Sequence record: OZ035746.1
Strand: one strand, 5' to 3'
Source of the DNA: Dhillonvirus LM40P1
Length of the DNA stretch: 45,119 nucleotides
The translations under genes were made by a program, and so were the position numbers. Numbering within the stretch: position 1 is the first letter of the stretch; every line of letters begins with the position of its first letter. Positions 1 through 45,119 of the stretch are shown piece after piece. Under the pieces are notes generated by a model. That model saw only the letters and a program-made list of their open reading frames with translations, searched no databases and was not told where the DNA came from.

Positions 1-29
1 CGGCGCATATGCATAAAGGGGTTATTATC

Positions 30-581
30 ATGGCAGAAATCAAGGTAAAAGGCCGTCGTGCGAAGTTAGACGGGCGAGTCGCAGTCACTCCACGCCGCAA
101 ACCGGGCGAGCAAACCGAACACACCAATCTCGGACCTGAAATCGAGTACGGCAAACGCCGGAAAGGGGGCAAGTGTGGTCGTCCTACTGATTATCGGTCT
201 GTTTATTGTCGCCAGTTGCGAGATTATTTTGCTTCAGCCGACGCATGGCAAGTCAACTACTCGGACAAGGGTGCGGCGCAAGTTATCCCACGTAACAAGA
301 TGCCAACACTTGGGCGCTTTGCGGCGGAAATCGGGGTAGGCGTAGCATGTCTGTATCGCTGGGCGCGTAAGCACGAAGAATTTGCCGAGGCGATGGCGGA
401 CGCGATGGAACTGCAAAAGACCTTTCTCATGGAAGCGGGTGGCGTGACTATTGCTGCGGGATTTGCTGCATTCCTGCTTAAAGCCAACCACGGCGTACGC
501 GACGATGCACCGCTGGAAGATGACGACGATGATAACGGCGACGTCACTGTGGAGCCAGCCGGTAAAGGGCAGGGCGAGTAA
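30..581 (+). CDS. terminase small subunit (putative, HTH DNA-binding)
   Basis: ORF 9..581; ATG at 30 has an AAGGGG RBS; HTH-like segment TLGRFAAEIGVGVACLYRWARKH; acidic C-terminus; stop overlaps the start of the large terminase (TAATG). Start at 9 or upstream of the window not excluded. Confidence 0.6.
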   Translation: MAEIKVKGRRAKLDGRVAVTPRRKPGEQTEHTNLGPEIEYGKRRKGGKCGRPTDYRSVYCRQLRDYFASADAWQVNYSDKGAAQVIPRNKMPTLGRFAAEIGVGVACLYRWARKHEEFAEAMADAMELQKTFLMEAGGVTIAAGFAAFLLKANHGVRDDAPLEDDDDDNGDVTVEPAGKGQGE

Positions 582-1966
582 TGCGTAACTACGCGGCAGA
601 GCACCGCGCACTAGATCGCAAGCTGGCGAAACGCAACCGTCCGCCTAAACCTACCCGTGTAGCGCAAGCGGTCCGGCTATACCAGCCGGATTGCCTGCCG
701 CACCAGGTAGAGCTACTCCGCGACACGAAGACCAAAATCCTCGGCCTGTGTTCCGGCTTCGGCGGTGGAAAGTCATGGTCGGCGGCCCGTAAAGTCGTCC
801 AGCTTCTGTGCCTGAATCCTGGCTATGACGGCATTGTGACCGAGCCGACAATCCCGCTTCTGGTTAAAATCATGTACCCGGAGCTAGAGAAGTCTTTCGA
901 CGAGGCCGGTTTGCGCTGGAAGTTCAATAAACAGGATAAGATTTATAACGTACTGGTGAAGGGTAAATGGACCCGCGTAATTTGCGAGTCAATGGAGAAC
1001 TACACCCGCTTGATCGGTATTAACGCCGCGTGGATTGTTGCCGATGAGTTCGACACCACGAAGCAGGACGTCGCTATGGCGGCGTATCACAAGCTACTCG
1101 GTCGTTTGCGTGCCGGTAATGTGCGTCAGTTCGTCATCGTATCCACGCCAGAAGGCTTCCGGGCGATGTATCAGATTTTCGAAGTGGAGAAGGATAGCCA
1201 GAAACGTCTGATCCGGGCGAAGACTACCGACAACTTCCACTTACCGCCAGACTTCATCGACACGCTGCGAAGCCAGTACCCGGCAAACCTGATTGACGCA
1301 TACCTGGACGGTAAATTCGTCAACCTTACATCAGGTGCGGTGTACAAGATGTTCGACCGTGAGCAGAACGCCAGTACCGAGGAAGTGCAGCCAGAAGACA
1401 CGCTAATCATTGGCATGGACTTTAACGTCACGAAGATGGCGGCTGTGGTGTACGTCAGACGGCAGCGAGTCACGGAGGCGAAGGAGTTCCGCGACGAAAT
1501 CCACGCAGTCGATGAGTTTGTTGACTTGTTCGATACGCCTGCAATGATTGACGAGATTGAGGCACGCTACCCCGATCATTGTGCTGCCGGTAAGGTGGTG
1601 ATTTACCCGGATAGCAGTGGCAAGTCCCGTAAGACGGTCAACGCGTCCTCTTCGGATATTGCACAACTGGAAGACGCAGGCTTTGAGGTGGAATATGACA
1701 GCGTTAACCCGCCGGTAAAAGACCGCCTGATTGCCATGAATACGATGATGTGTAACTCGAAGGGTGTGCGTCAGTATTTTGTGAATATGGCTAAATGCCC
1801 TACACTGGCAAAATGTTTAGAACAGCAGGTTTACGACCTGAAGAAAGGCGAGCCGGATAAAACGGCCGGTGTGGACCACATGAATGACGCCGCGGGCTAT
1901 CCGATTGTGCACCTGTTCCCTGTGATTCGACCGATTGCCGTTGTTCCGACCGTCGATTTCTACTAA
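581..1966 (+). CDS. terminase large subunit
   Basis: 461-aa ORF directly after the small subunit and before the portal; size and position typical of terL. Family assignment by recognition, not search. Confidence 0.8.
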   Translation: MRNYAAEHRALDRKLAKRNRPPKPTRVAQAVRLYQPDCLPHQVELLRDTKTKILGLCSGFGGGKSWSAARKVVQLLCLNPGYDGIVTEPTIPLLVKIMYPELEKSFDEAGLRWKFNKQDKIYNVLVKGKWTRVICESMENYTRLIGINAAWIVADEFDTTKQDVAMAAYHKLLGRLRAGNVRQFVIVSTPEGFRAMYQIFEVEKDSQKRLIRAKTTDNFHLPPDFIDTLRSQYPANLIDAYLDGKFVNLTSGAVYKMFDREQNASTEEVQPEDTLIIGMDFNVTKMAAVVYVRRQRVTEAKEFRDEIHAVDEFVDLFDTPAMIDEIEARYPDHCAAGKVVIYPDSSGKSRKTVNASSSDIAQLEDAGFEVEYDSVNPPVKDRLIAMNTMMCNSKGVRQYFVNMAKCPTLAKCLEQQVYDLKKGEPDKTAGVDHMNDAAGYPIVHLFPVIRPIAVVPTVDFY

Positions 1967-1978
1967 GAGGATAATTTA

Positions 1979-3499
1979 ATGTCTGTAAACGTGGACAACC
2001 AACACCCACTCTACGCGCGCATTGCGCCTGAGTGGAAGATGATCCGTGACTGCGTTGCAGGTGAAAGGGCCGTTAAAGCGTGCGGCCCGCTTTACTTGCC
2101 GTTTCCGTCCAGTGGCGACAACACCGACCCAAAAGCGAAGGCCCGCTACAATGCATACAAGCAACGTGCGGTCTTCCTGAACGCCACCGCTCGCACGCTT
2201 AACGCGTTGCTGGGTATCGCCTTTGCGAAGCCAGTCACCATGAAGCTGTCCGGTAAAATCGCCGAGCTTATCGACGACGTAGACGGCAGCGGAATGCCAT
2301 TGCCGCAGTTACTGCGTGGAGCGATGTCGGAAGTGCTGCAATCCGGGCGAGCCGGTTTTATGGTGGACTATGACCGCCAGGCGCATTTTGACGAACTGGG
2401 TAACGTCGTGCCGCAAACCGCCGCAGAGATGGCGATGCACCGTCCGCTCATTAAGCTGTACACGGCAGAGCAGATCATCAACTGGCGACAGACACACGGG
2501 CAGGACACCTTGATCGTGCTGAAAGAGTGCGACGAAATCAGCACCGAAGATACCGACGATTTCGCAAACCACGAAGTTACGATATGGACCGAGCTACGAA
2601 TGGTCAACGGCAAAGCACACGCCCGCCGCTGGTTTTTCAACGCAGACACGTCCGAAGTGCAGATGGATTTACCGCGTGGCTTTACCAAAACCGACCTGGT
2701 GCCGCTGGTAGATTCTGCCGGTCGCGCACTGGATAGCCTGCCGTTTTGCTGGTGTGGTGCAGTCGATAACAACGCCACACCGGACGCCGCGCCGCTGGCT
2801 GATATTGCGTCCATCAACATTAAGCACTACAACGCCGAAGCGGACGTTGCTGAGATTGCGCACATCGTAGGCCAGCCGACGCTAATCACTACCGGTCTGA
2901 CCCAATCATGGGCCGATAAAAACCTGAAGGGTGGTATCGCGCTCGGTGCGACGAAGGGTGTTATCTTGGGCCAGAACATGGACGCCAAACTGCTTCAGGC
3001 CGAAGAACGCAACCTGTCCGTGGCATTGTGTGAACGCCGTGAGAAACAGATGGCTAAACTCGGTGCGGCGCTGGTGGAGAAGGGGAGCGCACCTAAAACG
3101 GCAACAGAAGCGGCCTACGACGCGCAGACTGATAACAGTATCTTGTCGCTGATTGCCGGTAACGTTGAGAAGGCATTCAACAAGGCGCTTCAGATCGTGC
3201 AGTTGTTCACTGGTGACACCGCCGAGCAGACTGTAACCCTGAACAAGTTCTACACCGAAATCACGGTGGATGCGCAGTTGATGACCGCAATGATGAGCGG
3301 TGTACAGACTGGGACGGTCCGTCTTTCTGATTTCATCAAATGGATGATGGCACAGGGTGTAATCGACGATTCGCAGACTGTAGACCAGGTGGAAGACGAC
3401 TTGCGGAATCAGAATCCGTTGCCGCAAATGTCACCGGATGCGGTAAACTTGGACGATGACGAATCGGACAAGGTAGATGACGATGCCGAGGAAAATTAA
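1979..3499 (+). CDS. portal protein
   Basis: 506-aa ORF after terL with GAGGA RBS; acidic C-terminus; canonical terL-portal-minor head order. Confidence 0.75.
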   Translation: MSVNVDNQHPLYARIAPEWKMIRDCVAGERAVKACGPLYLPFPSSGDNTDPKAKARYNAYKQRAVFLNATARTLNALLGIAFAKPVTMKLSGKIAELIDDVDGSGMPLPQLLRGAMSEVLQSGRAGFMVDYDRQAHFDELGNVVPQTAAEMAMHRPLIKLYTAEQIINWRQTHGQDTLIVLKECDEISTEDTDDFANHEVTIWTELRMVNGKAHARRWFFNADTSEVQMDLPRGFTKTDLVPLVDSAGRALDSLPFCWCGAVDNNATPDAAPLADIASINIKHYNAEADVAEIAHIVGQPTLITTGLTQSWADKNLKGGIALGATKGVILGQNMDAKLLQAEERNLSVALCERREKQMAKLGAALVEKGSAPKTATEAAYDAQTDNSILSLIAGNVEKAFNKALQIVQLFTGDTAEQTVTLNKFYTEITVDAQLMTAMMSGVQTGTVRLSDFIKWMMAQGVIDDSQTVDQVEDDLRNQNPLPQMSPDAVNLDDDESDKVDDDAEEN

Positions 3500-4586
3500 C
3501 CAACGACTGGCGGATCGCATGATTCGCCGTCACATCTTCACCCAGCGCCTGAGCAATGAGCAGGCGCGTAAAGTGCTGGCAATGTGGCAAAAATTCCGTC
3601 CTACGTTACTGGGTAAGCTGACCGAATTACTTGAGGGCAAGAAGTCAATGAGCAATAAGGCGCTTACCACTCTGCTAACCCAAATCGACAAAACGGTTAA
3701 GACCGAACTGCGCGACGAGTTTAAAGTGCTGGCTGAAGGTCTGGCGGAGTTTGCCGATACCGAGGCTGAATATCTGACCGACACATTAACGGCAGCACTG
3801 CAACCTGCGCTTTCAGTCCCTGCCGTTGAGGTGGTTGGTGTAGTGACCGGTGCGCAGATTGCAGCGACGGCTATGAAAAATCCATTCCAGGGCAACACGC
3901 TTATGCAATGGCCTGATTCTCTGTCAGAATGGACCAGAACGCAGATCAGCAATCAGGTGCGCGCCGGATTTATCCAGGGCAAACCTACTATGCAAATTAT
4001 TGCGGACGTCAAGCGCGCGTTGGGCGGTCGTAGCGCGCAGGCCATTTCAAGCGTGGTCAAGTCCGCAGTCAACCACTATGCGGCGACCGCACGCGAATTA
4101 ATGGTAAAAGCAAATGATGATATTCTCGACTGTCGCCAGTGGCTTTCTACACTGGATACTCACACCTCAACGCTCTGTCAGTTACGCGATCGCCTGTTTT
4201 ATCCGGTTGATGTTACCCCCGAAACAAAAGGGAAACGGGACGGGAAAGTGGTGGCTGGATCACAGTATGGCGCTGGTCCGGGCAAGCTACATTATTGTTG
4301 CCGTTCTACCGAGACGTGGAAAGTCAAGGGTATGGAAGATTGGCCCAGTGGTAAGCGTCCGGCACTGAAGGCCGAAGCGGGTAAACTGCTAAGTGAGCAG
4401 GTCAGTGCTAAGACGGACTTCTTCTCCTGGGTACAGCGCCAGCCGCGGCATATCCTTGAGGAATTATACGGAGTGCAGCGCGCGGACCAGATCCTGCGAG
4501 GCGTGAAAGTTCCGACCATGTTTAACGACGCGGGCGAGCTTATGACGATTCAACAACTGAAAAATAAGGGGTTATGGCGTGATTAA
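3477..4586 (+). CDS. minor head / head morphogenesis protein (Mu F / SPP1 gp7-like)
   Basis: 369-aa ORF overlapping the portal 3' end; segment CRQWLSTLDTHTSTLCQLRD resembles the conserved F-like motif; position after portal. Confidence 0.55.
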   Translation: MTMPRKINQRLADRMIRRHIFTQRLSNEQARKVLAMWQKFRPTLLGKLTELLEGKKSMSNKALTTLLTQIDKTVKTELRDEFKVLAEGLAEFADTEAEYLTDTLTAALQPALSVPAVEVVGVVTGAQIAATAMKNPFQGNTLMQWPDSLSEWTRTQISNQVRAGFIQGKPTMQIIADVKRALGGRSAQAISSVVKSAVNHYAATARELMVKANDDILDCRQWLSTLDTHTSTLCQLRDRLFYPVDVTPETKGKRDGKVVAGSQYGAGPGKLHYCCRSTETWKVKGMEDWPSGKRPALKAEAGKLLSEQVSAKTDFFSWVQRQPRHILEELYGVQRADQILRGVKVPTMFNDAGELMTIQQLKNKGLWRD

Positions 4587-4887
4587 ATACGCAGCAGTCG
4601 GATTGATTCTCGGCCTTGTAATTGGGTTCTGGCAAGGTGACAACTATCGTGCTGGCGTGGTGGCGGAGGCGGCGCAGGAAGCGCAAGCCAAAGCCCAACG
4701 GCAGCAAACTAAGGTAATCCATGAGTCGGTACAGAAAGAGCAGGCCCGCGAAGTGGAGTTCCGCACAGTTGAGAAAGAGGTGATTAAATATGTCACGCGT
4801 CCTGATCGCGATAATTGTAAGTTTGATGCTGACCGCGTGCGGATCAAGCAACGTGCCGTTGATGCCGCTAACGGAATCAGCAATTAA
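4579..4887 (+). CDS. i-spanin (Rz-like), putative
   Basis: GTG start with AAGGGG RBS; N-terminal TM helix AAVGLILGLVIGFW followed by a charged coiled-coil-like region; overlaps a lipoprotein ORF in another frame. Confidence 0.5.
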   Translation: MIKYAAVGLILGLVIGFWQGDNYRAGVVAEAAQEAQAKAQRQQTKVIHESVQKEQAREVEFRTVEKEVIKYVTRPDRDNCKFDADRVRIKQRAVDAANGISN

Positions 4888-5020
4888 GCCGCCGTGTAAG
4901 TTTGAGTCGCCATCGGAAGATCCGGACGAAGATTTAGCGATTGATGTGCGAAATATGAAATGCGGGGCGGAGTTAAGGGCACAAGTGCTGGATTTGCAGA
5001 AATTAATTAAGGGGCCGTAA
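4790..5020 (+). CDS. o-spanin (Rz1-like outer-membrane lipoprotein), putative
   Basis: Signal peptide with lipobox LTAC (MSRVLIAIIVSLMLTACGSS); starts inside the 3' end of the Rz-like ORF in a different frame (overlapped spanin architecture); GAGGTGA RBS. Confidence 0.55.
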   Translation: MSRVLIAIIVSLMLTACGSSNVPLMPLTESAIKPPCKFESPSEDPDEDLAIDVRNMKCGAELRAQVLDLQKLIKGP

Positions 5021-5030
5021 TGGCCCCTTT
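5011..5030. terminator. hairpin terminator between convergent genes
   Basis: GGGGCCGTAATGGCCCC stem-loop followed by TTT; sits between the plus-strand Rz1 stop and the minus-strand gene stop at 5034; A/T-rich flank on the other strand. Confidence 0.55.
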
Positions 5031-5033
5031 CTA

Positions 5034-5795
5034 TTAGCGCGGAATACCGCAGATTTCGTTTAGTGTCTTCACGTCAAGCGCTACTGCCGTTGACTTCTTC
5101 TCTTCCTGCGGGATGAACTGTTTCACTTCAGGCCATGCCTTAATAAGTTTGGTGTCTGTAGTGTACTTATTCAGAGTACCCATAACTGACAATTTAAACT
5201 CATCGTATTTAGCACGTAAATCGCGGCGCGCCTTGTCGTTCTTATCCAGACGTTTGCAAAATTCATGCTCTGCCGGGTAATCTGCACGACCGCGAGGCTT
5301 GTAGATCGGCACTTGCTCACCTTCCGCGTTAATTTCCACCAGCGCCGTAAGTAGCGCAGTTTCAAACCCAGGTACGATTTCGCCAATGTCCGGGGCCATC
5401 GAGTTATTGTAGCGGTCTTCCCAGTAGCCTCGGTGACAGCGGCTGCTGTAGTTATCACCGCTCAATGACAGTGTGCGGATGTTACCACCCATGTTGACTT
5501 CGAACGTTGCATCGTACACAGCACCAATGCCGTGGGGCATGTCCTTGTTATGGCTGAAGGTTGCACGGCTGGCGTACACGCTTATGCTAAACATGCCGTT
5601 ATTTGTGTCTTGATAGCTGCGCATCATTTTCTGCAACCCAACGAAGCTGGTAACACCTTTCGGCATCTGATCCAGAGTGATATCCAGCGCCAGGTCGCGC
5701 GATTCGGTCATTAACTTTTTGGCCTGCTTCGTGATTTCGTGGCCTGCCAGGATGTTAGCCAGGATTTGCTTTTTAATGTCTTTAGTCAGTCTCAT
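5034..5795 (-). CDS. hypothetical protein (antisense gene inside the head module)
   Basis: ORF 5034..5858; start placed at ATG 5795 (MRLTKDIKK) with GAGGAAA RBS because the promoter at 5826-5854 overlaps the longer ORF; no recognisable domain. Confidence 0.6.
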   Translation of the reverse strand: MRLTKDIKKQILANILAGHEITKQAKKLMTESRDLALDITLDQMPKGVTSFVGLQKMMRSYQDTNNGMFSISVYASRATFSHNKDMPHGIGAVYDATFEVNMGGNIRTLSLSGDNYSSRCHRGYWEDRYNNSMAPDIGEIVPGFETALLTALVEINAEGEQVPIYKPRGRADYPAEHEFCKRLDKNDKARRDLRAKYDEFKLSVMGTLNKYTTDTKLIKAWPEVKQFIPQEEKKSTAVALDVKTLNEICGIPR

Positions 5796-5825
5796 TGTTG
5801 TTTCCTCGTTTGTTGGTGTGCAACC

Positions 5826-5854
5826 AATATATTGCAACCAATTAGCCAATGCAA
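5826..5854 (-). promoter_or_regulatory. sigma70-like promoter TTGCAT-N17-TATATT (recurring promoter family)
   Basis: Minus-strand reading: TTGCAT (5854..5849), 17-nt spacer containing ATTGGTTGCA, TATATT (5831..5826); about 30 nt upstream of the ATG at 5795. Confidence 0.5.
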
Positions 5855-5861
5855 GCAAATT

Positions 5862-5889
5862 TTGTGATTATTTTTATCACTGATAATAT
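5862..5889 (+). promoter_or_regulatory. candidate sigma70 promoter TTGTGA-N16-TAATAT for scaffold/capsid genes
   Basis: Hexamers at 5862-5867 and 5884-5889, divergent from the minus-strand promoter; upstream of the ATG at 5945. Confidence 0.35.
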
Positions 5890-5944
5890 TAAGGGCGTGA
5901 AGTCGAGCGGGTGGCCCGCTCTGCCACAATCCCTGGGGGATGTT

Positions 5945-6649
5945 ATGAAACTGACTAAAGCAGAATATGACGCGTTGCCTGAAGGCATGAAAGCATTGTT
6001 TGTTGCCGATGGTGACGGGTACAAGGCGACGTTTATGACCGCCGAAGAAGTACAGGCCGAGATCAAAGGTCTGAAGGATAACAACGCGAAGCTGGTAGGC
6101 GAGAAAAAGGCAGAAGCCGAACGCCGTGCCGAAGCGGAGCGACTCGCTAAAGAGAAAGAGGAAGCCGCAGCGCGCAAGAACGGCGACCTTGAAGCGATCG
6201 ATAAGTCCTGGCAGGACAAGTTTACTAAATACGATGCGGATACGAAGGGCAAAATCGAAGCCTACCGCAAACAGATTCACGATCTTACCATCGGCAGCAC
6301 TGCCAAAGACCTGGCATCAAAGCTGTTCGGTAAGAACGCTGGCATTATGCAACGCCACGTCATGGACCGCCTTGCGCTGGAAGAAGGCGAAGACGGCAGT
6401 CTGAAAGTGCGCGTATTGCAGGACGGCAAACCATCCGCACTGACTATGGAAGAACTGGAGAAAGAGTTCCGTAGTAACGAAGATTTCGCGTCCGTCCTGG
6501 CGGGTACGCCTGCCGGTGGTGCGCCGAGCAAACCGACCCATGTAATCGACGATCCGAAATCTAAGATTCAGATGGGTCATAGCTTCGGCATCACTGACTT
6601 GACCAAACAGGCCAGCGATATTATCGCCAAACTGGGCGACGACGAGTAA
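5945..6649 (+). CDS. head scaffolding protein (putative)
   Basis: ORF 5849..6649; ATG 5945 with GGGGGA RBS; charged helical sequence (AEAERRAEAERLAKEKEEAAARK); lies immediately upstream of the major capsid gene. Confidence 0.5.
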   Translation: MKLTKAEYDALPEGMKALFVADGDGYKATFMTAEEVQAEIKGLKDNNAKLVGEKKAEAERRAEAERLAKEKEEAAARKNGDLEAIDKSWQDKFTKYDADTKGKIEAYRKQIHDLTIGSTAKDLASKLFGKNAGIMQRHVMDRLALEEGEDGSLKVRVLQDGKPSALTMEELEKEFRSNEDFASVLAGTPAGGAPSKPTHVIDDPKSKIQMGHSFGITDLTKQASDIIAKLGDDE

Positions 6650-6654
6650 GCAGG

Positions 6655-6678
6655 TTGCCCGCGAAAGCGGGCAATTTT
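6655..6678 (+). terminator. intrinsic terminator (weak, between scaffold and capsid)
   Basis: TTGCCCGC-GAAA-GCGGGCAA hairpin followed by TTTT. Confidence 0.5.
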
Positions 6679-6746
6679 GCGAGCGTGAAAAATTAGGGTA
6701 ACATTAAAAGCACTGGGCGATTGCTCTCTACTCAAAGGATAAACTT

Positions 6747-7868
6747 ATGTCTTTAACAGTGTTCCAGCGTAAACTCGTCACCGCGGTTACGCAAATGATC
6801 CCCGACAACTTGAACGTCTTCAACGCTGCCGCTAACGGCGCGGTCGTTCTCGGTACTGGCGAAGTGCTGAAAGATGTTGTCGAGAAGATGTCTGTAGGTC
6901 TGATCGCCAACCTGGTGTCTGACCGTAACGCATATGCCCCGGTTGGTACTCCTGCCGATGCGAAAGTGCTGGCGCGTATGCTGACCAACTCCGTTAACCT
7001 GTCCGCGAAAGTCGGTCCTGTTGCAATCACCAAAGCTATGATGGCTAAAATCGAAACCAACGTTAACAGCGTTGCGGCTGAGATTGCGGCACAGGCTACT
7101 CAAGCTATCTTGCTGCACTACCTGAAAGCGGGTATCGGCGCTGGTAAAGCTGCGATCGACTCTAACGCTGCGGCGAAATATACCCAACCTGCGCGCGTTG
7201 ACGGTGTAGGCGGTCGTACCTTCCCGACCCTGGCAGACTTCCCGCTGGCGGCGGCTAAGTTCGGCGATCAGGCATCTCTGATTAAGTCCTGGTTTATGGA
7301 CGGTGTGACCTGGGCTAACTTCATTGCATATCAGGCGCTGCCTTCTGCTGAGCAGGTGTTCGCGATCGGCGACCTTCAGGTAATGGGTGATGGCTTAGGC
7401 CGCCGCTTTATTATCTCCGATGCCGCTGCCGATGCAATGGGCGCTGGCAAAATGCTGGGTCTTGTTCCGGGCGCGGTAGCAGTTACTACCAACGGTCTGG
7501 ATATGCTGGCGCAGGAGCGTGGTGGTAACGAGAACATCGAGCGCTGGTGGCAGGGTGAGTTTGACTTTAACGTCGCTGTTAAAGGCTATCGCATGACCGC
7601 GGCAGCACGCGCAGGCGTTGAAGGCGTCCGTTCCTTCAAACTGGCTGATATTACCAATACCAGTAACTGGGAACTGGATCAGGGCCAGGTCGATAACGCG
7701 CCGTACACTACCTACGACGTTGGCGGCACGGATACTGAAGAGGGATCTACCACTTCACTGAAAGAGAAAGGTCGTCGTCGTAAGCAGGACGCGCAGGCCG
7801 TACCGACCCGCCACATCAAGGAAACTGCCGGTGTGTTGGTAACTCTGACGGCAACCACCGCATCTTAA
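6747..7868 (+). CDS. major capsid protein (putative)
   Basis: 373-aa ORF after the scaffold gene, AAAGGA RBS, followed by a strong terminator; position typical of the major head gene. Confidence 0.65.
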   Translation: MSLTVFQRKLVTAVTQMIPDNLNVFNAAANGAVVLGTGEVLKDVVEKMSVGLIANLVSDRNAYAPVGTPADAKVLARMLTNSVNLSAKVGPVAITKAMMAKIETNVNSVAAEIAAQATQAILLHYLKAGIGAGKAAIDSNAAAKYTQPARVDGVGGRTFPTLADFPLAAAKFGDQASLIKSWFMDGVTWANFIAYQALPSAEQVFAIGDLQVMGDGLGRRFIISDAAADAMGAGKMLGLVPGAVAVTTNGLDMLAQERGGNENIERWWQGEFDFNVAVKGYRMTAAARAGVEGVRSFKLADITNTSNWELDQGQVDNAPYTTYDVGGTDTEEGSTTSLKEKGRRRKQDAQAVPTRHIKETAGVLVTLTATTAS

Positions 7869-7887
7869 TCGGTGCATACCCAAACGG

Positions 7888-7911
7888 GGCGGGCTTAAGC
7901 CCGCCTTTTTT
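7888..7911 (+). terminator. intrinsic terminator after capsid gene
   Basis: GGCGGGC-TTAA-GCCCGCC hairpin followed by TTTTTT. Confidence 0.7.
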
Positions 7912-7925
7912 ATAGGAGCAATATC

Positions 7926-8426
7926 ATGTATGGCGACCCACAAACATTTGTAGATTATGCCAACGCGCGAGGCGTAGAAGTCACATTGGGAGATGCAACG
8001 CAGCACTTGACCGTCGTTAACGACTTCCTGAACGGCCTCGACTGGATCGGCGACCCTGCGGACCATCTCGGCGTCGATGCGTGGCCTCGTATGAATTTCA
8101 CCTCCGACGGTAAGCCAATCCGCGAAACGGACACGCTTGACATCACCACTATTCCGAAAGGCCAGCAAGTCGAGTTTTCTGCAATTCCCGTTGCCGTTGA
8201 GCAGGCGGTTTATCGACTTGCCTTGCTGGTGGCGGACGGCATTGATATTTCACCCATCGGCGGTGGTAAAGAAACAATCCGCGAAACGGTTGGCCCGATT
8301 ACGATGGAATATGACCCGTCTACCTTTGGCGGTTATGTTTCGTTCCCGTGGTGGGACGGTATGCTGAGCTACTGGTTGAACACCGAAGGCAACGCAGCCG
8401 GTAACTTTGACGTATACAGAGGTTGA
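7926..8426 (+). CDS. hypothetical virion protein (head-tail interface region)
   Basis: 166-aa ORF with TAGGAG RBS, between capsid and neck/tail genes. Confidence 0.45.
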   Translation: MYGDPQTFVDYANARGVEVTLGDATQHLTVVNDFLNGLDWIGDPADHLGVDAWPRMNFTSDGKPIRETDTLDITTIPKGQQVEFSAIPVAVEQAVYRLALLVADGIDISPIGGGKETIRETVGPITMEYDPSTFGGYVSFPWWDGMLSYWLNTEGNAAGNFDVYRG

Positions 8427-8428
8427 TT

Positions 8429-8548
8429 ATGAATCCTGCAATCATCGTAGCGATGCTGGCGGCGTTGGCTACTAAAGAAGACGAGCCAGAAGTAGAACAA
8501 CCGGAGCCGGAACAACCAGAAGGAGGCGAAGAGGATGGCGGGCTTTGA
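8429..8548 (+). CDS. small hypothetical protein (39 aa), uncertain
   Basis: ATG 8429 with GAGG RBS; hydrophobic N-terminus then acidic PE-rich tail; missed by the ORF track (under 60 aa); overlaps the next gene start. Confidence 0.2.
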   Translation: MNPAIIVAMLAALATKEDEPEVEQPEPEQPEGGEEDGGL

Positions 8549-8888
8549 CTATCGGGCGTTGAAACGGAAAGTTAATCCGTTGATTAAGAAATTTGGCATG
8601 AAGGTGATGGCATCACGTCCAGGCGGCGTGGTGCGCGTGGGCGGCGAGGAAGTGGTGACGCCGCCGTTATCGTTTGAAATCGTCGGCCTGCGTGAAGAAT
8701 ACAAGCCGCATGAGATCGACGGAACGCGTGTCCTTTCCGGGGACGTTAAATTTTTATGCCAGGCTACCGAGCAGTTGCAGGTTGGTGACACGGTTAATCT
8801 GAATAACATCGACTACCGCGTGGTGAATCCTAACCCCCTGCAACCGGCAGCTACAACAATGCTGTTCCAGTTACAGCTAAGGGGCTAA
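8535..8888 (+). CDS. hypothetical head-tail joining protein
   Basis: 117-aa ORF with strong AGGAGG RBS; position in the neck module. Confidence 0.45.
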   Translation: MAGFDYRALKRKVNPLIKKFGMKVMASRPGGVVRVGGEEVVTPPLSFEIVGLREEYKPHEIDGTRVLSGDVKFLCQATEQLQVGDTVNLNNIDYRVVNPNPLQPAATTMLFQLQLRG

Positions 8889-8889
8889 C

Positions 8890-9480
8890 GTGGCAGAACA
8901 GTATTCTTTCGCGGCTACGATCGCAACGTGGGTAGAGAAGACGAAAGAGAACAACGATAAGGCGGTGCGGGCGGTGGGTATGCAAATCCTCGGTCGCCTT
9001 ATCGAGATCTCGCCAGTTGGCGACCCGAAGCGCTGGAAGATTAACCGCGCTTTCGCCCTTGCGCGGGAACACGCTAACAGAGTTAACGCCGCACAGCGCA
9101 AGAAGAACGGCGGCAAACTGAAGCGAGGCCAGAAGAAGCACGCAAGCGTACTGGTTAGCTTCACGACGAAGAAAGGGCAGGTGACTTTCCGCCAGCGTGG
9201 CTGGGCAGCTAAGAATTACACCGGCGGGCGCTTCCGGGGAAACTGGCAGGTGTCATTTGATCGCCCGGCTACCGGTACAGTTGACCGCATCGACAAGGCG
9301 GGGGCCGCCACACTTGCCGCAGGGCGTGAGATTCTGGTGCAGTATGATTCGGACACGTACGGGTCGATCTGGTTTACTAACAATGTGCCGTATGCGCAGC
9401 GACTGGAGTACGGCTGGAGTAAACAAGCGCCCGCGGGCATCGTCCGCGTAGTGGCGGCAGAAATTAATTCGAAGGTGTGA
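8890..9480 (+). CDS. head-tail joining protein (HK97 gp10-like), putative
   Basis: GTG start with AAGGGG RBS; C-terminal YAQRLEYGW motif resembling the HK97 gp10 family. Confidence 0.5.
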   Translation: MAEQYSFAATIATWVEKTKENNDKAVRAVGMQILGRLIEISPVGDPKRWKINRAFALAREHANRVNAAQRKKNGGKLKRGQKKHASVLVSFTTKKGQVTFRQRGWAAKNYTGGRFRGNWQVSFDRPATGTVDRIDKAGAATLAAGREILVQYDSDTYGSIWFTNNVPYAQRLEYGWSKQAPAGIVRVVAAEINSKV

Positions 9481-9481
9481 T

Positions 9482-9904
9482 ATGAGCAATACTAAAATCC
9501 GGAAGGCGCTGAATAGCGTAGTGGAAGAGTTAGCCGCGGAATTGCAGACGGGTACGCGCATTATCCGCATCAACTGGGAGAATATTGCGGGCGACCACGC
9601 AGACGGCAACGGCATCTACCTAGAGCCGTACCTGCTACCGGCCCCGACCCAGTTTGTTGGCCTACAGCAGAAGGGACGGATCTACGCGGGCGTGTATCAG
9701 GTTGCCGTAGTGTTCCCCGCGGACACGGGCACGCAGTATGCCAGCGAACTGGCGGACACCATTGCCGAGTCGCCAAAGTGGCAGAACGTGAAAATTGACG
9801 GCATGACGTTCCAGTTACAAGATGCACCGTACACCAGTCCGGTGACTGAAGATATTGACGCGGCGCGCATTGTAATCACGGTAATGTACCACGGTTGCGC
9901 CTGA
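9482..9904 (+). CDS. tail completion / neck protein (putative)
   Basis: 140-aa ORF overlapping the previous stop, directly upstream of the major tail gene. Confidence 0.4.
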   Translation: MSNTKIRKALNSVVEELAAELQTGTRIIRINWENIAGDHADGNGIYLEPYLLPAPTQFVGLQQKGRIYAGVYQVAVVFPADTGTQYASELADTIAESPKWQNVKIDGMTFQLQDAPYTSPVTEDIDAARIVITVMYHGCA

Positions 9905-9965
9905 TTTGGCGCAATTCAGCGTGTGCGGTATCATTAATCGGAATAACTAAACAGGAGCATTCATT

Positions 9966-10691
9966 ATGGGTTATCAACTTCCTAACGGGTCCAGCGTCCA
10001 AATCGGGTCCGTACAGGGTGCAGGCATCGCAGTTACGGCAGCGTCGAACGCGGCGGCATCTATCAGCGACCTGACTCAAGGTTGCGTAATCACCTGCGCC
10101 GCTTCACATGGTCTGGCGGTTGGCGACGTGGTTATGTTCACGAAATCCCCGTGGGTCCGTGCGCTTAACCAGGCTTTCATCGTGGGTAAAGTAGACATCA
10201 ACGACGTGACGCTGGCGCGCTTCGACACGTCTGATACGACTAAGTATCCGAACGGTGCGTTCCAGGCAGGCACACCGGGTGAGGTCGTGAAGATTTCGAG
10301 CTTTATCGACTTCCCGTTTATCACCAACGTTGCCGTGTCCGGTGGCGACCAGCAGACGACGACCTTCCAGCCGTTGCAGGTGAATACCGCGATCAGTCTG
10401 AACACCACGAAAAACCCGTTGGTACAGACCTATACCTTCACCCACGACGAAGAAGACCCGATCCGTCCGATTCTGGAAGACCTGGACGACACGCAGAAGA
10501 CAACGGTAATTAAGTTCACTAACCCGGCAGCGTCCAGCGGTAGAGGTGAAATCCGTATCTATGCGGCTAAGGTGTCCTTCCAGAAGATTCCGTCTGCGGA
10601 AGTAAACAACGTCGAAACGGTACAATCCACTCTGACTATGCAGTCGGAAATGATGATTTACCGCAAAGACCTTGTTGAAGCCTTATCCTGA
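9966..10691 (+). CDS. major tail protein (putative)
   Basis: 241-aa ORF with AGGAG RBS, beta-rich, followed by a strong terminator and then the chaperone and tape-measure genes. Confidence 0.6.
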   Translation: MGYQLPNGSSVQIGSVQGAGIAVTAASNAAASISDLTQGCVITCAASHGLAVGDVVMFTKSPWVRALNQAFIVGKVDINDVTLARFDTSDTTKYPNGAFQAGTPGEVVKISSFIDFPFITNVAVSGGDQQTTTFQPLQVNTAISLNTTKNPLVQTYTFTHDEEDPIRPILEDLDDTQKTTVIKFTNPAASSGRGEIRIYAAKVSFQKIPSAEVNNVETVQSTLTMQSEMMIYRKDLVEALS

Positions 10692-10723
10692 TTTGGTCGG
10701 GTAAATGGCGAGTGTTAACATTG

Positions 10724-10743
10724 GGGGCGTAAGCCCCTTTTTT
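10724..10743 (+). terminator. intrinsic terminator after major tail gene
   Basis: GGGGC-GTAA-GCCCC hairpin followed by TTTTTT. Confidence 0.7.
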
Positions 10744-10758
10744 AATGGAGAGAATATC

Positions 10759-11121
10759 ATGGCTAAACAATCCCTTTTCACCCTCGACCCAAAACCGACT
10801 TTCAAGCTGCCGATTGAAATCCCGCGTCCGGGCGAGAAAGAGCCGGGTAAGCTGACTTTCACCGTCCGCCACCGTCCGATCGACGAGTTCTCGCAGACCA
10901 TGCAGGAGACTGAACGCAAGCTGTCAGAGTATGACCAGAATGACCCGGACGGCTTTAACGTTATGGTCGAGGCCATCATGCATGTGGCTGAAGGCTGGAA
11001 TCTGCCGGATGAGTTCACTGAAGAGAACGTACGCCGCCTGGTGGTGAACTATCCGCGTGCGTTCGGCGTGTTCCATACGTCGTACTATCTCGAATTGATG
11101 GGCTTGCGTGAAAAAAACTAA
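10759..11121 (+). CDS. tail assembly chaperone (gpG-like)
   Basis: ORF 10705..11121; ATG 10759 with GGAGAG RBS; ends at a slippery site immediately upstream of the tape-measure gene. Confidence 0.6.
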   Translation: MAKQSLFTLDPKPTFKLPIEIPRPGEKEPGKLTFTVRHRPIDEFSQTMQETERKLSEYDQNDPDGFNVMVEAIMHVAEGWNLPDEFTEENVRRLVVNYPRAFGVFHTSYYLELMGLREKN

Positions 11122-11435
11122 TTGAGGCGGCGCGACGCTTCTATGGTCCGCCGCCACCGTCCGAAGACCTTGCCGCTAGTTTATGGGGTGCGGCCCCCGA
11201 AGATATTTGTCCGCCAGTTGCATTATGGCCTGATAACGTACAGGTCGTTGCCGTTTTCACTGACTGCTCAACGCAGTGGCGCACCGGTTTTAACGGCGCA
11301 TACGGCATCGACTACGGCGTGCTGGAATGGCTATTTAAAATGCACGGCATCGAAAATGAGAAGCGCGCTTTTAAAGATATCAAGTTAATGGAGCGTATTG
11401 CACTCGACGAAATTGCAGCACAACAGGCCGGGTAA
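10759..11435 (+). CDS. tail assembly chaperone G-T fusion by -1 programmed frameshift
   Basis: Slippery heptamer A AAA AAC at 11112-11118; the -1 frame is open from 11118 to TAA 11433-11435 and encodes a plausible ~105-aa extension (KKLIEAARRFYGPPPPSEDLAASLWGAAPEDICPP...). This frame has no ATG, so the ORF track missed it. Confidence 0.5.
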
Positions 11436-11448
11436 TTCCGGCCTTTTT
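11426..11448 (+). terminator. intrinsic terminator after the G/GT gene
   Basis: GGCCGG-gTAATT-CCGGCC hairpin (the GT stop codon lies in the loop) followed by TTTTT. Confidence 0.6.
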
Positions 11449-11451
11449 CAT

Positions 11452-11771
11452 AGCGGGACAGCGGGACGTCCCGTTTTTATCCCGCTGTCCCTCCCAGCCA
11501 AAAACTGCATACCTATTCAGAAATACTGCATAAAACCAAAACGGGACAAAAACGGGACAAGCAGGACGTCCCGCCTCAAAAGTGCATATCTATGCAGTTT
11601 TCGTGCATAAAACGAACGGGACAAAAACGGGACAAATTGCAAGCGGGACAGAGCGGGACGTCCCGCCGTCCCTGCCAGAGCTGCCGCGGGTTTCAGCCGA
11701 TCGGGACAGGCGGGACAAAGCCCAGTCTTTCAGACTAGACGGGGGTCAATGGCCCCCTCCGTCTGAGACTG
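11452..11771. repeat. non-coding repeat module, copy A (about 1.5 units): CGGGACA(A) repeats, GGGACGTCCC palindromes, TGCATAAAAC boxes, long imperfect hairpin
   Basis: About 11 CGGGAC(A/G) copies, several in ACGGGACAAAAACGGGACAA doublets at 10-bp phase; GGGACGTCCCG at 11463, 11564, 11655; hairpin-forming CAGTCTTTCAGACTAGACGGGGG...GCCCCCTCCGTCTGAGACTG at 11722-11771. The 11603-11771 part is roughly 80% identical to 40066-40244. Confidence 0.7.
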
Positions 11772-11838
11772 AATAAGGTTGGTTGCAAAATGACTGATAC
11801 AATACAAACGGCAACTTGCATAAAAAGGGGACTGCATA

Positions 11839-14481
11839 ATGGCAGATCAAGCGGCAGGCATCACGCTAAAGGCGGATGTTGCACAAATCAGAACGGCGAA
11901 TACTGTGCTTGATTCATTCGCACAGAAATCCGAGAACACAGAAAACAAGGTTAAGAAATTAAACAACACCCTCGGCAACTCTAAAAAGGTGACGAGTGAT
12001 GCCGCTGGCGGAATGGAAAAGCTGGCGAACGAATCGCATCGAGCAGCCGATGGCATGACGAAACAGGAGCGACTCGCCAACCGGTTAGGCATGTCGACCA
12101 AAAACCTGGGCTTTGCCTCGCGTAACGCCGCATTCCAGTTACAGGATATAGCGGTTACGCTTGAGATGGGTATGCCGGTGCACCGCGTCATGCTTCAGCA
12201 GTTACCACAGCTTACTGGGGCGTTCGGTGGGTTTGGTAACACGCTGCGTTATGTTGCTGGCTTCCTCGGCCCAGTAGGGATCGGAATTGCAGCACTAACG
12301 GCAACGTTAGGCGTAGGGGTGGCAATTACGTCACGTGCCGAAAACCAGGTAGCAGCGCTTAACAAGACGCTGGCGCTATCCGGTAACATTTCCGGCCTAA
12401 CTGCAAACCAGATCCTGGTGCTATCCGAGAACGCCGAGCGCATGGGCGGGTCGTTCCGCAAGACGCGTGACACAATCCAGGCGCTGGCGGCGGCGGGTGT
12501 GAAAGCGGGTGCAGACTTCGGCACGCTGGCGAAAGTGGTGAATGATTTTGCGAAGGCGTCCAGCCAGCCGATCGAGGATGTGGTCGCGGCGGTGGCGAAG
12601 CTGTCTACCGACCCGGTAGGTGGCTTGCGAGCATTGGCTGATAAGTATCACGTCGTAAACGAAGCGCAGATCCAGCAGGTGCAGTCACTAGTGACGGCTG
12701 GTCGCGAAACCGAAGCGGTGGCGCTGGCTAACAAAACAGCCGCAGCGTCGTTTACCACTATGACCAATGAGATCAAGTCCAACATGGGTACGCTTGAGCG
12801 GTCGATGAACGTCGTTACATCGGCAGCTAAATCTATGTGGGATGCCATCCTGGATGTTGGACGCGCGCAGTCCTCGAATGAGTCAGAGATGAAAGCGCGT
12901 GAATCATTGCAGCGACTGACCACGGCTTACTATGCCGAGATGAAAGCGGTAAACGCTGCCGGTGGGGTGATGACCGAAGCGCAGAAAGCGCGTATTAACA
13001 TGCTTTACAGCGAACTGGTCGCCCAGGAGAAGGTGGTGGCGTCGCTCACCCTGCGCAACCGTGCCGAGCGGGACAACGCCAGCGCCGCGGACGCAGCAGC
13101 AAAGGCGAACGAAGAGGCAAACCGCACCGCCCGCGACCGCGCTGCGTTTGAGAAGGAGTACGCAACCAACGCGAAGAGGCGCGCCGACGAGATCGCCCGC
13201 CTCAATTTGCTTAATAAGCGCGGCGTGATTGACGAGAAAGAGCTTGCCGAGGCGGTGAAGCAGGTAAACGAGCGTTACAAAGACCCCGCCCCGAAGAAGG
13301 CCGCCGCTGTTCGAGTCGATGCCGGGCTGAAAATGCTGGAAGTAGCACGGAGCGAACTGGCACAGCTTCGTGAGTCTGGAAAGCAGATCGAAGCCAACTC
13401 CTCGACGCAGACCCGAACGCAACGCGCGCAAGCGGCCCTGAACAAGCTGATCGCGGATAATGAGCAGTTAATCGCCGCAAGCAAAGAAAGAGCACTAACG
13501 GCAGCCGAAAAGCAGCAGATGGTCGAATTCGGACGCGTGAAGGAAGTACGCGAGCAGATCGTCGAAGAAGCCAAATTGCTGGACGCGAAAGAGAAGCAGG
13601 TCAAGGCGCACGCGCAGATCGACGCCTTCGTTAAGAACCAGAACGCCGAGCTAAAAGCCACCGCGGCGGGCTATGCGCTTTCCACTCGCGAAGCGGCAAA
13701 CCTGCGTGAAGAATTGCAGCTAATTGACCGCCTGAAGCGGGTGGGCGCTAGTGATACCGATATTGATCTGGCGGTGTCTAAACTGCGCGAAGTGCAGGAA
13801 GCACAGACCGGTGCTAACGCCTCACTATGGGATGGATTCAGCCGTGGGCTTAAGGATAGCGTGGATGAAATGGGTAACGGCTATACGCAGATGGTATCGG
13901 CAACGAAATTTACATTCGGCGCTATGATGGACACGATGAATGAATTTTTCGAGACTGGTAAATTCAACGCGAAGGAAATGATTAAATCCATCCTGAGCGA
14001 ATTTATCAAGCTGGCTACCTCGCAGGCGTTCAAGTCCGTAATCAACGCATTCGGCGGTGACGGTGGGAAGAATGGTCTGTTCGGGGCAATCTTCTCCGGT
14101 CTGACGAAGAATGCCGACGGCGGAGCGTACGCTGGCGGCAACCTGTCCGCATATTCCGGTCAGATCGTAAGCCAGCCAACCTTTTTCAATTACGGCGTTA
14201 AGGCGTTCGCTAACGGCGCGGGATTGATGGGTGAGGCTGGGCCGGAGGCCATCATGCCGCTGAAGCGCGGGCCGGACGGTAAACTGGGCGTTGCCGCAAG
14301 TGGGGCTGGTGGTGGTATCGTCGTGACAACGAACGTGAACATGGGTACAGGGCAGGCTGACACCAGCGTTAAAGGGACCGACCCGCGAATGGGGCAGGTA
14401 TTCGGCAAGCAGATCACGGAAGCGGTTAAGGCCGAAATCGTGAAAGCGACTAAACCAGGTGGAGTACTTTACAAACGATGA
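11839..14481 (+). CDS. tail tape measure protein
   Basis: 880-aa ORF; long helical charged central region; C-terminal Gly-rich region; position between chaperone and tail-tip genes. Confidence 0.8.
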   Translation: MADQAAGITLKADVAQIRTANTVLDSFAQKSENTENKVKKLNNTLGNSKKVTSDAAGGMEKLANESHRAADGMTKQERLANRLGMSTKNLGFASRNAAFQLQDIAVTLEMGMPVHRVMLQQLPQLTGAFGGFGNTLRYVAGFLGPVGIGIAALTATLGVGVAITSRAENQVAALNKTLALSGNISGLTANQILVLSENAERMGGSFRKTRDTIQALAAAGVKAGADFGTLAKVVNDFAKASSQPIEDVVAAVAKLSTDPVGGLRALADKYHVVNEAQIQQVQSLVTAGRETEAVALANKTAAASFTTMTNEIKSNMGTLERSMNVVTSAAKSMWDAILDVGRAQSSNESEMKARESLQRLTTAYYAEMKAVNAAGGVMTEAQKARINMLYSELVAQEKVVASLTLRNRAERDNASAADAAAKANEEANRTARDRAAFEKEYATNAKRRADEIARLNLLNKRGVIDEKELAEAVKQVNERYKDPAPKKAAAVRVDAGLKMLEVARSELAQLRESGKQIEANSSTQTRTQRAQAALNKLIADNEQLIAASKERALTAAEKQQMVEFGRVKEVREQIVEEAKLLDAKEKQVKAHAQIDAFVKNQNAELKATAAGYALSTREAANLREELQLIDRLKRVGASDTDIDLAVSKLREVQEAQTGANASLWDGFSRGLKDSVDEMGNGYTQMVSATKFTFGAMMDTMNEFFETGKFNAKEMIKSILSEFIKLATSQAFKSVINAFGGDGGKNGLFGAIFSGLTKNADGGAYAGGNLSAYSGQIVSQPTFFNYGVKAFANGAGLMGEAGPEAIMPLKRGPDGKLGVAASGAGGGIVVTTNVNMGTGQADTSVKGTDPRMGQVFGKQITEAVKAEIVKATKPGGVLYKR

Positions 14482-14488
14482 TAAAATG

Positions 14489-14517
14489 GCCCTCACACAC
14501 AACGTGAGGGCTTTTTT
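14489..14517 (+). terminator. intrinsic terminator whose 3' arm contains the RBS of the next gene
   Basis: GCCCTCAC-ACACAAC-GTGAGGGC hairpin followed by TTTTTT and immediately ATG 14518; the GAGGG RBS lies in the 3' stem arm. Confidence 0.65.
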
Positions 14518-15117
14518 ATGGCACAAGGTACAATCACAGTGACGAATGGTAGTAAGACCGTCACAGGCGCGGGCACAGCGTTTTTAAGCGCATTGGGTAA
14601 GGTATTCGTGCTGGCCACCATCGACGGCAACGACTACATTGCTAAAATCGCGTCATTCAACTCTAACACTTCAATCACACTGGTGGACAATTGGCCCGGA
14701 CCGACTAAATCCGGCGCTGCATACGACTTGATTGAGGCGCACGACCAGCGGGCTAATGAGTGGCCCTACTATTGGCATATGCAATTGCAAGGCGGTGGCG
14801 ACGTGCAGTTATCATTCCGCACCGAAGAATTGCAATTTGGCAACGGGTACGGGCAGAACATCTCAGATGGGCCGAACGCCGAGACGAAACAATTCCCGAT
14901 CCAGTTTGTAGGCTTGACTAACGACAAGTGGAATAACCCTAAGCTGGTCTATAACTTCCTGCGCGCGCATTTTGTAAAGCCGTTTATTGTCACCGCGCCG
15001 GATGGGGAGAAGGGGCTTTACGTTGTAGAGCGGTCGAGCTTGTCGTACACTGACAACGGACACTATACGGCAACCGTATCAGCGACACTTAAAACAGCAA
15101 TTGGATTCGTGCAATGA
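14518..15117 (+). CDS. minor tail protein (gpM-like / distal tail), putative
   Basis: First gene after the tape measure; N-terminus MAQGTITVTNGSKTVTGAGTAF resembles the N-terminus of the tail fiber at 21998. Confidence 0.45.
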   Translation: MAQGTITVTNGSKTVTGAGTAFLSALGKVFVLATIDGNDYIAKIASFNSNTSITLVDNWPGPTKSGAAYDLIEAHDQRANEWPYYWHMQLQGGGDVQLSFRTEELQFGNGYGQNISDGPNAETKQFPIQFVGLTNDKWNNPKLVYNFLRAHFVKPFIVTAPDGEKGLYVVERSSLSYTDNGHYTATVSATLKTAIGFVQ

Positions 15118-15902
15118 ATAAACTTTACCGTGAGGCAACGCGCTTCGACCCGTCCGGGCGCGTTCGACTGATTCACATTGATGCGCAGGACGTCGATCCT
15201 GGCGACGGCGCTATCGGGGCAGGACACCACTATTTCCACTACTGCTTTATCCCGCACACCGCGGAAGATATTGCCGCTGCCGGTGGGGATGAGTCGAAGC
15301 TGAAGCCTAAATCTCTGTTCTTTGACGGACAGGAGTATGAATTTTGGCCCTTTGATTTAACCGGCCTTAATTTCTCCACCTCAACGGCGGCAGATCCGCA
15401 GCTAACTATCGTCGATATTGGCGGCGTTATCACTCGCCTGTCACTGAATCACGACCAGCTACTGGGCGCAAAGGTTGAGGTTATCGACACGTTTGCGAAG
15501 TTCCTGGACCACGGCGAAGATCCAGACCCAACGCAAAAACGCGTACAGGAGTTTTACATTGATTCGCAGGTTGGTCGCAATCCGGGTCGACAAATTACGT
15601 TTGCGCTTTCCTCGCCTGCGGATATGGAAGGGCAGGTGGTCCCGCGCCGCCAGATCATGAATATGTGCGAGTGGGCGCTTAATGGCAAATACGCCAGCGG
15701 GGACGGGTGTACGTGGAATCTGGCGGCCCCCGGCATCAAGTATTACGACGAGCGGGGCAACGAAGTCATAGCGATGAACATGGACCGCTGCGGTGGCTGT
15801 TTGTCAGACTGTTATCTTCGTTTTGGTCAGGGGCTGGCTGACCCTAAATCGGCAGTGCTGGACTTCGGCGGCTTCCCCGGATCTAAACTTATCAAGGGGT
15901 AA
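15114..15902 (+). CDS. minor tail protein L-like (Cys cluster)
   Basis: ATGA overlap with the upstream gene; C-terminal cysteine cluster (CEWALN...C...C..C) reminiscent of lambda gpL. Confidence 0.5.
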   Translation: MNKLYREATRFDPSGRVRLIHIDAQDVDPGDGAIGAGHHYFHYCFIPHTAEDIAAAGGDESKLKPKSLFFDGQEYEFWPFDLTGLNFSTSTAADPQLTIVDIGGVITRLSLNHDQLLGAKVEVIDTFAKFLDHGEDPDPTQKRVQEFYIDSQVGRNPGRQITFALSSPADMEGQVVPRRQIMNMCEWALNGKYASGDGCTWNLAAPGIKYYDERGNEVIAMNMDRCGGCLSDCYLRFGQGLADPKSAVLDFGGFPGSKLIKG

Positions 15903-15904
15903 TC

Positions 15905-16645
15905 ATGTTAACTAAGAAAGTGAGAAGTGAGATTACCGCGCATGTCGCGTCTTGTCTGCCTGAAGAGGCCTGCGGGCTTGTCGTCATGGTCGGGCGCAAG
16001 CAGGTTTTCGTACCCTGCCTGAACGTGTTCGAAGACCCCACCGGCGCGCGCACCAGGAAAGACGCATTCACTATCAGTGATATGGCATGGATGGATGCCG
16101 AAGATATGGGCGAAGTCGTACGCGTGGTGCACTCGCACCCCGGACAGCGCGAACTAACACCATCGTTAGGCGACGTCAACGGATGCAACGGCAGCGGCAT
16201 TACCTGGACCATCGTTAACGAGTTTGGCGACCTTATCGAGATAGACCCGGAAGACCCGCCGCTGGTAGGCCGCCGTTTTGTGCTGGGTATTACTGACTGC
16301 TACGGCCTCGTCATGGACTGGCACAAGAAGAATGGCGTAAACCTGCCGGACTTCCGCGTGCCGTATAACTGGTGGGAGAGCGGGGAGAATCTCTACATGG
16401 ACAACTGGTATAGCGCCGGTTTCCGTGAATGCGCTGAGAACACCCCAGGCGCAATGGTCATCATGCAGATTAGCTCCGAGGTGCCAAACCACGCAGGGAT
16501 CTACCTTCCGGGCGACCAACTGCTACACCACATCTACGGCAGCTTGTCCAGTGTTATCCCGTTCCGGGCAGGCTTTTTCCGTGAAAATGTGGTTAAATGG
16601 GTAAGACACAAAGACCTACCGGAGAAAATTGCGATATGGCAATGA
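15905..16645 (+). CDS. tail tip assembly protein K-like (MPN/JAB plus NlpC/P60-like)
   Basis: JAMM-like motif HSHPGQRELTPSLGD; position in an M-L-K-I-J-like order. Confidence 0.6.
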   Translation: MLTKKVRSEITAHVASCLPEEACGLVVMVGRKQVFVPCLNVFEDPTGARTRKDAFTISDMAWMDAEDMGEVVRVVHSHPGQRELTPSLGDVNGCNGSGITWTIVNEFGDLIEIDPEDPPLVGRRFVLGITDCYGLVMDWHKKNGVNLPDFRVPYNWWESGENLYMDNWYSAGFRECAENTPGAMVIMQISSEVPNHAGIYLPGDQLLHHIYGSLSSVIPFRAGFFRENVVKWVRHKDLPEKIAIWQ

Positions 16646-17253
16646 CCACGTTTAAATTATACGGCGTCTTAGGACGCCGTTTTGGTAAAGAGCATAAGCT
16701 GGACTGTTTCACACCAGGCGAGGGAATTACCGGTCTGTGTGTGAAATTGCCCGGCTTACAGGAATTTTTAATGTCTGCGCACCTGGACAATATGATGTTC
16801 AAAGTGCGTAAAGGAGGCCACACAATGGGAAGCACCGATGAACTGGGCGAATCCCACGGCAACCGCGTCATTACCATCGCGCCAGTTATGACGGGTGCAA
16901 AAAGCGGCTTAGGCCAATTGCTGGCTGGCGTGGCTATCGTAGTAGCCTCGTTCTATACGGGTGGTCTTGCAACTGCCGCTTTCGGAGCTTCCGCCGCCAC
17001 CGCTGCCGCGATCGGGACCGCCACATTCTCATTCGGTATGTCAATGGCGCTGGGTGGTGTTATGCAGCTACTATCACCGCAACCGAAAGGATTGCAGACA
17101 CGCCAGGATGTTGATAACAAAGCATCGTACGCGTTCGGCGGGCCAGTAAACACGACTGCGCAAGGGACCGCACTTGGTGTATTATGGGGCGAGCGTGAGA
17201 TCGGCGGCGCTATTATTTCAGCCGGTATCGTAACTGAGGATTTACACGAATGA
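16636..17253 (+). CDS. tail assembly protein I-like
   Basis: ORF 16597..17253; ATG 16636 with GGAGAAA RBS (ATG 16642 also possible); hydrophobic Gly/Ala-rich segment; stop overlaps the J start. Confidence 0.5.
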   Translation: MAMTTFKLYGVLGRRFGKEHKLDCFTPGEGITGLCVKLPGLQEFLMSAHLDNMMFKVRKGGHTMGSTDELGESHGNRVITIAPVMTGAKSGLGQLLAGVAIVVASFYTGGLATAAFGASAATAAAIGTATFSFGMSMALGGVMQLLSPQPKGLQTRQDVDNKASYAFGGPVNTTAQGTALGVLWGEREIGGAIISAGIVTEDLHE

Positions 17254-20200
17254 CTATCGTCTATTCCGTAACGGGCCATAAGGGCGGTGGTGGGAAACAG
17301 CATACCCCGCAAGAAACACCCGACAGCCTGCACTCGCTGGCTAAAATCCGCATTCTGCTAGCACTGGGAGAAGGGGAATTTGAAGGAATCCCGTCGGCAG
17401 CCGAGCTACGCAAGCGTGTCTATCTGGACGGCACGCCGATCATGAACGAGGATAACTCGGAAAACTTCCCTGGCGCGCGCGTTGAGTTCCGCCCAGGCAC
17501 ACAGCACCAGGACGTGATTCACGGATTTTCAGCCGTGGAAAGCGAGTCGTCGGTAAACGTCAAGCTGGAGCAGGGCGCACCGTGGGTACGTCAAATCACC
17601 GACACCAGTCTGGACGCGGTGCGCATTCGTATTGGCATTCCTGCGTTGTACACCAACGAAGATAACGGCGACCTGGTTGGTGGGCGTATCGACTATAAGA
17701 TCGTGGTGTACACCGACAACGCCGATCCGCGTGAGTTTGCATTCGCTGCCGTTGGTAAAACAATGTCGCTGTATGAGCGCGACCACCGCATCGAATTACC
17801 GTCGAACGTTAACACCGGCTGGCGCGTCGAAGTGCACCGCATCACCGCAGACTCCACCTCGGCGAAAGTGGTAAACGATATTCGCGTACAATCTATCACC
17901 GAGATAATCGACGCCCGTTTGCGCTACCCGCTAACCGCGTTGCTGTTCGTTGAGTTTGATGCGAAGGCTTTCCAGGATATCCCGCGCGTGTCTATCAAGT
18001 GCAAAGGCCGCAAAGTGCTGATCCCGACCAACTACGACCCGATCGCACATACCTATAGCGGCGACTGGGACGGCACTTTCAAGCGTGCATGGACGGATAA
18101 CCCTGCGTGGCACTGGTACGATATTTGTATTACGGAACGCTTCGGCCTCGGTCGTCGCATCAAGCCGCAGATGCTAAACCGCTATGCGCTTTACCAGATT
18201 GCACAACGCTGCGATCAGATGGTTAGTGACGGCAACGGCGGACAAGAAATCCGGTTTAAGAATGATATGTACATACAGTCGCAGACCGACGCATGGACCG
18301 TTCTGAAGGACTTAGCCGCCATCTTCGCCGGAATGACCTGGTGGGGCAATCAGATGCTGAATATTGTCAGTGACCAACCAGTCGCTGCAGTTTCGCACAC
18401 CATTACGAATGCCTCCGTTATTGATGGGCGATTCGATTATGCGTCTGGCAGCCAGAAGACTCGCTATTCAACATTCGCGGTGGCATACGGCAATCCGGCT
18501 AACCACTACGATGACGCAATCGCAACGGGCCAGCGCGTGGAACTGGTGCGCCGCCACAAGATTAACCGCCTTGATATTACGGCGATCGGCTGTACGCGTG
18601 AATCTGAAGCGCAACGCCGCGGTCACTGGGCGCTTATTTCAAACCAGCTTGACCAGCAGGTGAGCTTTAAAGTAGGTATGGAAGGTCTGTTCTTCATTCC
18701 GGGGAGCGTGGTCGCTATCGCCGACACCAACATTTCCGGCGGTTTCGAGATTCGCGGCGGTCGCTTACTGGAAGACCCCGGCACGCGCACGGTGCTTAAT
18801 ACTGACGAAGAAATCACCTTCCGCCCAGGAGATAAATTCCTGGTGCGCACTGCTAACGGTAATGTCGAGACTCGCACAATCTCCAGCGTCAACGGCAACA
18901 AGGTCACGCTATCCAGCGCACTGGATGCCGACCCGATCCCGTTCCAGCCGTTTTGCGTCGACGGTGATGATATTCAGGTGCAGAAGTTCCGCATCACCGA
19001 TCTGGAGTATGACGACGCAACCAGCACTTTCTCGGTGCGCGGGATTGAGTACAACGACAGCAAATATGATGCCGTTGATAATGGCGCTCGTCTTGATCCT
19101 GGCATCTTTACGCAAATGCCGGACGGTGTGCTGAAGGGGCCGGAATCCGTAACCATTACCCCGTCGCAGATTTCAAGCCAGGGTCAGTTAATCACCAACG
19201 TGGATATTGTCTTTCCACCGGTGAAAAATGCCGTTGTATATGAAATCCAGTGGCGAAGGACCAGCCTTCAGAATATGGCGTTGCAGTGGGGTAACGACTG
19301 GGTAAACTTGCCTCGTACGCCGTCGAACGGTGCACACATCCCCAACGTGTTCTCCGGTAACTACCAGGCGCGCGTCCGCGCAATCGGTATGGGTGAAATC
19401 TCATCCCCGTGGGTAGAGTCTGCCATCACGCCGATCGAGGGTCGTTTAGGTGGGCTGAATGCGCCAATCATTACGGCGGCAGTTTCCGGTTTGCATCAGA
19501 TCTTGTGGAAGTGGAATCACAACAACGCTGCGACCGATATTTCATACACAGAGCTTGAAGTGCGCAAGCCAGGGACTGAAGAGTGGCACTTCCTCACTAA
19601 CGTGCCGTACCCAGGCGCGGAGTACGCGCAGACTTCGCTTGAGTTCGGTATTTACCAGCAGTTGCGAGCACGCGTAGCAGATAAAATCGGCAACCTGTCC
19701 GATTGGTCCGCACCGTTTGAAGGCCAGGTGAGCGATAAAGTTGACGACTACATGAAGGGACTCGACGATGAGTTTCTTACTTCTGAAGACGGCAAGCACT
19801 TCCAGGAACAGATCGACACGTTCCCGCAAGGCATTTACGAGTCAATGCTTACGGACGCGCAGCAGTTGCTTAACGCACGTGCCGAGTATCAAGGTATTTA
19901 CGCCGAGATCAAAGTGGCCTATACCGTTGCTGCCGATGCGCACCAGGCGGTCGCTGAACTGGAAACGCTGATCGGCACGCGCCTTGATGATGCGGAAGCC
20001 GCAATCCATACGCTACAGACTGCGCAGAGCACACACGAACAGGCGTTCGCTCAGTACCAGCAAACGGTGTCAGCTAAGTTTGGCGATCAGGAAGCCGCAA
20101 TCCAGTCAGTGCAAACGGCAACGAGTGATGTAGCCAGCGCTCTGGCGACCTACAAAACACAGGTAGCCGCGCAGTTCGGGCAACAGTCCGCCGCGATCGA

Positions 20201-20696
20201 GCAGAAAATGACGTCTACGTTTAACCACTCTGGTGGTAACGCAACCTACAGCCTGAAAGCTGGAGTGACGTACAACGGGACGTATTATGATGCCGGTATG
20301 CAGCTTTCGGTAGTTGCCGAAGGGAACTCGGTTAAATCGCGCATCGCGTTCAAGGCGGACCAGTTCTACATCATGCACCCGTCGAACGGTACGCTATCCT
20401 CCGCGTTCATCGTTGACGGCGGGCAGGTGTACATCGACACGGCCAGAATCAAGAACGCGTCCATTAACTTTGCGCAGATCACGGACACGCTGCAATCCAA
20501 CAACTGGCAGCCTGGCAGCCAGGGGTGGCGAATCGCGAAGGATGGCGGCGCGGAGTTTAACAACGTGACAATCCGCGGCAACGTGTATGCGCAGACTGGT
20601 AACTTCGGTTTTTCAAGTGGGTCGGTACAAATCGACTGGTCGGGGGTAAACGTGCCGTTGCCTGGCGGAGGGCGGGTTAAAGTGGGGGTGTGGTAA
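17250..20696 (+). CDS. central tail fiber / host specificity protein J-like
   Basis: 1148-aa ORF at the end of the tail-tip module with ATGA overlap to the upstream gene; size and position typical of lambda J-like proteins. Confidence 0.8.
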   Translation: MTIVYSVTGHKGGGGKQHTPQETPDSLHSLAKIRILLALGEGEFEGIPSAAELRKRVYLDGTPIMNEDNSENFPGARVEFRPGTQHQDVIHGFSAVESESSVNVKLEQGAPWVRQITDTSLDAVRIRIGIPALYTNEDNGDLVGGRIDYKIVVYTDNADPREFAFAAVGKTMSLYERDHRIELPSNVNTGWRVEVHRITADSTSAKVVNDIRVQSITEIIDARLRYPLTALLFVEFDAKAFQDIPRVSIKCKGRKVLIPTNYDPIAHTYSGDWDGTFKRAWTDNPAWHWYDICITERFGLGRRIKPQMLNRYALYQIAQRCDQMVSDGNGGQEIRFKNDMYIQSQTDAWTVLKDLAAIFAGMTWWGNQMLNIVSDQPVAAVSHTITNASVIDGRFDYASGSQKTRYSTFAVAYGNPANHYDDAIATGQRVELVRRHKINRLDITAIGCTRESEAQRRGHWALISNQLDQQVSFKVGMEGLFFIPGSVVAIADTNISGGFEIRGGRLLEDPGTRTVLNTDEEITFRPGDKFLVRTANGNVETRTISSVNGNKVTLSSALDADPIPFQPFCVDGDDIQVQKFRITDLEYDDATSTFSVRGIEYNDSKYDAVDNGARLDPGIFTQMPDGVLKGPESVTITPSQISSQGQLITNVDIVFPPVKNAVVYEIQWRRTSLQNMALQWGNDWVNLPRTPSNGAHIPNVFSGNYQARVRAIGMGEISSPWVESAITPIEGRLGGLNAPIITAAVSGLHQILWKWNHNNAATDISYTELEVRKPGTEEWHFLTNVPYPGAEYAQTSLEFGIYQQLRARVADKIGNLSDWSAPFEGQVSDKVDDYMKGLDDEFLTSEDGKHFQEQIDTFPQGIYESMLTDAQQLLNARAEYQGIYAEIKVAYTVAADAHQAVAELETLIGTRLDDAEAAIHTLQTAQSTHEQAFAQYQQTVSAKFGDQEAAIQSVQTATSDVASALATYKTQVAAQFGQQSAAIEQKMTSTFNHSGGNATYSLKAGVTYNGTYYDAGMQLSVVAEGNSVKSRIAFKADQFYIMHPSNGTLSSAFIVDGGQVYIDTARIKNASINFAQITDTLQSNNWQPGSQGWRIAKDGGAEFNNVTIRGNVYAQTGNFGFSSGSVQIDWSGVNVPLPGGGRVKVGVW

Positions 20697-20702
20697 AACG
20701 CA

Positions 20703-20725
20703 AGGGGCCGTTTGGCCCCTTTCTT
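20703..20725. terminator. bidirectional terminator between J and the convergent minus-strand gene
   Basis: AGGGGCC-GTTT-GGCCCCT hairpin with a T-rich flank on the plus strand and a T-run on the minus strand; the stop of the minus-strand gene at 20724 lies in the flank. Confidence 0.6.
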
Positions 20726-21689
20726 AATACATATTAGGAAGGACAATCAGCGGTGTGGGTACGACAACATTGCGGTTAGGCATCTGGAATTGCTGCCGTG
20801 AATAGTTGCCAATGACGCGGTTTTTCGCTGCACCAACGACGCTACCCGCCATGCGGATCCCGTTCATTCGTACGTGGTTATAACCGCTATTGTTTTCAAT
20901 AAGCGCGCCCGTGTATGAAAGCTGAATAAGGCTGTTACCGATATTCTGCCACCCTGCGCTAAGGTCAACCGTCCCGTTAAACACAAACGGCTTATTGACG
21001 GTGGAGAATGTAACCTGGCCTGCGTTGTTGGTCATCGTGATACCGGTTCCGGGGCTTGGCGGTGTGTTATTGAATATAACCAATTCCATGTCAACGGCAG
21101 CACCCACATCATCAATCCCGCCGTAAGCCGCATTGCGGACGATAATACTGCCTCCATCGAAGCCAACCGACACGTTAGGGTCATCCCAACGGGCGAACGG
21201 AACACCTCCGACCGGCAGCGGCATACTTCCGTTCACATGGACGCGCTGCGCGTAGCGACAGGTCATCAGCCGAGCGACGTTTGATATGGCGGTGAAGTCC
21301 GTCGAGTTAGCCACCAGAAGCCCAGCATTACGCGACCCCACCGGCAGCACTTCCATAATCGTTCCCGCCCAGGTTGGAAGCCCGCTATAAGCGCCCAGCG
21401 CGTCAGCACCGTGCAGCGTAATTCCGCCATCACCATTTCGAGATATTGACGTTACAAACATCGGATCGGGTATTACCAGTGTTTGGTCGAACACTTCCAC
21501 CACTTCAACGGGATTAGTTAGCACGACTATAAGCTGCGATCCAGGCGTTAGCGGAGTATTGACTGTTAGCGTCTTGTCAGATTGGCAGCGCTGATTAAAA
21601 TTGGTACAAAAAGACGGAGCACGAAGCCCCGCCGTAATTTCCATTCTTGGACGTCCATCGTTGTATTCGATAAGGATACCTGCACCCAT
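20724..21689 (-). CDS. hypothetical beta-rich protein (321 aa), co-transcribed with the lipoprotein
   Basis: ORF 20724..21698; ATG 21689 sits directly after the lipoprotein stop (TAAATG) with a GGGAG RBS; Gly/Asn/Thr/Val-rich; no signal peptide seen; no domain recognised. Confidence 0.5.
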   Translation of the reverse strand: MGAGILIEYNDGRPRMEITAGLRAPSFCTNFNQRCQSDKTLTVNTPLTPGSQLIVVLTNPVEVVEVFDQTLVIPDPMFVTSISRNGDGGITLHGADALGAYSGLPTWAGTIMEVLPVGSRNAGLLVANSTDFTAISNVARLMTCRYAQRVHVNGSMPLPVGGVPFARWDDPNVSVGFDGGSIIVRNAAYGGIDDVGAAVDMELVIFNNTPPSPGTGITMTNNAGQVTFSTVNKPFVFNGTVDLSAGWQNIGNSLIQLSYTGALIENNSGYNHVRMNGIRMAGSVVGAAKNRVIGNYSRQQFQMPNRNVVVPTPLIVLPNMY

Positions 21690-21691
21690 AA

Positions 21692-21916
21692 TTACCACTC
21701 CCGTGATTTAACTGATACCGTACCAGAGAAGTTACCGTCTGAATCTGCCGCCAAACCGGTGAATCGCATGTCAATGTCTCCGGCAGCGACCTTTTGCCCG
21801 TCAACATAACGCAACATGCAGCTTCCCGCAACGTAGGTAACGCAATCGCCATTATGACGCTCAACAGCACAACCAGACAGCATAGCAACGACTAAAATAC
21901 TTAATAAAGTTTTCAT
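21692..21916 (-). CDS. small lipoprotein (74 aa), candidate superinfection-exclusion protein (Cor/Llp-like)
   Basis: ORF 21692..21961; ATG 21916 with AAGGAGA RBS; signal peptide and lipobox MKTLLSILVVAMLSGC; own promoter; sits between the J and tail fiber genes on the opposite strand. Confidence 0.5.
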   Translation of the reverse strand: MKTLLSILVVAMLSGCAVERHNGDCVTYVAGSCMLRYVDGQKVAAGDIDMRFTGLAADSDGNFSGTVSVKSREW

Positions 21917-21945
21917 GGTATCATCTCCTTTGTTTTGACAACTTA

Positions 21946-21974
21946 AATATAGTGCAACCAATACGTGATTGCAA
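21946..21974 (-). promoter_or_regulatory. sigma70-like promoter TTGCAA-N17-TATATT (recurring family)
   Basis: Minus-strand reading: TTGCAA (21974..21969), 17-nt spacer containing ATTGGTTGCA, TATATT (21951..21946); about 30 nt upstream of the lipoprotein ATG. Confidence 0.5.
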
Positions 21975-21997
21975 CCAATTTATGAGGAGTTTTCGCT

Positions 21998-24031
21998 ATG
22001 GCAGCGGGTACACTTAACGTAACAAACAACAGCAAGGCCGTAACGGGGTCGGGCACGACGTTTACGTCATTGAAAGCGGGCGACTTTTTATCGCTGGTGG
22101 TGGGGCAAGTCCCGTACACCGTCGCGATTGAGTCAATCCAGAGCAACACGGCGCTTACGCTGGCGCTGCCGTTTGACGGCCCAACGTCTACCGGTCTGGC
22201 GTGGGACTCCGTATCCCGCGATACGATGTCGCTGGCGACTATGGGTGTGACCGTACAGGCGCAGAAAGCGCTACGCATGTTGATTGCTGACGAAAACAAC
22301 TGGCGAGCAATATTCGGCGACGCAGAGCAAATCAGCGTGACACTGCCAAACGGCACGGTTATGCAGGGTATGTCGTGGGGCTATTTGTCCAGCCTTCTAA
22401 AAGACGTCGATCCGGTTGAGCTTCAGAATATTGCCAACCAGGCGGTTAACGCTAAAAACCAGGCTGTAACGGCGAAGAACGACGCCGTGTCTGCTAAGAA
22501 CGATGCGCAGACTGCGAAGACTGCCGCAGAAACAGCGCGCACACAGGCCCAGTCGGCTAAGACCGCCGCAGAGTCAGCACGTGACGACGCGCAGACGGCT
22601 AAGACTGCCGCAGAAACAGCACGCACCCATGCACAGACCGCGAAGACCGCCGCAGAAACCGCCCAGGGTGCGGCGGAAGACGCCCGCGATGAGGCGAAGC
22701 AATATGCAGAGCAAGCCGGAGCACCATATAAGCAGGTATTACAACCGCTACCAGACGTGTGGGTTCCGTTTAACGATTCGCTGGATATGCTCGCAGGCTT
22801 CGCGCCAGGATACAAGACGGTTACGGTAGCCGACGACGAGGTTACTATGCCGAGCGACAAGGTGGTGTCGTTCAAGCGCGCATCAACGGCAACATATATT
22901 AACAAGTCCGGCGAGTTTAAAATCGCAGAGATTGACGAGCCGAGATTCGAAAAATACGGCCTGCTCATTGAAGGCCAACGCACTAACTATTTCTCCAACT
23001 CCAACACGCCGGAATCATGGAATACAAATCCGAGTCTGACGCGCAGCGAAACTAAGACTGACAGTCGCGGTTTTACTTACGCAACATTTACGCCAGGAAG
23101 TTATGTAGGACAGGTCGGTACGTACACGATTATTGCGGGAGCGTCGGCAAGTCCCATTGACGCAGTGCAAGACGACCATGTAACCATTTCGTTTAGGGCT
23201 AAGGGTGCTAAGCTGCGAATTGGTGCGCGATTTGACAAGGGAAGCCCACTAACCACGGTAGCGATCATGTACGTGGATATGGACGACCTTTCCGTATACA
23301 CATCGGGGGCTGACGCTGATAATCTGGTGGTGAAAAACGTATCCCGCGATGGGGAATGGGTGCTGGTTGAAGCTATTTATAAGGTGACGGACGACTCCGC
23401 CCAGGTTCGCGGGGTGGTATCGATGGCTAACCAAAGCGGCGCTCTGTTTGACGCAACCAGCACCGTCGATGTCACTACACCGCAAGTGGAGTTAGGAATT
23501 AGTGCGTCGTCGTTTATCCCAACCGCCAGCACGCCAACGACGCGAGCAAGCGATATGGTTAATATCCCAGTAACCAACAATCTACCAAACATTCCGATTA
23601 GTGTGATGACCGAAGTGCGCCGCGGTTGGGATAAAGCGCCTAGTTCGGCACCGAGGATTGCGAACACCATCGGCGTTGCAAATAACAGCGAACAGATTAT
23701 TCTGGCGTTCCGCAATCCGGCGGATCTATCGGTGCAGCCGCTACCATATGCGCAGATGGGTGTGGCACAGGCCTACGTGCCTGCGGGGTTACAACCAGGC
23801 AGGCTTATGGTGGCGGGATTCGTCGGCGGGTCAAATGGGAAGTTCAAAGCGGTTGTAAACGGCACTATGTCGCCGGAGTCTACGTCTAACTGGGCCGGGC
23901 CAGGGGCCGCCACTCAAATCCGAATCGGCGGGTCTTCGGCAGGTGGCGAGCGCCACCTTTTTGGGCACGTCCGTAACTTCCGCATCTGGCATAAAGCACT
24001 GACCGACTTACAAATGGGAGAATTAGTATGA
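21998..24031 (+). CDS. side tail fiber protein
   Basis: 677-aa ORF with GAGGAG RBS; fiber-type N-terminus; tandem Ala/Lys/Thr-rich repeats; C-terminal segment VRNFRIWHKALT. Confidence 0.7.
   Translation: MAAGTLNVTNNSKAVTGSGTTFTSLKAGDFLSLVVGQVPYTVAIESIQSNTALTLALPFDGPTSTGLAWDSVSRDTMSLATMGVTVQAQKALRMLIADENNWRAIFGDAEQISVTLPNGTVMQGMSWGYLSSLLKDVDPVELQNIANQAVNAKNQAVTAKNDAVSAKNDAQTAKTAAETARTQAQSAKTAAESARDDAQTAKTAAETARTHAQTAKTAAETAQGAAEDARDEAKQYAEQAGAPYKQVLQPLPDVWVPFNDSLDMLAGFAPGYKTVTVADDEVTMPSDKVVSFKRASTATYINKSGEFKIAEIDEPRFEKYGLLIEGQRTNYFSNSNTPESWNTNPSLTRSETKTDSRGFTYATFTPGSYVGQVGTYTIIAGASASPIDAVQDDHVTISFRAKGAKLRIGARFDKGSPLTTVAIMYVDMDDLSVYTSGADADNLVVKNVSRDGEWVLVEAIYKVTDDSAQVRGVVSMANQSGALFDATSTVDVTTPQVELGISASSFIPTASTPTTRASDMVNIPVTNNLPNIPISVMTEVRRGWDKAPSSAPRIANTIGVANNSEQIILAFRNPADLSVQPLPYAQMGVAQAYVPAGLQPGRLMVAGFVGGSNGKFKAVVNGTMSPESTSNWAGPGAATQIRIGGSSAGGERHLFGHVRNFRIWHKALTDLQMGELV
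22505..22672 (+). repeat. four tandem 42-bp repeats inside the tail fiber gene
   Basis: Units starting 22505, 22547, 22589, 22631 (GCGCAGACTGCGAAGACTGCCGCAGAAACAGCGCGCACACAG and variants) encoding AQTAKTAAETART-type 14-aa repeats. Confidence 0.55.
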
Positions 24032-24285
24032 AAGACTTAACGCTGAAGTTTGAAAGCAAGGCCGCTTTTGCGGCCTTCAAAGCGCAATTAAACTGGGATG
24101 AGAACGAGGCGTTGCAGGATGATATTCTGCTTGATGTCATCGGCAACGTGTATGAGGGTGATGAGGATAATCTCGTTGCCGTTGAGGGCTACTTCGTTAA
24201 CGTGCGCATTCTTGACGACGACCACGGCATTAACTTTGAGCAGTATGCCGTTGTGTTAGACTCACCACTTCGTCAATGGGCTTAA
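24028..24285 (+). CDS. hypothetical small acidic protein (possible fiber assembly factor)
   Basis: 85-aa ORF with ATGA overlap to the fiber gene stop; lies between two fiber genes. Confidence 0.4.
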   Translation: MKDLTLKFESKAAFAAFKAQLNWDENEALQDDILLDVIGNVYEGDEDNLVAVEGYFVNVRILDDDHGINFEQYAVVLDSPLRQWA

Positions 24286-24296
24286 GAGGGTAAATC

Positions 24297-25178
24297 ATGG
24301 TTACTAAAACAAACATCCCAGCGGATATTACGGCGCTGAAAAATTCTACTTCATCATTGTCGTCTGACAAGATGGATAAGTCAGCCAATTTGTCGGACCT
24401 GGCAGACAAAACTGAGGCGCGAAGTCATCTTGGTTTAGGGTCAGCAGCCACGTTGGACGTAGGGGATAGCAGCGGAAACGCGATGAAGGTTGGTGATTTT
24501 GGATTGGGGCGACCTAACGGCGCTAAGGTTTTCTATACTACCTCGCAAGACACGCTACTTGCTGAACTGGACCAATACGGTTTATGTGTGTTCAGGAACG
24601 ACCTGCAGATCGCTGCGCCGTGGGATATTTGGAACTATTCATCAAACCTGTTCTTCCACGCCGGAGATACTTACAGTATGCTAAGCATACCGTTTGAGGC
24701 GGCTGGTAAGGTGAAGGTTTTCGGAGGTGCCGCGGGTTACGGGTGGAAGACAGGGCGAACACTGCTCGATAACACAACGACGACTATTGACACTAACGGA
24801 TTTGTCAAGCAAGCATCGCCGATTGTTAAAGTATTTGGTGATGGTAAATTTGAGGTTAATGAAGAGTCGAAAGGGGCTAGTGTAGATCGCATATCCGTCG
24901 GCGTTTATCGTATCTCTGGTGTTCTCGGTCTTAACTCAGATGCGGCCTGGGGTGGCGTAGGCGGTGGCTTCGAGATTCCGGTAGACATCAACAAGCAGCC
25001 GCGGGTGTGGGTTGACTTCGAGGTTGAGCCTGAAGGGTCTATCATTCTTAAAACGTACCACCGGACACACGACACGGCTCCGTCTTTTGCAAAAAACATA
25101 ATTGACGGCGTTAATGACGGCGATCCGGTAGATATTCCATCAGACGCTTTTATCTCAGTTCGCGTTAACATGCCGTAA
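24297..25178 (+). CDS. second tail fiber / receptor-binding protein (putative)
   Basis: N-terminal motif ANLSDLADKTEARSHLGLGSAA typical of phage fiber N-termini; Gly-rich beta-type remainder; strong terminator downstream. Confidence 0.5.
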   Translation: MVTKTNIPADITALKNSTSSLSSDKMDKSANLSDLADKTEARSHLGLGSAATLDVGDSSGNAMKVGDFGLGRPNGAKVFYTTSQDTLLAELDQYGLCVFRNDLQIAAPWDIWNYSSNLFFHAGDTYSMLSIPFEAAGKVKVFGGAAGYGWKTGRTLLDNTTTTIDTNGFVKQASPIVKVFGDGKFEVNEESKGASVDRISVGVYRISGVLGLNSDAAWGGVGGGFEIPVDINKQPRVWVDFEVEPEGSIILKTYHRTHDTAPSFAKNIIDGVNDGDPVDIPSDAFISVRVNMP

Positions 25179-25184
25179 GTGGAA

Positions 25185-25206
25185 AGGGGCCAAACGGCCC
25201 CTTTTT
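25185..25206. terminator. terminator at the convergence of the late and minus-strand operons
   Basis: AGGGGCC-AAAC-GGCCCCT hairpin followed by TTTTT; the stop of the minus-strand gene at 25206 abuts it. Confidence 0.65.
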
Positions 25207-25781
25207 CATTGTGCGGATTCCCAGTCTATCTTTCGGCGTATTGTAGGACTTTCGAAATACTCTTTGCCGTCTACTTCAACCAAAGGCCAGTCGTTCACAA
25301 TGGCGTATGGATCTGCGACCTCTTCGATTATGCCGGTGGCTTTATGCTGACCAAACTCTACCAGCACCAGAATCACCCCGGCAACGCGACGCTCCATATA
25401 CTCGTATGCGCAACGTGCTTCAACCAGACCGCGACGGATGCCGGTAGTGGCCTTCACTTCGTACGACCAGACGGCATCAATAACCTGGTCTTTGTAATCC
25501 GGCCCTACTTTCACTTTGCGCTTACCCAGCATTACCACATCGCCACGGTTCATGGTGTTGCCGCTAAATAATCCGGTGCGCTGGAGTAAGCCTTGAGGGA
25601 TGCAACTGCGACCGCCGGTTTGCCCTTCCAGATACATCCCTGCGAACATCTCGCCCAGTACACCAACGAGACGGCTTTGCTTGCACGCGTCGGAACGGTT
25701 ACGCCAGTAGTCAAACTCAATGCTTGCAATCAACGATGCCAGATGAAATGCTTTGCCAGATAATTCATATTCACCGTACAT
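25206..25781 (-). CDS. hypothetical protein with PD-(D/E)xK-like nuclease motif
   Basis: 191-aa ORF; GGAG RBS; GDVVMLG...(about 20 aa)...IDAVWSYEVK is compatible with a D...(D/E)xK nuclease core; last gene of the minus-strand operon. Confidence 0.4.
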   Translation of the reverse strand: MYGEYELSGKAFHLASLIASIEFDYWRNRSDACKQSRLVGVLGEMFAGMYLEGQTGGRSCIPQGLLQRTGLFSGNTMNRGDVVMLGKRKVKVGPDYKDQVIDAVWSYEVKATTGIRRGLVEARCAYEYMERRVAGVILVLVEFGQHKATGIIEEVADPYAIVNDWPLVEVDGKEYFESPTIRRKIDWESAQ

Positions 25782-25825
25782 GATTAAACTCCTTCAGGTT
25801 GCGGGCCGAAGCCCGCGATTAATGA

Positions 25826-26296
25826 TTATTTAAGTGCGCGAGTTACCAGTGTTTTTTCCATATTGCGGAAGTCTTCCTCGGTCATCTGGATTTTCGACCC
25901 GTCTTCACCGTACAGCGTCACCAGCGGTTGAGCTTTCGCTAAAACTCCCTTCGGCAGCGACCACGCATCAACCTGTTTCTTCAGGCTTTCCAACTGCGCT
26001 GCCGTTACGTCGATCTGGATCTCGTCATGCACAGTTGTGTAAGACTCACCCAGTAGCGCGGAATATGCCACTAAATCCACAATGTTATCTTCCTGGTGTT
26101 TACGGGTCTGGCGTACCAGCTTCAGGCAAATCATAAATACCCAGGCTTCTTGCTCGGTAAGGTCACGACCGGTTAGTGCGTTGAATACGGCAGCAATCTG
26201 TTTAGCGCTGCGTTCTTCTTTGCTGTCATATCCATTTTCTTTCCCGCGCTGTTCCATAGTGGTGGCGGCGTTTTTGCAGTATTCGAATGCTTTCAT
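25826..26296 (-). CDS. hypothetical protein (possibly all-alpha NTP-pyrophosphohydrolase-like)
   Basis: 156-aa ORF with AAGGAGA RBS and the promoter at 26342-26370 upstream; the functional guess rests on weak motif resemblance only. Confidence 0.45.
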   Translation of the reverse strand: MKAFEYCKNAATTMEQRGKENGYDSKEERSAKQIAAVFNALTGRDLTEQEAWVFMICLKLVRQTRKHQEDNIVDLVAYSALLGESYTTVHDEIQIDVTAAQLESLKKQVDAWSLPKGVLAKAQPLVTLYGEDGSKIQMTEEDFRNMEKTLVTRALK

Positions 26297-26341
26297 GGTT
26301 TATCTCCTTGAGGGGCGGCGGTATTGCCTCCCGATGTGGTT

Positions 26342-26370
26342 AATATAGTGCAACCAAATACGGATTGCAA
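26342..26370 (-). promoter_or_regulatory. sigma70-like promoter TTGCAA-N17-TATATT (recurring family)
   Basis: Minus-strand reading: TTGCAA (26370..26365), spacer containing TTGGTTGCA, TATATT (26347..26342); overlaps the 3' end of the upstream gene. Confidence 0.5.
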
Positions 26371-26374
26371 CCAA

Positions 26375-26596
26375 TTATTTTAATTCCTCAATCAAATTGG
26401 CACGGACAATACGGGCCGAGAAGGCATCGCACACAAGATGGCAACGCGCCGTCATGACAAGCCAGCCGGTTAGGTCACGGCCTAGCAATTGCTCCGGGCG
26501 GCTTACCCGCAATACTTTATTTCCAGGGAAAACCTGGTAACGTTTAATGATCTCATCCACGACGCGCGGACTGCGATCGACGACTAAGATATTCAT
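26375..26596 (-). CDS. hypothetical protein (73 aa)
   Basis: ATG 26596 with AAGGAGA RBS; overlaps the 3' end of the methyltransferase gene. Confidence 0.45.
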   Translation of the reverse strand: MNILVVDRSPRVVDEIIKRYQVFPGNKVLRVSRPEQLLGRDLTGWLVMTARCHLVCDAFSARIVRANLIEELK

Positions 26597-27062
26597 GTAG
26601 TTCTCCTTCGCTCATTATCTTGATTTGTGCGCTGCCGTTTGGTGGCGCTTCTTCAAAGATTATCAATTGCTGACACTTGTTGTTGCTCGGTCCAACCTTA
26701 CCGGTGACGGCATGGATAAACCTGATTCGCCAGTCCAGCAATATAATCAGGTTGGCGGTTTTCCGCGCCAGTTTGGCCCACTTCGTGGTCGTGTCCTGGT
26801 TAAGCAGCATTACCGTTTTGCGACCCTGCGATGCGCAAGTCACCCACGGCAGCGGATCCGAATACGGCGGATTGCACCATTTCCACCCGTTTAGCTCTGA
26901 CCAGTCCGCATCAAGCGCGCTGTGCTCTTTCGTGAAGTAGCGCGGTAGCAGATGGTTGTGGTCACTAGCCGCCATGTCATAGCGGAATTTAAACGCCTTG
27001 CGCAGTGGCTTAAATAAAGCTGGCGGCGTGCGCCAGCTATCCTTTTGCTCATTCTCCGTCAT
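26553..27062 (-). CDS. DNA N6-adenine methyltransferase (phage Dam-like)
   Basis: ORF 26553..27284; start placed at ATG 27062 (MTENEQKDSWRTPP...); catalytic NPPY motif in WKWCNPPYSD. Confidence 0.7.
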   Translation of the reverse strand: MTENEQKDSWRTPPALFKPLRKAFKFRYDMAASDHNHLLPRYFTKEHSALDADWSELNGWKWCNPPYSDPLPWVTCASQGRKTVMLLNQDTTTKWAKLARKTANLIILLDWRIRFIHAVTGKVGPSNNKCQQLIIFEEAPPNGSAQIKIMSEGELHEYLSRRSQSARRG

Positions 27063-27513
27063 GCTGCGGGTCCAGTGCGTAGAGTGGGATTTGTTTAGCG
27101 CTTTCCCACAGGCGTTTAATCCGCTCCTGTTCGCCGCTACCCATAGGGCGAATATCGTTGCTGTAGTTGCCGTTGGTTGTGTCGCGCCACGCAATAAGAA
27201 CCAGGTCTTTACGGTCAATCTTCGTTGTGCGGCCTTTCGGGCGGACGTACTCTTCTGCGCGTTTGCATTGCTCGCGCAGGGCATCGGCGGTTATCCTGGT
27301 GAGCGATACGGATGTTGTGTACCCGGTGCGCTGCATAATGGTGGTTAGCTCGCCCAGCAGTTCGAAGCGTTCTTCTAACTCCAGCAATTGCTTGTTGGTG
27401 TCCTGGAATTTTTTATACATATCATCGGCGTGGCTACGTGCTTCTTCCGCTTTCTCGCGCGCCTCAATACACTGTGCTGCCCAATACGCTTTTTCTTCTT
27501 GTAAAATTTTCAT
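27049..27513 (-). CDS. hypothetical protein (coiled-coil N-terminus)
   Basis: 154-aa ORF; GGAGA RBS; TAATG overlap with the upstream gene. Confidence 0.45.
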   Translation of the reverse strand: MKILQEEKAYWAAQCIEAREKAEEARSHADDMYKKFQDTNKQLLELEERFELLGELTTIMQRTGYTTSVSLTRITADALREQCKRAEEYVRPKGRTTKIDRKDLVLIAWRDTTNGNYSNDIRPMGSGEQERIKRLWESAKQIPLYALDPQHDGE

Positions 27514-27755
27514 TAGTTAATCTCCGTCATGCGAATTTCTTTGCGCGGTATAAATTTGCCGTTCATTTCAACCCAGCAAGTGCCATAGCGCCACTGGGTG
27601 TTACGGCCTGTTTGTTCGGGGTAGACGGCCTGGCATTCATATTTATTGGCCTGGTAGATCCACACCGTCGGCAGCAGGAAACAAAAGAATAAGAACAACG
27701 CCATCCATACCCAAAAACGTAAGTCACCGTCGTAATCAAAAAAGAATCGTTTCAT
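27513..27755 (-). CDS. small membrane protein (80 aa)
   Basis: GAGGA RBS; hydrophobic helix FWVWMALFLFFCFLLPTVWIY. Confidence 0.45.
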   Translation of the reverse strand: MKRFFFDYDGDLRFWVWMALFLFFCFLLPTVWIYQANKYECQAVYPEQTGRNTQWRYGTCWVEMNGKFIPRKEIRMTEIN

Positions 27756-27772
27756 CGTTAAATCCTCATATT

Positions 27773-27803
27773 AAAAAAAAAGGGCGTTCCCTTCGGAACA
27801 CCC
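27773..27803 (-). terminator. intrinsic terminator (minus strand) between promoter and gene
   Basis: Minus-strand RNA GGGUGUUCC-GAAG-GGAACGCCC (9-bp stem including a G-U pair) followed by nine U (plus-strand A-run 27773-27781). Confidence 0.65.
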
Positions 27804-27805
27804 TC

Positions 27806-27834
27806 AATATAATGCAACCAATCTCGCAATGCAA
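27806..27834 (-). promoter_or_regulatory. sigma70-like promoter TTGCAT-N17-TATATT (recurring family)
   Basis: Minus-strand reading: TTGCAT (27834..27829), spacer containing ATTGGTTGCA, TATATT (27811..27806); predicted start falls inside the 5' arm of the terminator stem. Confidence 0.5.
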
Positions 27835-27839
27835 CCAAT

Positions 27840-28163
27840 TTATTCGAAGAAATTTGGGTCGCTCATCACATCCACAAGATAAAGGTTGTTAAGGCGGTTG
27901 CCGTAATGGCCTGGCGTGCGCTGACGGCACACAACAGCGTAACCAGGGGGGATGGTATTTCCGGTCGCCAGAATCCACGCCACGCGCGCGCCGTTTAGTG
28001 ATTTACCGTTGTATTCTATGCGGGTGCCGCCATCTGCAGTGTTAAGGCTGCCAATCTTCTGACCGGTAGAATTGAGACGGATAACACCAGTCTGGCTATC
28101 GTAATTAAACAGTTGTTTGGTCAGTGCTACCGAAAAATCAATTGGATCAAAGATAGTGTTCAT
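27840..28163 (-). CDS. HNH endonuclease-like protein (HNH_3/NUMOD4-like, catalytic His apparently absent)
   Basis: GAGGAAA RBS; segment ARVAWILATGNTIPPGYAVVCRQ...GNRLNNLYLV follows the HNH_3 pattern but the usual His-containing core is not evident. Confidence 0.4.
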   Translation of the reverse strand: MNTIFDPIDFSVALTKQLFNYDSQTGVIRLNSTGQKIGSLNTADGGTRIEYNGKSLNGARVAWILATGNTIPPGYAVVCRQRTPGHYGNRLNNLYLVDVMSDPNFFE

Positions 28164-28876
28164 TTTAAATTTTCCTCATTGACTGCAATTGCGAAGCCGC
28201 GCGGTGTGAGCGACCTGATTAATTTAGTGCGGGCGGACTTACCACCGAGCAGACTATACTGTTTGGAGTAACCTTTTTCAACAAATACCGGCTTCTTCTC
28301 CGGCATCCTGAAGCCGTTCCCAGTCCATAAGCAAGTCAGCTTCGGGTATGAGTCACGCGCGTTGATGTATTCCGGGAACAGCGGGTGCACATCGTCTTCC
28401 GGCAGATAGCCGCCATACTCCCACGGGCCGAACGAGTGGTCCGGCTTGCGCCACTGGGTGGATAGCACACTGCGCGGATTCTCTATCATGTATGGCACTT
28501 CGAAGAAGTCACCGAGAAAGGCCGCAATCTTCGCCGTGCGCACGGCCTTAAGCTGGAAAGCCGGGTCTTTAGCGCGTTTGCGCGGGAAAGCTGGCGCGCC
28601 GCTAACTGCCAGGTCGGTGCACGGCGGAAAGGCGTAAATAATATCAGGCGTGCCAAACTCACCCGCCATAGCGCGGTCTACGAAGTCCAGATCGATAAAC
28701 ACGTTCTTATAACGAATGCCGCGCCCGTAAAGCCGGTAGTGATTGTAGGAGCCGTGGTCTGCCCCGTCGAAGTTAAAACAGGTGCACTTATGCCCCATCT
28801 CGGCAGCACGCTCGATCATAAGGCCGCTGCCGTCGAATAATGACCAGATGTTTAGTATCCTAACTCGCTTATTCAC
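28160..28876 (-). CDS. DNA cytosine-5 methyltransferase-like protein (short, 238 aa)
   Basis: GTG start overlapping the helicase stop; motif I SLFDGSG, motif IV IYAFPPCTDLAVSG (PC catalytic Cys), motif VI ENPRSV; too short to carry a typical target-recognition domain. Confidence 0.6.
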   Translation of the reverse strand: MNKRVRILNIWSLFDGSGLMIERAAEMGHKCTCFNFDGADHGSYNHYRLYGRGIRYKNVFIDLDFVDRAMAGEFGTPDIIYAFPPCTDLAVSGAPAFPRKRAKDPAFQLKAVRTAKIAAFLGDFFEVPYMIENPRSVLSTQWRKPDHSFGPWEYGGYLPEDDVHPLFPEYINARDSYPKLTCLWTGNGFRMPEKKPVFVEKGYSKQYSLLGGKSARTKLIRSLTPRGFAIAVNEENLK

Positions 28877-30333
28877 TTACGACCTCGCTTCTTCTCTTTC
28901 ATATATTCCATCAGTTCATCCTGGATGTCGCGCTTACCATCACGGCGGCTTGCCACTAACTCGTCGAGCGTGCCGCGGGCCTGGATAATGTAGACGAATA
29001 CCGGGCGCGGGTGTCCGGCCTGCATCTGGCGCACCGGTCCGATACGTTCGACGATCTGCGCGAAGTGCTCAAAGTTCCACGTATCCGAGAAGATAGCGAG
29101 GTGGTGTCCGCCGTCCTGTAAGTTAAGACCGTGGCCTGCCGATGCCGGGTGTGCAAACATGATCGGAATCTCGCCCCGGTTCCACGCTTCCATATCCTTA
29201 ACGCCTTGCTTGCCCTTTCCCATTGCGACACCCTGCGGGAATTTCTTCTTAAGGCGGGCTAGGTCGTGCTTGTACTGGTAGGCCACAAGCAGCGGTGCGC
29301 CGTTAAGTTCTTCTACGATACTTTCCAGGGCGTCAAGTTTGGCGTCGTGGATTTTCTCCCACTCGTCGGTCCGCTCGCCGTCGTCGTCAACCTTATACAC
29401 AGCGCCAGATGCAAGCTGGAGGCATTTAATCGTCTTAGCGGCAGCGTTGGCGGCCTCCACTGTTCCGCTTTCCAGTTCGGCAAATAGCTCGCTCTCGAAC
29501 TGGTCGTAAATCTTGCGGGCTTTCTTCGGCAGGTCAACCAGCACCGGCGTGTAAATCGGCTTGTCACACCCGAAGTATTCAGCCGCGTCAACCGTTAGCG
29601 AAATATCAGCCAGCTTTGCGTGAATCTCTTTTTCGGAGTTTTTCAGCGGGGAGTGCTGCATAGTGAAGCTGCCAGGCGCAACCGGCTTACTTATGAACCA
29701 GCGGTCGGTGAATGCTTTATAGCTACTGCCGAGGCGTTCGCCACCGTCAACAAACCAGTTCTGCCCCCACACATCCTTAAGCCCGTTGGGTGCTGGCGTA
29801 CCGGTCAGGTTAATCCAGCGCTTGACGTGCTTATGTGCGATCGCCGCCAGTGCGCGAGCACGTTTACTGCCCTGCTTACTGCGGTAGCCTTTCAGCTTAG
29901 TGGACTCATCGGCAACAACGACCGTAAAAGGCCACTCCTCGCCGCAATAGTTCACAAGCCACTCAACCACATCATAGTTGATGCACACGACGTTCGCGCC
30001 GCTCTCAAGCGCTGTAATGCGGTCCTTCTCCGGTCCGGTGCCGTCTACTACCTGAAGCGATGAGAATCCCCATTTATCTTGTTCCGGGGGCCACGTACCG
30101 GACGCAACGCGCAACGGGGCCAGCACCAGCACGCGGTCTTCTCCGTGGTTCAGGATGCCGGTCTGGAACATCTTGTTCAGCGCCCACATGGTAGCGCCAG
30201 TCTTTCCCGATCCCATCGTCGCCCAGATATTACAGCGGGCGTGTTTAATGATGAAAGACGTGATTAACTTTTGGTACTCGCGCCTGCGAAAACGTGCCAT
30301 CTTGTTACGCCTTTTTCCAGACTTCTGTTTCAT
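28873..30333 (-). CDS. SNF2/DEAD-like superfamily 2 helicase
   Basis: ORF 28873..30381; ATG 30333 with GAGGAAT RBS (ATG 30300 also possible); Walker A-like ATMGSGKTG; DExx-type VVADESTKLK. Confidence 0.7.
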   Translation of the reverse strand: MKQKSGKRRNKMARFRRREYQKLITSFIIKHARCNIWATMGSGKTGATMWALNKMFQTGILNHGEDRVLVLAPLRVASGTWPPEQDKWGFSSLQVVDGTGPEKDRITALESGANVVCINYDVVEWLVNYCGEEWPFTVVVADESTKLKGYRSKQGSKRARALAAIAHKHVKRWINLTGTPAPNGLKDVWGQNWFVDGGERLGSSYKAFTDRWFISKPVAPGSFTMQHSPLKNSEKEIHAKLADISLTVDAAEYFGCDKPIYTPVLVDLPKKARKIYDQFESELFAELESGTVEAANAAAKTIKCLQLASGAVYKVDDDGERTDEWEKIHDAKLDALESIVEELNGAPLLVAYQYKHDLARLKKKFPQGVAMGKGKQGVKDMEAWNRGEIPIMFAHPASAGHGLNLQDGGHHLAIFSDTWNFEHFAQIVERIGPVRQMQAGHPRPVFVYIIQARGTLDELVASRRDGKRDIQDELMEYMKEKKRGRK

Positions 30334-30526
30334 GGTGCCAATTCCTCGTCGTAGCGGTCCAGTTAAATTCGTGCCCCACATGCACGCCGGTCGCCCGGAA
30401 GCCTTTAAACTTCTGCCAGCACACAGTTAACGGCAGCGGCTCGCGCATTGCGGCGATATACCATACGCGATCGCCGGGTTTGCAGTCGCCAAGTGTGGTA
30501 AGGCGGTAATGTTCTTTCATCGTCAT
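30305..30526 (-). CDS. hypothetical protein (73 aa)
   Basis: ATG 30526 immediately after a terminator T-run; overlaps the helicase start region; weak RBS. Confidence 0.35.
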   Translation of the reverse strand: MTMKEHYRLTTLGDCKPGDRVWYIAAMREPLPLTVCWQKFKGFRATGVHVGHEFNWTATTRNWHHETEVWKKA

Positions 30527-30532
30527 GTCTCC

Positions 30533-30555
30533 AAAAAAGGCGGGACTAGCCCGCC
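30533..30555 (-). terminator. intrinsic terminator (minus strand), probable attenuator within the operon
   Basis: GGCGGGCTAGTCCCGCC hairpin followed by TTTTTT on the minus strand. Confidence 0.6.
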
Positions 30556-30562
30556 ATGTTGA

Positions 30563-30736
30563 TTATTCGCGTTCTTCACGATAGCGGCGCTGCCGTTCTC
30601 GTTCGGCCTTGTTCCGGCACGATTTACACTGCGCACGATACCCGTCGGGGCTACGTGCTGTTTTGCCAGTGTACTTATGAAATTGCGATAGCGGTTTAAC
30701 ACAGCCGCATTGGCTGCAACGTTTTTCTTCAATCAT
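30563..30736 (-). CDS. zinc-ribbon protein (57 aa)
   Basis: ORF 30563..30766 (GTG); ATG 30736 with GAGG RBS; CSQCGC...CKSC four-Cys motif and a basic tail. Confidence 0.45.
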   Translation of the reverse strand: MIEEKRCSQCGCVKPLSQFHKYTGKTARSPDGYRAQCKSCRNKAERERQRRYREERE

Positions 30737-30766
30737 CTTAAATGCCTCGTTAGTCCTAACCTGCAC

Positions 30767-30795
30767 ACTATAACTTTATGCGACCAATTCCGCAA
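30767..30795 (-). promoter_or_regulatory. weak promoter variant TTGCGG-N17-TATAGT with GGTTGC half-sites
   Basis: Minus-strand reading: ATTGGTTGCGGAATTGGTCGCATAAAGTTATAGT; overlaps the 3' end of the VRR-NUC gene. Confidence 0.3.
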
Positions 30796-31054
30796 CCAAT
30801 AAATCAGCGTCGTGAATGTTGTCGATTACGCGAACGTCGGCCCCGCGCTTCGCCATGCGCTCATGTTCACGTACCTGGTGCGGCTTCGGCTTACCACCGG
30901 GGCGCTTCACTTCAACGAATACGACTCTGCCGTTGATGATGATAATCAGGTCGGGAGCGCCGGTACGCCCTTCCCATGCCATTTTACGGCAGAATCCACC
31001 TGCCTCTTTTACCTCTTTCATCAGGTGACTTTGCACCTTGCCTTCAGGAGTCAT
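30776..31054 (-). CDS. VRR-NUC domain nuclease
   Basis: 92-aa ORF; PD-(D/E)xK core APDLIIIINGRVVFVEVKRPGGK; TAATG overlap with the polymerase gene. Confidence 0.65.
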   Translation of the reverse strand: MTPEGKVQSHLMKEVKEAGGFCRKMAWEGRTGAPDLIIIINGRVVFVEVKRPGGKPKPHQVREHERMAKRGADVRVIDNIHDADLLVAELVA

Positions 31055-33342
31055 TATTTTCTATACCTGTACATGATGTCGCCTTCAGCGGCGAGCGGGA
31101 AGCCCTTAGCCCACACCGGCAGATCGCACATTAACCGGCATAACTCTTCGGTCGTGTAATCGTCCGTGTCCGGCACTTCGGTGATTAATTCATCGTGCAC
31201 CGACAGGACGATTTCGTATCCCGCCGCTTCGACGCCAGGCATTGCCCATGCGAGAATATCGCGGCACAGCGCCTGTACAATGTTCTCTGTCAGTTTGCCG
31301 CCGTAGGTGTACTGGAAGCCCCACTGGCGCGTCGTCTGATTCTCGCCCTGATATTTAATGCGGGTGCTGGTTTTCTTCTTGCCGGTGTCTTCGTCAACTT
31401 CAGTAGTTACTGACAGCGCAATGCCAGGATAGCTCATGATACGACCCGACGGCAACTCGACTTTCAGCCACCAGCCGGGCGCGTCTGGGTCGTCCCGCTC
31501 ATCGTCAAACGTCGGGTCGTGCTTAGCCTTCGTGCGCATGATTTTAAGCGCCTGTTTGCCGTCTGGACGCACGTTAGCACCGGCCCAGTATGATTTGCCC
31601 GGATTGCGGATTGCGCACAGCACAGCGTCTTCCAGTTCGGCCCAGAATCTAACCGTTTCCGGGTGGGACTCACGCCACATACGCTTGATCGCATCGCAGG
31701 TAAGCCACACGTTCTTCGGCAGGATGTAAGTCGGTCGCTCGTCTTTCTTGCCAGGCTTCGGCGGACGCTTCGCTTCATTAATCCTCGCGTACTCGTACCC
31801 GCGTTTCGCTGCGGCCCATATGTGATCCGGGAACGTGCCTTTCATCACGTCTGCCATCGCATACAGGTCAAGACCCAGGTTTTTGGCAAACTGCAAGAAC
31901 GCCGCAACGCCACCACCATAGCCGAGGCCCAATTCACAGGCCTTACCGATCTGGCGGAGGTCTTTGCGGTTGGCCTTGATATAATCCGGGTCGAGGCCGA
32001 ACATCTTACCGGCAGTTTCGCAATAAATATCGCGTCCCGCCTTAAAGACCATCAACGCAGTTTTCTCGCCCGCAATCCAGGCAAGGCCGCGTCCTTCCAC
32101 GTTGGAGTAGTCCGCTACAACAAACTTCTTACCCTTAGCCGGGATAATGCAGCCGCGTACGGTCGATGCTGTCAGCTTAGATATGTCGTACGCCCAGTGT
32201 GCGGTCCCGCGTAATAGGGAATTGATGCCGTTGGTTAGCATGTGCGACCGGACCCAAAACGACACGTCGCTTTCACCATCACGGCGCTTGATCTTGCCTT
32301 CGTGGTCGTCGCTGTACTCGCCACGCGCCAGGTTTTGAGGCTGAAAACTTTTACCGGCCCAGCGCAATGTTCGTTTAGCACCACCATACTGAAGACAACC
32401 ACGGCGGCGACCGTCAGACGACAGACCGTTAACGAGCGGATTGTATTTGGTCGACGCCGTTGATGACGCACCGAGGCGCATTTCAATCAGAACTTTGCCC
32501 TCGTCCGGGAAGTCCGGGTCTTCCAGCAAATCATTCAGTGTGGATTTCTGCGCGTTATGGATAGTGAAAGCTGGCGCAATATCTCGTAACAACGGCAGGA
32601 AATCATTTCCGGTCAGCTTACCGCCAAACTTCTCCATCGCTTCTTCTTTCAGTTCTTCCTTGTGCGCTTCAACGGCCTTGATGGCGGCGTAGGCCAGTTC
32701 GGTGTCCACGTTGAAGCCGCGGTCATTGATCAACTGGTCAATTGCCAGTATCTGGTCTTCCTTCGGAGTATTACCCCAATCCGGGATACGCCAGTACACT
32801 TCACGCATCGCGATAATATCGAAGCGTGCATACTTGAGGAATTTGGCCCACTCTTCCGGGTGAGTCTCGCGAGTGTAGCGACGGACTTTGTAAGTCTTCG
32901 GCGTTGGCTTACAGAATCGCTTAATCAGCGCCTTGCCCGCTTTATCTTTCGCATGTTCAGCGTCAACGCCCAATACCTGGCATTGCATGTCAAGGCTGCC
33001 GGGGAGGGCGTGGCGGAAGGCCATAATCATGGTGTCTTCGATCTGGCAAACCGGCAGGTCAATACCCCACTTCTCACGGATAGCCAGGCGGTCAAACAGG
33101 AGGCCGTTAGCCATTACGATTTTTGCTTTCTTGCGGACTACCGCACGCAATGCCTTACGCAGTTCACTCGGCATCTTCGGCGATTCAGTAGCGTCCCACG
33201 TCTGAACACGGCCTTCATCAATGGCGTAGGTGCAGATCATGATTTCCGTGGTTGGGTGTTCTGCATACGCGTATGCGCCGACCTTCTTCAGATCAACGCC
33301 GCTAAACGTTTCGGTATCGAGGAATAGTCGTTCTAAGTTCAT
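31054..33342 (-). CDS. DNA polymerase, family A, with 3'-5' exonuclease domain
   Basis: 762-aa ORF; exonuclease-type N-terminus LFLDTETFSG; Pol A motifs GLGYGGGVAAF and LSVHDELITEV. Confidence 0.8.
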   Translation of the reverse strand: MNLERLFLDTETFSGVDLKKVGAYAYAEHPTTEIMICTYAIDEGRVQTWDATESPKMPSELRKALRAVVRKKAKIVMANGLLFDRLAIREKWGIDLPVCQIEDTMIMAFRHALPGSLDMQCQVLGVDAEHAKDKAGKALIKRFCKPTPKTYKVRRYTRETHPEEWAKFLKYARFDIIAMREVYWRIPDWGNTPKEDQILAIDQLINDRGFNVDTELAYAAIKAVEAHKEELKEEAMEKFGGKLTGNDFLPLLRDIAPAFTIHNAQKSTLNDLLEDPDFPDEGKVLIEMRLGASSTASTKYNPLVNGLSSDGRRRGCLQYGGAKRTLRWAGKSFQPQNLARGEYSDDHEGKIKRRDGESDVSFWVRSHMLTNGINSLLRGTAHWAYDISKLTASTVRGCIIPAKGKKFVVADYSNVEGRGLAWIAGEKTALMVFKAGRDIYCETAGKMFGLDPDYIKANRKDLRQIGKACELGLGYGGGVAAFLQFAKNLGLDLYAMADVMKGTFPDHIWAAAKRGYEYARINEAKRPPKPGKKDERPTYILPKNVWLTCDAIKRMWRESHPETVRFWAELEDAVLCAIRNPGKSYWAGANVRPDGKQALKIMRTKAKHDPTFDDERDDPDAPGWWLKVELPSGRIMSYPGIALSVTTEVDEDTGKKKTSTRIKYQGENQTTRQWGFQYTYGGKLTENIVQALCRDILAWAMPGVEAAGYEIVLSVHDELITEVPDTDDYTTEELCRLMCDLPVWAKGFPLAAEGDIMYRYRK

Positions 33343-33509
33343 TGTTTCACCCTTACCACGGCCTCGGCGTCCCCTTTCAGAGAGTAGATGCCGTCGGTTA
33401 TTGTGATTATGTCGTCGTTCTGTTTCACTTCAGCAACCGTGAAGTATTCGCCCAGGAATTTGGACCACACGCGCATTCCCGGTTTCACATCTTTAGCTTT
33501 AATTCTCAT
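33339..33509 (-). CDS. small hypothetical protein (56 aa)
   Basis: ATG 33509 with AGGA RBS; ATGA overlap with the polymerase start; not in the ORF track (under 60 aa). Confidence 0.35.
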   Translation of the reverse strand: MRIKAKDVKPGMRVWSKFLGEYFTVAEVKQNDDIITITDGIYSLKGDAEAVVRVKQ

Positions 33510-33523
33510 TACATTGTCCTATG

Positions 33524-33545
33524 AAAAAGCCCGCATAAAGCGGGC
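33524..33545 (-). terminator. intrinsic terminator (minus strand) after the SSB gene
   Basis: GCCCGC-UUUAU-GCGGGC hairpin followed by TTTTT on the minus strand. Confidence 0.6.
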
Positions 33546-33565
33546 TTGAGTAGTGGGCTTTGCCC

Positions 33566-34339
33566 TTAGCGGCGTCGACGTTTACGTGGTGCTTCGTCTT
33601 CGTCATCGTCGTCATCTTCATCGCGTGACTTGCGACGTTTACGCGGCTTATCGTCTTCATCGTCGTCATCTTCATCACGGCGGCGCTTAGACTTGCGCGG
33701 TTTTTCATCTTCATCATCGTCGTCACGACGTTTTGACTTTTTGGATTTACGCGGTGCTTCGTCTTCGTCATCATCCAGGTCGTCGTCAGAGCAATATGCA
33801 CCGCCGCCGCCACCGAAGGAATCCCCATCATCACGGAAGCGCATACCCAGCAGACCACAGCCTAAGCCTTTGCCGTTGGTATTGTTCCAGGCCCAAATAT
33901 CTAAGGAAACGTTGCAATAGCAACCGGAATAGATTTCCTTCCCTTCGATTTCGTCGCCGTCGATGGTCAGACCCTGCTCCGTCTGCTTCTCGCCTTCGGA
34001 AGTCTGGATGATCGGCTGTTTGAATGATTTAGCGTTGATATACAGCTTACCTTCAAACTCTTCCGTTACTTCTTCACGCTCATCACCATCTCGAACGGCA
34101 CATTCTTTCGAATCCTGCGCGTAGTGGCGGTCCATCCACTTATCGGCGTTCTTCTCAGACTTCAGTTTTTCGGTGAGCACTGCGCGTGCCGCCGCTTCCA
34201 CTTTGTCCACCTGCGGATCTTCTTTATCAAGAATAATCACCGCACGATATGCCGGTTTTTGTCCATCCTGTTTAGGGGTATCACGCTCCCAAATTTTCAG
34301 GAAGCATACACGTACATTTTTCAGGTTGACTTTAGCCAT
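33566..34339 (-). CDS. single-stranded DNA-binding protein (DUF2815/gp2.5-like) with repetitive acidic-basic C-terminal tail
   Basis: ORF 33566..34432; ATG 34339 (MAKVNLKNVRV) with GAGGAA RBS; C-terminus of tandem DDDDEDE-APRK-type units. Confidence 0.5.
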   Translation of the reverse strand: MAKVNLKNVRVCFLKIWERDTPKQDGQKPAYRAVIILDKEDPQVDKVEAAARAVLTEKLKSEKNADKWMDRHYAQDSKECAVRDGDEREEVTEEFEGKLYINAKSFKQPIIQTSEGEKQTEQGLTIDGDEIEGKEIYSGCYCNVSLDIWAWNNTNGKGLGCGLLGMRFRDDGDSFGGGGGAYCSDDDLDDDEDEAPRKSKKSKRRDDDDEDEKPRKSKRRRDEDDDDEDDKPRKRRKSRDEDDDDDEDEAPRKRRRR

Positions 34340-34435
34340 TTTCCAATTCCTCATTTCACATGTATCGGGGTTATTATAAGCCACCCCGTCCGGCTTGGTT
34401 GCTAATGTACTTGGTTGCGTTTCCGCGGTCAAGTG

Positions 34436-34669
34436 TTATTTATCAAAAAGTTTTAAAATCAGGTCGAGATATTTGTGCAGCCACACCAGTGGAGGGCGGT
34501 GCACGTTGTTTTCCATCCAGTTCAAACAGGCCTCGTTATAGCCGTCGTCCCATAAGCGGGATGGGTGGCGAATCATCCAGGCCAGCGCCAGCAGACCGCC
34601 GCAGGTATGTACTACGAATCCCAGCGCCGCAAGCGGCAGCACCATAATCATTGCCAGAATCTTATTCAT
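34436..34669 (-). CDS. small membrane protein (77 aa)
   Basis: ORF 34436..34795; ATG 34669 with GAGGA RBS; hydrophobic N-terminus ILAMIMVLPLAALGFVV. Confidence 0.4.
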   Translation of the reverse strand: MNKILAMIMVLPLAALGFVVHTCGGLLALAWMIRHPSRLWDDGYNEACLNWMENNVHRPPLVWLHKYLDLILKLFDK

Positions 34670-36092
34670 CGCCCAAATCCTCGTCGCTTGCTTCTTGCCA
34701 TTCCGGGCGCGGGTCGTCAACTGGTGCCAGGACCGGTTTCGCCGGCGCACGCGTGATTTTATCTTGCAGTTTCGCCCACACTTTCGGTTTCTCATCCTTC
34801 AGCACCTTCTCGGCATCAGTAGGGCTGATTAATGATTCCTTGTACATCAGGTTGCGCTTGATCCGGGCCGTTGTGAATACGGCGATAACTTCGCTTTCAT
34901 CCTTCCACTTACGCGCACCTTCACGACCAGCTACCAGCTTCAGGCCCAGCGCTTCGCCGTCACCGGCTAACACTGCTTTGAATACGGCAGCCTCGATCGC
35001 TTTGATGTGCTGGCGCATGGTTTCCAGGCCGTCGTAAGCCTTCTTCAGTTCTTCCGTGGTCATAGCACCGGCTGGCGCTTCTTTCTTTCCACGCTTCGCA
35101 CGTCGGGCAGCTTTCCGGGCTTCGAGGTCCATGTTCTGGTCGTGGTTTTTGCATTCTTCCTCGGCGTCAATGCTTACATCGTCGCCCAGGTCTTCGTTGG
35201 TTGCCGTTGGTGGCGTCATTGTGTCGATGGCGGCTTTAGCGCGGGCACTACATTGGTCCGCAAATCGACACCACTGACACGCATCGGCGCTCGGACGGAA
35301 GTCTGCACGGGTGAGATTCTTCTTACCCTTAGCGAGGGCATCCAGGGCGGCTACTGCGCGTTTTGCTGCGTACTTGGCGAAGATTTCCAGTGCTTCCACC
35401 GAAATATCCCACTCCGACGCCCCGCCGCAATACGGCTGGAATATGACCAAGCGCACGGTTGTTATGTCGTACATCTTTTGCAGCTTGCGCAGCAGTCCGA
35501 GCGCATACAGCATAAGCTGTTTGTTCTCTTTCGCCTCGACCTTATGGCGTCCGGTCTTCAGGTCGCCCACAATGAGCATGTACGTGCCGTCGGTCTTCTT
35601 CATTACCATAACCATATCGGCAGTACCGAAGGTCTTGATCGCTTCGCCGTCAATCTCGTAGCCTTTGTGCAGGACGCGAGTCAGATCCGCGCGCATCTCA
35701 AGCTGGACAAACTCGGCAACTTCAAGCAGCGGTCGCCAGTGGTCGATGTACGCGTCGCACTGTTTCACCATGTCGTCAGTTACCAGGATGGCGTCCTTAG
35801 GTGCTTTCGCTGCCGCTTTAACTGGTCCTTTACCCTGATTTTCGACGTAGCACCCTTTATATGTCTTCGCCGTGATGTGGTCTTCGCCTGCAATGATGCG
35901 GTTTAGTACCACTTCAGATACGGTGTGCATACTCGTACCGTTGATCGCGGCTTGCCCGGATTCGTTCGGAATACCTTTCTCCACCACCAGGGCGGCGGGA
36001 CACCCCATCCATTTTTTAGCGCCGGATGGGCCGAGTAATGAGTGTTCTGTATTACTGCCGGATTGCGTCTTGCGCTTCGCTTTGATAGCCAT
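34662..36092 (-). CDS. PD-(D/E)xK exonuclease, Cas4/DUF2800-like, with charged C-terminal extension
   Basis: 476-aa ORF; nuclease core GTADMVMVMKKTDGTYMLIVGDLKTG and QLMLYAL; Cas4-type Cys arrangement (N-terminal C plus CQWCRFADQC). Confidence 0.55.
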   Translation of the reverse strand: MAIKAKRKTQSGSNTEHSLLGPSGAKKWMGCPAALVVEKGIPNESGQAAINGTSMHTVSEVVLNRIIAGEDHITAKTYKGCYVENQGKGPVKAAAKAPKDAILVTDDMVKQCDAYIDHWRPLLEVAEFVQLEMRADLTRVLHKGYEIDGEAIKTFGTADMVMVMKKTDGTYMLIVGDLKTGRHKVEAKENKQLMLYALGLLRKLQKMYDITTVRLVIFQPYCGGASEWDISVEALEIFAKYAAKRAVAALDALAKGKKNLTRADFRPSADACQWCRFADQCSARAKAAIDTMTPPTATNEDLGDDVSIDAEEECKNHDQNMDLEARKAARRAKRGKKEAPAGAMTTEELKKAYDGLETMRQHIKAIEAAVFKAVLAGDGEALGLKLVAGREGARKWKDESEVIAVFTTARIKRNLMYKESLISPTDAEKVLKDEKPKVWAKLQDKITRAPAKPVLAPVDDPRPEWQEASDEDLGDE

Positions 36093-36280
36093 TATTCGAC
36101 CCTCGTAAATTGAGCAATATAATAATCATGCTTAATTCCTGCTTTCGCCGCGGCGTTATTCATTGTCGCTGCCAGTTCTTTCGCTTGCATCCAGCAACAA
36201 TTCCAGTTCTGATTCATAATTATTTCCGGCTGTTCGTCGCCGGTGTTACAGCAGCGAAATAAAACAAAGAAAATACTCAT
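36092..36280 (-). CDS. small Cys-rich hypothetical protein (62 aa)
   Basis: ORF 36092..36295 (TTG); ATG 36280 in TAATG overlap with the upstream gene; CC...CC motif. Confidence 0.35.
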   Translation of the reverse strand: MSIFFVLFRCCNTGDEQPEIIMNQNWNCCWMQAKELAATMNNAAAKAGIKHDYYIAQFTRVE

Positions 36281-36531
36281 TATGGCGTCTCCCAACGGTC
36301 AATAGTTTTTGCTTCAGATCCAACTGCAAAGCGAACATATTCATGATTCGAGTCCGCCCATAAATAAAAGTCTGGATTAGCGAAGGTCGTGCGTTTAATT
36401 TGTGCCGGTGTTTCCCGCTTCTTACTAATTACGGCAACGCGCGATTGAAATGGGCCGGTGCGCTCAAATAGCCAGTAATACGGGCGCTGGTCGCGCGAGT
36501 CTACCGCTTCAATTAATGTGAATCGTGCCAT
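36280..36531 (-). CDS. hypothetical protein (83 aa)
   Basis: ATG 36531, second gene of the early minus-strand operon. Confidence 0.4.
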   Translation of the reverse strand: MARFTLIEAVDSRDQRPYYWLFERTGPFQSRVAVISKKRETPAQIKRTTFANPDFYLWADSNHEYVRFAVGSEAKTIDRWETP

Positions 36532-36545
36532 TGTCTCGTCTCTTT

Positions 36546-36572
36546 AAAAAGAGGCCCGCAGAATAGCGGGCC
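36546..36572 (-). terminator. intrinsic terminator (minus strand) after the first early gene
   Basis: GGCCCGC-UAUUCU-GCGGGCC hairpin followed by a T-rich run on the minus strand. Confidence 0.55.
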
Positions 36573-36579
36573 GGGAATA

Positions 36580-37083
36580 TTAGTCTTCCAGTTCGAAATA
36601 AGTTTCGACAATTTCTTTCAAGTCGTGGTGGAAGTCTTCCACGTCTTCGTCGTCCAGTTTAGCGACGGACTTGATTTCGTACGACTCCAGCAGGTCGTCA
36701 AATTCGTCGTTAGCATCGTCATCGTCGCCGCCTGCAATGATTGCCGCGTATTGTGCAATTTCATCGCGCATTTCTTTCAGCGGATCGGCGTCTTTCTTAG
36801 CCTTCCCTTTGCCCTTGCCTTTGGCTGGCTTTTCTTCCGGTTCGTCTTCGTCGTCGTCATCTTCTACAACTTCTTTTTTCGCCTTGCCCTTAGCCGTGGA
36901 CTTCTTAGCTGGCTTCTTATCTTCCTGCTCGTCATCTTCGTCTTTGGCTTCTTCTTTCTTAGCCTTAGACGGTTTCTTATCTTCCTGCTTACCAACGGCA
37001 GCGCCCTGGGTTTCGTAATGTTTAGCGATGGTTTCCAGTGCTACTACGCCGCGAGTAATCAGATTCAGGATTTGCTCAAACAT
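36580..37083 (-). CDS. acidic low-complexity protein (167 aa), first gene of the early minus-strand operon
   Basis: ORF 36580..37320; ATG 37083 with GGAGA RBS, about 40 nt downstream of a TTGACA-N18-TATTAT promoter; Lys-rich and Asp/Glu-rich blocks; very acidic C-terminus. Confidence 0.5.
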   Translation of the reverse strand: MFEQILNLITRGVVALETIAKHYETQGAAVGKQEDKKPSKAKKEEAKDEDDEQEDKKPAKKSTAKGKAKKEVVEDDDDEDEPEEKPAKGKGKGKAKKDADPLKEMRDEIAQYAAIIAGGDDDDANDEFDDLLESYEIKSVAKLDDEDVEDFHHDLKEIVETYFELED

Positions 37084-37130
37084 GGTGTGTCTCCGTTTAG
37101 TTAAAAGTGAATGTCGTTTCGACGAGGTGA

Positions 37131-37160
37131 ATAATAGATTGGTTGCAGGAGGGGTGTCAA
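37131..37160 (-). promoter_or_regulatory. strong sigma70-like early promoter (TTGACA-N18-TATTAT)
   Basis: Minus-strand reading: TTGACA (37160..37155), 18-nt spacer containing CTGCAACCAATC, TATTAT (37136..37131). Confidence 0.5.
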
Positions 37161-37170
37161 CAACTAATTT

Positions 37171-37204
37171 AAAAAAAAATCCCCGAAGCAAAACGCAACG
37201 GGGA
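37171..37204 (-). terminator. intrinsic terminator (minus strand) immediately upstream of the early promoter
   Basis: Minus-strand UCCCCG-UUGCGUUUUGCUU-CGGGGA hairpin followed by nine U (plus-strand A-run 37171-37179). Confidence 0.5.
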
Positions 37205-37274
37205 TAACCATAAGAGACAATGAGACTGGTTTTATTATTACACGCGCGCGCACCCGTTTCAATATACAAAACAG

Positions 37275-37303
37275 TTGACACCGGTTTGATTTGGGTGTAG
37301 TTT
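37275..37303 (+). promoter_or_regulatory. candidate sigma70 promoter TTGACA-N17-TAGTTT for the plus-strand early operon
   Basis: Consensus -35 at 37275-37280; -10-like TAGTTT at 37298-37303; about 30 nt upstream of the ATG at 37334. Confidence 0.4.
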
Positions 37304-37333
37304 CTCTGGTCATTAACCAACAGGAGACGGATT

Positions 37334-37663
37334 ATGAATATTAATGACGCAATCGAGATGTTAACTAATGCTGTGAGCGGTGAAACCAGCAGGTCCTGGG
37401 CTTACACAGATGCCGTTGGTGAGGTGCTATTTGAGATCGAACGCCTGCGCACAGTCGAGAAAGCGCTTACCGCCAAACTTGAATTGCTGAACGGTACGGC
37501 AGCGAGCAAGCTGCAAAAGCATAACGAAGAAATGGAAGAATACAAAAAGCAGGTTATCCAATTGCGCAATGAGGGTAAGTCCTGGGCAATGATTGCCGAG
37601 CTAACAGGCATTAATCAAAGCACTGTACGCTCCTGGGTACGCAATGCTAAAACCGCTAAGTAA
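37334..37663 (+). CDS. HTH DNA-binding protein (putative transcriptional regulator)
   Basis: 109-aa ORF with GGAGA RBS; C-terminal HTH-like SWAMIAELTGINQSTVRSWVRNAK. Confidence 0.45.
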   Translation: MNINDAIEMLTNAVSGETSRSWAYTDAVGEVLFEIERLRTVEKALTAKLELLNGTAASKLQKHNEEMEEYKKQVIQLRNEGKSWAMIAELTGINQSTVRSWVRNAKTAK

Positions 37664-37675
37664 GGACTTGAGACG

Positions 37676-39940
37676 ATGAGAAATATAGAATTTGCGATCA
37701 CACCTCCGGCAAAAAGGGGTGAATCAGCGGTAGCCCATAACCAATCCATGACTACCGCCGAGTTTTTCGAGTTTATGCTGGATGCGCCGGTAGTATCGTC
37801 AGTTTGCATTAACGGTACTGAAGATAAAAAAGAATATGCGCGACGTAAGCGTAAAGGCGACGGCATTGTGGCTACAACCGCCGATGGCACGCGTAAAAAG
37901 ACTGGCGTGGTTAGCCGCTCGATCCTGTTCTTCGACCTGGACCGTGCTGACAACCGCACACTTACCCGCTGCCGCAGGGCTTTCCGTAAGTCCGGCCTGG
38001 AATATGTCTACCACACCACCACCGGCGACCGCCACCCGTTGAAAGACGGCAAGCGCTGTGTGCGTTTCCTGGTGCTGACAAACAAGCCAGTTCCGGCGGA
38101 AGACTTGGGTCGCGCGCAGGCTGCACTGCTTGAGCAACTGGGTCTTACCGACGCGGGCTTTGATGACTGCTCGAAAGACACAAACCGCCTTATGTACCTG
38201 CCCCACCAGCAGGCTAAGGTCGAGTGTCATGAGGGTGAACGCGCTAACGTGCGTCGTCTGCTTCGCCTGGCTGACAAGATGGGTATTGAGCAGGAAACGT
38301 TTCGCCGTGAACTGGTGCAGGGCGACGACGAGCAGATGAACGGCATCCTCGACTGGTGTTTCCAGGCTGGTTTTGAGCCGTTACCATCCGGGCGCGGTTA
38401 TGAAGTACCGTGCCCAAACGAACATCTGCACTCTGGTGAAGGGTCTACCGCTATCATGCTTAAGGATGGCGAGATTCGTTTCAAATGTATGCACACCGGC
38501 AACGGATGCTGTTCTGAACTGAACAAACACCAACACCTGGCGCTGCGAATGATTGGTATCCCGGATATTTATAACGTGGAACCTCACAACATGTCGCGCA
38601 AACAGATCTCGGCAATCCTGCCCGGACTGGACGATGAAGAAGTGGACGCGCAGTATGAGCACATGGTCGATCTGGTTGGCGAAGGGGAGGATTATGCGTC
38701 CTGTACTGACGCAGACCTGGAAGACGAACCAACGGCACTGTTCTCTAAACACGACCCGATCATCGAAGGTCTGATTAACTTTAAATCGACCTGGTACGCA
38801 GCGGGTGAGTCGAACATTGGTAAGTCCTTCTTCGTCCTGGGTCAGATGGCTGCCGTTGCCGCTGGCATCCCGTTCGGCGGCGCGAAGGTCGTCCAGTCCC
38901 ATTGCTTCTACTTCGATGCGGAAGGTGGCGAGGCGTCCCACCAGCGTAAAGAAGCGTTGCAGATTAAATATGAGCACGACCTGGACAAGCTGCACATTAT
39001 CGACCTTCAGGCACGCGGCTGGGATATTACGAGCAAGTCCGGCCTGCGTGAAGTCATCAGCTTTATCAACCGCACCGCGGATGGGGAACCGGTCGGCCTG
39101 GTGGCGTTCGACTCCCTTAACCAGACCGTGGCCCTGCGCTCGGCAGATGCCAAACCGTTCGACGAGAACAACGCAAGCGATATGGGTGAGATTGTCAAAG
39201 CGCTGAAGTCCATTGCGGAAAACACAGGAGGCAGTGCGGGCGTCATTCACCACCCGGCGAAGGGTGCAAACGGCAGCCGATCCCCGCGTGGATCCGGTGC
39301 GCTACATGGCGCGGTGGATTCTGCATTCTTCCTGGAACAGCCAGACGAGAATCAGCCAGGCCAGCTTAACCTCTATCATGAGAAAGCCCGTAACGGCGTG
39401 AAACAGGGTCCGCGCGGCTTCGTGCTACTGAAGTGCAAAGTGTCCATTAACGAGCGCAAGTCCGACTCGTTCGAAGCACACCAGTCTACCAATCCGGGGC
39501 CAGACTTCGGCGATGTGGTTGCCGGTTGGGACGTAAAACCGATCCAGGCCACACCGCGCGACGAGACTCTGTACCTTGTTCCGGTAGCTCTGGCCCCGTT
39601 TGCTATCGAACAGGCTAAGGCGGCAGGCAAGCAGGCTGTTAAGGAAGAAAACCCCGCCGGTCCGCGCAATGAAAAAGAGAAAGTGCTTTACGCAGCGCTC
39701 GAAGCGTTGATGGAAGAGAATCCGGGACACCATGGCTTCAGCAAATCGGCAATCGTCCGCAAAGCCGGACTGGCGAAAGGTGGCACATCGACGAAGCCAA
39801 TAGACGATATGCGTGAGCGCGGAATCATCGGCTTTTACAAAGACCCTGACACCGGGGCCATTTACGGGTCGTCGAATCTGGTTATCAATTCACAAATACC
39901 TATGCAATTGACGGCGACGGATGATGATTTGAAAGATTAA
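37676..39940 (+). CDS. DNA primase-helicase (AEP-type primase-like N-terminus plus RecA/DnaB-like ATPase)
   Basis: 754-aa ORF; N-terminal FFDLDRAD motif; ATPase Walker A GESNIGKS and Walker B-like VAFDSL. Confidence 0.65.
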   Translation: MRNIEFAITPPAKRGESAVAHNQSMTTAEFFEFMLDAPVVSSVCINGTEDKKEYARRKRKGDGIVATTADGTRKKTGVVSRSILFFDLDRADNRTLTRCRRAFRKSGLEYVYHTTTGDRHPLKDGKRCVRFLVLTNKPVPAEDLGRAQAALLEQLGLTDAGFDDCSKDTNRLMYLPHQQAKVECHEGERANVRRLLRLADKMGIEQETFRRELVQGDDEQMNGILDWCFQAGFEPLPSGRGYEVPCPNEHLHSGEGSTAIMLKDGEIRFKCMHTGNGCCSELNKHQHLALRMIGIPDIYNVEPHNMSRKQISAILPGLDDEEVDAQYEHMVDLVGEGEDYASCTDADLEDEPTALFSKHDPIIEGLINFKSTWYAAGESNIGKSFFVLGQMAAVAAGIPFGGAKVVQSHCFYFDAEGGEASHQRKEALQIKYEHDLDKLHIIDLQARGWDITSKSGLREVISFINRTADGEPVGLVAFDSLNQTVALRSADAKPFDENNASDMGEIVKALKSIAENTGGSAGVIHHPAKGANGSRSPRGSGALHGAVDSAFFLEQPDENQPGQLNLYHEKARNGVKQGPRGFVLLKCKVSINERKSDSFEAHQSTNPGPDFGDVVAGWDVKPIQATPRDETLYLVPVALAPFAIEQAKAAGKQAVKEENPAGPRNEKEKVLYAALEALMEENPGHHGFSKSAIVRKAGLAKGGTSTKPIDDMRERGIIGFYKDPDTGAIYGSSNLVINSQIPMQLTATDDDLKD

Positions 39941-39945
39941 TTTTT

Positions 39946-40028
39946 GCGCGCATTGGTTGCCAATATGGTTAATTTGTGCGCGCATTGGTTGCCAGATTGG
40001 GCATTAAATCTATATCGCATTGGTTGCC
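39946..40028 (+). repeat. three direct iterons GCGCGCATTGGTTGCC(A)
   Basis: 39946-39962 and 39978-39994 are identical 17-mers; a shorter third copy TCGCATTGGTTGCC lies at 40015-40028; spacing about 32 and 35 bp. Confidence 0.65.
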
Positions 40029-40065
40029 GTGTAGTGCTAAATAAGTGAATAGTTATGCAAAATAA

Positions 40066-40244
40066 GTGCATAAAACAAACGGGACAAAAACGGGACAAAC
40101 GACAAACGGGACAAAACGGGACGTCCCGCCGTCCCCCTCAGGAGTGGCGCGGGTTTGAGGCAAACGGGACAAGCGGGACAGACCACAGTCTTTCAGACTA
40201 GACGGGGGGTATTGTCCCCCCTCCGTCTGAGACTGCATAAAATC
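40066..40244. repeat. non-coding repeat module, copy B
   Basis: GTGCATAAAACAAACGGGACAAAAACGGGACAA..., GGGACGTCCCGCC at 40119-40131, hairpin CAGTCTTTCAGACTAGACGGGGGG...CCCCCCTCCGTCTGAGACTG; same order and orientation as 11603-11771. Confidence 0.7.
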
Positions 40245-40394
40245 TCTGGTTGCATAATCAACGGCAGCATAGTGAAAAATGCGGCGGGGGTAGATCTCGG
40301 CAACCAATGCGAGTTGAAGAGTGGAGAGTGAAAAATGCAGTTTGCAATTGCAACTCATAGCGATCAGCATTTTCATGCGCGTGATTAATATTGG

Positions 40395-40423
40395 TTGCAT
40401 TCGTCCTGCCAGGGTGTTAGATT
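40395..40423 (+). promoter_or_regulatory. promoter of the recurring family, plus orientation (TTGCAT-N17-TAGATT)
   Basis: ATTGGTTGCAT at 40390-40400 and TAGATTGGTTGCA at 40418-40430; about 30 nt upstream of the ATG at 40452. Confidence 0.4.
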
Positions 40424-40451
40424 GGTTGCACACCAACATGAGGACTGAACG

Positions 40452-40757
40452 ATGAGAGCATTAATCTGGAATTACACAATGGCTGTGGCGAAGCTGTACG
40501 AAGCGAAGCACACAAACGGCAACGCAGACGACGCGCGCCAGGCTGTCATCCTGGCCCAGCAGGGAATCATGAACGCGTTCGACGATATGTTTGCCAGCCT
40601 GGACGAACTGGAACCGCTGCGCGTGGCAATCTGCGAATATGCGATGGCATTTGCCCGTGAACGCCTGGCATACCGGTTTGGTATCGGGGAAACGGCAGTG
40701 GCTAACATCGCCCGCATTCAGGCCCAGCGTGAGCTGCACGCCATACTCGCGAAATAA
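40452..40757 (+). CDS. hypothetical protein (101 aa)
   Basis: GAGGA RBS; first gene after the repeat region. Confidence 0.45.
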   Translation: MRALIWNYTMAVAKLYEAKHTNGNADDARQAVILAQQGIMNAFDDMFASLDELEPLRVAICEYAMAFARERLAYRFGIGETAVANIARIQAQRELHAILAK

Positions 40758-40766
40758 GGGGCCAAA

Positions 40767-41036
40767 ATGACACGCAGACGCGCTCAATGGCTTTCATGGC
40801 ACATTCCCCTACATAGCATCCGTTTATGGGCGCAGAACGCGATTGAGGGCGATTCTGTGTTCTGGAGCTATCGGGATGACGTCAAGCCGCTGACGCAGAC
40901 CAGAAAGCTGCACCAGTTCATGAACGAACACGGACTGCCGGTGAAAACATCATTGCAACCAATCGGCATCCGTATTACATTACGCCGTAAGCCAATCGTT
41001 GAGCAGGTTGGAAAACACAGGAGACTGACAAAATGA
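40767..41036 (+). CDS. hypothetical protein (89 aa, basic)
   Basis: AAGGGG RBS. Confidence 0.45.
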   Translation: MTRRRAQWLSWHIPLHSIRLWAQNAIEGDSVFWSYRDDVKPLTQTRKLHQFMNEHGLPVKTSLQPIGIRITLRRKPIVEQVGKHRRLTK

Positions 41037-41629
41037 AATTGATCTTCCGCCATAAACATAATGGGCGATTCCTTACCCCAATCCAGGTGCTGCCGAACTA
41101 TGTGCGCCTGCACCACGAAGCCAGCGACCGCGTATTCTGGTTTAAGAAAGCCACTCTGCCGAAATATTTGCAGGTTGTGCATCATGACGTCCGCGTCGGC
41201 GATGTGCTGAGGGATATTCGGGACGGTGCGCTGTTCGTAGTCCAGCGTGTGACTACCTTCGGCGTTGTACTGCAATGCGGAGCGATCCGACGCCGTCTAT
41301 TTTCTGTCGGCCTGGTGAACTACACTCGCGTGGGCCGGAACTATGTGCCTAAGCAGTTCAAGCGCTACGACGCCAACCAGGTGCAAGCGAAGATGGGTCG
41401 CGCCGTACACAAAATCGTCAATCGCTTTGATGCCGTGACGAACGCACAGCGCCATGCGCAGGAATACGGTGTGGGATTCATCCGGGTAGAACGAGACGGC
41501 AGTATGACGTCCATCGACCCGCGCTCGACCCAACTGAAGATAGTCGAAGTGAGCAAATGTTGCCGGGCAGAAGTTGTGCGCGACCCCGGCGGGCAAGCCT
41601 TCTGTCGCGAGTGTGCGGGTGTGATATGA
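41033..41629 (+). CDS. hypothetical protein (198 aa) with C-terminal Cys cluster
   Basis: ATGA overlap with the upstream gene; C-terminal CCRAEVVRDPGGQAFCREC. Confidence 0.45.
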   Translation: MKLIFRHKHNGRFLTPIQVLPNYVRLHHEASDRVFWFKKATLPKYLQVVHHDVRVGDVLRDIRDGALFVVQRVTTFGVVLQCGAIRRRLFSVGLVNYTRVGRNYVPKQFKRYDANQVQAKMGRAVHKIVNRFDAVTNAQRHAQEYGVGFIRVERDGSMTSIDPRSTQLKIVEVSKCCRAEVVRDPGGQAFCRECAGVI

Positions 41630-41766
41630 GCGCCGTGATTCGTGATTTGTTGATGCATAACCGCTTTGAGATTGGCGGTCGTGTATTCCGTAACTACTTC
41701 GTTGCGCGCGCCTGGGCGCGCCATATTGGCAAACCGGAGAGTGAAATTAAATGCTACACGATGTGA
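41626..41766 (+). CDS. small hypothetical protein (46 aa)
   Basis: ATG 41626 in ATGA overlap with the upstream stop; lies within ORF 41557..41766. Confidence 0.3.
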   Translation: MSAVIRDLLMHNRFEIGGRVFRNYFVARAWARHIGKPESEIKCYTM

Positions 41767-42038
41767 TGTTTTGGTTTGGTATATTCTGCGCCATATTGCT
41801 GGTTGGCGCTGTCACCCTGGTTATTGCAGTCTGGTTTATATGGCCTGCCGTTGAGGCCGTGAGCATTACCCGCATGACCTTCGCCTACTACAAGAAACAC
41901 GGCATCACGCAACATTCCAGCAGGCTTAGGGTGTGGTGGCTGTGGTATCGCGATATGCTCGGAGGCAGGCGGTTCGAGGCCATCAGGTCACACGGTTGGG
42001 AATGGCAAGGCGTAGGACGCTGGTCAATTTCAGAATAA
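41751..42038 (+). CDS. small membrane protein (95 aa)
   Basis: Two hydrophobic helices (FWFGIFCAILLVGAVTLVIAVWFIW); overlaps the upstream ORF. Confidence 0.4.
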   Translation: MLHDVMFWFGIFCAILLVGAVTLVIAVWFIWPAVEAVSITRMTFAYYKKHGITQHSSRLRVWWLWYRDMLGGRRFEAIRSHGWEWQGVGRWSISE

Positions 42039-42058
42039 TTATGCAGTCGTGATATAGT

Positions 42059-42092
42059 CCCCAGTGAGGTTTAATCTTACTGGGGCTTTTTT
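42059..42092 (+). terminator. intrinsic terminator directly before the holin gene
   Basis: CCCCAGT...ACTGGGG stem followed by TTTTTT, then ATG 42093. Confidence 0.55.
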
Positions 42093-42395
42093 ATGGAAGT
42101 TTTCCACAAATTAGATGAATGGGTAATTATCGCCGCTGCCGGGGTGGCGGGTGGCTTCGTAGGTGCGCGTATGCACCCGGAAGCTGCACAAGGACCGGTA
42201 AACTTTGTGCTGTTCGTCGTCGTTGGCTTCCTGTGTGCTGTATTTGGTGCACCAGCCATCGCCGAACTGACCGGCTTGACCAGTCAGCGCATGATCGCAG
42301 GTCTTGGATTCGTAACGGCAATCTTCTGGATGCCGATTGCGGCACGGATCCGAGAGCTAATCGCTAATGCCCGCTTTCCGGGAGGTGCCAAATGA
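42093..42395 (+). CDS. holin (putative, multi-TM)
   Basis: 100-aa protein with about three hydrophobic helices; directly upstream of a second membrane protein and the endolysin. Confidence 0.5.
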   Translation: MEVFHKLDEWVIIAAAGVAGGFVGARMHPEAAQGPVNFVLFVVVGFLCAVFGAPAIAELTGLTSQRMIAGLGFVTAIFWMPIAARIRELIANARFPGGAK

Positions 42396-42658
42396 TTTTC
42401 GGCGTCGATGTTTGTGCGTGGTTTGGCGTTATGTTCTTCCTCATCGTCGGCGTGTCGTCGCTGTACAACGTCTACGCCGCATCCGTGAATGACGGCCTTG
42501 TTGGTCGTGTGCTCTATCTCTTAACGGCAGTCTTCTGCGTGGTCGGCTTGATGCAAACCGGGCATGTGGAGAACGCCACTATCAACGCCATTTGCTGGCT
42601 GTTTGCATTGCGCACCCTGCGCAATGCTGTTTTGAAAGGTGTAAAACATGCAATTTAG
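42392..42658 (+). CDS. second holin-like membrane protein (holin or antiholin)
   Basis: 88-aa protein with two or three TM helices; ATGA overlap with the holin; overlaps the endolysin start. Confidence 0.4.
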   Translation: MIFGVDVCAWFGVMFFLIVGVSSLYNVYAASVNDGLVGRVLYLLTAVFCVVGLMQTGHVENATINAICWLFALRTLRNAVLKGVKHAI

Positions 42659-43133
42659 TGAGAATGGTTTGCGGTTTACTGCCGCATGGGAGACGTTTAG
42701 CCCGGTGCCCTACTTCGCCACGAAGAAAGAGCAGGAGCAAGGTCTTTATACCTGGGGCTTCGGTCATACGGGCACTAACCCGCCGCGCAGCATTACCCGC
42801 ACTGAGGCAATGGAACTACTGCGCAAGGATATTGCCATTGCTGAGAAGTTTGTTCAGCGCGCAATGCCGATCGGGGCGTTCAACCAGGCCCAGTACGACG
42901 CGCTTGTGGATCTGGTCTTCAACGTAGGGCCGCGTGCCATCGGGGCTAATACCGGAACTGGTCGTGCAGTTCGTGCCGGTGATATTCAGACGATCCGTGC
43001 TAAACTGCCTCAATTCCGTATGCAAGCCGGGGTTGTTGTCAAGGGTCTGGTGCGTCGCGCTAACGGACGCCTGGCACTGTTCGACGGTAAGCAGTGGGAC
43101 GTTGCCGAGCGTATCGGTCGTAATTCAGCTTAA
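42648..43133 (+). CDS. endolysin (phage lysozyme-like)
   Basis: Lysozyme-type N-terminal motif GLRFTAAWETFSPVPYF...GLYTWGFGHTG; no N-terminal TM segment; adjacent to holins. Confidence 0.75.
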   Translation: MQFSENGLRFTAAWETFSPVPYFATKKEQEQGLYTWGFGHTGTNPPRSITRTEAMELLRKDIAIAEKFVQRAMPIGAFNQAQYDALVDLVFNVGPRAIGANTGTGRAVRAGDIQTIRAKLPQFRMQAGVVVKGLVRRANGRLALFDGKQWDVAERIGRNSA

Positions 43134-43142
43134 GGGGGAGAT

Positions 43143-43550
43143 ATGTTAAAAAGTATTCTTGATCATAATGCGGACGCGCTTGACGCGTTGGCTAAAACGG
43201 GCGACGCTGGCGCGCGTCGCATCATTGCAAACACCATCAGCCATGCCGGGGTGTTTGGTGCAAGCCTTCCGGGGCCGAAGCCGGATGTGAAGGTGTCAAG
43301 CGCCACAGTAACGGTAACACCAGAGGAAGTTACAATCGGCACCCAGTCTAAGGCTACGGTGGCGGTGCAACCGGCAGGGGCGACCGATAAATCCGGCGTG
43401 TGGATTAGTGGGTCGCCAACCATCGCCACCGTTGACGCTTCGGGTAATATCGACGGCAAAACTCCCGGTTCTGTCGATATTATTTGGGTGGCTAAGGATG
43501 GAAGCGGGGTGTCGGGCCGAAAAACGGTAACTGTGGCAAACGCCGAGTAA
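43143..43550 (+). CDS. Ig-like (Big_2-type) domain protein
   Basis: GGGGGAG RBS; Ser/Thr/Val-rich beta pattern VTVTPEEVTIG...ATVAVQP...ATVDASG...TVTV; terminator downstream. Confidence 0.45.
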   Translation: MLKSILDHNADALDALAKTGDAGARRIIANTISHAGVFGASLPGPKPDVKVSSATVTVTPEEVTIGTQSKATVAVQPAGATDKSGVWISGSPTIATVDASGNIDGKTPGSVDIIWVAKDGSGVSGRKTVTVANAE

Positions 43551-43557
43551 AGAGCAA

Positions 43558-43581
43558 GCCCGCAACTATGGCGGGCTTTTT
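43558..43581 (+). terminator. intrinsic terminator
   Basis: GCCCGC-AACTATG-GCGGGC hairpin followed by TTTTT. Confidence 0.7.
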
Positions 43582-43668
43582 ATTGCTTGACTTGCAACCA
43601 ATTAATAGCTCATACTTCTGTCGCCGTGGTATATTGATCGCGGTCAAACTGAATCAGGAAAATATACG

Positions 43669-44811
43669 ATGCACCCTCAAACCAAAATTACAGACGAGCA
43701 GTTGATCGCCGAAATCCAGGCGGGAACGACCGCGAAAGATATTGCTAAGAAATACGGGATTGCACTGCGCAATGTTTATATGCGCAAAGCACGCTTATCT
43801 AAAAAGGGGATTGGGCACGGTAACGATGCCGTAATTCGTAAGCGCGTTGCCGATGGCTTCGGCGTGAAACGTGTATCCGCCCTGGTACGAGGCAATGGCG
43901 AAGAGGTCATGTCGTGGGTTATCACCGAGCAGGACAAAGAGCGCCAGCTTGAGGCGATGCGTGCAGTGCTGGACGGCATGAACAGCGAAATCACACCGGC
44001 AGCACCCGTAAGCGCGCCACCAGTCCCGATCCAGGCGCTGGACCTGCTAAACCTGTACACCGTGTCCGACTTCCACCTGGGGATGCTGGCATGGGGGGAA
44101 GAGACTGGCGAGGATTGGGATATGGCTATTGCCGAAGACCTGTTCTACCGCTGGTTTGTCGAAGCCTTTGCCCGCGCCCCGGATGCCGGAACAGGCGTGA
44201 TTAACATCCTCGGTGATATGGCCCACTTTGACAGCCTGGATGCCGTTACCCCCGCAAGTGGTCACGTCCTGGATGCTGATACCCGCTATCAGAAGCTGGT
44301 GCGCTACATGATTCGCATGGTCCGCCACGTTGTCGAACTGGCATTGCAGAAACACCACAAGGTTAAACTGCTAATCGTGCAGGGCAACCATGACGAAAGC
44401 GGTATGATCTGGCTGGCGGAGATGTTCGCTACGCTGTACGAGAACGAGCCGCGCGTTGAGGTGGATACGTCGCCGGATGTCTATAAGATGGTCCAGCACG
44501 GTAAGACTACGCTGTTCTTCCATCACGGGCACAAGGCTAAATTCGACGCTATCGAGCCGGTCATGATTTCGAAATTTCGTGAGGCGTTCGGATCCAGCCA
44601 GTACAGCTATGCTCACGTAGGCCACCTGCACCACCAGAAGATTATCGAATCGCGCAACATGATTGTTGAACAGCACCGCACGCTTGCCGCGAAGGATGCC
44701 TACGCCAGCCGAGGCGGTTGGATGAGCGGACGCAGTGCAAACGTGATAACCTATAGCGCGAACTACGGTGAAGTAGCACGCTTAACCATTAGCCCGGAGA
44801 TGTTGAAATGA
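43669..44811 (+). CDS. calcineurin-like metallophosphoesterase with N-terminal HTH-like segment
   Basis: Motifs VSDFHLG, ILGDMAHFD, VQGNHDE, FFHHGH, HVGHLHH; N-terminal TAKDIAKKYGIALRNVYMRK; AGGAAA RBS; extended -10 TGGTATATT at 43627-43635. Confidence 0.6.
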   Translation: MHPQTKITDEQLIAEIQAGTTAKDIAKKYGIALRNVYMRKARLSKKGIGHGNDAVIRKRVADGFGVKRVSALVRGNGEEVMSWVITEQDKERQLEAMRAVLDGMNSEITPAAPVSAPPVPIQALDLLNLYTVSDFHLGMLAWGEETGEDWDMAIAEDLFYRWFVEAFARAPDAGTGVINILGDMAHFDSLDAVTPASGHVLDADTRYQKLVRYMIRMVRHVVELALQKHHKVKLLIVQGNHDESGMIWLAEMFATLYENEPRVEVDTSPDVYKMVQHGKTTLFFHHGHKAKFDAIEPVMISKFREAFGSSQYSYAHVGHLHHQKIIESRNMIVEQHRTLAAKDAYASRGGWMSGRSANVITYSANYGEVARLTISPEMLK

Positions 44812-45020
44812 TCAGACAAGTATTCATGAGCACGCAGGCCGCACGCCTGACTGAATTACGCAAACAACTGGAAGGACTGCGCCGATTCGAGCGCACAGCG
44901 GCAGCGGTAGGCATGAGTATGTCGGAACGGATCGAGATACTCACTCAAATTCGCCACACAGAGGGCGCAATCGAGGCAGTTAAGGCTATGCTAACCCGAT
45001 ACTACGGTCGACCCGTTTAA
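44808..45020 (+). CDS. hypothetical protein (70 aa)
   Basis: ATGA overlap with the upstream gene; terminator downstream. Confidence 0.4.
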   Translation: MIRQVFMSTQAARLTELRKQLEGLRRFERTAAAVGMSMSERIEILTQIRHTEGAIEAVKAMLTRYYGRPV

Positions 45021-45030
45021 TCTCACCACA

Positions 45031-45053
45031 GGCCCGCTTACGCGGGCTTTTTT
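45031..45053 (+). terminator. intrinsic terminator
   Basis: GCCCGC-TTAC-GCGGGC hairpin followed by TTTTTT. Confidence 0.7.
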
Positions 45054-45079
45054 GTGTCTGCAATTCTCCCTGATATAAT
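45052..45079 (+). promoter_or_regulatory. sigma70 promoter with extended -10 (TTGTGT-N16-TGATATAAT)
   Basis: TG-n-TATAAT at 45071-45079 with TTGTGT at 45052-45057; oriented toward the window end, so likely the terS/terL unit at the window start if the genome is circular or permuted. Confidence 0.45.
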
Positions 45080-45119
45080 CGTGACAGGTGGTTGGGCCAC
45101 CTCCTATGTTGCCGATGGT

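Follow-up and report, generated by a model that had tools for sequence, protein, structure and literature searches.

A candidate base-pairing small RNA in the divergent early control region of Dhillonvirus phages

Known phage regulatory units and the locus

DicF, a 53-nt RNA of the Qin prophage, arises by processing of a longer transcript and acts on host genes, and RegA of phage T4 is a protein translational repressor that recognises the TIRs of many early mRNAs. The lambda PR'-6S RNA-tR' unit places a nearby intrinsic terminator behind a constitutive promoter and yields a short abundant RNA, and StxS in Stx phages is itself regulatory; the PR'/6S and StxS units are the Q antiterminator loading site ahead of the late genes. 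Promoters can in addition be served by UP elements, A/T-rich tracts that contact the alpha subunit of RNA polymerase and for which Estrem et al. reportedly gave a consensus. Short phage RNAs that run from promoter to terminator and repress a phage regulator are represented by P22 Sar RNA and lambda OOP RNA (PMC12197685). Both Sar (68/69 nt) and OOP (77 nt) have their own constitutive sigma-70 promoter and an intrinsic terminator within an early regulatory region, and both pair with the mRNA of a phage regulator, with Sar covering the ribosome-binding site of ant (PMC12197685; in part general background).

The unit described here shares this build and this kind of position, and Sar and OOP may be regarded as its nearest functional analogues. 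Sar and OOP are cis-antisense RNAs encoded on the strand opposite their target, whereas the present unit overlaps no predicted opposite-strand mRNA, and its complementarity, unlike theirs, is partial (9-15 bp) and extends over five genes in two divergent operons. Their phages are temperate, while the phage considered here is virulent. In its size, single-stranded seed, terminator hairpin and U-tail, the predicted RNA also resembles DicF and the Hfq-dependent trans-acting small RNAs with 5' seeds (~50-60 nt), which pair imperfectly with the TIRs of several mRNAs, as we propose for this unit, although no sequence or Rfam relationship with DicF exists. The logic of RegA, by which one phage product turns down many early mRNAs, would likewise be shared, except that RegA is a protein and the proposed effector here is a base-pairing RNA.

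The whole stretch of DNA that was analysed, hereafter the window, comprises 45,119 nt (OZ035746.1, Dhillonvirus LM40P1) and was assigned by BLAST of the region to the HK578-like E. coli siphophages of the genus Dhillonvirus. Phage Ioannina is the closest relative (~93% identity in the same BLAST of the region), and the gene map of the window was read off its annotation. Structural genes occupy 0 to 25 kb and point rightward; replication and early genes are read leftward, from about 37.1 kb back to 25 kb. The rightward set beginning at 37.3 kb encodes a small HTH protein and a primase-helicase and also includes small genes and the genes for lysis. Between the two early operons lies the genome's single divergent control region, which holds the promoter-terminator unit; its features, from right to left, are as follows.

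37334, plus strand: ATG of the HTH gene, the first rightward gene and right border of the control region
37275..37303, plus strand: probable rightward HTH promoter, TTGACA 37275-37280, 17 nt, TAGTTT 37298-37303, assigned by eye
37262..37257, minus strand: -35 hexamer TTGAAA of the orphan promoter P_sRNA, matching the consensus at 5/6 positions and annotated as a promoter in the HK578 GenBank record
37242..37234, minus strand: extended -10 of P_sRNA, TG at 37242-37241, T, and AATAAT at 37239-37234 (5/6)
37233..37227, minus strand: discriminator AAAACCA, between the -10 and the start site
37226..37205, minus strand: conserved 5' block GUCUCAUUGUCUCUUAUGGUUA, the proposed seed, with module 1 at nt 1-13 and module 2 at nt 9-22
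37205..37179, minus strand: intrinsic terminator hairpin with a 7-bp GC-rich stem, 2x2 internal loop, 2 inner pairs and 5-nt loop
37179..37171, minus strand: T9 run, the U-tail of the terminator; relative to the main early promoter it occupies about -47 to -55
37160..37131, minus strand: main leftward early promoter, TTGACA 37160..37155, 18 nt, TATTAT 37136..37131, 11/12 matches
37083..37081, minus strand: ATG of gene 1, the first leftward gene and left border of the control region

The main early promoter is the best promoter match in the region, is conserved in relatives, stands directly after the T9 run and carries an exact ATTGGTTGC box (37138-37146, plus strand) within its spacer. The rightward HTH promoter falls under the -10 threshold of our consensus scan, and HK578 carries a promoter annotation at the equivalent site; the HTH promoter stands back-to-back with P_sRNA, with 12 bp between the two -35 hexamers. 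The HTH protein has a C-terminal sigma-70-region-4-like HTH. On the leftward side, gene 1 is directly followed by a strong terminator (36572..36553) and then by the TIR of gene 2, which leaves no space for a promoter, so that the leftward genes past gene 1 need read-through. Several other candidate features of the region were set aside. A replication origin or primer RNA at the unit was rejected, as iteron-like repeats lie instead at 39950-40170, just past the primase-helicase gene; no iterons occur within 36900-37700. The extra leader of ~190 nt found in many relatives is unstructured (z=0.35), missing from the window and irrelevant to the unit, and a DnaA-box-like TTATCCCCG was dismissed as restricted to the window clade.

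Promoter, terminator and conservation of the unit

The preliminary description of this DNA had proposed a minus-strand promoter-like element made of TTGAAA (37262..37257), a spacer and TAATAAT (37240..37234), and all of these parts lie at those coordinates. In the consensus scan P_sRNA reads TTGAAA-17-AATAAT, with 10/12 matches and the TG of an extended -10; when TAATAAT is read as a 7-mer, it is preceded by a 16-nt spacer ending in TG. The element would thus qualify as an extended -10 promoter of the sigma-70 type, with its -35, 16-18-nt spacer, TGn and -10. Promoter-like hexamers occur in the region at chance level (6 found versus 6.6 expected), and therefore prove nothing by themselves. Promoter geometry predicts transcription to start at about G37226 (+/-1), 7 nt past the -10, which is the G of GUCUC or the base before it. 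No ATTGGTTGC box was seen in P_sRNA, unlike in the adjoining early promoter, and the P_sRNA spacer is an unusually conserved, alternating purine-pyrimidine tract.

Relatives were collected with the HTH protein (14 IMG/VR contigs), by BLAST of phage records and with an exact 17-mer; the 17-mer scan of metagenomes returned mostly chance matches and one adapter chimera (L103), and contigs lacking the full cassette were discarded. Matches to the region were obtained in 154 phage records, practically all of them Dhillonvirus-like, 150 of these spanning at least 80% of it. The 59 loci obtained reduce to 37 distinct cassettes, 36 of which were parsed, with the following result.

-35 hexamer: TTGAAA in 34/36, TTGAAT once, TTGAAC once
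promoter spacer: 17 nt in 35/36
TG plus TAATAAT: invariant, 36/36
discriminator: 11 versions among 36, 6-7 nt long (once 10), the most variable stretch of the region
5' block GTCTCATTGTCTCTTAT(T)GGTTA: identical in 30/36
hairpin stem: 2 versions
hairpin loop: 5 versions
T-run: 8 to 14 in length, never shorter

The conservation of the promoter hexamers in relatives, which had been put forward as a check on the element, is thus borne out. The exceptions within the block are the window clade, where one U is missing, Bas84 (U14C), Bas14 (U15C) and Opt212, which has a 5-nt duplication. The high variability of the discriminator marks it as non-transcribed or unconstrained, and the switch from free variation to near-invariance falls exactly at the start site predicted from the promoter. 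This pattern fits an RNA gene; the control region as a whole is highly conserved (mean column identity 89%), so that part of the block's invariance could stem from DNA-level constraints, for example operators. The block occurs as a single copy in the window, and operator-like copies elsewhere in the genome were looked for and rejected, none being found within 3 mismatches.

The strong terminator first described as a hairpin at 37204..37180 followed by nine U is present as claimed. Its stem pairs TCCCCG (37204..37199) with CGGGGA (37185..37180), extended by a closing pair A37205-U37179, and encloses a 2x2 pyrimidine internal loop and then an inner GC/GC pair; five of the seven stem pairs are G-C and the hairpin is predicted by RNAfold at -15.3 kcal/mol. 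A GC-rich hairpin followed by U9 is what defines an intrinsic terminator, and the arrangement is predicted to work on the minus strand only, with no T-run after the hairpin on the plus strand. Only two T runs of at least 8 occur in the whole 45-kb window, both behind strong minus-strand hairpins, and the T9 run is one of them. A simple terminator scan with a loop limit of 8 nt missed the hairpin because the 2x2 internal loop pushes the apparent loop past that limit; the WF5505 GenBank record annotates it as a terminator. Between the window clade and the other relatives the stem changes from TCCCCG/CGGGGA to GCGCCG/CGGCGC, that is, by two double compensatory changes (U-A to G-C and C-G to G-C). 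All 184 stem cells are paired in the 23 sequences compared, and with a T-run of at least 8 throughout, the proposed check of hairpin conservation came out in its favour. The compensatory changes probably represent one evolutionary event and so give the hairpin modest but clean support. One hairpin variant (4/36) gains a G.U pair that is possible in the minus-strand RNA only.

A transcript from P_sRNA to this terminator would extend from about G37226 to about 37172 on the minus strand, roughly 55 nt in the window and 54-60 nt across variants, and would end with the TTGACA of the main early promoter (37160) just beyond, in agreement with the 55-60-nt transcript first anticipated. For a 56-nt version the predicted folding energy is -16.0 kcal/mol (200 shuffles, z = -5.2); in three of the four variants folded, the 5' 22-23 nt are predicted to be unpaired and are followed by the hairpin and a long U-tail. 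The genus-wide form of this unpaired segment is the 22-23-nt block GUCUCAUUGUCUCUUAU(U)GGUUA, beginning at the predicted start site. We consider it likely that the ~55-nt RNA exists.

No reading frame accounts for the unit. A minus-strand ORF of 49 aa (37164..37313) is annotated as a CDS in Bas84, Bas14, Bas17 and others; it was rejected, because its frame does not survive three 1-nt indels, the changing length of the T-run and the 5-nt duplication. A 15-aa peptide from an AUG in the window's RNA was rejected in the same way, the codon being AUU in the majority of relatives, and the frame of a plus-strand 26-aa ORF (ATG 37220) is not kept, two 1-nt indels occurring in all four combinations and giving unrelated peptides of 19-26 aa. 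Nor did family searches return a match: Rfam 15 gave none at gathering thresholds for the window and four relatives, and a permissive Rfam search gave terminator-like matches only (12-19 bits versus thresholds of 39-81). A cis-antisense role of the OOP, Sar or c4 type does not suit the locus, where the HTH transcript is expected to start near 37309, ~80 nt outside the unit (37172-37226), and where no plus-strand gene or good plus-strand promoter covers it.

The unit could instead be a regulated terminator, that is, a promoter-proximal attenuator at which a phage antiterminator switches on read-through and so adds termination-resistant transcription to the leftward operon. The terminator after gene 1, which makes the genes beyond it depend on read-through, would suit such a device, as would a boxA-like UCUCUUA in the block and, within the initial transcribed region, CAUUGU as a -10-like sequence, both noticed by eye. 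The boxA likeness extends to 6/8 positions only, however, and no boxB accompanies it; the hairpin with its perfect U8-14 tail resembles a plain terminator and not a boxB- or put-like element, and a promoter for read-through would be redundant given the consensus promoter immediately downstream. A domain search of the neighbouring proteins found HTH, AAA_25 or no domains only, and no antiterminator domain. We regard this reading as very unlikely. The unit does not resemble a Q-type late unit such as PR'/6S or StxS either: what lies downstream are early and replication genes served by a strong promoter of their own, and no Q-like protein turned up.

Beyond ending the transcript, the terminator probably insulates the early promoter from P_sRNA polymerases; this option, named in the preliminary description beside that of a small RNA, is thus probably also true. 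The T9 run (about -55 to -47) and an AAA (-46 to -44) upstream of the early promoter agree with AAAWWTWTTTTnnAAAA in its distal half and partly in its proximal half, and position and composition suggest that the T-tract plus AAA may act as a UP-like element. The unit shares with terminator-promoter coupling that the T-tract of a terminator falls where a UP element of the following promoter would be; in the present unit, where the T-run varies from 8 to 14 among relatives, this would be a secondary role only.

These observations lend themselves to a purely architectural explanation, in which P_sRNA is there to bind polymerase in a back-to-back position to the HTH promoter and acts through competition or supercoiling coupling, the terminator prevents occlusion of the early promoter, the T-tract is a UP element and the RNA is a functionless by-product. 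The distance of merely 12-13 bp between the divergent -35 hexamers, the position of the T9+AAA tract at about -44 to -55 and the conserved alternating purine-pyrimidine spacer, which hints at DNA-level constraints, all point in this direction, and coupling of terminators to promoters is reported to be widespread in bacteria (bioRxiv 10.64898/2026.08.19.745784). Such an architecture leaves unexplained why +1 to +23 is nearly invariant beside a freely varying discriminator and loop, and we consider it unlikely as a full account.

Complementarity of the 5' block to early-gene TIRs

The two modules of the block are complementary to different parts of a TIR. Module GUCUCAUUGUCUC complements GAGAC-AAUG-AGAC, an SD plus a start codon, and module GUCUCUUAU(U)GGUUA complements UAACCAAUAAGAGAC, a leader plus an SD. 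The block was scored against every TIR by RNAduplex, a procedure that ignores target accessibility, and five flanking genes emerged as candidate targets.

37314..37328, plus strand: candidate target 1, HTH leader and SD UAACCAACAGGAGAC, opposite block nt 9-22
37670..37681, plus strand: candidate target 2, SD and start codon of the primase-helicase GAGACGAUGAGA, 12 contiguous pairs with block nt 2-13, p=0.002
36278..36305, minus strand: candidate target 3, TIR of gene 3 (62 aa, ATG at 36280), p=0.001, rank 1 in Ioannina and Bas84
36529..36542, minus strand: candidate target 4, TIR of gene 2 GAGACGAGACAAUG, with ranks given below
37081..37103, minus strand: candidate target 5, TIR of gene 1, with a weaker match in the window clade

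Among the 58 TIRs of the window, the primase-helicase ranks 1, gene 3 ranks 2, HTH ranks 3 and gene 2 ranks 5, and in Bas84, a member of the other main clade, the top three of 67 are gene 3, HTH and gene 1, in that order. Taken together, the five flanking genes hold ranks 15, 5, 1, 4 and 2 of 59 in Ioannina (window clade) and ranks 3, 10, 1, 2 and 17 of 67 in Bas84. The resulting rank sums of 27 (Ioannina, 59 genes) and 33 (Bas84, 67 genes) compare with 145+/-39 and 169+/-38 for shuffled seeds, none of 400 shuffled seeds reaching the observed sum in either genome. As control probes, the 16S anti-SD sequence gave rank sums of 134 (Ioannina) and 184 (Bas84), and the reversed block gave 99 and 205. 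Because the anti-SD probe shows no bias, the preference of the block for the flanking TIRs is not due to stronger SDs. By these computed scores the seed complementarity exceeds chance (per-target p = 0.001-0.09), and the block is, as predicted duplexes go, specifically complementary to the five flanking early TIRs.

The modules divide the targets between them, module 1 matching gene 2 and the helicase and module 2 matching gene 3, HTH and gene 1. In gene 2, GAGACAAUG is by eye a 9-nt Watson-Crick complement of block nt 5-13, and the gene ranks 5 (Ioannina) and 10 (Bas84) with the whole block, and 2 and 1 with module 1 alone. The HTH leader duplex reaches -17.0 kcal/mol in the window (p=0.023), with p=0.000-0.013 in other clades, and in WF5505 the leader forms an 18-position run of Watson-Crick and G.U pairs with the block (about 15 of these pairs by eye). 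In the window clade the duplex with gene 1 reaches a weak -14.0 kcal/mol (p=0.040), and in the majority clade the TIR UUAACCAAUCGGAGAU gives -18.7 kcal/mol (p=0.003). The HK578-type clade encodes a different first rightward protein, yet the TIR of that gene contains AGACAAUGAG, which is perfectly complementary to block nt 3-12 over 10 nt (p<=0.002). Point substitutions of the block were seen twice only, Bas84 U14C and Bas14 U15C, and each turns a G.U into a G-C pair with the phage's own HTH leader; among the 72 single substitutions that are possible they rank within the top 2.8% and 4.2%, and each block version pairs best with its own leader type. The p-values of the separate clades are not independent, since the relatives share ancestry.

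Complementarity at the RNA level is at the same time a direct repeat in the DNA: the block repeats, in direct orientation, the antisense sequence of the HTH leader. The statistics therefore show a real sequence relationship but by themselves cannot tell pairing between RNAs from repetition of a DNA or TIR motif. Read on the plus strand, the block looks like one more, sixth early TIR, AAGAGACAAUGAGAC. This permits the reading that it is itself a plus-strand TIR (SD AAGAGA, ATG 37220) of a small upstream ORF, with the hairpin as a 5' stabiliser and a rightward transcript initiated from the ATTGGTTGC box (37138), where TTGCAG resembles a -35 and TAATTT a -10. The likeness to other early TIRs (GAGAC-N-AUG-AGA) and a box-to-TAATTT geometry (17-nt spacer) like that of double-box promoters elsewhere in the genome speak for it, and the Bas84 and Bas14 changes are A-to-G in the plus-strand SD-like string, which a plus-strand TIR would favour too. 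The ORF, however, is the 19-26-aa frame whose indels were described above; the promoter is weak (7/12) and has no second box; and the invariant minus-strand promoter, the U8-14 run and the hairpin variant whose G.U pair can form in the minus-strand RNA only would all go unexplained. We judge it to be very unlikely indeed.

A regulatory RNA of this shape might also act on host mRNAs or host small RNAs, in host takeover or as a sponge, and not on phage early genes. Its shape and conservation are equally compatible with such targets, and the phage-derived DicF, AgvB and AsxR act on host RNAs (PMC12197685). BLAST of 5,426 E. coli genomes found no homologue or long complementary stretch, though it is blind to seeds of 8-12 nt, and a search of 185,579 GTDB species genomes, by a method to which short seeds are likewise undetectable, found no similar or complementary stretch. 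The strong bias of the block towards the phage's own flanking TIRs would be left without explanation, and host targets appear decidedly unlikely. The same bias, reproduced in two clades and absent from the 16S control, is equally unaccounted for if the RNA is a functionless by-product of promoter architecture.

A possible brake on early translation

The observation made in the preliminary description is thus confirmed, and its reading as a small-RNA unit is supported as far as sequence analysis reaches. Of the two labels first offered, small regulatory RNA or leader, the former is favoured by the conservation boundary at the start site, the predicted unpaired 5' region and the complementarity to TIRs, and leader fits least well, given the strong terminator and the strong promoter of its own that the first gene has between itself and the unit. 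With a stand-alone non-coding unit, a conserved and apparently single-stranded seed and no conserved reading frame, the locus has the attributes expected of a trans-acting small RNA, and we file it as an uncharacterised phage-encoded base-pairing small RNA, putative in function and previously undescribed as a gene. Both of its signals have been predicted separately before, HK578 carrying three annotated promoters here, one of which is P_sRNA, and WF5505 the terminator; we found no record or paper that joins promoter and terminator into a small-RNA gene. A literature search returned nothing relevant on Dhillonvirus transcription, transcriptome, gene-expression programme or small RNAs.

The best reading of the evidence, which we hold tentatively and at a little under an even chance, is a trans-acting anti-RBS small RNA that limits the translation of early genes. 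Under this reading, host sigma-70 polymerase would fire P_sRNA, a strong promoter, constitutively from DNA entry, starting at about G37226, and the efficient intrinsic terminator would end the transcript ~55 nt on, just ahead of the main early promoter. The product would be a non-coding RNA whose 5' 22-23 nt are single-stranded and are followed by the terminator hairpin and a U8-14 tail. This shape is standard for a trans-acting small RNA, one that would probably bind Hfq. As this RNA accumulates, it would pair with immediate-early TIRs of both divergent operons, those of the sigma-region-4-like HTH protein and the primase-helicase on the right and of genes 1-3 on the left, and pairing would limit or shut off their translation. 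The terminator would meanwhile keep the orphan-promoter polymerases out of the early promoter, which the T-tract and AAA at about -44 to -55 would serve as a UP element. That the RNA is made, pairs with its five targets and represses them is what we infer from the features and complementarities above.

The boldest form of this idea is that one ~55-nt RNA is a master translational brake on the whole immediate-early set of a virulent siphophage, with a bipartite 5' end that would match a consensus of initiation regions and pair with the SD and start regions of the first genes on both sides, an RNA-based shut-off of the RegA type and possibly a copy-number-like control of the replication initiator; we consider it conceivable but rather doubtful. 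Even if the RNA were functionless, the region would still be a clean example of a terminator that insulates, and probably feeds, a strong promoter. Several GenBank records carry spurious proteins annotated across the unit, and its compact natural succession of promoter, small RNA, terminator and promoter may interest phage engineers. Dhillonviruses are common and easily handled coliphages, which include Bas14, Bas17 and Bas84 of the BASEL collection and the SECphi phages from work on defence systems. If the proposed reading is true, a genus-wide small RNA of the early region would be among the few regulatory RNAs known in a strictly virulent coliphage, and it would come with a concrete set of targets.

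A repeated 9-mer and its paired layout

The exact 9-mer ATTGGTTGC occurs 17 times in the window against an expectation of about 0.3, and allowing up to one mismatch raises the count to 25 (13.3 ± 4.0 expected; 0 of 100 shuffles). Most copies are paired on one strand with a spacing of 12–17 bp and lie directly 5' of genes, in the layout ATTGGTTGCA-N7-8-ATTGGTTGCAC-TATATT, where a −35-like TTGCAA falls inside box 1 and box 2 adjoins the −10-like TATATT.

Sites of the ATTGGTTGC box
5820-5842, 21954-21979, 26350-26375, 27814-27839, 30780-30800, minus strand
40300-40308, 40955, 43594, minus strand
37138-37146, 39952/39984/40019, 40390/40421, plus strand

The spacer of the leftward-reading main early promoter holds one copy in inverted orientation, and the box recurs at syntenic positions in relatives (17 copies in Ioannina, the closest relative, and 16 in Bas84, from the other main clade). 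ATTGGTTGC resembles a promoter or operator box specific to the phage, for which the sigma-region-4-like HTH protein (37334-37663) is an obvious candidate binder.

Direct repeats and a leader palindrome

Further repeats were found: two kinds of direct repeat near 40 kb, one of which returns at 11.5 kb, and a palindrome in gene leaders.

Direct repeats and palindrome copies
39950-40175, plus strand, direct repeats (three GCGCATTGGTTGCC and four ACGGGACA), directly 3' of the primase-helicase stop codon
11541-11634, plus strand, four further copies of ACGGGACA
5813-5827, 37306-37320 and 40422-40436, plus strand, palindrome TTGGT-N5-ACCAA

ACGGGACA totals eight copies in the window versus 1.5 expected (0 of 100 shuffles); its repeats are found in Ioannina and are nearly missing in Bas84. 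The cluster at 40 kb may represent an origin of replication or an iteron region. Each copy of the palindrome lies in a leader, just 5' of the Shine–Dalgarno (SD) sequence of a gene starting at 5795 (minus strand), 37334 or 40452 (both plus strand), and it may act as an operator or form a hairpin in the leader; three copies versus 1.3 expected in the window is not significant alone. By eye, three start regions read AUGAGA: those of the genes at 5795 and at 40452, and that of the helicase (37676).

The divergent early control region and its annotation

The orphan promoter, that is, the minus-strand promoter of the predicted RNA of about 55 nt, has a spacer that is nearly invariant across relatives, a degree of conservation uncommon in promoter spacers, and that may be a supercoiling-sensitive or protein-binding site. 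Each of the five genes beside the control region carries a GAGAC-type SD sequence, a pentamer counted only 26 times on both strands of the whole window; Bas84 keeps it in just three of these genes.

Control-region features
37241-37256, minus strand, orphan promoter spacer CGGGTGCGCGCGCGTG, with a 13-nt alternating purine–pyrimidine tract
37089-37093, 36529-36542, 36287-36291, minus strand, GAGAC-type SD of leftward genes
37324-37328, 37670-37674, plus strand, GAGAC-type SD of rightward genes

In many relatives, the MFEQ... gene is set off from the main early promoter by an extra stretch of about 130–190 nt (Bas84, L016 3857-4052; also HK578, SO-1, SSL-2009a and most relatives), which the clade of the window and Ioannina is without. 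For this extra leader, neither significant structure (z = 0.35) nor an Rfam match was found, and the Bas84 annotation makes it an N-terminal extension of the protein. Public records also place hypothetical proteins over the non-coding control region, and the first leftward gene of Ioannina is extended upstream across both promoters, to 245 aa versus 167 aa expected. These calls over the control region and the extended Ioannina gene appear to be annotation errors (Ioannina WFD55466.1, Bas84_0051, bas14_0049, bas17_0050, P9611_gp49, P9651_gp49, CHD5UKE2_040 and 101114BS4_063).

Terminators on the leftward strand

A second promoter-then-terminator arrangement and a strong intrinsic terminator lie on the same strand.

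Leftward terminators
27773-27839, minus strand, double-box promoter (TATATT), immediately followed by hairpin GAGGGTGTTCCGAAGGGAACGCCCT plus T9, then the SD of the next gene
36553-36572, minus strand, GGCCCGC...GCGGGCC plus T-run, directly 3' of the first leftward gene

At 27773-27839 the predicted start falls within the 5' arm of the hairpin stem, and the terminator would therefore halt transcripts arriving from upstream, not those of its own promoter. The terminator at 36553-36572, annotated in the WF5505 record too, is followed immediately by the translation-initiation region of gene 2; a promoter would not fit between them, and genes 2 onward therefore need read-through or antitermination.

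What the first reader, a model, noticed from the sequence alone, without database searches (positions are those of the whole stretch)
39946..40244. Candidate replication origin: three iterons plus repeat module just downstream of the primase-helicase
Directly after the primase-helicase stop (39940) there are three direct repeats of GCGCGCATTGGTTGCC (two identical 17-mers and one shorter copy, about 32-35 bp apart), followed by AT-rich sequence and copy B of the CGGGACA module, in a 510-bp gene-free interval. Iterons next to a replication initiator gene are the classic arrangement of phage and plasmid origins. The iteron core ATTGGTTGC is the same motif found in the recurring promoters, so replication and transcription control may share a DNA-binding factor.
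Basis: partly seen in the sequence, partly recalled or inferred. Interest (0 to 1): 0.6.

Follow-up and report, generated by a model that had tools for sequence, protein, structure and literature searches.

The report
Phage origin region: two repeat classes
The gene-free stretch after this E. coli phage's primase-helicase gene probably is a replication-origin region, but the initiator most likely reads the short CGGGACA repeats (present at two places in the genome), while the three repeats first flagged are copies of a motif found in many of the phage's promoters.

Summary
The window is a complete Dhillonvirus genome (HK578-like coliphage). Three direct repeats (core CGCATTGGTTGCC) follow the primase-helicase stop. 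An AT-rich stretch and "module B" of CGGGACA repeats come next.

ATTGGTTGC occurs 17 times (0.56 expected). It lies in at least nine sigma-70-type promoters, in either orientation and sometimes inside the spacer, so it looks like the operator of a global regulator. After the helicase gene its copy number (1-3) and orientation vary among relatives.

The CGGGACA module behaves like an initiator's site array:
- It sits after the primase-helicase gene in several genera.
- It is duplicated before the tape-measure gene.
- Its 6-7-bp repeat is lineage-specific (CGGGACA, GTGGCA, GTGCCA, GGTGCCA, CGCCCCG and others).
- The repeat changes together at both loci.
- It tracks nine residues, all in the last 195 residues of the primase-helicase. 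Three of them lie at DNA-facing positions of its predicted C-terminal winged helix.

The upstream HTH protein stays constant across these lineages.

Best reading: a bipartite origin that works like P4 ori/crr or the pRN1 origin, with operator sites bracketing module B. Nothing here has been tested experimentally.

The parts
37334..37663 (+). gp45-position gene. It encodes a 109-aa protein with a C-terminal sigma-70 region-4 / HTH_23-type helix-turn-helix and is the first gene of the replication operon.
   Evidence: Pfam Sigma70_r4_2 E=6e-7 and HTH_23; NCBIfam ECF-sigma region 4. The recognition helix IN(Q/V/A)STVRSWVRN is unchanged in lineages whose module repeat differs. HK578 OLD-escape mutations map to the gp45-gp46 promoter and to gp46.
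37676..39940 (+). Primase-helicase gene (754 aa). Domains: AEP prim-pol (about 1-200), Cys/His cluster (246-279), RepA/DnaB-like AAA_25 helicase (355-531), winged helix (about 666-737) and an acidic tail DDDLKD.
39937..39962 (+). ATTGGTTGCC repeat 1 (core GCGCGCATTGGTTGCC at 39946-39961).
   Evidence: Present in only 6 of 15 aligned Dhillonviruses.
39969..39994 (+). ATTGGTTGCC repeat 2 (core at 39978-39993).
   Evidence: Present in 14 of 15 relatives.
40004..40029 (+). ATTGGTTGCC repeat 3 (TCGCATTGGTTGCCG at 40015-40029).
   Evidence: Present in all 15 relatives, where ATTGGTTGCCGTG is invariant.
40031..40076 (.). AT-rich stretch, a candidate unwinding element. It holds the near-invariant box GAATAGTTATGCA (40047-40059) and the inverted pair TTATGCA (40053-59) / TGCATAA (40067-73).
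   Evidence: 72% A+T, z=3.3, about the 8th least stable 45-mer in the genome. The box is invariant in Dhillonviruses and present in Cornellvirus and in L024/L026/L027. It forms a 7-bp hairpin in ssDNA folds of either strand.
40080..40135 (+). CGGGACA array. Four direct copies start at 40080, 40091, 40107 and 40117, separated by A-tracts. Inverted copies GTCCCG (40123-28) and GTCCC (40131-35) follow.
   Evidence: The positions are invariant in the alignment. The repeat is replaced by GTGGCA, GTGCCA or GGTGCCA in intermediate relatives and by other motifs in more distant genera.
40136..40164 (.). G+C-rich spacer of module B (contains the conserved GCGCGG).
   Evidence: This spacer differs between modules A and B (52-68% identity), while module A's spacer is 84% identical between this genome and EK99P-1.
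40165..40180 (+). Pair of CGGGACA copies (40165, 40174). They can pair with the inverted copies at 40123-40135 when the DNA is single-stranded.
40186..40235 (.). Long G+C-rich hairpin/palindrome CAGTCTTTCAGACTAGACGGGGGG-TATTGT-CCCCCCTCCGTCTGAGACTG, with no T-run after it.
   Evidence: The stem is conserved and the loop varies among Dhillonviruses. Palindromes of different sequence occupy the same place in L024, L026, L027, Shemara and eiAU.
40298..40312 (-). Inverted copy of repeat 3 (CGGCAACCAATGCGA). Together with repeat 3 it brackets module B (268 bp between them).
   Evidence: Inverted repeat I2, 15/15 complementary. GGCAACCAATGC is present in all 14 other aligned Dhillonviruses.
40390..40430 (+). 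Predicted sigma-70 promoter of the next operon: -35 TTGCAT at 40395-40400, 17-bp spacer, -10 TAGATT at 40418-40423. One ATTGGTTGCA lies over the -35 (40390-99) and one over the -10/+1 (40421-30).
   Evidence: Sequence and motif contexts. Conserved as TAGATT or TATATT in relatives. Read by eye; the consensus scan did not list it.
11580..11771 (+). Module A, the twin of module B, in the gap between the tail-chaperone and tape-measure genes. It has the palindromic box, the CGGGACA array with the same spacing, and the hairpin at 11723-11771.
   Evidence: 85% identical to module B overall and 90% in the repeat-array half. Most IMG/VR Dhillonvirus contigs carry two modules.
11450..11579 (+). Two extra partial module units upstream of module A (CGGGAC at 11454, 11462, 11542, 11553; palindromes GGGACGTCCC).

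Best explanation
The interval 39.94-40.45 kb is the cis-acting control region attached to the replication operon (gp45 HTH protein plus primase-helicase).

Its core is module B (about 40031-40235). From left to right it contains an AT-rich stretch with a palindromic box, four direct and two inverted CGGGACA repeats separated by phased A-tracts, a G+C-rich spacer, two more repeats and a long palindrome.

Proposed mechanism (inferred):
1. The primase-helicase binds the CGGGACA repeats through its own C-terminal winged helix.
2. It assembles there and opens the neighbouring AT-rich DNA.
3. It primes with its own AEP primase domain. No DnaA box is needed or present.

Module A, 28 kb away in front of the tape-measure gene, is a second site of the same kind. 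It could be a second origin or a P4-crr-like partner.

The three ATTGGTTGCC repeats and the inverted copy beyond the module are not the initiator's iterons. They are extra copies of the phage's global operator, which lies in at least nine promoters. The operator is probably bound by a transcription regulator; gp45 is the only recognisable candidate. At this locus the sites bracket module B. They most likely couple or insulate the origin from read-through of the terminator-less replication operon and from the next promoter.

Shown here: the sequence anatomy, the conservation, the concerted change of the repeat at two loci, the covariation with the C-terminal part of the primase-helicase, and the predicted folds.

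Inferred: all protein-DNA binding, DNA melting, and origin function itself.
For: 1. Architecture and position. A non-coding module with the same layout follows the primase-helicase stop in Dhillonvirus, Eiauvirus, Cornellvirus and three further lineages. The short repeat differs in each: CGGGACA, CGCCCCG, GGGGGAG, TCCGACA, GGGATAA, GGGGAT(G/A)A.

2. Enrichment. 16 of the 24 plus-strand CGGGAC copies in the genome lie in the two modules, with identical spacing.

3. Relatives with 66-79% identical helicases. The repeat is CGGGACA, GTGGCA, GTGCCA or GGTGCCA, while ATTGGTTGCC and the gp45 recognition helix do not change.

4. Covariation. Nine helicase columns are invariant in CGGGACA phages and differ in all other-motif phages. 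All nine lie at residues 560-748 and none at 1-559 (9 of 124 versus 0 of 305 variable columns, Fisher p = 1e-5). Three of them (S691, T704, S733) sit at the start of helix 2, the start of the recognition helix and the wing of the predicted winged helix. The CGGGACA lineage L209/L213 groups with the other-motif lineages in the core-helicase tree.

5. Both loci change together.
- Contig ERR11172925_9173 starts in a GTGGCA module A and ends in a GTGGCA module B, with an identical 27 nt at both ends.
- Sample ERR13731138 has GTGGCA in both modules.
- A GGTGCCA module A also exists.

6. Within-genome similarity. The repeat-array halves of A and B are 90-94% identical within a genome. The same halves are 78% identical between the two genomes compared.

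7. An unrelated case. In G+C-rich viral contig L244, a 752-aa AEP plus AAA_25 protein is followed right after its stop by 9 direct and 5 inverted CGGGAC repeats.

9. Physical features. The AT-rich stretch has z = 3.3. Single-stranded DNA of either strand folds into three hairpins, z = -2.9 and -3.5. There is no DnaA box.

10. ATTGGTTGC as an operator. There are 17 copies against 0.56 expected. It lies inside the spacers of TTGACA-18-TATTAT (37160-37131, minus strand) and TTGACT-18-CATACT (43587, plus strand). Elsewhere it covers the -35, -10 or +1 positions.
Against: - There is no experimental evidence of any kind, and I found no mapped origin for this phage group.
- Linkage caveat. The co-varying part of the helicase gene lies directly next to module B, so joint inheritance by recombination could produce the covariation. 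Gene conversion between A and B could spread a new repeat to the second locus without any function. Only the uniform replacement of every repeat copy argues for a trans-acting reader.
- Whole-domain C-terminal identity does not separate the motif groups cleanly (window-L214 61%, window-L209 61%).
- The AT-rich stretch is not the least stable segment of the genome.
- The cumulative GC-skew minimum is at about 37 kb, at the divergent early promoters, not here. This is confounded by gene orientation.
- Helicase relatives L017-L023 carry no module after the gene.
- The binder of ATTGGTTGC is unidentified. Phage eiAU has the motif but has a non-homologous XRE-type protein at the gp45 position.
- Both modules keep the same orientation relative to transcription, which would also fit an RNA-level role.
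Confidence: 0.5

Rival explanations
1. The three ATTGGTTGCC direct repeats are the origin iterons. They are bound by the replication initiator (the primase-helicase or the HTH protein), which melts the adjacent AT-rich DNA. The CGGGACA module is an accessory element.
For: - There are three direct repeats roughly three helical turns apart, immediately after the initiator gene and next to an AT-rich stretch.
- Clusters of the same motif follow the helicase gene in every Dhillonvirus-like lineage and in eiAU, where there are at least seven copies.
- In eiAU and in L246 the motif also clusters beside module A.
- Plasmid Rep proteins often both initiate replication and repress promoters.
Against: - Copy number is 1-3, spacing 16-54 bp, and orientation is direct, inverted or mixed among close relatives.
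- The same 9-mer lies in at least nine promoters, including inside spacers.
- The motif does not change when the module repeat and the helicase C-terminal region change.
- The motif is shared by genera with non-homologous small HTH proteins and divergent helicase C-termini.
- In this genome module A has only one degenerate copy (GTTGGTTGC, 11778).
Confidence: 0.15
2. The interval is purely a transcription- or RNA-level control region. The ATTGGTTGCC cluster is an operator array, acting as a roadblock or insulator at the end of the terminator-less gp45-gp46 operon and controlling the 40395 promoter. The modules are transcribed elements, such as processing, stabilising or antitermination sites, or DNA sites for a lineage-specific regulator of late genes. 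One module sits ahead of the lysis/packaging/head genes and one ahead of the tail genes. On this view the origin lies elsewhere.
For: - The motif is clearly promoter-associated.
- No intrinsic terminator lies between the helicase stop and the module.
- Both modules lie in the same orientation inside the long rightward transcription unit, and each is followed by a promoter-like sequence: 40395-40423, and TGATACAAT at 11795-11803.
- In distant relatives the module sits 40-150 bp upstream of a near-consensus promoter.
- A conserved box plus a lineage-specific element recalls nut sites (from general knowledge).
Against: - Arrays of 6-10 identical short repeats in direct and inverted orientation with A-tract phasing are typical of DNA-binding arrays, not of RNA hairpin signals.
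- The palindromes pair equally well on both strands, with Watson-Crick pairs only.
- No Rfam family matches.
- The only phage protein segment found to track the repeat type is the C-terminal part of the primase-helicase.
- L244 shows the same gene-then-array arrangement in an unrelated element.
Confidence: 0.2
3. The modules are packaging signals (pac or cos accessory sites) bound by the small terminase subunit.
For: Repeated short protein-binding sites that differ between lineages are also typical of terminase recognition regions. The deposited eiAU genome starts inside its module A region.
Against: - There are two copies per genome, 28 kb and 17 kb apart.
- Module B lies 5 kb upstream of terS and directly after the replication gene.
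- Cornellvirus has a different structural and terminase module but keeps the module after the helicase gene.
- The eiAU record ends overlap by 16 nt, and metagenome contigs break at the modules. Both look like assembly effects at repeats.
Confidence: 0.05

Closest known systems
Satellite phage P4: alpha protein with ori and crr (recalled from established knowledge: Flensburg and Calendar 1987; Ziegelin et al. 1993; Yeo et al. 2002)
   Same: [quoted passage not shown] - There are two separate clusters of these repeats in the genome, one of them next to the initiator gene.
- No DnaA is involved.
   Different: - P4 alpha has a different primase type and a superfamily-3 helicase. Here the primase is AEP-type and the helicase is RepA/DnaB-like AAA_25.
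- There is no detectable sequence similarity.
- The two clusters are 28 kb apart rather than 4.5 kb, and are near-identical 170-190-bp modules that also contain a long palindrome.
- Whether both modules are needed is unknown.
Archaeal plasmid pRN1: ORF904 and its origin (PMC4234260)
   Same: - The replication protein combines an AEP prim-pol, a helicase and a winged helix.
- It is co-transcribed with a small DNA-binding repressor (orf56; here gp45).
- The essential cis element is a roughly 100-bp stem-loop just downstream of the replication gene.
- The pRN1 authors noted the same layout in a phage, BIP-1.
   Different: - ORF904 has an SF3 helicase.
- The pRN1 origin has no described array of short repeats.
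- pRN1 has only one copy of the element.
- For pRN1 the function was shown by deletion analysis. Nothing has been tested here.
IncQ plasmid RSF1010 oriV with RepA, RepB' and RepC (recalled from established knowledge: Scherzinger et al. 1991; Geibel et al. 2009)
   Same: - The helicase belongs to the RepA type (Pfam AAA_25).
- The origin logic is the same: iterons, then G+C-rich and AT-rich segments, then palindromes used as single-strand initiation signals. It is independent of DnaA.
   Different: - In RSF1010 the three activities are separate proteins and the iterons are 20 bp long. Here the activities are fused and the repeats are 6-7 bp.
- No RepC-like protein was looked for.
- Whether the palindromes here act as priming signals is unknown.
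Bacillus phage SPP1 oriL/oriR (recalled from established knowledge: Pedre et al. 1994)
   Same: A virulent siphovirus has two copies of the initiator-binding repeat region, one in the replication gene cluster and one among the late genes.
   Different: The SPP1 initiator G38P is a separate origin-binding protein that works with a helicase loader and a DnaB-type helicase. Its repeats and proteins are unrelated to those here.
Operators of a global phage or plasmid repressor placed inside promoters (for example KorA operators of IncP plasmids; recalled)
   Same: ATTGGTTGC is a short, invariant site that overlaps the -35, spacer, -10 or +1 of many promoters in both orientations. Extra copies lie near the replication region.
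   Different: The binding protein is not identified. The sites are single or tandem direct repeats rather than palindromes.

Membership tests
Iteron-type origin next to its initiator gene | Three or more direct repeats close to the initiator gene | tested here: met
   ATTGGTTGCC occurs three times at 39946-40029. CGGGACA occurs four times directly at 40080-40122, with two more copies at 40165-40180 and inverted copies.
Iteron-type origin next to its initiator gene | The repeat sequence is specific to the initiator and changes with it | tested here: met
   Met for CGGGACA: it changes to GTGGCA, GTGCCA or GGTGCCA along with nine C-terminal helicase residues, at both modules. Not met for ATTGGTTGCC, which stays invariant across the same lineages and across genera.
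Iteron-type origin next to its initiator gene | Adjacent AT-rich unwinding element | tested here: met
   40031-40076, 72% A+T, z = 3.3, about the 8th least stable 45-mer in the genome. It is present but not unique.
Iteron-type origin next to its initiator gene | The initiator binds the repeats and the region supports replication | not testable with these tools
   This needs EMSA or footprinting, an ori-plasmid assay, or marker-frequency sequencing.
Iteron-type origin next to its initiator gene | DnaA boxes (present in many but not all such origins) | tested here: not met
   TTWTNCACA occurs twice in the genome (3.1 expected) and not near the interval.
P4 alpha-type initiator with ori plus crr | Primase, helicase and C-terminal winged helix in one protein | tested here: met
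   AEP fold, AAA_25, winged-helix model.
P4 alpha-type initiator with ori plus crr | Superfamily-3 helicase and P4-type primase (homology to alpha) | tested here: not met
   The helicase domain is RepA/DnaB-like PF13481. There is no PDB sequence match. It is therefore not a member of this family, only a functional analogue.
P4 alpha-type initiator with ori plus crr | Short repeats in direct and inverted orientation at two separate loci | tested here: met
   Modules A and B, found in most Dhillonvirus contigs.
pRN1 ORF904-type replicon | AEP prim-pol domain | tested here: met
pRN1 ORF904-type replicon | SF3 helicase domain | tested here: not met
   The domain is AAA_25 instead.
pRN1 ORF904-type replicon | Large stem-loop downstream of the replication gene; small DNA-binding protein co-transcribed upstream | tested here: met
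   Palindrome at 40186-40235 plus two further hairpins, z = -2.9 and -3.5. gp45 HTH gene directly upstream. Co-transcription is assumed from the 12-bp gap and from the HK578 report.
Operator sites of a transcription regulator | The motif overlaps core promoter elements at many promoters, independent of orientation | tested here: met
   Sites near 5820-5842, 21954-21979, 26350-26375, 27814-27839, 30780-30800, 34394-34418, 37138, 40390-40430 and 43594. Several lie inside 17-18-bp spacers. The promoters are predicted, not mapped.
Known RNA families (Rfam 15) | Match to a covariance model | tested here: not met
   No hit at gathering score in the window. Only E of about 1 noise in 39900-40500.

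The most novel reading that the evidence does not exclude
Dhillonviruses and their relatives (Eiauvirus, part of Guernseyvirinae) may replicate from a previously undescribed kind of bipartite origin. On this reading, two near-identical modules of about 190 bp lie 28 kb apart. Each is an array of 6-7-bp repeats read by the winged helix of a fused AEP-primase / RepA-helicase. Three winged-helix positions (691, 704, 733) would form a simple specificity code that has switched at least four times among close relatives. A separate global operator (ATTGGTTGC) brackets the module and would tie initiation to the transcription programme.
Probability: 0.35. Interest if true: 0.65.

Novelty: new variant of a known kind. 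Interest (0 to 1): 0.55.

Why it matters
No replication origin has been mapped for Dhillonvirus (HK578-like) phages in the literature I could search. These phages are common in coliphage collections and in anti-phage defence studies. HK578 mutants that escape the OLD defence map to this same replication operon.

The analysis gives a concrete and cheap hypothesis to test:
- It names which repeats the initiator reads.
- It points to a second site in the tail-gene region.
- It identifies three residues that should switch specificity.

If correct, it would provide matched initiator/site pairs that differ between close relatives. Such pairs are useful for studying origin recognition by AEP-primase/helicase fusions, incompatibility between co-infecting phages, and how defence systems sense phage origins.

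The analysis also flags that the conspicuous three-repeat array belongs to the transcription network, which changes which deletion or cloning experiment would be informative.

Tried and rejected
- GC skew. The cumulative minimum at about 37 kb and the maximum at about 25 kb follow gene orientation, so the profile is not diagnostic for an origin.
- Rfam at gathering and at E-value thresholds, and a tRNA scan: nothing found.
- DnaA boxes: none near the interval.
- Consensus promoter and terminator scan of the interval: no plus-strand terminator and no listed promoter. The promoters I describe were read by eye and with a relaxed script.
- Exact 14-mer scan for TGAATAGTTATGCA in IMG/VR: mostly chance hits, uninformative.
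- Full-text search for the motif string: only unrelated primer sequences.
- Protein search with the C-terminal fragment alone: two hits, useless. Repeated with the full-length protein.
- Search for the ATTGGTTGC binder. Presence/absence of window proteins in eiAU and Shemara and Pfam scans of small early proteins of the window and of eiAU found no second DNA-binding protein.
- An early inference that the small HTH protein reads the module repeats. It came from three distant lineages and was dropped once intermediate lineages showed an unchanged gp45 helix beside changed repeats.
- Readings of the motifs considered by eye and not supported: sigma-54 promoter (wrong GG-GC spacing), CytR octamer (the conserved part extends beyond it) and PdhR/GntR-type box (wrong spacing).
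- TGAATAGTTATGCA resembles an ArgR box. This is from memory only and was not tested.
- The minus-strand ORF 40053-40439 and a small plus-strand ORF inside the module were rejected as genes.
Full report
**Context.** The window is a complete Dhillonvirus genome. It is 97-99% identical over the queried segments to Escherichia phage Ioannina and to 'Dhillonvirus LM40P1' records, and about 80% identical to EK99P-1, JL1 and others.

Genes from 37334 rightwards, continuing through the genome end to about 25 kb, lie on the plus strand. They run in this order: HTH protein, primase-helicase, small genes, lysis, packaging, head, tail. The other early and replication genes lie on the minus strand between about 25 and 37.3 kb.

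- The primase-helicase ORF ends at 39940.
- Units of 26 nt lie at 39937-62, 39969-94 (96% identical) and 40004-29 (73%), spaced 32 and 35 bp.
- The 13-mer CGCATTGGTTGCC occurs four times in the genome (0.14 expected), all in this interval. Three copies are direct. One inverted copy at 40299-40311 lies beyond the CGGGACA module, so the sites bracket the module.
- An AT-rich stretch (40031-40076) and module B (to 40235) follow.
- The interval is non-coding. The 128-aa minus-strand ORF annotated in Ioannina is open in only 4 of 15 relatives, is hit by 1-nt indels and matches no family.

**What ATTGGTTGC is.** The exact 9-mer occurs 17 times against 0.56 expected. Outside the interval it sits in sigma-70-type promoters:
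- As tandem pairs 17 bp apart, covering the -35 (TTGCAA) and the spacer of TTGCAA-17-TATATT promoters at 21979-21954, 26375-26350 and 27839-27814 (minus strand).
- Over the -10/+1 at 5842-5820 (minus strand) and 40390-40430 (plus strand).
- In reverse orientation inside the spacer of near-consensus promoters: TTGACA-18-TATTAT at 37160-37131 (the leftward early promoter), TTGACT-18-CATACT at 43587, and TTGACC-17-TACATT at 34432.

A site that works in both orientations and inside spacers is an operator, not a promoter element. The same core recurs at promoters of Edwardsiella phage eiAU, of a Kagunavirus and of Jerseyvirus.

The only recognisable sequence-specific regulator in the genome is the 109-aa protein at 37334-37663, which has a sigma-70 region-4 / HTH_23-type HTH. 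I could not test whether it binds the motif, because neither the protein helix nor the motif varies among the lineages that carry both. eiAU has the motif but carries a non-homologous XRE-type protein at that position.

**The three repeats in relatives.** I aligned this window with 14 other Dhillonviruses.
- Repeat 3 is present in all 15, repeat 2 in 14 and repeat 1 in only 6.
- Five relatives carry a 22-bp palindromic insert between repeats 1 and 2.
- More distant Dhillonvirus-like lineages have two copies 16 bp apart in direct orientation (L210, L211), two in reverse orientation (L015, L209, L213) or a direct-inverted-direct arrangement (L212).
- eiAU has at least seven copies in mixed orientation.

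A cluster of these sites after the helicase gene is therefore conserved, but its number, phase and polarity are not.

**The module.** Module B (40066-40235, with its AT-rich leader from 40031) is duplicated as module A (11603-11771, leader from 11580) in the gap between the tail-chaperone and tape-measure genes. Two extra partial units lie upstream of A.
- 16 of the 24 plus-strand CGGGAC copies in the genome lie in the two modules. The spacing is the same in both: 11, 16, 10, 48, 9 bp.
- Most Dhillonvirus contigs in IMG/VR have two modules.
- The layout also follows the primase-helicase stop in eiAU, Cornellvirus (Shemara, St162, PhiSTP2) and three metagenomic lineages. That layout is the box GAATAGTTATGCA...TGCATAA, then a run of short repeats with inverted copies, a G+C-rich spacer, two more repeats, a long palindrome and ACGGCA(G/A)CA.
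- The short repeat differs in each lineage: CGCCCCG, GGGGGAG, TCCGACA, GGGATAA, GGGGAT(G/A)A.
- eiAU also has the second copy before its tape-measure gene. Shemara, which has an unrelated tail module, has only one copy.

**Who reads the short repeats.** Relatives whose helicase is 66-79% identical were recovered with their flanking DNA.
- All keep the sigma-4-type gp45 with the same recognition helix, and all keep ATTGGTTGCC.
- The module repeat is CGGGACA (L208, L215, L209, L213, L015), GTGGCA (L210, L211), GTGCCA (L212) or GGTGCCA (L214).
- In a tree built from the helicase core, the CGGGACA lineage L209/L213 groups with the other-motif lineages.
- Nine alignment columns are invariant in CGGGACA phages and differ in every other-motif phage. 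All nine fall at residues 560-748 and none at 1-559: 9 of 124 versus 0 of 305 variable columns, Fisher p = 1e-5.
- Three of the nine columns are S691 (start of helix 2), T704 (start of the recognition helix) and S733 (wing).

**Both loci switch together.**
- Contig ERR11172925_9173 starts 215 bp before its tape-measure gene inside a GTGGCA module A. It ends 110 bp after its helicase gene inside a GTGGCA module B. Both ends carry the same 27 nt.
- In sample ERR13731138, module A has six direct and three inverted GTGGCA and no CGGGAC, matching module B from the same sample.
- A GGTGCCA module A exists.
- The L209 lineage has CGGGAC in module A.
- Between this window and EK99P-1, the repeat-array halves of A and B are 90-94% identical within a genome but 78% identical between orthologous positions. 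Module A's spacer is 84% identical between the two genomes but only 57-68% identical to module B in the same genome.

**An independent case.** A scan for two adjacent CGGGACA repeats found an unrelated G+C-rich viral contig (L244). It encodes a 752-aa protein with AEP motifs and an AAA_25 domain, 29% identical to ours in the helicase part. Directly after its stop codon lie nine direct and five inverted CGGGAC(AA) repeats within 250 bp.

**The protein.**
- D87, D89, H120 and D163 are invariant, and a Cys/His cluster lies at 246-279.
- The centre of the protein is a RepA/DnaB-like AAA_25 domain.
- The protein ends in an acidic tail.

**Physical features of the interval.**
- The AT-rich stretch is among the eight least stable 45-mers of the genome.
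- The repeats are separated by A-tracts at about one helical turn (direct reading of the sequence).
- Either strand folds as ssDNA into three hairpins, z = -2.9 and -3.5.
- There are no DnaA boxes.

**Model.** The most likely reading is that the primase-helicase recognises the CGGGACA arrays with its own winged helix, assembles there, opens the AT-rich leader and primes itself. Modules B and A would be two origins or an origin plus an enhancer. The ATTGGTTGCC sites are operator copies that bracket module B. No terminator separates the replication operon from the module, and the next promoter (40395-40423) carries two more operators. The sites therefore probably gate transcription into and out of the origin region.

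- Shown: the sequence anatomy, the conservation, the concerted change at two loci, the covariation and the folds.
- Inferred: binding, melting, priming and origin activity.

**Caveats.**
- The co-varying gene segment abuts module B, so linkage plus gene conversion between A and B could mimic part of the signal.
- The winged-helix match is generic.
- GC skew does not single out this site.
- Some helicase relatives (L017-L023) lack a downstream module.
- An RNA-level or late-transcription role for the modules is not excluded.

**Comparison with known systems and literature.** The system works like P4 alpha with ori/crr and like pRN1 ORF904 with its downstream stem-loop origin (PMC4234260). It uses RSF1010-type enzymes. 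It is not a member of the P4 or pRN1 families, because its helicase is not SF3.

I found no paper that maps a Dhillonvirus origin. One preprint places HK578 OLD-escape mutations in gp46 and in the gp45-gp46 promoter and links them to replication initiation.

Noticed in passing
window 5820-5842(-), 21954-21979(-), 26350-26375(-), 27814-27839(-), 30780-30800(-), 34394-34418(+), 37138-37146(+), 43594-43602(-), 40955-40963(-): ATTGGTTGC(A) acts as a genome-wide operator-like motif in predicted sigma-70 promoters. It often occurs as tandem pairs 14-17 bp apart, and sometimes in reverse orientation inside the spacer of near-consensus promoters. One copy (40955) lies inside a coding region. The binding protein is unidentified.
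   Followed up: partly
window 11450-11840: The gap between the tail-chaperone and tape-measure genes holds three tandem sub-units of the module (10 direct CGGGAC copies, more than module B). An extended -10-like TGATACAAT follows at 11795-11803, just before the tape-measure start. Module A might be the stronger site.
   Followed up: partly
window 27775-27839 (-): A predicted promoter with two ATTGGTTGCA copies is followed within about 10 nt by a strong terminator-like hairpin and T-run (GGGTGTTCCGAAGGGAACGCCC-T9). This could be an attenuator or a shared terminator.
   Followed up: no
window 37083-37334: The divergent early control region holds two leftward promoters (37160-37131 and 37262-37234), a rightward TTGACA-17-TAGTTT promoter (37275-37303), an A9 tract and a hairpin (37172-37210). 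It coincides with the cumulative GC-skew minimum. It is an alternative place to look for an origin, but it has no CGGGACA repeats.
   Followed up: partly
L244 (IMG/VR 3300015606_000838) 11480-13996; L242 (3300043399_000952) 4600-4800: Two unrelated G+C-rich viral contigs have dense CGGGACA(A) arrays. In L244 the array lies directly after a 752-aa AEP + AAA_25 protein gene. In L242 seven copies lie before a 183-aa ORF of unknown function.
   Followed up: partly
L003, L005, L006, L013, L016, about 30-50 nt after the helicase stop: A 22-bp insert containing a perfect palindrome ATATGGGAATTCCCATAT lies between repeats 1 and 2 in several Dhillonviruses. It is absent from this window.
   Followed up: no
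Gene upstream of the primase-helicase in the window, L081, L082, L205, L206: The small DNA-binding protein encoded just upstream of the primase-helicase gene is of three unrelated types in related genera. Dhillonvirus has a sigma-4/HTH_23 type, Eiauvirus and Cornellvirus an XRE type, and Kagunavirus and Jerseyvirus an Xis/MerR-like type. The last two also carry an XRE regulator on the opposite strand downstream.
   Followed up: partly
L210/L245 (contig ERR11172925_9173), L081 ends: Metagenome contigs and the deposited eiAU record begin and end inside the modules with identical terminal sequence. This suggests assemblers break at these repeats. Genome 'ends' reported there should not be read as physical termini.
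   Followed up: partly
window 40047-40059 and 11583-11596: The near-invariant box TGAATAGTTATGCA (module B) or TGCATATCTATGCA (module A) is a 14-bp imperfect palindrome. It occurs twice, 21 bp apart, in Cornellvirus, L024 and L026. From memory it resembles an ArgR box. This was not tested.
   Followed up: no
window 30563-30766 (-): A small protein with a CxxC...CxxC zinc-ribbon pattern and a basic tail is conserved at 49-63% identity in eiAU and Shemara and has no Pfam match. It is a possible unrecognised DNA-binding protein and hence a candidate reader of ATTGGTTGC.
   Followed up: no
window 36580-37083 (-): The first gene of the leftward early operon (PHROG 3127) encodes a protein with a long Lys/Ala/Pro/Glu-rich low-complexity centre, conserved across all the related genera examined. 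The listed 246-aa ORF starting at TTG 37320 is probably too long, since the family match begins at residue 80.
   Followed up: no

Follow-up and report, generated by a model that had tools for sequence, protein, structure and literature searches.

A core five-gene cluster between the iteron region and the lysis cassette of Dhillonvirus LM40P1, probably an early regulatory operon

The window, that is, the complete stretch of 45,119 nt analyzed here (Dhillonvirus LM40P1, OZ035746.1), is a complete genome of a Dhillonvirus (HK578-like coliphage). Five plus-strand open reading frames, g1 to g5, are flanked by a repeat and iteron region (39940–40451) and a holin-holin-endolysin cassette that starts at 42093, in the location that the initial annotation had described. 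All five were found with the claimed lengths and positions: g1 (40452–40757, 101 aa), g2 (40767–41036, 89 aa), g3 (41033–41629, 198 aa), g4 (41626–41766, 46 aa), and g5 (41751–42038, 95 aa). The genes are as tightly packed as had been claimed, with a gap of 9 nt between g1 and g2, ATGA overlaps of the g2-g3 and g3-g4 gene pairs, and an overlap of 16 nt between g4 and g5. The two protein features that had been pointed out were recovered as well, namely, a Cys cluster in g3 (C176, C177, C191, and C194) and a membrane protein, g5, which has one strong hydrophobic segment (aa 7–31). Each of the five proteins matches one PHROG family, with E-values from 1e-33 to 1e-70 (among them phrog_9839 for g1, E 9e-52, phrog_13628 for g4, and phrog_2531 for g5), and all these families are labelled as of unknown function. 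No function has been assigned to any of the five genes in more than 150 deposited genomes. The statement that recognizable domains are absent proved correct for Pfam, NCBIfam, and PADLOC, none of which yielded a match apart from a weak helix-turn-helix (HTH) signal in g1. An Rfam scan of the region 39800–42200 also gave no significant match (one at E 0.4, sub-threshold).

The occurrence of the genes was analyzed in 156 Dhillonvirus records, defined by a helicase-primase identity of at least 60%. Both g1 and g2 are present in all 156 records, g3 in 155, g4 in 151, and g5 in about 152. These are core genes of the genus, not accessory genes, and homologues of g1 to g4 were not found outside of Dhillonvirus. 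The median dN/dS values between relatives are 0.40 for g1, 0.18 for g2, 0.32 for g3, 0.07 for g4, and 0.20 for g5. Because of these low values and the PHROG matches, which go beyond what chance would produce, all five open reading frames are coding. The selective constraint differs between the genes: g2 and g4 are under strong purifying selection, whereas the dN/dS values of g1 and g3 are 3 to 8 times those of the helicase-primase, holin, or endolysin genes.

The region is mosaic. In one phage, g3 is only 49% identical although the flanking sequences are 98–99% identical. An internal deletion is present in g3 of JL1, the N-terminal domain of g3 is replaced or disrupted in BF9, and g3 to g5 are missing altogether from Teewinot, a phage that was isolated all the same and whose deposited genome is complete. 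In addition, the cluster is an insertion hot spot, with accessory ORFs inserted in relatives at four or five slots. These slots are empty in the window and filled in most relatives. The slot ORFs are patchy, with occurrences in 107 and 25 of the 156 records, and both are missing from the window.

The regulatory spacer upstream of g1 (39940–40451, plus strand) contains three GCGCATTGGTTGCC boxes at 39949–40029, six CGGGACA iterons (about 40078–40180), a hairpin, one inverted box (40300–40308), and the boxes of a candidate promoter. This layout, with six iterons, four to five forward boxes, and one inverted box, is the same in 14 Dhillonvirus loci, with the exception of L018/Teewinot, which has eight forward boxes. 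The iteron block is duplicated at 11603–11776, far from the cluster. Covariation of the iterons with the types of g1 was not visible because the iterons vary little. We infer a sigma-70 promoter for g1 to g5 at 40394–40422 on the plus strand, from a by-eye reading and from its conservation in relatives. It consists of the −35 element TTGCAT, a 17 nt spacer, and TGtTAGATT, the last element being TGcTATATT in relatives. The consensus scan missed this candidate because its −35 element matches at 3 of 6 positions only. Its −35 element and its −10/+1 region are each overlapped by a ATTGGTTGC box (at 40390 and 40421, respectively). At the other end of the cluster, a terminator scan identified an intrinsic terminator (42059–42085, or 42059–42092 when counted up to the holin gene; plus strand), a 12-bp hairpin followed by a T-run (−19.6 kcal/mol, z −3.95), which adjoins the holin ATG at 42093. 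A promoter-like site with an extended −10 element, TTCAGA-18-TGaTATAGT (42029–42058, plus strand), was found by the consensus scan directly upstream of this hairpin, and its TGATATAGT is invariant in 14 phages. Both the TTGCAT-17-TGnTA(T/G)ATT arrangement upstream of g1 and the hairpin with T-run downstream of g5 are kept in 14 phages. Within the five genes, consensus scans revealed no plus-strand terminator-like site and one weak promoter-like match only. Thus, judged from sequence features, g1 to g5 appear to be transcribed as a single unit that has a promoter and a terminator of its own.

The ATTGGTTGC box is the most over-represented 9-mer of the genome, with 17 copies versus 0.56 expected. 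It is also the top 9-mer in phage SM_S22, at equivalent positions, and no such enrichment was found in phiEap-2, a syntenic Guernseyvirinae phage. The boxes overlap the −35 element, the spacer, or the +1 position of at least five phage promoters. One of them is the promoter of g1, and others precede a lipoprotein moron, a minus-strand moron, and an 80-aa ORF that is followed by a homologue of anti-Tmn. A search of the window with anti-Tmn produced matches at 27061–27513 only, within the homologous gene at 27049–27513 on the minus strand. In SM_S22, anti-Tmn itself is immediately preceded by a box promoter. As g1 to g5 have in common with the moron and anti-Tmn-homologue operons this class of promoters, they are probably expressed early. 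The box promoters would then define a putative early regulon, which includes an operon with a homologue of a validated anti-defence gene, and the boxes would provide a sequence-based way to pick early genes of Dhillonviruses.

Control of early phage promoters by phage-encoded DNA-binding proteins at embedded boxes is known, for example, from the MotA boxes of T4, the p4 sites of phi29, and Cro-type operators. Like these, ATTGGTTGC is a short, phage-specific repeat whose placement with respect to the −35 and −10 elements is constant among many phage promoters, and a small putative HTH protein, g1, is encoded beside the densest box cluster. Homology to MotA, p4, or Cro was not observed above any threshold. 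In the family alignment of g1, the N-terminal half is variable and the C-terminal part is invariant. The latter contains a helix-turn-helix pattern at aa 69–88 (40656–40715, RERLAYRFGIGETAVANIAR), and the invariant RERLAYRFGIGETAV.N.AR reads by eye as a classic HTH pattern. Profile searches gave a weak match to HTH_Tnp_4 at aa 70–86 in 12 of the 13 family members, with E-values of 0.035 to 0.1, below the gathering cut-off (12.7 bits for the protein of the window versus a cut-off of 27), and a sub-threshold match to Cro in two of the 13 members (E 0.37). Boxes are found on either side of the g1 promoter and overlapping with it, in a conserved arrangement, but a second HTH protein (37334–37663), which is gp45-like and as genus-specific as g1, is an equally possible binder of the boxes. 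Profiling of Dhillonvirus versus phiEap-2 did not discriminate between the two candidates because the two proteins, like the motif, are restricted to Dhillonvirus, and none of the three is present in phiEap-2.

The second protein, g2, has a pI of 11.6 and basic termini. A word-index homologue search yielded 20 proteins for g2 (and three for g5), so that the model of g2 is based on a shallow alignment of 10 sequences. It predicts a small alpha/beta protein (helices at aa 3–24 and 41–54, strands at 30–34, 59–64, and 67–72). The very basic and strongly conserved g2 is probably a nucleic-acid binder.

The largest protein, g3, is predicted to be modular. Its first 102 residues (41033–41338) are predicted to fold into two tandem Tudor/SH3-like beta-barrels. 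These are followed by a C-domain with helices and a beta-hairpin (aa about 112–169, 41366–41539; also predicted) and by a lineage-specific tail with four cysteines (aa 170–198, 41540–41626). The predicted fold has the five-stranded barrel of the CarD, PcrA, UvrD, and Mfd type. Sequence identity to the Tudor-like domains of PcrA/UvrD, CarD, and Mfd (5dma, 7egs, 7egt, 4l5g, and 6ac6) is 8–17%, and g3 differs from these proteins by having two barrels and an unrelated C-domain. Moreover, the barrel fold is generic, and ribosomal proteins, KOW, PsaE, FeoA, and NdhS score nearly as high. A fold search of BFVD with g3 retrieved its own family only, and neither a signal sequence nor a match to DUF7244 or any other Pfam family was found. 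All six sequences that possess the tail share C176, C177, C191, and C194, although outside the tail they are only 57–65% identical to g3 of the window. One of the two cysteine pairs forms a CxxC knuckle, the other is CC. AF2 places short strands at 180–183 and 189–191, with pLDDT values of about 50–56, and Zn_Ribbon_TF matched one member of the g3 family at E 0.52.

The basic protein g4 is the most constrained one: 37 of its 46 positions show no variation within the genus, and the 151 records have 80–96% identity. Its start is an internal ATG within a 69-aa ORF. The 69-aa version, starting at 41557, was rejected because relatives have retained only the 46-aa form. No Pfam or PDB match was obtained for g4. 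A resemblance of g4 to excisionase or HTH_17 domains, in the part formed by the wing and the last helix, is no more than a lead, as Pfam and PDB profile searches did not support it. In g5, the membrane segment (41769–41843) has a maximal 19-residue Kyte-Doolittle mean of 2.83, and the C-terminal part has a net charge of +5. The protein is predicted to be bitopic, with the conserved Trp/Arg-rich C-terminal domain in the cytoplasm. The g5 family comprises 479 phage records, about 300 of which are Salmonella Jerseyvirus-like phages. In a Jerseyvirus, the homologue is located downstream of the endolysin gene and adjoins NinH.

Altogether, g1 to g5 are probably an ordinary early operon with a regulatory role. 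The reading that we prefer, with a probability of about 0.4, is a conserved early transcription unit of small, mostly basic proteins whose most likely targets are nucleic acid and the transcription machinery. Regulation or nucleic-acid handling is favoured because of the HTH pattern, the basic folds resembling nucleic-acid binders, and the Tudor-like barrels; in this reading, g1 and g2 would bind DNA, and g3 might contact RNA polymerase. The unit would extend from the sigma-70-type promoter within the ATTGGTTGC boxes to the intrinsic terminator before the holin gene. The C-terminal HTH protein g1 would be, together with the gp45-like HTH protein encoded upstream, the best candidate for the factor that recognizes the boxes, and because g1 would then be located at the boxes of its own promoter, autoregulation or early shut-off might result. 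The basic alpha/beta protein g2 would bind nucleic acid. The exchangeable member, g3, would be a modular adaptor for a protein or nucleic-acid partner, possibly the host RNA polymerase, and its tail would be an optional, Zn-ribbon-like element. The invariant 46-residue g4 may act as a partner protein, and g5 would reside in the inner membrane with its Trp/Arg-rich domain facing the cytoplasm. A more specific version assigns to g3 the role of a fast-evolving, recombining adaptor, whose barrels dock to the beta lobe of the host RNA polymerase, at the site used by CarD, UvrD, PcrA, and Mfd, and which reprograms or protects the early-to-late transition of transcription together with g1 at the ATTGGTTGC boxes. 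This version is speculative and improbable. If true, it would describe a hitherto undescribed, Dhillonvirus-specific host-takeover module, in which the specificity domain is exchangeable and the Zn-ribbon tail is optional.

The initial annotation had favoured an anti-defence or host-takeover cluster instead, and it had named as refutation the conservation of all five proteins in every relative with assigned housekeeping roles. Conservation was indeed observed, in 151 to 156 of the 156 records, but the housekeeping roles were not. The proposal fits the small size and the tight packing of the genes, their lack of function in databases, the probably early expression, the fast evolution of g1 and g3, the mosaicism, and the insertion hot spot; it does not fit the core status and the absence of any anti-defence likeness. 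It is possible, albeit on balance unlikely, that the cluster encodes at least one early factor directed against immunity or another host process, with g3, g1, and g5 as the most plausible candidates. The relatively high dN/dS values of g1 and g3, the mosaic region, and the viability of Teewinot without g3 to g5 fit genes for host interaction or counter-defence better than an essential regulator, and the exchange of g3 between near-identical phages, its damage in JL1 and BF9, the accessory ORFs entering the cluster slots, and the promoter class common to the lipoprotein moron and the anti-Tmn-homologue operon point in the same direction. There is also a precedent within the genus: Ksap1 of SECphi18, the trigger of Avs2, is encoded in the leftward early region and is found in nearly all Dhillonvirus members, yet it is dispensable and has no known function (bioRxiv 10.1101/2024.01.31.578182). 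The presence/absence check, however, did not reveal a patchy distribution, as the genes are found in 97–100% of the genus, and g2 and g4 are strongly constrained. Searches of PHROG, Pfam, and NCBIfam revealed no anti-defence homology, sequence and profile searches of PDB produced nothing below E 0.1, and the predicted structures had no fold similarity to any solved anti-defence protein. The one Dhillonvirus anti-defence gene shown experimentally, anti-Tmn (ORF35 of SM_S22), is located elsewhere, in the leftward early region (PMC11846954). In the literature on SECphi18, HK578, and other Dhillonviruses (Ksap1, anti-Tmn, nmad5, the RAZR portal trigger, and escapers of OLD, Retron-Eco8, and Borvo), none of the escape mutations or triggers maps to g1 to g5. 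Anti-Tmn and Ksap1 resemble the five proteins in being small and specific to Dhillonvirus; anti-Tmn of SM_S22 has the same type of box promoter, and Ksap1, as described, is similarly conserved in nearly the whole genus. In contrast to g1 to g5, both belong to the leftward early region, and anti-Tmn, with 85 published hits (PMC11846954), is less widespread than the universal five genes. Accessory counter-defence genes are better sought in the slots of the cluster, which are empty in the window but filled in most relatives, than among the five backbone genes.

The neighborhood of the cluster suggests two further functions. The location immediately after the helicase-primase gene and the conserved block of six iterons, together with the HTH of g1 and the very basic nature of g2, would be compatible with accessory proteins of an origin, g1 and/or g2 binding the iterons or boxes and aiding the helicase-primase or coupling replication to late expression. 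We regard this as improbable. In HK578, the escape mutations indicative of replication initiation are located in gp45, gp46, and the promoter of these genes instead of the cluster. A more natural initiator is the gp45-like HTH protein, whose gene is transcribed together with that of the helicase-primase. The second iteron block is distant from the cluster, and nothing links g3 to g5 to replication. A role of g5, perhaps together with g4, as antiholin, lysis-timing factor, or substitute for a missing lysis component was considered because g5 lies immediately upstream of two holin genes. A small bitopic membrane protein adjoins the holins in every Dhillonvirus examined, and for Drexlerviridae, it has been proposed that a stand-alone SH3 protein (DUF7244), whose gene precedes the lysis cassette, belongs to the lysis module (PMC13164509). 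This protein is similar to g3 in its SH3-like beta-barrel, its gene position upstream of the holins, and its origin from a small virulent coliphage siphovirus, but g3 has tandem barrels plus a C-domain, and g4, g5, and a terminator intervene before the holins. The conserved terminator stands between g5 and the holin gene, the Jerseyvirus homologue is located at NinH and not at holins, the conserved domain is predicted to be cytoplasmic, and the sequence of g5 contains neither a lipobox nor a dual-start motif. In addition, g3 lacks a signal sequence and a DUF7244 match, Teewinot exists without g3 to g5, and PHROGs does not place g5 in a lysis family. Linkage to the lysis cassette across relatives, as would be expected of a holin, antiholin, or spanin, was not found for g5. 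Lysis control is very unlikely.

Dhillonviruses are common coliphages that are used in therapy and serve as standard phages in tests of defence systems (SECphi18, HK578, BASEL Bas14–18, and Bas83–85), and about a third of their genes are still without function. For experiments, the analysis provides a narrower frame: the five genes are core genes of Dhillonvirus, are probably expressed early from a box-type promoter, apparently as one unit, and are predicted to encode nucleic-acid-binding or adaptor folds. In position, the cluster corresponds to the nin-type region of lambdoid phages and to the clusters of Guernseyvirinae (Jerseyvirus and phiEap-2), which also lie between replication genes and the lysis cassette and also consist of short, packed, same-strand ORFs, some of them dispensable. 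No Q-like protein was found, and the lambda arrangement of such a protein followed by a late promoter and a terminator before the lysis genes was not recovered. The cluster also differs from the nin-type and Guernseyvirinae clusters by its own promoter and terminator and by the restriction of g1 to g4 to Dhillonvirus. The synteny with phiEap-2 comprises the helicase-primase gene, small genes, two holin genes, and the endolysin gene, and in a Jerseyvirus, the g5 family is represented beside NinH.

Megablast with the region 39900-42700 as query matched 127 phage records, essentially all of them Dhillonvirus, a genus of virulent, HK578-like E. coli siphoviruses. Identity was highest to LM40P1 (98.9%), followed by phage Ioannina (97.4%). 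Thus, the 45-kb window is a complete Dhillonvirus genome. The five small plus-strand genes that the initial annotation had described between the ori-like region and the lysis cassette were all found exactly at the positions and sizes claimed: g1 (40452-40757, 101 aa), g2 (40767-41036, 89 aa), g3 (41033-41629, 198 aa), g4 (41626-41766, 46 aa, starting at an internal ATG of a 69-aa ORF) and g5 (41751-42038, 95 aa). Its other descriptive points were borne out as well. The genes are tightly packed (one 9 nt gap, two ATGA overlaps and one 16 nt overlap), none has a significant match in Pfam, NCBIfam or PADLOC, g3 carries a cluster of Cys residues at its C-terminus (C176, C177, C191, C194), and g5 is a membrane protein with one strongly hydrophobic segment (aa 7-31). 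Each protein was assigned to a PHROGs family of unknown function (E 1e-33 to 1e-70).

In a codon-level comparison of nine Dhillonvirus genomes, the median dN/dS values were 0.40 for g1, 0.18 for g2, 0.32 for g3, 0.07 for g4 and 0.20 for g5, compared with 0.045 for the helicase-primase, 0.10 for the holin and 0.06 for the endolysin. All five are therefore real genes under purifying selection. Within the cluster, the constraint is weakest on g1 and g3, and few genes of the region are as constrained as g4, with its 46 residues. Across 50,697 phage records searched by tblastn, g1 and g2 were each found in 156, g3 in 155 and g4 in 151, all of the Dhillonvirus type; the helicase-primase, at >=60% identity, was likewise found in 156. 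Therefore, g1-g4 belong to the core of the genus and are confined to it, and the accessory distribution that an anti-defence role had led one to expect was not found among the relatives. Accessory counter-defence genes usually show a patchy pattern, the reverse of such conservation across the whole genus. Homologues of g5 occur in 479 records, about 152 of them from Dhillonvirus, about 300 from Salmonella Jerseyvirus-like phages and a few from Klebsiella, Erwinia and other phages. Altogether, the cluster consists of ordinary, already-sequenced hypothetical genes of a well-sampled phage genus.

The transcription signals lie at the two ends of the cluster. Downstream, a strong intrinsic terminator on the plus strand (42059-42092; a 12-bp hairpin with a T-run, −19.6 kcal/mol, z −3.95) separates g5 from the holin ATG at 42093, and its sequence is kept in 14 phages. 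Upstream of g1, the candidate promoter TTGCAT-17 nt-TGtTAGATT (40394-40422, plus strand), followed by a GAGGA ribosome-binding site, is conserved, the last element reading TGcTATATT in relatives. Because the consensus scan missed this site, we can only infer that it is the cluster promoter. Inside the cluster, the consensus scans found no plus-strand terminator-like site and a single, weak promoter-like match. Thus, g1-g5 most likely form one operon, distinct from the lysis cassette. No Dhillonvirus transcriptome was found in the literature. A layout with a promoter inside a terminator recurs in the window, at 42029-42092 (plus strand) and 27760-27839 (minus strand): right behind a −10 element (TGATATAGT or TATATT) come a GC-rich hairpin, a T-run and then the ATG of the next gene, with the predicted transcription start located in the hairpin's 5' arm. 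In 14 phages, the copy next to the holin does not vary. As judged from predicted folding, transcripts arriving from upstream would terminate at this hairpin (−19.6 kcal/mol), and those from the local promoter could not form it in full (−7.3 kcal/mol), which would also leave the GGGG Shine-Dalgarno-like stretch of the holin unpaired.

The candidate g1 promoter is embedded in two copies of the 9-mer ATTGGTTGC, the most over-represented 9-mer in the window (17 occurrences versus 0.56 expected). It also ranks first in Dhillonvirus phage SM_S22, at equivalent positions, and is present only twice, without enrichment, in phiEap-2, a syntenic Guernseyvirinae phage. Copies are located at 5820, 5834, 21954, 21971, 26367, 27814, 27831, 30792, 40300, 40955 and 43594 on the minus strand and at 37138, 39952, 39984, 40019, 40390 and 40421 on the plus strand. 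They make up stereotyped promoter-like units of two classes, ATTGGTTGCA-N7-ATTGGTTGCA(c/t)TATATT (21971, 26367 and 27831, all minus strand) and TTGCAT-17-TA(T/G)ATTGGTTGCACACCAAC followed by a ribosome-binding site and ATG (5820 on the minus strand, and the g1 promoter). Such units precede a lipoprotein moron on the minus strand near 21.9 kb (MKTLLSILVVAMLSGC...), a gene of the head cluster on the same strand (5034-5795), and an 80-aa ORF (27513-27755). The latter is followed by a homologue of ORF35 of SM_S22, namely a 154-aa ORF with 60% identity (27049-27513, minus strand); in SM_S22 itself, a box promoter lies directly 5' of ORF35. The 511-bp spacer upstream of g1 contains three further boxes (GCGCATTGGTTGCC), one inverted box and six CGGGACA iterons, a layout conserved throughout the genus with one exception, Teewinot (vB_EcoD_Teewinot, NC_073053.1, locus L018), which has 8 forward boxes. 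As the boxes are placed over the −35 element, the spacer or +1, they look like operators of a putative phage-encoded DNA-binding protein atop good sigma-70 promoters. Read this way, the unit of five genes would belong to an early regulon, and ATTGGTTGC probably marks this regulon as a genus-specific one under the control of such a protein. The ori-like block of iterons and hairpin at 40066-40240 is duplicated, with 85% identity, at 11603-11776 in the non-coding stretch that separates the tail chaperone region from the tape-measure gene, with four more AACGGGACA copies at 11540-11634; the duplicate could be a second origin or have another function.

The fine structure of the cluster was compared in 15 loci, which share a fixed backbone of g1, g2, g3, g4 and g5 together with insertion slots, none of which is occupied in the window. 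In most relatives, the slot between g2 and g3 contains a very acidic ORF of 44-50 aa (107 of 156 records), a basic ORF of 50-54 aa (25 of 156) or both. In some relatives, a 56-aa ORF lies between g3 and g4, a 46-aa membrane ORF between g4 and g5, and a 59-aa ORF (phrog_3623) 5' of g1. These mini-ORFs, which come from the relatives' loci L002, L003, L006, L009-L016 and L019, are more promising than the backbone genes as candidate accessory counter-defence genes. The metagenomic phage L009 shares 98-99% identity with the window in its helicase-primase, holins and endolysin, whereas identity is 85% for g1, 88% for g2, 89% for g5 and only 49% for g3; thus, the region has been exchanged by recombination. 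Teewinot has a natural deletion that fuses approximately residue 74 of g3 to approximately residue 52 of g5 (3501-3779 of its locus) and removes g4 entirely, most of g3 and the part of g5 with the membrane segment; the fusion peptide is also present as database representative P0162. In addition, g3 has an internal deletion in JL1, and its N-terminal domain is replaced or disrupted in BF9. If these records are accurate, g3-g5 are therefore dispensable for laboratory propagation.

In g1, a variable N-terminal half precedes an invariant C-terminus (AFARERLAYRFGIGETAV.N.ARI.AQREL) that matches the classic helix-turn-helix pattern. Among 13 family members, 12 gave a weak match to HTH_Tnp_4 over residues 70-86 (best E 0.035, below threshold) and two matched Cro. 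The basic g2 (pI 11.6, mean column identity 89%) is confidently predicted to fold into a helix-strand-helix-hairpin domain (pLDDT 81, pTM 0.66). For g3, two tandem five-stranded barrels are predicted in residues 1-102 (pLDDT about 90), followed by a long helix and a poorly defined C-terminus. The protein is modular: its N-domain and linker vary, and its C-domain (VNRFDAVTNAQRHAQEYGVGFIRVERDGSM..IDPRS) is better conserved. When 1.84 billion representative proteins were searched with a profile, only 24 matched, all variants or fragments of the family, including a stand-alone two-barrel protein and stand-alone C-domains. The four-Cys tail is present in a subset of the family, in which the four Cys are invariant despite only 57-65% identity of the remaining protein to the window g3; the tail is thus a selected, modular element, and probably binds zinc. 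In g4, which has no detectable relatives, 37 of the 46 residues are invariant. The part of g5 that follows the hydrophobic segment has a net charge of +5, and the motif set WPxVEAxS.TR...GGR.FE..RS.GW.W.GVG.W is invariant across genera.

The reading with most support (probability about 0.4) is that the cluster is a genus-core early operon whose products act on nucleic acid or the transcription apparatus; the layout of the unit, its conservation and the predicted folds are shown by the analysis, and all biochemical activities are inferred. In such an operon, the ATTGGTTGC boxes would have g1 as a candidate binder, g2 would be a conserved basic protein that binds nucleic acid, g3 a Tudor-like adaptor that can be exchanged, and g4 and g5 a conserved partner protein and a component of the membrane, respectively. 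The interpretation given in the initial annotation finds partial support, and the anti-defence or host-takeover function that it proposed is a somewhat less probable alternative. The promoter class shared with the operon of the anti-Tmn homologue, the fast evolution of g1 and g3, the mosaicism of the region and the tolerated loss of g3-g5 speak for this part of the proposal; however, the genes are universal in the genus, and g1-g5 resemble no known anti-defence protein by sequence, profile or predicted fold. A role as origin accessories, next to the iterons, is a weaker explanation, since the gp45-like HTH protein (37334-37663), which is co-transcribed with the helicase-primase, is a more natural replication initiator. 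Also weaker is a role in lysis control: the conserved terminator stands between g5 and the holins, and the g5 homologue of Jerseyvirus BPS11Q3 lies away from the holins, after the endolysin, where it overlaps the end of the NinH gene shortly before the terminase genes.

The loci implicated in defence interactions in published work lie elsewhere. Anti-Tmn and nmad5 were identified in Dhillonvirus; experiments showed ORF35 of SM_S22 to be the anti-Tmn gene in this genus, and close homologues differ in activity (PMC11846954). Ksap1, the 74-aa in vivo trigger of KpAvs2, is encoded between methyltransferase and phosphatase genes (bioRxiv 10.1101/2024.01.31.578182). The trigger of RAZR is the portal protein (PMC13017515), and escape loci comprise SSB and DNA polymerase (bioRxiv 10.1101/2022.08.27.505566) as well as gp43, gp45 and gp46 for OLD in HK578 (bioRxiv 10.64898/2026.07.10.737580). 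None of these loci is among g1-g5. The useful outcomes for this region are the operon boundaries, the putative ATTGGTTGC-box regulon and the finding that its accessory genes sit in slots unoccupied in this phage.

Several other genes of the window deserve mention. The small lipoprotein-like ORF at 21692-21916 (minus strand; MKTLLSILVVAMLSGCAV..., with a lipobox), just before the lateral tail-fibre gene and behind a predicted ATTGGTTGC-box promoter, is a candidate superinfection-exclusion moron of the Cor/Llp type. A 76-aa lipoprotein (MSRVLIAIIVSLMLTACGSS...; 4790-5020, plus strand), annotated in SM_S22 as an Rz-like spanin, is encoded among the head genes, a long way from the holin-endolysin cassette; no evident spanin adjoins the endolysin. 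Directly after it, the gene at 5034-5795 runs antisense (about 253 aa) from its predicted box promoter. The gene following the endolysin (43143-43550, plus strand) encodes a fusion protein, in which residues 1-49 match the 55-aa family phrog_11068, a stand-alone ORF of about 53-55 aa in most relatives. The window version runs on into a Big_2 Ig-like domain, and a bidirectional terminator follows the gene at 43556-43578. Finally, a neighbour of the gp45-like HTH gene, a divergently oriented ORF at 36580-37090 (minus strand), codes for an extremely charged, Lys/Glu/Asp-rich product with runs such as KKEEAKDEDDEQEDKKPAKK and DDDDEDEPEE.
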